From: an uncultured virus (IMG/VR IMGVR_UViG_2690315925_000005) | Taxonomy: Duplodnaviria; Heunggongvirae; Uroviricota; Caudoviricetes | Direction: 5' to 3' (one strand) | Length of the DNA stretch: 20,000 nucleotides | Virus record (IMG/VR): IMGVR_UViG_2690315925_000005 | Position numbers and translations under genes: made by a program | Shown: piece after piece, positions 1 to 20,000 of the stretch | How the letters are laid out: each line of letters begins with the position of its first letter | Position numbering within the stretch: position 1 is the first letter of the stretch | Notes under the pieces: model-generated | Seen by the model: the letters and a program-made list of their open reading frames with translations, nothing else | Database searches by the model: none | What the model was told of the DNA's origin: nothing

Positions 1-192
1 CACCGCCTCGGCCGATGCAGCGACCAGCAGACCTGCCGACCGGCAGGCCAGCGGCGAGGCATCCACGTCGCCGTGATGCCACCCATCGGCCCGGTGGGAG
101 TCCACCCAGTCGGCCAAGACGACCCGCCCAACGAGAGCCTGATGCCCGTTGAGCTCCCCATCCTGAGGATTGGCAAGGCTTCGCGTGTCCAT
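1..192 (-). CDS. Phage hypothetical protein, runs off the left window edge (MDTRSLANPQ...VVLADWVDSHRADGW...CRSAGLLV)
   Basis: ATG overlaps the cro stop (TGATG); frame is open for 64 codons to position 1. Confidence 0.7.
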   Translation of the reverse strand, partial: MDTRSLANPQDGELNGHQALVGRVVLADWVDSHRADGWHHGDVDASPLACRSAGLLVAASAEAV

Positions 193-512
193 CAGGCTGT
201 CTCCAGCGGCACGATGCGGCCGGCGTCCACATCGCCGCTCGGTTCGGCGCGCCGTTCCATAACCGGATCCATAACCGGATCCGCCTGCGCCACCACTTCG
301 GCCAGGCCGCCCCGCTCCAGGCCCTCGAAAGCGTTCAGCGCCTCGATCAGCTGCTGAAGGCTGGCAATCGTCGGATTCGTGATCTGCCCGTGCGCCAGCT
401 TCGTCAGCCACGAATAGCCGATGTCCGGGCTCTGCCGGGCGATCTCGGCGTACTTCCCTTCATGCGCACGCAGGCGCACCACGGTTTGATGCAAGAGGGT
501 ATCGGCGTCCAT
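192..512 (-). CDS. cro: Cro-like XRE-family HTH regulator
   Basis: HTH signature (YAEIARQSPDIGYSWLTKLAHGQITNPTIASLQQL); divergent from the cI-like gene. Confidence 0.8.
   Translation of the reverse strand: MDADTLLHQTVVRLRAHEGKYAEIARQSPDIGYSWLTKLAHGQITNPTIASLQQLIEALNAFEGLERGGLAEVVAQADPVMDPVMERRAEPSGDVDAGRIVPLETA
257..282 (+). repeat. 12-bp tandem duplication (ccataaccggat x2) in cro, encoding DPVM-DPVM
   Basis: Seen directly; in frame. Confidence 0.9.
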
Positions 513-521
513 GACACCAAC

Positions 522-583
522 CTATCATTCTAATGCTAGGCAATCAAGCATCGAAGAGCGTTCAGCCATCACTAGCATGGTAG
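522..583. promoter_or_regulatory. OR-like region: operators CTATCA-ttctaa-TGCTAG (522-539) and CCATCA-ctagca-TGGTAG (566-583); candidate cro promoter on minus strand TTCGAT-17-TAGAAT (555-527)
   Basis: Near-palindromic 18-mers that recur at 1367 and 1398; sigma70-like spacing. Confidence 0.7.
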
Positions 584-585
584 GT

Positions 586-975
586 ATGGCTAAACGTCCC
601 TCGAGTGCAGATGTCATCGCCGCCAATGTGCGCCGATTGATGAAGCACCTGAACCTCTCGCAGGCCGAACTCGGCCGCAAAGCCGGGGTTGCGCAAACTC
701 TCCTGTCGGGGCTCCTGAGCCCGGACGGCGCCTCCAAGAACCCGACATCTTCGACCGTCGACAAGCTTGCCGACGCTTTCAAAATCACCCCTTGGAAGCT
801 GCTGGTTCAGGACATCACGCTGGACAACCTCATGGACGAGGAAATCGAGCGCCTGGTGGACGCTTTCGCCACCGTGCCAGCAGAGGGGCGCCGAACAATT
901 CTGCGGGTGGCGGATGCTGAAGTTCGCTATGCCCAGGTTCCCGCGACCGTTCCGATCAAGAACACAGGGACATGA
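586..975 (+). CDS. cI: CI-like XRE-family repressor (no S24 peptidase domain); start may be 577 or 586
   Basis: IAANVRRLM..LNLSQAELGRKAGVAQTLLSGL..NPTSSTVDKLADAF is an HTH_3-type motif; divergent from cro. Confidence 0.85.
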   Translation: MAKRPSSADVIAANVRRLMKHLNLSQAELGRKAGVAQTLLSGLLSPDGASKNPTSSTVDKLADAFKITPWKLLVQDITLDNLMDEEIERLVDAFATVPAEGRRTILRVADAEVRYAQVPATVPIKNTGT

Positions 976-981
976 GCAGCC

Positions 982-1326
982 ATGGGAATACTCGACTTTC
1001 TTGGCAGTGCGGCGGGCGTTGTGACAATGCAGACGGGCGCGGATGTGTTCATCCATCGTCATACACGCGTGGTTACCTTCAACCTTCCATCCCATTGGCG
1101 TGACCACGCCAACAAGCTCGTCAAAGAACGCTTTCAACAGCAGCTCGTTCAGTCCGAATTTGATGCGGCACTGCTGAAACTCGCAGTGTTCTGGACCTGC
1201 GCTATGCAAAGTGACCGAGTCCGCGCCGAGCACTTCGCCGACGCCATGTTTGACCTACGCACCGCGGCAGGCGGCCAGATCACGCCCGGTCTGTCCCTCG
1301 AAGTGATGCGGCTGACCAACCACTAA
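982..1326 (+). CDS. Hypothetical protein downstream of cI
   Basis: 114-aa ORF starting 7 nt after the cI stop and filling the space to the next promoter. Confidence 0.75.
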   Translation: MGILDFLGSAAGVVTMQTGADVFIHRHTRVVTFNLPSHWRDHANKLVKERFQQQLVQSEFDAALLKLAVFWTCAMQSDRVRAEHFADAMFDLRTAAGGQITPGLSLEVMRLTNH

Positions 1327-1330
1327 AGCT

Positions 1331-1415
1331 CGATCAATCAGCTGCTTAGCATCACATCACATCAATCTATCATTTTAGTGCTTGACTGACGGATGATCTA
1401 TCACTATGTTGCTAG
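1331..1415 (+). promoter_or_regulatory. OL/PL-like early promoter TTGACT(1382-1387)-17-TATGTT(1405-1410), overlapped by operators at 1367-1384 and 1398-1415 (weaker copy 1331-1348)
   Basis: Near-consensus sigma70 boxes in an AT-rich gap; CTATCA-N6-TGCT(A/T)G repeats. Confidence 0.8.
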
Positions 1416-1430
1416 CCATCCCAAGCACGG

Positions 1431-1934
1431 ATGGTTGAGCACATGTCTGCACTGTCTTCGTCGCTGTACCTGGCACTGGGGGCTCTCGGGGCCACCGGCC
1501 TTGGCGCACTCTTCTCCCCATCGTCCCCTTCCACAGACGAACCCGGCCAGGCCGTCCGGGCACCAGCTGCACTGGTGATCACCAGCCCGCGCATCTGCGC
1601 GGCGCTGGAGGTCTATACCCTGGCCAGCGAGAACGACTGGGGCCTGCGCACCACCATTGCCCAGGCGATGCTCAACGGCTTCAACGACACCGGCCGTGTG
1701 CCGGACTGCGCCGCCGGCGTGTCCGCCGCGCTGGCCAAGGACTTCTCTCCCTACCGCTGGCAGCTTGCGCTCGATGCCGTCGACGCGGTTGTCGCCGGCA
1801 CCTACTCCGTTTCCCCCGACGCGTGCGCCCGGGCCAATACCGTCGTCCCCCTGTCGACGGAAAAAGCCACCTCCCCCGTGGTGGCCCGGGCGCGGTGCGT
1901 CATCTATGACCTGGCTTTCGTGGAGGTGCACTGA
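1431..1934 (+). CDS. Secreted or membrane-anchored protein resembling a degenerate SleB/Hydrolase_2 cell-wall hydrolase (start may be 1443)
   Basis: N-terminal hydrophobic segment; CAALEVYTLASE..G...IAQAMLN...PDC...WQLA...CVIYDLAF parallels the SleB pattern. Confidence 0.55.
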   Translation: MVEHMSALSSSLYLALGALGATGLGALFSPSSPSTDEPGQAVRAPAALVITSPRICAALEVYTLASENDWGLRTTIAQAMLNGFNDTGRVPDCAAGVSAALAKDFSPYRWQLALDAVDAVVAGTYSVSPDACARANTVVPLSTEKATSPVVARARCVIYDLAFVEVH

Positions 1935-2365
1935 TGGCCGCCACCGAACGTCACTGCCGCGTCTGCAGCTGCACTGAGCTGCAGGCCTGCCCCGGTGGTT
2001 GCTCCTGGGCCGGGGCCGACCTTTGCAGCAGCTGCGCCGCAGCTGCAGGCCCTAACGCCGAAGGCGCCATGGCGGTCGTCGCGCGCCAGCGCCTGCTGAT
2101 CGCCGGCAAGGCCATCAAGCTGAGCCGCACCGAGGCCGTCGTGATGAAGGCCCTTGTCGCGACCCCCGATCGCCTCGTGGAAATCGATGCGCTGCATGCG
2201 GCGATGTACCCAGACAGCAAGCCGCCGTCGCGCGAGTCCAACGTCCTTCAGGTGCTGGTCTCGCGCGTGCGCCGCAAGCTCTCAGCTGCTGGCCATAAGC
2301 ACGCAATCGAGACCATCCGCCTGCGCGGCTACCGCTTCGTGATGCCCCAAGGCGGTGCTGCATGA
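1934..2365 (+). CDS. Cys-rich (putative Zn-binding) N-terminus fused to an OmpR/PhoB-type winged-helix DNA-binding domain
   Basis: Seven Cys in the first 35 aa; LSRTE..VMKAL...SNVLQVLVSRVRRKL...IETIRLRGYRF matches Trans_reg_C. Confidence 0.85.
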   Translation: MAATERHCRVCSCTELQACPGGCSWAGADLCSSCAAAAGPNAEGAMAVVARQRLLIAGKAIKLSRTEAVVMKALVATPDRLVEIDALHAAMYPDSKPPSRESNVLQVLVSRVRRKLSAAGHKHAIETIRLRGYRFVMPQGGAA

Positions 2366-2661
2366 GCGCCCAAGTTGAATTCACCGCCAAATGCTTCGGC
2401 GCGAACCTCGGCCTCACCCGAAATCCTGACGGAAGCTGGTGCATGTCGCTCTACACCTTCGTCGGCAAGAACAGGAATCACCGCGGAATTGCCTTCGCAA
2501 CCGCGGTCCCCGGCCAGCTGCCGCGAGTGGATCCGGCTGACGGCGATACCTTTCCCTCTGCAGCCCTGTGGGTCGGGTCGGCATCCTTCGACATACCCGA
2601 TGCCCTGGTGCCGAAGCTGCAGGCCTTCCTCGCCGAACACGCCCAAGGCGGTGCCGCATGA
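2362..2661 (+). CDS. Phage hypothetical protein
   Basis: ATGA-coupled at both ends. Confidence 0.75.
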   Translation: MSAQVEFTAKCFGANLGLTRNPDGSWCMSLYTFVGKNRNHRGIAFATAVPGQLPRVDPADGDTFPSAALWVGSASFDIPDALVPKLQAFLAEHAQGGAA

Positions 2662-2786
2662 GGACGGAAGAGATCATTGCGGAGGCCACCGCCGTGCTGT
2701 TCCGGCGAGTCCTGGCCATCGGCGGCGCGGCGGGCTTCGTGCTGGGTGTCGTGGCAACGCTTGGATCCCGGGCGGTGCTGTCATGA
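2658..2786 (+). CDS. Small hydrophobic phage protein (42 aa)
   Basis: ATGA-coupled at both ends; one TM-like stretch. Confidence 0.65.
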   Translation: MRTEEIIAEATAVLFRRVLAIGGAAGFVLGVVATLGSRAVLS

Positions 2787-3031
2787 ACTCGGTGACCATG
2801 ACCGTCGACGCGGAGATCGACCTCGATGACCTGGTCGGGAATCTGGGCTCCGCCAGCAAGGACTACCTTGCCCGCCTCCTGAAGGTTGAAGGCGAGACCG
2901 CGCGCGCCCCTGACGGCCGCACCTTCGAGCAGATCATCGAAGCCGCCTTCTACGAGGCGCGCGCCATGTCCCCCGTGCCGCCGGCACTGGCCGACCTGCT
3001 CTGGGTAGTGCACGGGAGGGCGATGTCATGA
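2783..3031 (+). CDS. Phage hypothetical protein (82 aa)
   Basis: ATGA-coupled start at 2783 within the 2375..3031 ORF. Confidence 0.7.
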   Translation: MNSVTMTVDAEIDLDDLVGNLGSASKDYLARLLKVEGETARAPDGRTFEQIIEAAFYEARAMSPVPPALADLLWVVHGRAMS

Positions 3032-3291
3032 CGACAGACCTGCACCTCCTAGGCCATGGCGTCGACGCCATCGTGCAGCACGACCTGGACCGCATGCCGC
3101 CGGCGATCACTGCCGCAGCGCGCGTGCAGCGCTACCAGCGCGCGGTGTGTATCGCACCACCGGACCAGTGGCGCGCGCTGCGGATCCGCTTCGGCTCGAT
3201 CTTCCAGATCGCCTGGAGCGCAGGACTGAAGCCGGACCTGGCCACCTGGGCCCGGAAGTTCCAGCGCATCGCCGAGGCCTGCCGACCATGA
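3028..3291 (+). CDS. Phage hypothetical protein
   Basis: ATGA coupling; GGGAGG SD. Confidence 0.75.
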   Translation: MTTDLHLLGHGVDAIVQHDLDRMPPAITAAARVQRYQRAVCIAPPDQWRALRIRFGSIFQIAWSAGLKPDLATWARKFQRIAEACRP

Positions 3292-3446
3292 GGCTCTTCC
3301 ACGTCCACATCCCGGGCGTGGCCAGACCGCACAGCGTCAACGCCGAATCCGAATCGGCCGCGATCGACGACGCGCTCTACACCCTGGGCCTTTCCGAGCT
3401 GCCCGAAGGCAGCAGCGTCACTTCTGAACAGACCGGAGACACCTGA
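3288..3446 (+). CDS. Small phage hypothetical protein (52 aa)
   Basis: ATGA-coupled start; stop overlaps the rdgC ATG. Confidence 0.65.
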   Translation: MRLFHVHIPGVARPHSVNAESESAAIDDALYTLGLSELPEGSSVTSEQTGDT

Positions 3447-4348
3447 TGTTCTTCCGCAACCTCACGATGTTCACCTATCCGCAGCTGCAGATGTTCGACT
3501 GGCAGGACGGCCTGCAGGCGAGCGCCCTGAAACCGGTAGGCCCGCTGGAAATGTGCTCCGCCGGCTTCATTTCGCCATTCGGCCGCGAAGAGAAGGAGCT
3601 GCTGTCGCACGAGATCGGCCGCTGCGTGTGGATGGCCATCGGCGCCGAAGACAAGATCCTGCCGCCGGCCGTGGTGAGCAACCTGCTCGAACTCAAGCTG
3701 CTGGAGATCGAAGAAAAAGAGGGGCGCCGCCCCGGCGGCCGCGAGCGGAAGCGCATCAAGGACGATCTGCTGCACGAGCTGCTGCCGCGGGCCTTCATCC
3801 GCCCTACCCGCACGGATCTCTACCTGGACCACCAGCGCGGTGTCGTGTTCGTCGACACCAGCAGCCGCAAGACCGGCGAGAGCGCCATGAGCCAGTTGCG
3901 CAACGTGGTCGGTAGCTTCCCCGCCCTCCCCCTGAACGCTGAGGTGTCGCCGCGGGCGATCTTGACCGGCTGGCTCGCCGGCGAGTCCTTGCCCGAAGGC
4001 CTCAGCCTGGGCGAGGAATGCGAGCTTCGCGACCCGGTCGAAGGCGGCGCCATCGTCCGCTGCCAGCACCACGAACTGCGCTGCGACGAGGTCGATCTCC
4101 ACCTGGAGACCGGCAAGCAGGTCACCAAGCTCGCCCTGGTGCTGGAGGACCACCTGTCCTTCGTTCTTGGCGACGACCTGATCGTCCGAAAGCTCCGCTT
4201 CTTGGACGGTGCCGTCGAGCAGCTGCAGTACGGGGACGAAGACGGCCGGCGCGCCGAGCTCGATGCCCGCTTCGCTCTGCAGATCGCCGAGGTCGGCCGG
4301 CTGTACGACCTGGTCCGCGAGCAATTCCACCTCACCACCTACGCCTGA
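3446..4348 (+). CDS. rdgC: Recombination-associated protein RdgC (phage-borne)
   Basis: MFFRNL..F, GFISPFG, EDKILP, LLPRAF, GKQVTKLAL, F.LGDDL..RKL.F; 300 aa. Confidence 0.95.
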   Translation: MFFRNLTMFTYPQLQMFDWQDGLQASALKPVGPLEMCSAGFISPFGREEKELLSHEIGRCVWMAIGAEDKILPPAVVSNLLELKLLEIEEKEGRRPGGRERKRIKDDLLHELLPRAFIRPTRTDLYLDHQRGVVFVDTSSRKTGESAMSQLRNVVGSFPALPLNAEVSPRAILTGWLAGESLPEGLSLGEECELRDPVEGGAIVRCQHHELRCDEVDLHLETGKQVTKLALVLEDHLSFVLGDDLIVRKLRFLDGAVEQLQYGDEDGRRAELDARFALQIAEVGRLYDLVREQFHLTTYA

Positions 4349-4355
4349 GGCCCCA

Positions 4356-4607
4356 ATGCATTCGATCCTCGTGACCAGCCACCGTCCATTCCTCAACATG
4401 CTCTTGGCCAGCCTGCTGAGCCAGCCGCGGGCGCACCCCGTAGCACCCGCAGCACCTGTGCGCCGCATGCCGCAACGACACCGCACCACCTGGGCACCGG
4501 CCGGCGGCGGCCGTGCCGAGCGCGCCCGCCGCATGCGCCAGATCCAGGCTGGCACCCTGAACGCATCCAGCGGGCTGACCCCGATCCACAAGGGTGAGCG
4601 GCCGTGA
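4356..4607 (+). CDS. Basic phage hypothetical protein
   Basis: GAGG SD; stop overlaps the next GTG; GGGRAERARRMRQIQAG motif. Confidence 0.65.
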   Translation: MHSILVTSHRPFLNMLLASLLSQPRAHPVAPAAPVRRMPQRHRTTWAPAGGGRAERARRMRQIQAGTLNASSGLTPIHKGERP

Positions 4608-5320
4608 GCCGCTTGCGCGCCTTCATCTGCGCCCTGTTCGGGTGCGCCCGTGACTGGCCGGATATGGAGTCGTGCGGCCGCTGCGGCAACTACATTGATC
4701 TGCAGGCGGCGCCGCGCACGTTGGGGCGCCGCCTCCTGGATCGCCTTGCCACCGCACTGATACAGCGTGGGGCCCGCACGCCGTACTTCCACCTGGTCAA
4801 CGCGGACGGCACGCCGTACATGGATCGCTTCTGGCTGCTGCGCATTGGCCGCGCCGGCGTCGACGACCGCGGCCAGCCCCGCCCCTGGCTGGCCCTGCGC
4901 CTTCATCACATCCGCAGCAGCGACCAAGGCGGCGTCTTCCATGATCACCCCTGGTCGTTCTTCAGCCTGATTCTGCGCGGCGGGTACTTCGAGCACCGGC
5001 CCTTCGATGGGCCGCTGCCGGCGATACCGGATGCGGTGCCGTCGGCGATCGCTGAGGAACCCTACTCGTCGACCTGGTACGGCGCTGGCCAACTGCTGTT
5101 CCGCCGCGCCGAGGGCTGGCACCGCATTGCGCTGGCCGAGGACCTGCAGCACGAGGGCACCTGGACCGTGGTGCTGACCCTGCCGCCCCGCGCCTGCAGC
5201 TGGGGCTTCCGCGTCCGTGGGCAGAAGATCGAACACCGCGCGTACTTCCGGAAGGAAGCAGTCCGGCAGCGCGCGCGGCAGCAGATCCAGGTCCCGAACA
5301 GCTCGGATTGGACCCCGTGA
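4604..5320 (+). CDS. Cupin-like phage protein with N-terminal Cys motif
   Basis: LHHI..SD....HDHPW.F.S.IL.GGY.E ... WHRI (His-rich cupin-type motifs). Confidence 0.7.
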   Translation: MSRLRAFICALFGCARDWPDMESCGRCGNYIDLQAAPRTLGRRLLDRLATALIQRGARTPYFHLVNADGTPYMDRFWLLRIGRAGVDDRGQPRPWLALRLHHIRSSDQGGVFHDHPWSFFSLILRGGYFEHRPFDGPLPAIPDAVPSAIAEEPYSSTWYGAGQLLFRRAEGWHRIALAEDLQHEGTWTVVLTLPPRACSWGFRVRGQKIEHRAYFRKEAVRQRARQQIQVPNSSDWTP

Positions 5321-5323
5321 GCC

Positions 5324-6046
5324 ATGGTGCGCAAGTCACACCCCAACGCGCGCCGACCATGGACCGCCGACGAGGACGAGACGCTGCGGCTCAACTGGCC
5401 GCGCTTCCCTGCTTTCCTGATCGCCCACGTGCTGGAAAGGCCCAGTGCGGCGGTGTACCGACGGGCAGCGACGCTGGGGCTGAAGAAAGCCGACGACTTC
5501 CACACCCAGCCGCTGGCCGCGCTCTGGAACGGGACACAGGAGCCGGGCTCGATTGCCTCGCGCTTCAAGCCCGGCACCACACCACCCAACAAGGGACTGC
5601 GCAGGCCGGGCTGGCACGCCGGCCGAATGCGGGAAACCCAGTTCAAGAAGGGGCGGCCGGCCAGCGAGGCACGCAACTACGTGCCGATCGGGACCGAGAA
5701 GGTGGATCCCAAGCGCAAGGTGCTGATGCGCAAGGTCACAGACGACCCCGGCGTGTTCCCGGTCAATCGCTGGCGTCCGGTGCACGTGATGGTCTGGGAG
5801 GCAGCGAACGGCCCGGTACCGGAAGGACACATCGTGGTGTTCCGGCCCGGCCTGAAGACACTCGTCGCCGCCGAGATCACTGCTGATCGCCTCGAGACCG
5901 TGACCCTCGCCGAGAACATGCGGCGCAACAGCTACCACAACCGGTTCCCTCCGGAACTGAAAGAACTGGTCCACCTGAAGGCGCGAATCACCCGCCGTGT
6001 CAGGAGGCGAATCAAGGAGCAAGAAGATGAAGAACAAGGTCAGTGA
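5324..6046 (+). CDS. HNH_3-like protein with an N-terminal Myb-like helix and FK(P/K)G..P repeats
   Basis: WTADEDETL; FKPG..P.NKG; VH..VWE..NGPVP.G..V.F...LETVT.AEN..RN. Confidence 0.85.
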   Translation: MVRKSHPNARRPWTADEDETLRLNWPRFPAFLIAHVLERPSAAVYRRAATLGLKKADDFHTQPLAALWNGTQEPGSIASRFKPGTTPPNKGLRRPGWHAGRMRETQFKKGRPASEARNYVPIGTEKVDPKRKVLMRKVTDDPGVFPVNRWRPVHVMVWEAANGPVPEGHIVVFRPGLKTLVAAEITADRLETVTLAENMRRNSYHNRFPPELKELVHLKARITRRVRRRIKEQEDEEQGQ

Positions 6047-6284
6047 TGTCCGCGACCACCTGGTGGCCATGCTCGAACGCCTGGGCGACGACGATCTGAA
6101 CGCCGAGCAGATGGGCCAGGTCATCGAGCGCGCCAAGGCCACCACCATCGTGGCCACCACCTACATCGGCGCGGTGAAGGTGGAGCTCGACGCGATCCGG
6201 TTGGCGCACGAAACCGGGAACCTGACGGCCGCAGTTGCCGAGCCGCAGCAGATCCCCTCGCTGCCTGTCGGCCAGAGGCGCTGA
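6027..6284 (+). CDS. Conserved phage protein of the type found beside HNH genes
   Basis: AAGGAG SD; MKNK..D..DHL.A.LERL.DDDL...IERAKA. Confidence 0.8.
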   Translation: MKNKVSDVRDHLVAMLERLGDDDLNAEQMGQVIERAKATTIVATTYIGAVKVELDAIRLAHETGNLTAAVAEPQQIPSLPVGQRR

Positions 6285-6286
6285 CC

Positions 6287-6514
6287 ATGGCAAAGAAACT
6301 CCTGTCCTTGCACGTCAAGGGCAAGCACAAATCCTGGAGCTTCGAGTTCATGGGCGACCCCAAGCACATCCCCGACTGGGAGGCGGATGGCCTGGAGGTG
6401 TGGGAGGTCTGCAACGTCGTCCCCGCATGGATTGCTGACCTCGGCCTTACTCGACCCTGGGTCTTTCTCCAGGACGTCTTCAACTTCAAGAACCCTTGGG
6501 GTCGCAATGGCTGA
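6287..6514 (+). CDS. Phage hypothetical protein
   Basis: Tightly packed in the operon; high-GC3 codon usage. Confidence 0.75.
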   Translation: MAKKLLSLHVKGKHKSWSFEFMGDPKHIPDWEADGLEVWEVCNVVPAWIADLGLTRPWVFLQDVFNFKNPWGRNG

Positions 6515-6746
6515 CCGCAAACGCAACTTCGCGCTCGAGCAGCGCCTGCGCTTCATCGACTTCCTGCTGGACCACTACGGCCGGCTCAACCGCGGCGCCC
6601 TCGTGGACTACTTCGGCATCAGCGTGCCGCAGGCAAGCATTGACATCCGAACCTACCAGGAGCACGCAGGCGCCGAGCAGATGCGGTACGACCTTTCTGA
6701 GAGGTGCTACCTGGCTGAGAAGGGGTTCAAACGATGCTGGCCATGA
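6507..6746 (+). CDS. Stand-alone CapW/BrxR-type N-terminal winged-helix domain (79 aa, no WYL domain)
   Basis: EQRLRFIDFLL..YGRLNR..LVDYFGISVPQASIDI..Y......M.YD.S.R.Y....F matches the N-terminus of CapW-like WYL repressors. Confidence 0.8.
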   Translation: MADRKRNFALEQRLRFIDFLLDHYGRLNRGALVDYFGISVPQASIDIRTYQEHAGAEQMRYDLSERCYLAEKGFKRCWP

Positions 6747-6955
6747 CCTCGAACCATCTGCGAACGGTACCCCTGACCAAGAAGTCCCAGGTATCGGACG
6801 TGCTACACGCCGGCGGCCGCATCGTCGCTGGCCACCGGCCTGGCCTGCTGCAGTTGCTCGACGCCGAGGGCCGCCCAGTCCCTGCCTGGCAAACCGCCCT
6901 GAAGGCCGCTCAGCTCTCGGCCGCACCCTCCGGAGATCCGCATGAACCGCAGTGA
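6743..6955 (+). CDS. Phage hypothetical protein
   Basis: ATGA-coupled. Confidence 0.7.
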   Translation: MTSNHLRTVPLTKKSQVSDVLHAGGRIVAGHRPGLLQLLDAEGRPVPAWQTALKAAQLSAAPSGDPHEPQ

Positions 6956-7682
6956 CGTCCTCCCCCGTTTCCTCGCCGATACGGCCACCCACGAGCTACG
7001 GATCGTGGTCGACGACGGCGTGCACCGCCACCTGCAGTTCCGTCGCCCCGGAACCTACTGCTACGGTTTCGACATCGTGACCTGGCCCGGGCACCTGGCG
7101 ATCTCCGGCGACATGGGCACTGCCGTTTTCAGCCGCCTGCACGACATGTTCGAGTTCTTCCGTGCCAAGCCCGCCGAGCACGAAAAGGCCGGCGGCCTGT
7201 TCGTGAACGATGGCTACTGGGCAGAGAAGTGCGTGGCCAACGACGGCGAGAAGAAGGAATTCAGCGCGGCACTCTTCCGCGCGCTGGTGACCCGCCTGTT
7301 CAAAGAGCACGTTGAGGAACGTGTGGACCCCGACGATCTGGCGGATCCGGACACGTCGACGCCGGAGTGGGTGGCCAGGTTGTGGCAGGAGCTCGAGGTC
7401 GAAGTGCTGAACGACTCGGAGGATCACGACGCCCTGTGCAACGCGATCAAGGCGATGTCGGACTTCGCGCCGAGCGACCCCGACTACAGCGACTTTCGCA
7501 TCACTGACGCCTGGGAATACGCATCCTCGCTGCAGCAGTACACCTTCCACTTCCTCTGGCGCCTGTACGCGATCGCCCGCGCGATCCGCGCCTACGACGA
7601 TGCCGCCGACACTGCCGAGCCGTCAGGACTGCCAGCCGACATCGCCATACCTATCCAACTGACCGAGGTCACCAATGCGTGA
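6942..7682 (+). CDS. Conserved phage hypothetical protein
   Basis: GGAG SD; DDG.HRHL.FRRPGT..Y.FDI.TWPG.L.ISGDMG..VF.R..DMF.FFR...YWAEK. Confidence 0.85.
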   Translation: MNRSDVLPRFLADTATHELRIVVDDGVHRHLQFRRPGTYCYGFDIVTWPGHLAISGDMGTAVFSRLHDMFEFFRAKPAEHEKAGGLFVNDGYWAEKCVANDGEKKEFSAALFRALVTRLFKEHVEERVDPDDLADPDTSTPEWVARLWQELEVEVLNDSEDHDALCNAIKAMSDFAPSDPDYSDFRITDAWEYASSLQQYTFHFLWRLYAIARAIRAYDDAADTAEPSGLPADIAIPIQLTEVTNA

Positions 7683-7728
7683 GGACCGCAACGACCTCAA
7701 TACTGGCTTAATCGCCAACAACGCGCAC

Positions 7729-8481
7729 CTATGGGCGCTCTCCCCTCCCCGCGCGGAGATCGAACTTGGAGAAATCGTAGGGTTCTGCCCCAGAGAACGC
7801 TCGAACGTTTGCAGCTGTTTCCATGCAATAGGCAGAGAAAACTTCGACGTACTCCTTGAGACTTCTTACCTGCTCCATCGAGCCTGCAAACACCCTTATC
7901 TCTGCAGGGAAGTGATTAGTGCGAGTGTGCGTCTTCACCTGCGAAAGCAACGTCTTGCAGTTTGCGCTCAATGTGCGGCCGTACCCAATCAACACTGCGA
8001 GATCATTCCCAATGTTCTCTGGCAAGTAGTGAAGTCTATCTTCCGATTTCTCGGTACCAGGCAGAAGCGATTGCTCCCCCAACCGGAATGTGCGCTCCAA
8101 GAAACCGACCTCCTCTTCGGTTGTTGGAGCACCTCGATTCAGAGCCCTGATGCAGTGCTGATGCAGGATATACAGCTGCGTCGGCAATTCCGAGACCTCG
8201 TGTACCAGCACTCGAGCGACGATCCGAGCGTTGCCGTCCCTCGCCCCAACGATTTCCAGGTGCTGCTGCTTGGCGATTCTTGTCGCCTCGGCAGCAATCG
8301 ACGTCGCTTTGCGAGACGTCCGATAGGCAAGGACTGCAACGACTGTTGTGGCCAACACCGCAAAGACACCAACCCAAACCGATGCCCAGGCCGCGACCAT
8401 GGATAGCAAAGCCATCAGGACACCTGCCCAATCGGCCAAGTTGCCTAGATCAGCAGCCACCAAACATGTGCTCACCCGCAT
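7729..8481 (-). CDS. Antisense moron: N-terminal transmembrane protein of unknown function (start 8481 ATG or 8475 GTG)
   Basis: Visibly lower GC than flanks; AAAGGGG SD; long hydrophobic N-terminus followed by a helical domain. Confidence 0.75.
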   Translation of the reverse strand: MRVSTCLVAADLGNLADWAGVLMALLSMVAAWASVWVGVFAVLATTVVAVLAYRTSRKATSIAAEATRIAKQQHLEIVGARDGNARIVARVLVHEVSELPTQLYILHQHCIRALNRGAPTTEEEVGFLERTFRLGEQSLLPGTEKSEDRLHYLPENIGNDLAVLIGYGRTLSANCKTLLSQVKTHTRTNHFPAEIRVFAGSMEQVRSLKEYVEVFSAYCMETAANVRAFSGAEPYDFSKFDLRAGRGERP

Positions 8482-8561
8482 CCCCTTTCTGCGCTTAGAC
8501 CTGAGTGATTCTCCCATGACTTCGCTCGAGAGCTCCACAGCTTGGCTACCAGAGATCCCTC

Positions 8562-8840
8562 GTGAGTAACTACGACGCCCCCGCACGAGGATTGCCGAGG
8601 CCCGGATCCCCCGCGAACCTGCGCCCGGTCCGGTTCGTCACGCTCAAACAGTTCGAGACGCTGACCGGCTACACGGTCGACGCGGTCAACTCGAAGATCA
8701 AGCGTGGCGATTGGCTGGAGGGCGCCGTCTTCATCAAGGCGCCAGATGGAAGAAACCTGATCGACCTGGAGGGGTACGAAGAGTGGGTAATGCACGGCAA
8801 GGCGGCGTCAGGCCAGCTACACAGAGCAGCATCGCAATAG
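8562..8840 (+). CDS. xis: Excisionase
   Basis: RFVTLKQF..LTGYT.DAV..KIKRG.W.EG....KAPDGR.LIDLEGYEEWV; overlaps the int start. Confidence 0.85.
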   Translation: MSNYDAPARGLPRPGSPANLRPVRFVTLKQFETLTGYTVDAVNSKIKRGDWLEGAVFIKAPDGRNLIDLEGYEEWVMHGKAASGQLHRAASQ

Positions 8841-9958
8841 ACTTCTACTATAGGGGCAAGCGTTGCCGTGAGCGGATCAAGCTCGCCCCGACCGCTCGGA
8901 ATCTGCGCTACTGCGAAAATCTGCTGGGGCAGATCAAGGTCGAGATCGAGAAAGGCACCTTCGACTATGCCACCCACTTCCCCGGCAGCAAGCGCGCGGT
9001 GCAGGTGGCAGAGAAGCCAGCGGCCCTCGACACCCTGGAGCAGGTGCTGACTCGGTGGCTGGCACAGAAGGAGCCTGAGCTCGAGCACAGCAGCCTGATT
9101 GGCTACCGGCGCATCGTCGAGAACATCCTGGTGCCGCGCTGCGGAGCGATTGCGTTGCGTGACTTCAACCGTATCGCCCTGAAGGAGCTGGTGGCCACAT
9201 TCGACGAGTCGACGTCGGCCAAGCGCATCAACAACGTTCTGGGCCCGCTCCGCGGCGCCCTCGATGAGGCCGTAGCCGACGACTTGATCCCCAGCAATCC
9301 CCTCGACGGGTTCCGGGTGAAGCGGCGCGCCAAGGCCAACGCGCGCGAGGAGGTCGACCCCTTCACGCCGGAGGAAGTCCAGGCGATCCTGGCCGCCTGT
9401 CGCGAGGACCAGGTCCGCAATTACTGCCAGTTCAACTTTGCCACGGGCCTGCGCACCTCGGAAATGATCGGTCTCTGCTGGTCGGACATCGATTGGCGCA
9501 AGGGCACAGTCAAGATCCGGCGCGCCTGGGTCATGGGCAAGATGAAGGCCCCCAAGACCGAGTCCGGCGTGCGCGAAGTGCAGCTGCTGCAGCCGGCGAT
9601 CGACGCCCTGAAGGCTCAGCGGGCCCACACCGCCACCGCCGGCGAGTTCGTCTTCCACGATCCCAGGACGAATGCCCGATGGGGGTCCGACCAAAGCATC
9701 CGCGCTGGCGAATGGCAGCGCGCGCTGCGCAAGGCCGGGGTGAGGTACCGGTACCCGTATCAGATGCGCCACACCTTCGCCTCACAAGCGCTCAGCGCTG
9801 GCGAGAACGTCATGTGGGTGGCCCGGCAGATGGGGCATCGGGACTGGACGATCACAGCGAAAAAGTACGGCCGTTGGATCCCGTCGATGGTCCCCGATGC
9901 GGGCGCGAAGGCCGCGGCTGTCTGGAAGCCCGAGCTTATGCATTCGGGCATCAAGTAG
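8783..9958 (+). CDS. int: Phage tyrosine integrase with N-terminal arm-binding (DUF3596-type) domain
   Basis: GTG with GGAGGGG SD; TGLRTSE, PKT, YQMRHT, QMGH, KKY catalytic motifs. Confidence 0.95.
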   Translation: MGNARQGGVRPATQSSIAIDFYYRGKRCRERIKLAPTARNLRYCENLLGQIKVEIEKGTFDYATHFPGSKRAVQVAEKPAALDTLEQVLTRWLAQKEPELEHSSLIGYRRIVENILVPRCGAIALRDFNRIALKELVATFDESTSAKRINNVLGPLRGALDEAVADDLIPSNPLDGFRVKRRAKANAREEVDPFTPEEVQAILAACREDQVRNYCQFNFATGLRTSEMIGLCWSDIDWRKGTVKIRRAWVMGKMKAPKTESGVREVQLLQPAIDALKAQRAHTATAGEFVFHDPRTNARWGSDQSIRAGEWQRALRKAGVRYRYPYQMRHTFASQALSAGENVMWVARQMGHRDWTITAKKYGRWIPSMVPDAGAKAAAVWKPELMHSGIK

Positions 9959-9994
9959 CCCGCATAGTCATACGTTAAGAAAACGACGCAGAGT

Positions 9995-10014
9995 GCCCCG
10001 CTGAAACGCGGGGC
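9995..10014. terminator. Hairpin GCCCCGC-tgaaac-GCGGGGC between convergent genes
   Basis: Perfect 7-bp GC stem; poor U-tract. Confidence 0.55.
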
Positions 10015-10018
10015 TTCC

Positions 10019-10264
10019 TCAATGCCTTCGCACTAGATCCGTGATCTCAAACTCGTGAATGGAACCGTAGCGCTCCCAGATCTTCACCACCATGTCTGGA
10101 AACACCGGGTTCGTGATCAGCAGCACCTCAGGATCGCCATCAGCATCGACCAGTTCGTACCAGTCGTTTCCTTGCGCAATCACCTCAACCCCGTGCGTTC
10201 TCAACACATTTAACACATGTGTCCTGGGTTGAGCGCCGTCCCATGGCCCTTTACGAATCCTCAT
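10019..10264 (-). CDS. Small protein, possibly a divergent HicA-like fold
   Basis: ATGA-coupled to the HicB-like gene; helix-LRTHG-three strands-helix pattern; canonical GSH absent. Confidence 0.55.
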   Translation of the reverse strand: MRIRKGPWDGAQPRTHVLNVLRTHGVEVIAQGNDWYELVDADGDPEVLLITNPVFPDMVVKIWERYGSIHEFEITDLVRRH

Positions 10265-10668
10265 GCAGCGTGAGCCACCTCAGCCTCGCGGAAAGCGAGT
10301 GATGTAAAGAATCCAGTGTCCTGAGGGATGTCAAGCTCAACAACAGTCCCGCAGGTCAGCACATCGTGGTTGTCACTTTGAAGCCAAAGGTTCCACGCCT
10401 CTGGCGGCGTTTTGCCCTTCGCAAAGAGAGCCGTCAGCGGCCTATTACGCCTCAAGTAGGCTTCGATGGTTCGAAGAAGGCCATCGGCAAAGTTCTGACG
10501 AACTTCGTCGACAGTGCGGCCTGTACTCAAGTAGTCGATCTCCAAGCCCTGAGCAACGTACCCACCGTCCTCAGACGGGAGGATGAGCACGCGTAGCGAG
10601 GCGTCGACTGCATGTCGGCCATCCTCAGACTTTCGATGACGTAGCACGGGGAAATTGTCTCTCTTCAT
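10261..10668 (-). CDS. HicB-like (partial RNase H fold) protein
   Basis: GAGG SD; LRVLILPSEDGGYVAQGLEIDYLSTGRTVDEVRQNFADGL. Confidence 0.75.
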   Translation of the reverse strand: MKRDNFPVLRHRKSEDGRHAVDASLRVLILPSEDGGYVAQGLEIDYLSTGRTVDEVRQNFADGLLRTIEAYLRRNRPLTALFAKGKTPPEAWNLWLQSDNHDVLTCGTVVELDIPQDTGFFTSLAFREAEVAHAA

Positions 10669-10706
10669 ATGCGTAACCTCGTCTCACTATCCTTAGTCTT
10701 CGAGAC

Positions 10707-10734
10707 AAAAAAGGGCCGATCACTTTGACCGGCC
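10707..10734 (-). terminator. Intrinsic terminator GGCCGGUCA-aag-UGAUCGGCC-C-UUUUUU, ending about 40 nt upstream of the HicB-like start
   Basis: 9-bp stem (one G-U) plus U6 tract on the minus strand. Confidence 0.8.
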
Positions 10735-10788
10735 GCCAGATCAGTTCGGCCACCACAGCCTCTGGATCTGGGGAAATCTTAGTCTCCC
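10707..10788 (-). ncRNA. Candidate ~82-nt three-hairpin sRNA or attenuator leader
   Basis: Consecutive stems GGGAGA/UUUCCC, CCAGAUC/GAUCUGG and terminator; weak promoter TTGAAG-17-TAGCGG upstream. Confidence 0.45.
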
Positions 10789-11063
10789 GGAGGCCGCTAG
10801 CACAAGTGCACAAGCGCTTCAACGTACAACTCTGTGGAAAACATTCAGAAAGGCTGAAATCTGTTAGTAAGTTCAACAACCCCTTATTTTTCAAATACAT
10901 ATTTATGAACAAAATTCCCATTCGGACGCGCATGCCTGAACGCAAGCCGCGTATTCACTTTGAATTAACTAGTGACGCTCGTCACACATTCGGAGTTTGG
11001 TGCAAAGTGTGTTCGCGCTAGCACTTCGGTGACCCTCCAGCGAAGCGCACTGATCGACCGCTT

Positions 11064-11258
11064 CGGCATCTGTATTAGATGCGCCACACCTTCGCCTCCC
11101 AGGCGCTTATCGCGGGCGAGAACGCTATGCGGGTGACGTGGGAGGGGCATAGGGACGGGACGACGGGCGCCCCAAAGTACGGCCGCTGGCCCCCATCGAC
11201 GATCCCTGGTGCCGGCGCCCAGGCCGCTGCAGTGTGGGTGCCGAAGTCTGCCATCTAG
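11064..11258 (+). pseudogene. Decayed copy of the integrase 3' end
   Basis: Aligns by eye with 9749-9925 (ATGCGCCACACCTTCGCCTC..., AAAGTACGGCCG.TGG...) with a CAG>TAG change and indels. Confidence 0.9.
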
Positions 11259-11297
11259 TGGGCTATGCTGAAGTGCCTGAACGACTGGAGCATGGGA

Positions 11298-11867
11298 ATG
11301 GACGACGATCAGACAGGCACAGGGACCGAACCTGCCGCGCGCCCGCCGGTGGCGGCCGACGATTTGCTGTTCATCCGCACTCCTGAAGAGTTCACCTCCG
11401 CCTTTTTGGCCGGTTGGATCGTGGACGCTCGCAGTGGGGGCTTGGTCCGTGGACGGCTCCACGAGGAAGGCCATATCTCCATGATTCAGCACGCTGAGCC
11501 ACTGGGCACTTTTGAATTCATGGGGGTGATGGAAGGGGGGGAGTACATCCTTAGCACCGACGCGACCGCTGCGCATTTTGATCGTTTGATGGAGATCAAC
11601 AGCGACAAGACGCCTTGTGACACTCCTCTGCCCGAAGCTCCCCCAGGTCGGGTGATCGATGTGTCAGCCGAGCCCCACGACAAGATGCTCATGATTGATC
11701 GGCAATTCATCATCAATCGCGTCTCCACCCGGAGGCACCTAGCCGAACTGGTCGCGCTGAATGATCCGCATAGCTACTACCGCGGCCAGTTCTTTGATGA
11801 CAACGTGGTCGCCTATCTGAACGACCATCCTGAGCTAGGCGACGGTCCGCCGACCAGTGGCGGCTGA
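11298..11867 (+). CDS. Orphan protein with an internally repeated (E/Q)(Y/F)I.....T......L..(I/L)N motif
   Basis: GGAG SD 7 nt before ATG 11298; 189 aa. Confidence 0.8.
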   Translation: MDDDQTGTGTEPAARPPVAADDLLFIRTPEEFTSAFLAGWIVDARSGGLVRGRLHEEGHISMIQHAEPLGTFEFMGVMEGGEYILSTDATAAHFDRLMEINSDKTPCDTPLPEAPPGRVIDVSAEPHDKMLMIDRQFIINRVSTRRHLAELVALNDPHSYYRGQFFDDNVVAYLNDHPELGDGPPTSGG

Positions 11868-11920
11868 TCGCGTGACTGTTCAGGAAGATTGCCGTAACAT
11901 TCGCATCGTTAGGCGGGTTC

Positions 11921-11940
11921 TTGGTCAACATTTGGTCAAC
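11921..11940 (+). repeat. Direct repeat TTGGTCAAC x2 (11-bp period), probable integrase arm-type sites
   Basis: Seen directly, 36 nt upstream of the mature tmRNA. Confidence 0.65.
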
Positions 11941-11976
11941 CAAGGGCCTGAAAGCCTTGCAATACTTGAAGAAACC

Positions 11977-12330
11977 GGGGGTGCATTGGTTTCGACGGGG
12001 GTTGTGAAGTCGCCTGGCGCATGCCGAGGGGGTAGCTTTCCTCGTAAATCCAGCTGCAAAACTCTAGTTGCCAACGACGACAACTACGCTCTGGCCGCTT
12101 AAGGCCTAAGCCTCGAAACCGCTTGTGTCCATGCTCGCGGTGTAGAGTCACTATCATGGAATCGCGCTGGGTGGCTGCCTGTCAGTCCGGCACTAGAACA
12201 CAACAGGCTGGTTCCCGGATGCGCTTTGCACGCCGTGCTGTTCGGGGACGAGATCCAACGGTGAGCTAAGCATGTAGTGCTGGGGATGGAGTGCCTTCGG
12301 ACGGCGGTTCAATTCCGCCCACCTCCACCA
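11977..12330 (+). ncRNA. ssrA: tmRNA; tag ANDDNYALAA* at 12070-12102
   Basis: 5' GGGGGTG pairs with 3' CACCTCC-ACCA; GGTTTCGAC; T-arm GGCGGTTCAATTCCGCC; tag ending ALAA. Confidence 0.99.
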
Positions 12331-12432
12331 TCTGTAAGCAGTTCAGCTGTATCTTGCTGATTCTGTTGGGTTTTGGCAGGGCGCGATACCGAAAAACGAT
12401 CTTTCCAAAAGGATCTTTTGAGGTATCGCCCC

Positions 12433-14055
12433 TTGCCCAAGCCCTATCTTCTACGCCGACCTAGCGGACTTCATGTCCGCTTTCTTGTTCCTGTAGACCT
12501 GCGCGAGGCTATCGGCTCACGCTTCTTGGTCCGCCGCCTTCCCCCATCCGCTGTTGAACTTGCCCGCCTCGTCGCGGCCCGCATGGCTGTGGCACTCTCC
12601 GAAGCATTCGAGCGCTGGAGGGGTAGCCGCATGGATGACAAGGACAGAGAGGACCTACTGAAAGTCGTCAGCGGCTCCATCAATCAGTGGACCGGAAACA
12701 TCCAGCTGCCGAATGGGACCAGGCTCACCGGCCTGAACGTCAATGGGCGAGAAGATGCTCAAGCACTTCTGGATACGATCAGAGGCTTGGCGTTGCCTGG
12801 GCTCTCGGATGTGGGACTGCTCAATGGACCCAACCGCGCAGATTTCACGCTATCCGACCGCATCGCCCTGTATCTGGCGGACCTGAGGAATGCCAAAACC
12901 TCACCCGGCAATCTTCTGGATAGTGAGAACACGCTCATCATCTTCCAGGAAGTCGCAGGACCTGACCTGCTGATGTCGAAGGTCGGGGAAGCCCAAGTCA
13001 GAGCGTTTCTGACTGGACTCCATCACTGGCCAAGCAATGCCAGGAAGAAGAGTGACTACAAAGAGCTGACTGCGCCACAGATCATGGTCAAGGTCAGGCA
13101 ACAGAGAGATAAGGGCATCGTTGTCGCCGGTCTCTCAGATCGGACCCTCGGAAAGCACCGAGACCGGCTTGCCAGCTTCTTTAACGCACAAGTGGCCAGC
13201 GGCATCATCGCGCGCTCGCCCTTGGACGGGATCAAACGGCAAAACTCGGCACAATCCGTGGCTGCCCTGCCCCGCCGTCAGTTCACCATTGAAGAGATCA
13301 ACAAGATCTTTGACCCTGAGAATTTCCTGCCTTGGGCTAAAGGGCGACCTGATCGCTACTGGGGCGTCCTGCTGGCGGCAGGCACCGGGGCGCGAGTCAA
13401 CGAAGTTGGCCAGCTTTATGCGGAAGATGTTGCAGAAGTGAACGGCATCTGGGGGATCCACATCCGCGCCGTCCATCGCGACCAGAAGCTGAAGAACGCC
13501 AACTCGCTGCGCTTCATTCCACTACATCCCCGCCTCTTGGATGCTGGGATCCTCACCTATGCCCGTGATGTCATGGCAGCAGGCCATGAGCGCCTGTTTC
13601 CTCACCTGCCTTGGCACAAGAAGGCAGGCTACGGGGATGCCCTCGGAGATCAGTTCCGCGCCTATCTTGTAGGATTGGGCATGATGCAGCCCGGCATGGG
13701 CTTCCACTCGTTCCGACATACTGCGAGCACCCGGCTTCTCTATGCAGGGGTGCTTAGCTCTATTGCCGCAGCCATTACGGGGCACAAGGCGCACATGCCC
13801 GGCGAGCTCGGAACCTATGTAGATGTGCCCACACTCCAATCGCGCGCAGACGCCGTGGCGCTTCTCCCCGTTCCCGAAGGTTTGCCGGTCTATCAGCCTG
13901 GAGAGGCAGCGCAGTCTCTCAGGCAAGCGCAACTGAGGGCGAAGCGGAGGGCAGTCAATGCAGCTGCACGTGAACGAAAAGCGTTCGCTCTCGCAAAAAG
14001 CGCGCGCGCCAAGGCGCCAGCAAAGCGCGTGAGTAAGCCGCCGAAGGCGTCGTAG
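12433..14055 (+). CDS. int: Tyrosine recombinase/integrase with DUF6538-like N-terminus
   Basis: TTG with GAGGT SD; TGARVNE, LKNANS.R.IP, FHSFRHT, TGH, TY motifs. Confidence 0.93.
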   Translation: MPKPYLLRRPSGLHVRFLVPVDLREAIGSRFLVRRLPPSAVELARLVAARMAVALSEAFERWRGSRMDDKDREDLLKVVSGSINQWTGNIQLPNGTRLTGLNVNGREDAQALLDTIRGLALPGLSDVGLLNGPNRADFTLSDRIALYLADLRNAKTSPGNLLDSENTLIIFQEVAGPDLLMSKVGEAQVRAFLTGLHHWPSNARKKSDYKELTAPQIMVKVRQQRDKGIVVAGLSDRTLGKHRDRLASFFNAQVASGIIARSPLDGIKRQNSAQSVAALPRRQFTIEEINKIFDPENFLPWAKGRPDRYWGVLLAAGTGARVNEVGQLYAEDVAEVNGIWGIHIRAVHRDQKLKNANSLRFIPLHPRLLDAGILTYARDVMAAGHERLFPHLPWHKKAGYGDALGDQFRAYLVGLGMMQPGMGFHSFRHTASTRLLYAGVLSSIAAAITGHKAHMPGELGTYVDVPTLQSRADAVALLPVPEGLPVYQPGEAAQSLRQAQLRAKRRAVNAAARERKAFALAKSARAKAPAKRVSKPPKAS

Positions 14056-14188
14056 CGCCCGGGGAATCTCGGTGACAATGATTAGGCAACGCCATCAACC
14101 ACTCTAGGCGCTCAAGATTCGGGGTCGGAGCCTTGCGATCAACGCAAATAATGTTTTTATGAGAGCTCCCAAACGTTAGGAGCTCCAT

Positions 14189-14485
14189 ATGCCGTTAGAA
14201 AGAAAGCTGGCTATCGCTAGTCGAGTGCTATGCCCTTTGATTGCCCAAGACCGGACACGAGACACGCAAGAGCGGATCGAGGACATCATCCACGCCCTCG
14301 AAATCGCGGACGAATTGATCAACCGATGCATGGCTCCAAAGCCCCCGGCTGACGACCACACTCTGAAACCTGCCGTTAGGGTTAGAGAAGCCGTGGTAGA
14401 ACGCGATCAGGTGCAGCTTAGTGACATGATCTCAGAGCGTCGTGGCGCGGTGTCCAAGCCAACTCGCGGACCTACCTACCACTGA
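14189..14485 (+). CDS. Hypothetical protein
   Basis: AGGAG SD; followed by a terminator. Confidence 0.7.
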   Translation: MPLERKLAIASRVLCPLIAQDRTRDTQERIEDIIHALEIADELINRCMAPKPPADDHTLKPAVRVREAVVERDQVQLSDMISERRGAVSKPTRGPTYH

Positions 14486-14506
14486 GTTTTCGAAACGAGG
14501 TTAGCT

Positions 14507-14530
14507 AAAGCCCCGGCTCGCCGGGGCCTT
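14507..14530. terminator. Hairpin GCCCCGG-ctcg-CCGGGGC between convergent genes
   Basis: Perfect 7-bp stem flanked by AAA and CTT. Confidence 0.7.
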
Positions 14531-14540
14531 CGCCTGTATA

Positions 14541-16109
14541 TCAGTGCAACCGTGCTCCAGGATCTCTGACAGGATTCATTACGAGCAAGGGGTCCGCTGG
14601 AATAGGGGCTTCAGGAGCGTCAATGGGCGCATCCTCCACCCGGTATCTACGCAACAGCACTTCACTCCAATTCTCCAGCTGCGACAACGACTCGCCTGTT
14701 CGACGGTTGTAGTCTTCCTGGGCCTTGGGTCCGGTGGCTTCGTGAGCGCGTTGATACTCCTTGCGTCCCAGCTCAACAGCCCGAACCCGGCGCGCCCGAC
14801 GACGCGACCAGTCTGAGCGATTCAAGAGGCCCGGCCTTGGGTTCTGGCTTTCGAAGTTCTCCAAGGCAAATTCTGCTTGAGCCAATACGTGCTGGGCACG
14901 ATCTTCAGCTTTCAGCCTACGCTTGAAGCGAAGAGAGTCCCGCTTCAGCTTCTTCAGCCGCAAAAGCAGTTCTTCCAAGTCGCCACGGAGCCTAGGCGCC
15001 GCGACATGAGTAGATATCAAGGCAGCACTGTTGCGCAGCAACCTTCGCGTGAATTTGAGCCTATCTCGCAGCGCCTCTATCCACGCCTCGGCCCACATCT
15101 CCAACACTTCCTTCAGGGCCTGCTTGGATGCTGTGGCCTGCGGTTGCCGCGCCCCTTCATCGGCAACCGCCCCAACCGGCATGACTTCCCTCGCCACGCT
15201 ACCCAGACGAGTCTCTCCACCAGGAGACAGCATTGGTTGCGTGACAGGGCGCAGTGGAACCTGGCGCGAGCCAACCGGCACGGCTTGATCGGATGCGGCT
15301 TCCATCAACCTGCCCTCTTCTGCCATCTGAGCCACGGCGCGATCCCAAGCAGCGTTGTTGGCCTGATCAATCTCCTCATTGCCTTGGTTCAAATCGGTAT
15401 CCACGCCTCGGCGGTGTAAGGCAGTGGCATCTTTTCCCATATGAATCCCAGGAATGCGGGAAAGCTCCGCCGCTGTGAGCTCATCTCCTCGCTCTGCAGC
15501 CTCCGCCGCTTGGTCCCTAAGGCTCCGGTGGTCCACACGGGTCGAAACACCGGCTGCGGCCAGGTGAGCATTGATGGCTTCCCCCACCATCGCGCGAATC
15601 CATTCGACTTCCCCTCGGCCTGAAGGGCCGCCATCCAGCTCCCTGGTCTTATCCTTCAACCCGTCTGCGTCCATCCGCCTGGTCGTGGCTAGGATGTGGA
15701 CGTGGTAGTTGAGCCCGTCAGCGGTCTGCGGCTCGTGGATGCTGGATTGGACAGCGAACCTGTAACGCTGGACCAAGCAGCGCGAAATCTCAGCCGCCAG
15801 ATCGGAACGCTGCTCTTTGCTCAGTTCGTGTGGCAGCGCCACCTCGAACTCGCGGGCAACGGTAGCGTCTTTTCGGCGCTCTGAGGCCTCGGCTGCGGGC
15901 CAAAGCTGCCGAGGATCGAAAGCCCAGTCAGGCGCATCATCCGGCGCCAGGCAGCGGGTTTCGACTACGCCCCCACGCCTTCGGTAGTCGTGCCGGAGAC
16001 CGGTGCGGCCATCGATGATGAGCAGCCCCGCCCTGTAGGCAGCGGCGGCGGTGGATGCGTGCCCCTGGGCACGGCTGAAGGTCTTTACTCTTGTGTGATA
16101 GATGGCCAT
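14541..16109 (-). CDS. mobA: MobA/MobL-family (MOBQ) relaxase
   Basis: MAIYH..VK..SR..G.....AAAYRAG, HDY.RR.GV, AREFEVALP.EL, IH.P......NYHVHILATTR, RVDHRS; AAGGAG SD. Confidence 0.95.
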   Translation of the reverse strand: MAIYHTRVKTFSRAQGHASTAAAAYRAGLLIIDGRTGLRHDYRRRGGVVETRCLAPDDAPDWAFDPRQLWPAAEASERRKDATVAREFEVALPHELSKEQRSDLAAEISRCLVQRYRFAVQSSIHEPQTADGLNYHVHILATTRRMDADGLKDKTRELDGGPSGRGEVEWIRAMVGEAINAHLAAAGVSTRVDHRSLRDQAAEAAERGDELTAAELSRIPGIHMGKDATALHRRGVDTDLNQGNEEIDQANNAAWDRAVAQMAEEGRLMEAASDQAVPVGSRQVPLRPVTQPMLSPGGETRLGSVAREVMPVGAVADEGARQPQATASKQALKEVLEMWAEAWIEALRDRLKFTRRLLRNSAALISTHVAAPRLRGDLEELLLRLKKLKRDSLRFKRRLKAEDRAQHVLAQAEFALENFESQNPRPGLLNRSDWSRRRARRVRAVELGRKEYQRAHEATGPKAQEDYNRRTGESLSQLENWSEVLLRRYRVEDAPIDAPEAPIPADPLLVMNPVRDPGARLH

Positions 16110-16210
16110 TGATGCTCCTTGTTCCGGCCCCCGCACCTGCCTTTATGCCTACGATTTAGGCTTTGGCAAGCGCTTTTTTAGGGGGTCAAGGGGCACAGCC
16201 TCTTGCGCAC

Positions 16211-16244
16211 GCATTGCCCAACGGGCAATGCCTAAGTGCGCTCT
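16211..16244 (+). promoter_or_regulatory. oriT: MOBQ-type oriT: GCATTGCCC-aac-GGGCAATGC-c-TAAGTGCG^CTCT
   Basis: Perfect 9-bp inverted repeat followed by the RSF1010-like core TAAGTGCGC, about 100 nt upstream of mobA. Confidence 0.9.
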
Positions 16245-16399
16245 TGCTTGCGTTCCATAGGCACTGATTCGCGCTGTCAGATCCAGATGAAATAGCTCCT
16301 CTGCCGAGAACAACCAAGCGACATGGGTTAATCTAGCCAGACGTGACCACCCTGCCGTCGATTGCGGCGGACAACTGCCCCTACAATGAGAGTCTGACC

Positions 16400-17452
16400 A
16401 TGAAGGTTGAAGAAGCGAAATATTCTATCGCCGAGCTACGTGCATGGTTTTTGGACAAGGTCCTAACGGTCAACAAAGACTATCAGCGGTCATCGGGACT
16501 GTGGCCCACGGCTGCCAAAAGCTACTTCATAGACAGCATTCTTCGTGACTTCCCCTTCCCCAAAGTGTATTTCCACGAACGGCTGGACAAGGCTCATAAG
16601 CGCCCTCACAGAGAGATCGTGGACGGGCAGCAGCGTCTGACGACAATCTTTGATTTCGCGGAAGGGAAGTTCGCCCTCGGGCGCAATGCGGCCGAGTTTT
16701 CCGGGAAGCGCCTTAGCGACCTACCGCCGGAAATTCAGGACGACTTTTGGGCTTATACAGTTTCCGTCGATGTTATTCGAAACGCGGACCGTACAAATAT
16801 TCTGCAAATGTTCCGGCGGATGAACGCTTTTACGCTCCCGCTTAACGCCGCAGAAAAGCGCCATAGCGAGTTCTATGGAGAGTTTAAGGACTGGGTCAAT
16901 CAGATCCTTGATCTTTATGGTTCAGTTTTGGTTGACTGGAAGGTCTTTACGAATAGACAGATCGTGCGAATGGGTGATGCAGAGTTTGTGACCGATGTAG
17001 CGCTCGCCGCGAGCGAGGGAATCGTTAGCACGAGCCCTAAACGCCTCACCGAGCTCTATGCGAAGCATGAAACCGGCGACAACGGGCTCTCCGACATTGA
17101 TTGCAAGGTGAGTGGTGCCTTCGATGTTCTCCGCCAACAGCTTTCTGGAATCCAAGGAAGCTATGCAACAAAGCCTCACATGCTTCACTCACTGCTAACG
17201 GCACTCATGCACAACAAATTTGGCCTTCCAGGCGTCGCTGAAGACACGGGAATCCAATCTACGGGAGATTGGCTCGCTGACCCGCATCGCTCCACGAGCC
17301 AGATACGTGAGCTAGCAGAAGCATTTGAGACGAAGAGCCTTGATAGATTCGCCGCCTTCGTCGGTGCTTCAACGGAGGGAGGAAATCGCGCACCGCAGAG
17401 GCAAGTGCGAGTTAAGTGGATGTGCATGGCGCTCCAAGGGGATCTTCCCTAG
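16400..17452 (+). CDS. DUF262 (ParB/Srx-like, GmrS-type) protein
   Basis: YQR....W, FIDSIL...P.P.VY, EIVDGQQRLTTI, MFRRMN...LPLN.AEKR. Confidence 0.92.
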   Translation: MKVEEAKYSIAELRAWFLDKVLTVNKDYQRSSGLWPTAAKSYFIDSILRDFPFPKVYFHERLDKAHKRPHREIVDGQQRLTTIFDFAEGKFALGRNAAEFSGKRLSDLPPEIQDDFWAYTVSVDVIRNADRTNILQMFRRMNAFTLPLNAAEKRHSEFYGEFKDWVNQILDLYGSVLVDWKVFTNRQIVRMGDAEFVTDVALAASEGIVSTSPKRLTELYAKHETGDNGLSDIDCKVSGAFDVLRQQLSGIQGSYATKPHMLHSLLTALMHNKFGLPGVAEDTGIQSTGDWLADPHRSTSQIRELAEAFETKSLDRFAAFVGASTEGGNRAPQRQVRVKWMCMALQGDLP

Positions 17453-17470
17453 CCGGTCGAGGTGATCAAT

Positions 17471-18139
17471 ATGGCTCTATTGCCGGTCTGGACAATGATG
17501 TCAAACGGATTCGACGCGTCCAGTGCCGAGTTTTCCAGCTTTTTGACATCAAAAGCTCAAGTCATGTCTGATGCTAGTGACTTTAACTTCTACGATGAAT
17601 GCCTTCTTGAAGGATTGCTCTCACGCTCCTGGCAGGAATGGGCCAACTTCTGCAGGTCTGTCATCGTCCTTTCCTGCATGGGGGCAGACACGGCAGACGG
17701 CACCCCGATACCTTCCCATCCGCAAGCCCTCAGCGAACAGCATGTTGGTGGAGCAGCAGCTAGAGCAAAAGCGACGGACAAACCGCCAACGTGGGGGAAA
17801 TTGGCCGATACGCTCCGAAAGGAAATGATCACCTGGGGCGATACCGATGTCCTTGCGACAATCCTCCCGCGCATGGGCGTTCCTCGTTACCCCCATCTTC
17901 TCGCGGCATTTTCGCAAGCTCATGAAAGTGCTAAAGCCATGCAGACTATCCGAAATGCGTCTGCACACTTCAATGCCGAAACCATGGCGGAAGTCGTTAG
18001 CCTAAGCTCAAAATATTCGGCATTCCAGATTACCCATCCAACTCAAGCGTTGTTTTGGACAGTTCCATCCTCCGGCGACTATCTTTTCCGACACGCCTTG
18101 GAGGATCTAAAAGAAAACGCATCAATCGCCATCGCATAG
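17471..18139 (+). CDS. HEPN-superfamily protein (Rx4H motif), partner of DUF262
   Basis: GAGGTG SD; helical; W..W..FCR and IRNASAH. Confidence 0.7.
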   Translation: MALLPVWTMMSNGFDASSAEFSSFLTSKAQVMSDASDFNFYDECLLEGLLSRSWQEWANFCRSVIVLSCMGADTADGTPIPSHPQALSEQHVGGAAARAKATDKPPTWGKLADTLRKEMITWGDTDVLATILPRMGVPRYPHLLAAFSQAHESAKAMQTIRNASAHFNAETMAEVVSLSSKYSAFQITHPTQALFWTVPSSGDYLFRHALEDLKENASIAIA

Positions 18140-18188
18140 GGACCGAATCGGAGATCTTTAAAGCGCCTCGGGATGACGCGCCTCATTT

Positions 18189-18950
18189 TTACGCAAGCTT
18201 CATCCAACGCTTAGCCTCATCCACTACAGCTTGGTCATCGGTCATGTCGAGTGGCGAGTTTACCACTCGCCATCCTGAAGACATGCGAGTCCGCTGTCGA
18301 TTGGCATTGTTGTATCGCAAGTTGCGCCACACCAACCCTTCCCTTGCCGGGTGCTTCTTGTCTGCCAATATCTTCTCAAGATCACCGTTAGGCAGATGCC
18401 CTGCCTTGGGAGAGCCGATCTTTCGGAGCTCGATCTCAGCCAAGTTCTTTCTTAGCAACTCCGCAGAAGGCGAATCCGCATAATGAACAACGTCAAGAGG
18501 CTCACAATACTGCCGAAGGCGCCAGACGAGGAGGTCAAAACCCCCGAGCTCCACATCCTCAACTTGGTATGAGCGAATCAGGTAACGATCAAAGTTCCAG
18601 CGCACGAGATTCCCAAAAGCCTCCAACTCCACATCTGTCAGTTCGAGCTTGATTGACAGGGAAGACCGAACGGCTTCAATAGCGTCCTGTATCCGATGAC
18701 CAAGGCCCCTGGTGTCGCAACGATTGAGCATTAGGATGCATTTCAAGTACTTTTCAACTGCCTGCTCTGCCGCTGCCAAATATTGAGGATAGAGACGTGA
18801 CCGCATTGCTAACCTGGCCGCGATGTAATCACCATCTCCGATATCCCGAAAGCATCTGATCGCAAATAGGTTGACTTTTGCGTGGAGGGTTGGCCGTCGA
18901 TAAGAAGCCAATGCACCTGTTATCGCTCCATCGACATCATGTTTATCCAT
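18189..18950 (-). CDS. HEPN-domain protein
   Basis: D.DYIAAR......L.......A.QAVEKYLKCIL.......GH.I...RY classic HEPN pattern. Confidence 0.8.
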   Translation of the reverse strand: MDKHDVDGAITGALASYRRPTLHAKVNLFAIRCFRDIGDGDYIAARLAMRSRLYPQYLAAAEQAVEKYLKCILMLNRCDTRGLGHRIQDAIEAVRSSLSIKLELTDVELEAFGNLVRWNFDRYLIRSYQVEDVELGGFDLLVWRLRQYCEPLDVVHYADSPSAELLRKNLAEIELRKIGSPKAGHLPNGDLEKILADKKHPAREGLVWRNLRYNNANRQRTRMSSGWRVVNSPLDMTDDQAVVDEAKRWMKLA

Positions 18951-19446
18951 GCTAAGACCATTCTCGATCAAAAAAGAGGCTATCCATGAAACCACTCAAC
19001 TTGCTGGGTCTGGGACAGCGGCAACCCTTGCCCCCAGATTGCCCATCCTTGGGGCTGAGCTTTCAGAGAGCTTCTTCGCAAACGGTGCTGTCCTAGTCGA
19101 AGAAGCGACCGGTCCGCGCTTCAAGCCTGTGCGCGGGTGCTTGGCCTTGACTTCTATGCAGCGGGCATCGCCATTCTACCAAAGGAGTTAGCTCCCCCAC
19201 GCTGGAAACCCTTGTCCAAGCGATTTGTTCACACCTCGCCCCTGAGGAAACTATGGCTTGAACCGGGCCTCCGATCACCTGACCGCCACCTCAGCCGATG
19301 GCCCCCCCCGGGGAGCAGGATCGCCATAGTCAGCTAGGCAAGATGAGCCTTCATCCCAACGCGTCAAACACGATGGGCGTGGGAGGGCGCTTGCGCTCCT
19401 TTCAATCGATAAACGGCTCGAAAGCGCCCAAGTGCTGGGGCTGCAA

Positions 19447-19665
19447 TCAGAATATCGATTGGCGCTTCCTTCGAGCAAAGCGGCGGCGGAGCAGCCACGG
19501 CAGCCCCCACAGCAGCAAGAGAGGCCACATGACAACCTGGCCGAAGAGTATGAGCCCGAATACTGCCCCTTCAGCGGTAGTGCCCTCCTCAAACACCACG
19601 CTGCAAAGCCACCACAGTGCCGCGCCCGTGATGAGCCAACGCACTACGTTGAACAAGGTCCACAT
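19447..19665 (-). CDS. Small two-TM membrane protein
   Basis: Two hydrophobic segments and a basic C-tail. Confidence 0.7.
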   Translation of the reverse strand: MWTLFNVVRWLITGAALWWLCSVVFEEGTTAEGAVFGLILFGQVVMWPLLLLWGLPWLLRRRFARRKRQSIF

Positions 19666-19700
19666 ACGAGCTTCCTAGCTTTAGTTGGCGAAGCTTGGGG

Positions 19701-20000
19701 TTAGCGACGATCTACGACAGTCCAAGTGCCGCCAACTTTGTCGATGACGAAAGTGCCGACAAGCTGCTGTTGCTCAGTGCGAGTGCCCAGCTGATACCGC
19801 GCAGTTCCGGTCACGCTGCAGGCGTAGCCAGGACCGTCCCCTCGCGAGCACTCGCCTACCTTGAGACGCTCAAAGGCCATCGTCGTTCCTGTCGCTTCCT
19901 TGAAATACGCGGTCAGCGCTTTCTCAACATCGCCACTACCAGGGCCACCCGAGCAGGCGGCCAGCAGCACTGCGGCGGAAACCATCCAAAGCTTCTTCAT
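19701..20000 (-). CDS. Small lipoprotein
   Basis: MKK, hydrophobic core and LAAC lipobox. Confidence 0.85.
   Translation of the reverse strand: MKKLWMVSAAVLLAACSGGPGSGDVEKALTAYFKEATGTTMAFERLKVGECSRGDGPGYACSVTGTARYQLGTRTEQQQLVGTFVIDKVGGTWTVVDRR

Follow-up and report, generated by a model that had tools for sequence, protein, structure and literature searches.

A phage-borne family of stand-alone CapW-type winged-helix domains and its possible action at host defence operators

Introduction

CapW and BrxR are host repressors of defence operons in which an N-terminal winged helix is followed by a linker, a WYL domain and a WCX domain. The pocket that binds single-stranded DNA (ssDNA) is located within WYL and WCX (PMC11662680), and the full-length proteins are reported to dimerise through residues past the winged helix, in the linker and WYL regions (PMC9122589). 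Within full-length CapW dimers, each winged helix packs on the WYL domain of its partner (PMC11662680, bioRxiv 2022.01.04.474952). DNA binding by Stenotrophomonas maltophilia CapW needs R32, S42, Q45 and S47 (bioRxiv 2022.01.04.474952), and R17 is needed in Escherichia fergusonii BrxR, for which a single repeat, bound as a dimer, is enough (PMC9122601). CBASS needs CapW derepression to lower the yield of lambda about 100-fold on induction, and the same derepression is dispensable against lytic lambda (PMC11662680). Derepression through WYL proteins has also been described as priming the survivors of a restricted infection against phage inhibitors (PMC13622015). Full-length dimers of CapW and BrxR bind DNA at about 0.1-3 µM.

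Aca proteins are small phage HTH proteins of accessory regions that repress their own operon via an inverted repeat. The 79-residue phage protein described here differs from them, since we saw no inverted repeat in its own operon and its domain stems from a host defence repressor. The nearest conceptual precedent is the truncated, receiver-less Spo0A of phages, which likewise keeps the DNA-binding effector domain and drops the sensor (PMC10294663). Phage Spo0A is proposed to work without the host signal, and its function is likewise put forward as a proposal; it belongs to an unrelated protein family, and its target is sporulation, not immunity (PMC10294663). OrbA blocks the BREX machinery as such and is titrated out once BrxR derepresses (PMC13622015). 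It meets the same host systems as those proposed here as the target of the 79-residue protein, which would act upstream, on derepression. Throughout the literature covered, the named counter-defences aim at effectors, not at the regulatory layer.

Results

A CapW-type winged helix that ends before the sensor domains

The window, a 20,000-nucleotide stretch of an uncultured caudoviricete (IMG/VR record IMGVR_UViG_2690315925_000005), carries a winged-helix gene (Table 1) that has its first 8 bases, from the ATG on, in common with the upstream gene and whose stop shares the ATGA at 6743-6746 with the start of the next gene. When the 79-residue product was compared with PDB sequences by phmmer, it matched the CapW proteins of Pseudomonas aeruginosa (7tb5, E 1.2e-13), S. 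maltophilia (7tb6, E 3.7e-12) and Rhizobium leguminosarum (9c5g, E 1.2e-10) as well as Acinetobacter BrxR (7t8k, E 0.001), and all four matches fall on the N-terminal ~80 residues of the targets. The AlphaFold2 model (mean pLDDT 93.3) has 7tb5 as its top Foldseek match (TM 0.93, rmsd 0.8), and VIA-align returned Z scores of 11.0-14.7 for six CapW/BrxR entries and at most 8.4 for all others. The protein thus shares with CapW (7TB5, 7TB6, 9C5G) both the winged-helix fold and the DNA-binding residues; the solved structures are ~42% identical to it, and CapW domains from genomes reach 56%. BrxR (7QFZ, 7T8K) has the same fold (Z 13-14.5), and its essential R17/R11 corresponds to the invariant R13 of the phage protein; it is farther away in sequence (27-31%), and the domains missing relative to it are those missing relative to CapW. 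BrxR operators share the 5-bp spacer of the CapW-type operator, as far as they are described in the sources covered.

Sequence and fold together confirm that the protein belongs to WHD_BrxR, the label PF26109 being the precomputed annotation of its homologues (55/55) and of ESM Atlas; the local Pfam copy gave no relevant match, and no PHROG, NCBIfam or PADLOC model matched. Translation stops after residue 79, before the linker, WYL and WCX domains. A linker-WYL-WCX profile built from 26 full-length proteins found nothing in the six frames of the window or at 58 stand-alone loci, and matched a single locus, which is full-length (L059). These results bear out the sequence-only reading, which had described a coupled 79-residue gene matching the N-terminal winged helix of CapW-like proteins and ending before any WYL domain. 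Its caveat on dimerisation also holds, because the linker and WYL regions through which the full-length proteins dimerise are absent. Likewise, since the ssDNA pocket sits in the missing WYL and WCX domains, the protein is predicted not to leave DNA in response to ssDNA. CapW sits by a defence operon with an operator upstream, whereas the 79-residue gene lies in a phage accessory region without such an operator. Lacking WYL and WCX domains, a linked defence operon and an operator of its own, it is not a CapW or BrxR gene proper.

A 119-residue reading from the ATG at 6387 was rejected: homologues start at the equivalent of position 6507 (median length 76 residues, 161/194 at most 90), and the frame from 6387 overlaps a real gene, the 75-residue one of Table 1.

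Table 1. Features of the window and, in the last row, a CapW-type site in related two-copy phages.
Feature	Position	Strand	Remarks
cro-like gene	192-512	-	HTH_3 and PHROG repressor matches
cI-like gene	511-975	+	HTH_3 and PHROG repressor matches
Two CI-operator-like palindromes	1367-1384, 1398-1415	.	resemble 522-539 and 566-583 between cro and cI
Predicted early pL-type promoter	1382..1410	+	sigma70-like TTGACT-17-TATGTT, consensus match only
Receiver-less OmpR/PhoB-type Trans_reg_C gene	1934..2365	+	PF00486, E 1.3e-13
75-aa gene upstream of the winged-helix gene	6287..6514	+	no Pfam, PHROG or NCBIfam match
Stand-alone CapW-type winged helix-turn-helix gene	6507..6746	+	WHD_BrxR/PF26109; 79 codons, TGA stop
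Small downstream gene	6743..6955	+	ATGA-coupled to the winged-helix gene
Excisionase and tyrosine integrase	8562..9958	+	end of the prophage arm
tmRNA	11977-12330		
Near-perfect CapW-type site	L032:1791-1811		relatives L033, L034, L037, L038, G839; upstream of PAGEV RNA 1865-2117

The gene belongs to an accessory cassette of a prophage operon

The winged-helix gene is part of a run of same-strand genes (1431-7682) headed by the predicted pL-type promoter. The two palindromes at this promoter may be CI operators; the pattern used to compare them was made from the compared sites themselves, with 0-2 mismatches, and so describes a resemblance, not an independent test. The run is probably a CI-controlled early operon, and from its position within it the winged-helix gene would be expressed on induction or early in infection. 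The sequence-only reading had called it an early gene, and of this the place in a same-strand operon is borne out, the label itself following from that place. One contig from an RNA library (6062-7607) spans the gene and may be DNA, and two raw RNA runs were essentially without this prophage. The likely host is Stenotrophomonas, since the closest named homologues of the protein come from there.

Elsewhere, the prophage arm holds rdgC and an HNH gene. The product of the OmpR/PhoB-type gene aligns to the C-terminal part only of PhoP/PhoB models and has a cysteine-rich segment preceding its DNA-binding domain, so that the operon contains a second sensor-less regulator domain.

The 75-residue gene and the winged-helix gene form a cassette that is present, always with both genes, in 3 of 22 related prophage loci, one of which (L003/L166) nearly duplicates the window and does not count as independent; the other 19 share the flanking operon but lack the cassette. 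In prophages without the cassette, the 5' part of the equivalent of the small downstream gene is a different segment of ~46-50 codons, and this part appears to have been replaced where the cassette is present. Three related prophages (L200, L192, L193) carry other insertions, including a 333-residue gene, in this slot with the same genes on either side, which marks it as a variable accessory site. At other loci the genes upstream of the winged-helix gene differ, and the 75-residue gene is no partner there. A fixed partner gene that supplies dimerisation was considered and rejected, as the neighbours vary between loci.

Three further observations concern the rest of the window. Between the early operon and xis, a lower-GC gene of 285 codons without a family match (7729-8586, minus strand) is a candidate lysogen-expressed moron. 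A short open reading frame (11079-11258, plus strand) resembles the C-terminus of the prophage integrase and is probably the remnant of an earlier integration. Past the tmRNA, the segment 12373-19000 encodes an integrase, a MobA relaxase, a GmrSD-N/ParB-like gene with PADLOC matches to NsnA and PD-T4-2_A, and a HEPN gene, and is likely a mobilisable defence island.

Stand-alone domains form a conserved phage family

All 55 candidates from a single-sequence search were 72-104 residues long and annotated as PF26109, and a profile search gave 579 short matches at E<=1e-8 among 924 candidates, the top 120 measuring 73-145 residues. In IMG/VR, 49 of 50 viral loci stop 0-6 residues from the end of the domain, the exception being L051. 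The records concerned, among them proviruses and terminal-repeat genomes, vary in size between 7 kb, for fragments, and 269 kb. No full-length copy was found in 49 phage records, ten of which carry two stand-alone copies, the second being divergent; on GTDB contigs, seven of eight loci were stand-alone and one was full-length. The only clear member from a cultured phage is CPT_Sonora_088 of Stenotrophomonas phage Sonora; Salmonella phage Arash and Yersinia phage fHe-Yen9-02 have weak matches (E 1e-3 to 5e-3) in genes of ~110 codons. Short WHD_BrxR clusters in ESM Atlas are 50-77% viral and bear automatic names only. Six proteins (P0057, P0279, P0075, P0093, P0100, P0102) have N-terminal extensions, with the winged helix always C-terminal, and two of these, P0057 and P0279, are natural fusions of the winged helix to an XRE HTH.

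Close pairs with both types of change had Nei-Gojobori dN/dS values of 0.10-0.42; one pair with three changes reached 0.57, and six pairs had synonymous changes only. After an 80% identity filter, 203 stand-alone and 70 full-length domains were compared. Left outside this set were matches of fewer than 58 columns, sequences more than 80% identical, one frameshifted protein, one repeat protein and 50 proteins with 4-99 residues past the domain, 30 of which look like fragments of full-length proteins and 20 stand-alone-like or intermediate. One full-length row (L086, 1/70) comes from an unpublished genome, G203, and no claim depends on it. The two groups separate in the tree with no misplaced row (FastTree support 0.77, or 0.95 without the recognition-helix columns), the full-length set having been found with the stand-alone profile and leaning to close relatives. 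In a subsample of 40 stand-alone and 30 full-length domains, the stand-alone copies fall on one side of a 97/91 branch that adjoins a CapW-type protein at 94/78, in a midpoint-rooted tree of 74 columns whose bootstrap had not fully settled.

The window's gene is thus a member of a conserved phage family of sensor-less CapW-type DNA-binding domains, carried as accessory genes by phages and, at least once, by a plasmid-like contig. The trees indicate that the family split once from full-length CapW, with the DNA-contact residues kept. The sequence-only reading would have been refuted had the homologues been truncated pseudogenes; a pseudogene or split gene is rejected on the conserved end point, the purifying selection and the missing WYL remnant, and the copies form a large family with a lineage of its own. 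The domain search and the count of stand-alone copies that it had called for gave the PF26109 annotation and the viral loci reported above. In the literature covered, mostly open-access main texts, we found no description of stand-alone phage CapW/BrxR domains, nor are they mentioned in the accessible text of a BREX survey (PMC12839542) or of the Sonora announcement (PMC9022593). The phage family, which is maintained by selection and descends from a repressor of host defences, is apparently undescribed.

The plasmid-like setting is that of L116, where a stand-alone copy (8003-8218, minus strand) lies among parA/parB, traD and IS21 genes; in the host family concerned, capW often flanks the anti-plasmid Wadjet system.

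The neighbours of the window's gene are phage accessory genes, and it does not stand beside a defence operon. Across the family, a Pfam scan of 250 of the 291 listed neighbours found one Lar, two H-NS and four DNA methyltransferase matches, most neighbours being without a family, and no known anti-defence gene as a constant neighbour. H-NS-like genes occur within 5 kb in five of the clustered loci, a count made with no control set. Five loci (L004, L005, L009, L035, L057) have reverse transcriptase and Avd-like genes within 5 kb of the stand-alone gene, L004 additionally Lcl, and resemble diversity-generating retroelements.

DNA-contact residues are kept and other positions are newly fixed

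By alignment, R32, S42, Q45 and S47 of S. maltophilia CapW correspond to R29, S39, Q42 and S44 of the 79-residue protein, and R17 of E. fergusonii BrxR to R13, which is invariant in the family; all five residues needed for binding in CapW and BrxR are therefore kept. The segment FGISVPQAS is identical in P. aeruginosa and E. coli CapW. Across the family the recognition helix is more variable than in host CapW. R29, S39, Q42 and S44 are all present in 109/203 stand-alone and 60/70 full-length domains, and the backbone-type R13 and R29 are better conserved than the base-reading Q42 and S44. The exact Q..S helix word of CapW is found in 113/203 stand-alone domains, with S39 conserved in 99% of these. 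In 33/203 the helix word is non-Q and T-type, similar to that of certain BrxR-like full-length proteins, and it occurs at several places in the tree (19 changes vs 31 shuffled). The two copies in the L032 clade and in L050 have different helix words and are 33-43% identical.

The family also has signature residues unlike those of CapW. W23 (100%), R20 (87%) and D31 (85%), near-fixed in full-length CapW only, are replaced, and R15 (96%), L20 (79%), Y24 (84%), Y35 (83%) and R76 (82%) are newly fixed. D34 and Y35 covary with R76 (z 4.2 and 3.0), a weak signal at Meff 193 that cannot separate contacts within a chain from those between chains; it suggests that the tail folds back onto its own domain. 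We infer that the domain may have been re-finished for standing alone, by self-capping or through a new dimer surface. The net positive charge is 3.0 for stand-alone and 1.8 for host domains.

CapW operators lie at host capW promoters and are mostly missing from phages

Gibbs sampling of 34 regions upstream of full-length genes from two host families yielded the palindrome GCGTATA-N5-TATACGC as the CapW operator, and leave-one-out scores beat shuffled sequences (p<=0.05) in 25/34. In a held-out test the top matches fell inside the capW promoter at four of four loci: scores were 19.5 at the E. coli CBASS locus, plus 11.4 within the probe printed in PMC11662680, up to 22.7 on Klebsiella and E. 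albertii plasmids, and 19.7 at L162. The higher-scoring site of the E. coli CBASS promoter is 33 bp away from the published-probe site. Operators come in arrays, with a distance between sites of 17 bp in 22 cases and of 15 bp in six, and such arrays occur at 19/34 capW promoters of the training set. The capW promoters of L097-L115, L162 and L225-L227 have arrays of 2-3 overlapping palindromes.

Of the 14 phage records scanned, 827 kb in all, a single AT-rich record had such an array. A complete phage record encoding an identical 79-residue protein (G005) had a top operator score of 10.7, against a shuffled maximum of 11.8, and a mismatch pattern of the operator hit 11/50 phage records compared with 14/50 for the reversed control. 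Upstream of 36 phage operons no shared palindrome rose above shuffles (6.6-7.8 bits vs 6.9-7.3 shuffled), in a scan that used the nearest gap, from which the true promoter may differ at some loci; the capW promoters, as a positive control, gave 11.2-15.3 bits vs 7.5-8.6. The window's gene has no palindromic operator in its own or shared promoter. A site of score 15 in L013, which falls in AT-rich, repetitive DNA, was taken as chance.

The exception is a near-perfect operator (score 20.6) common to six near-identical two-copy phages (Table 1), which precedes a PAGEV RNA by ~55 bp and lies ~3.2 kb upstream of the stand-alone genes. Its chance is 1.6e-8 to 1.1e-7 per position depending on GC content, or 0.01-0.09 sites expected in 827 kb, and part of it coincides with a -10-like hexamer. 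This site supports possible self-regulation in the L032 clade, or regulation of these phages by host CapW. Overall, the presence of operators at capW promoters and their absence from most of the scanned phages argues against self-regulation and, together with the kept DNA contacts, fits a target in the host.

Among 17 Burkholderiaceae capW loci scanned with PADLOC (the neighbours of two further loci were left out), 14 had a defence-family match beside capW, including seven Wadjet JetA and four CBASS. Full-length matches occurred in at least 34/400 and at least 42/399 sampled genomes, about a tenth, these counts being floors with at most 14 candidates scored per genome. Of eight genomes carrying a stand-alone copy, only two were seen to have a full-length gene as well: in G858 both proteins contain the Q..S word and an operator array accompanies the host gene, and in G004 the helix words of the two copies differ.

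Discussion

We tentatively propose that the 79-residue protein, lacking the sensor, sits on host CapW operators and so prevents defence from being induced during prophage induction, a reading to which we give a little less than an even chance. The protein would be made from the early operon at prophage induction or on phage infection, at the time when ssDNA would bind host CapW or BrxR and cause it to leave its GCGTATA-N5-TATACGC operators, freeing CBASS, Wadjet, Pycsar or BREX promoters. Blind to ssDNA, the phage domain could fill the vacated operators and keep the promoter blocked. High expression might offset the lost dimerisation region, as might cooperative binding on operator arrays with sites 15 or 17 bp apart, or a new surface made from the family-specific residues R15, L20, Y24 and D34/Y35 with R76/W78. 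Each step of this model, from binding and oligomer state to repression, is inferred. As the same operator consensus holds for two host families, many defence loci could come within reach of a single protein, and second copies with different recognition helices would broaden the range of operators. Silencing would be useful at induction, provided that the domain can hold the operator, since CBASS needs CapW derepression to curb that process (PMC11662680). The sequence-only reading had placed the silencing in lytic growth. Its silencer idea gains from the kept DNA contacts and the mostly host-side operators, and its timing is less likely than prophage induction, because derepression mattered against lambda induction and not against lytic lambda (PMC11662680). 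The accessory distribution, variable neighbours and divergent second copies are typical of conflict genes and favour silencing.

Several findings weaken this proposal. The dimerisation regions of CapW and BrxR are missing, and even dimers bind in the 0.1-3 µM range; conservation of the recognition helix falls short of that in host CapW; full-length targets were found in only about a tenth of the sampled genomes, and in just two of the eight genomes with a stand-alone copy, with differing helix words in one of the two; the six phages of one clade themselves carry a near-perfect operator; large, probably lytic phages carry copies, and CapW induction is dispensable against lytic lambda; and the Pfam scan of neighbours showed no constantly linked anti-defence gene of a known kind. 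The broader idea, that phages and some plasmids turned the DNA-binding domain of a host defence repressor into signal-blind repressors that sit on the conserved CapW/BrxR operators and cancel the damage-induced up-regulation of several unrelated defences at once, is a possibility that we rate somewhat short of even. If true, counter-defence would here act on how immune genes are regulated, by means of the host's own repressor domain, and blocking one shared operator would disable the induction of CBASS, Wadjet, Pycsar and BREX together.

Other functions would account for parts of the same evidence. The captured domain might regulate the phage's own transcription or DNA transactions from a site on the phage genome, in the manner of Aca or at a replication or early promoter. 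The near-perfect site of the two-copy clade, the XRE HTH fusions and a drift of the recognition helix that could mirror new phage-specific sites all speak for this; yet that exceptional site overlaps a -10-like hexamer, the complete phage with the identical protein has no CapW-type site, pattern matches are no commoner than the control, and the 36 operons share no upstream palindrome. The gene, moreover, has no fixed place at operon heads and is missing from 19 of 22 related prophages whose operon is otherwise the same, so that we consider such a role unlikely, at roughly one chance in five. Slightly below that level we place a low-specificity monomer that coats AT-rich host or phage DNA, as an H-NS-like or shielding protein with no particular operator. 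It would agree with the missing dimerisation domain, with a net positive charge slightly above that of host domains, with the stronger conservation of backbone-type than of base-reading residues, and with the H-NS-like genes near five clustered loci, counted without a control; a Q..S word kept in more than half of the family, with a nearly invariant S39, is beyond what non-specific binding needs.

The target could also be host CapW or BrxR itself, if the phage domain docked where the repressor's own winged helix packs and thereby either locked the repressor on DNA or broke it and derepressed defence, an outcome that would favour a resident element over its competitors. The packing of the full-length winged helix on the partner's WYL domain makes such docking conceivable, and a hydrophobic stripe (F16, F19, L20, Y24) is kept on helix 1 of the family. 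W23, R20 and D31, which may face the linker/WYL region and are near-invariant in full-length CapW, are nevertheless lost, the weak covariation of D34 and Y35 with R76 hints that the tail packs on its own domain, and derepression makes little sense for a gene of an early lytic operon; we regard protein contact as rather improbable. That the gene is neutral debris, a truncated capW acquired by recombination, might be suspected from its presence in only three of 22 related prophages and from the truncated full-length genes in protein databases, as which 30 of the 50 intermediate-tail proteins appear. The dN/dS values and the conserved terminus largely refute it, and the signature residues, the single lineage and the lack of a WYL remnant nearby also stand against it, leaving it a very small probability.

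Should the proteins have a function other than silencing host defence promoters, several hundred unannotated phage proteins would still have gained a clear origin. ESM Atlas also holds viral clusters of stand-alone HTH_11 domains of 82-87 residues, which are possibly sensor-less copies from other families of WYL regulators.
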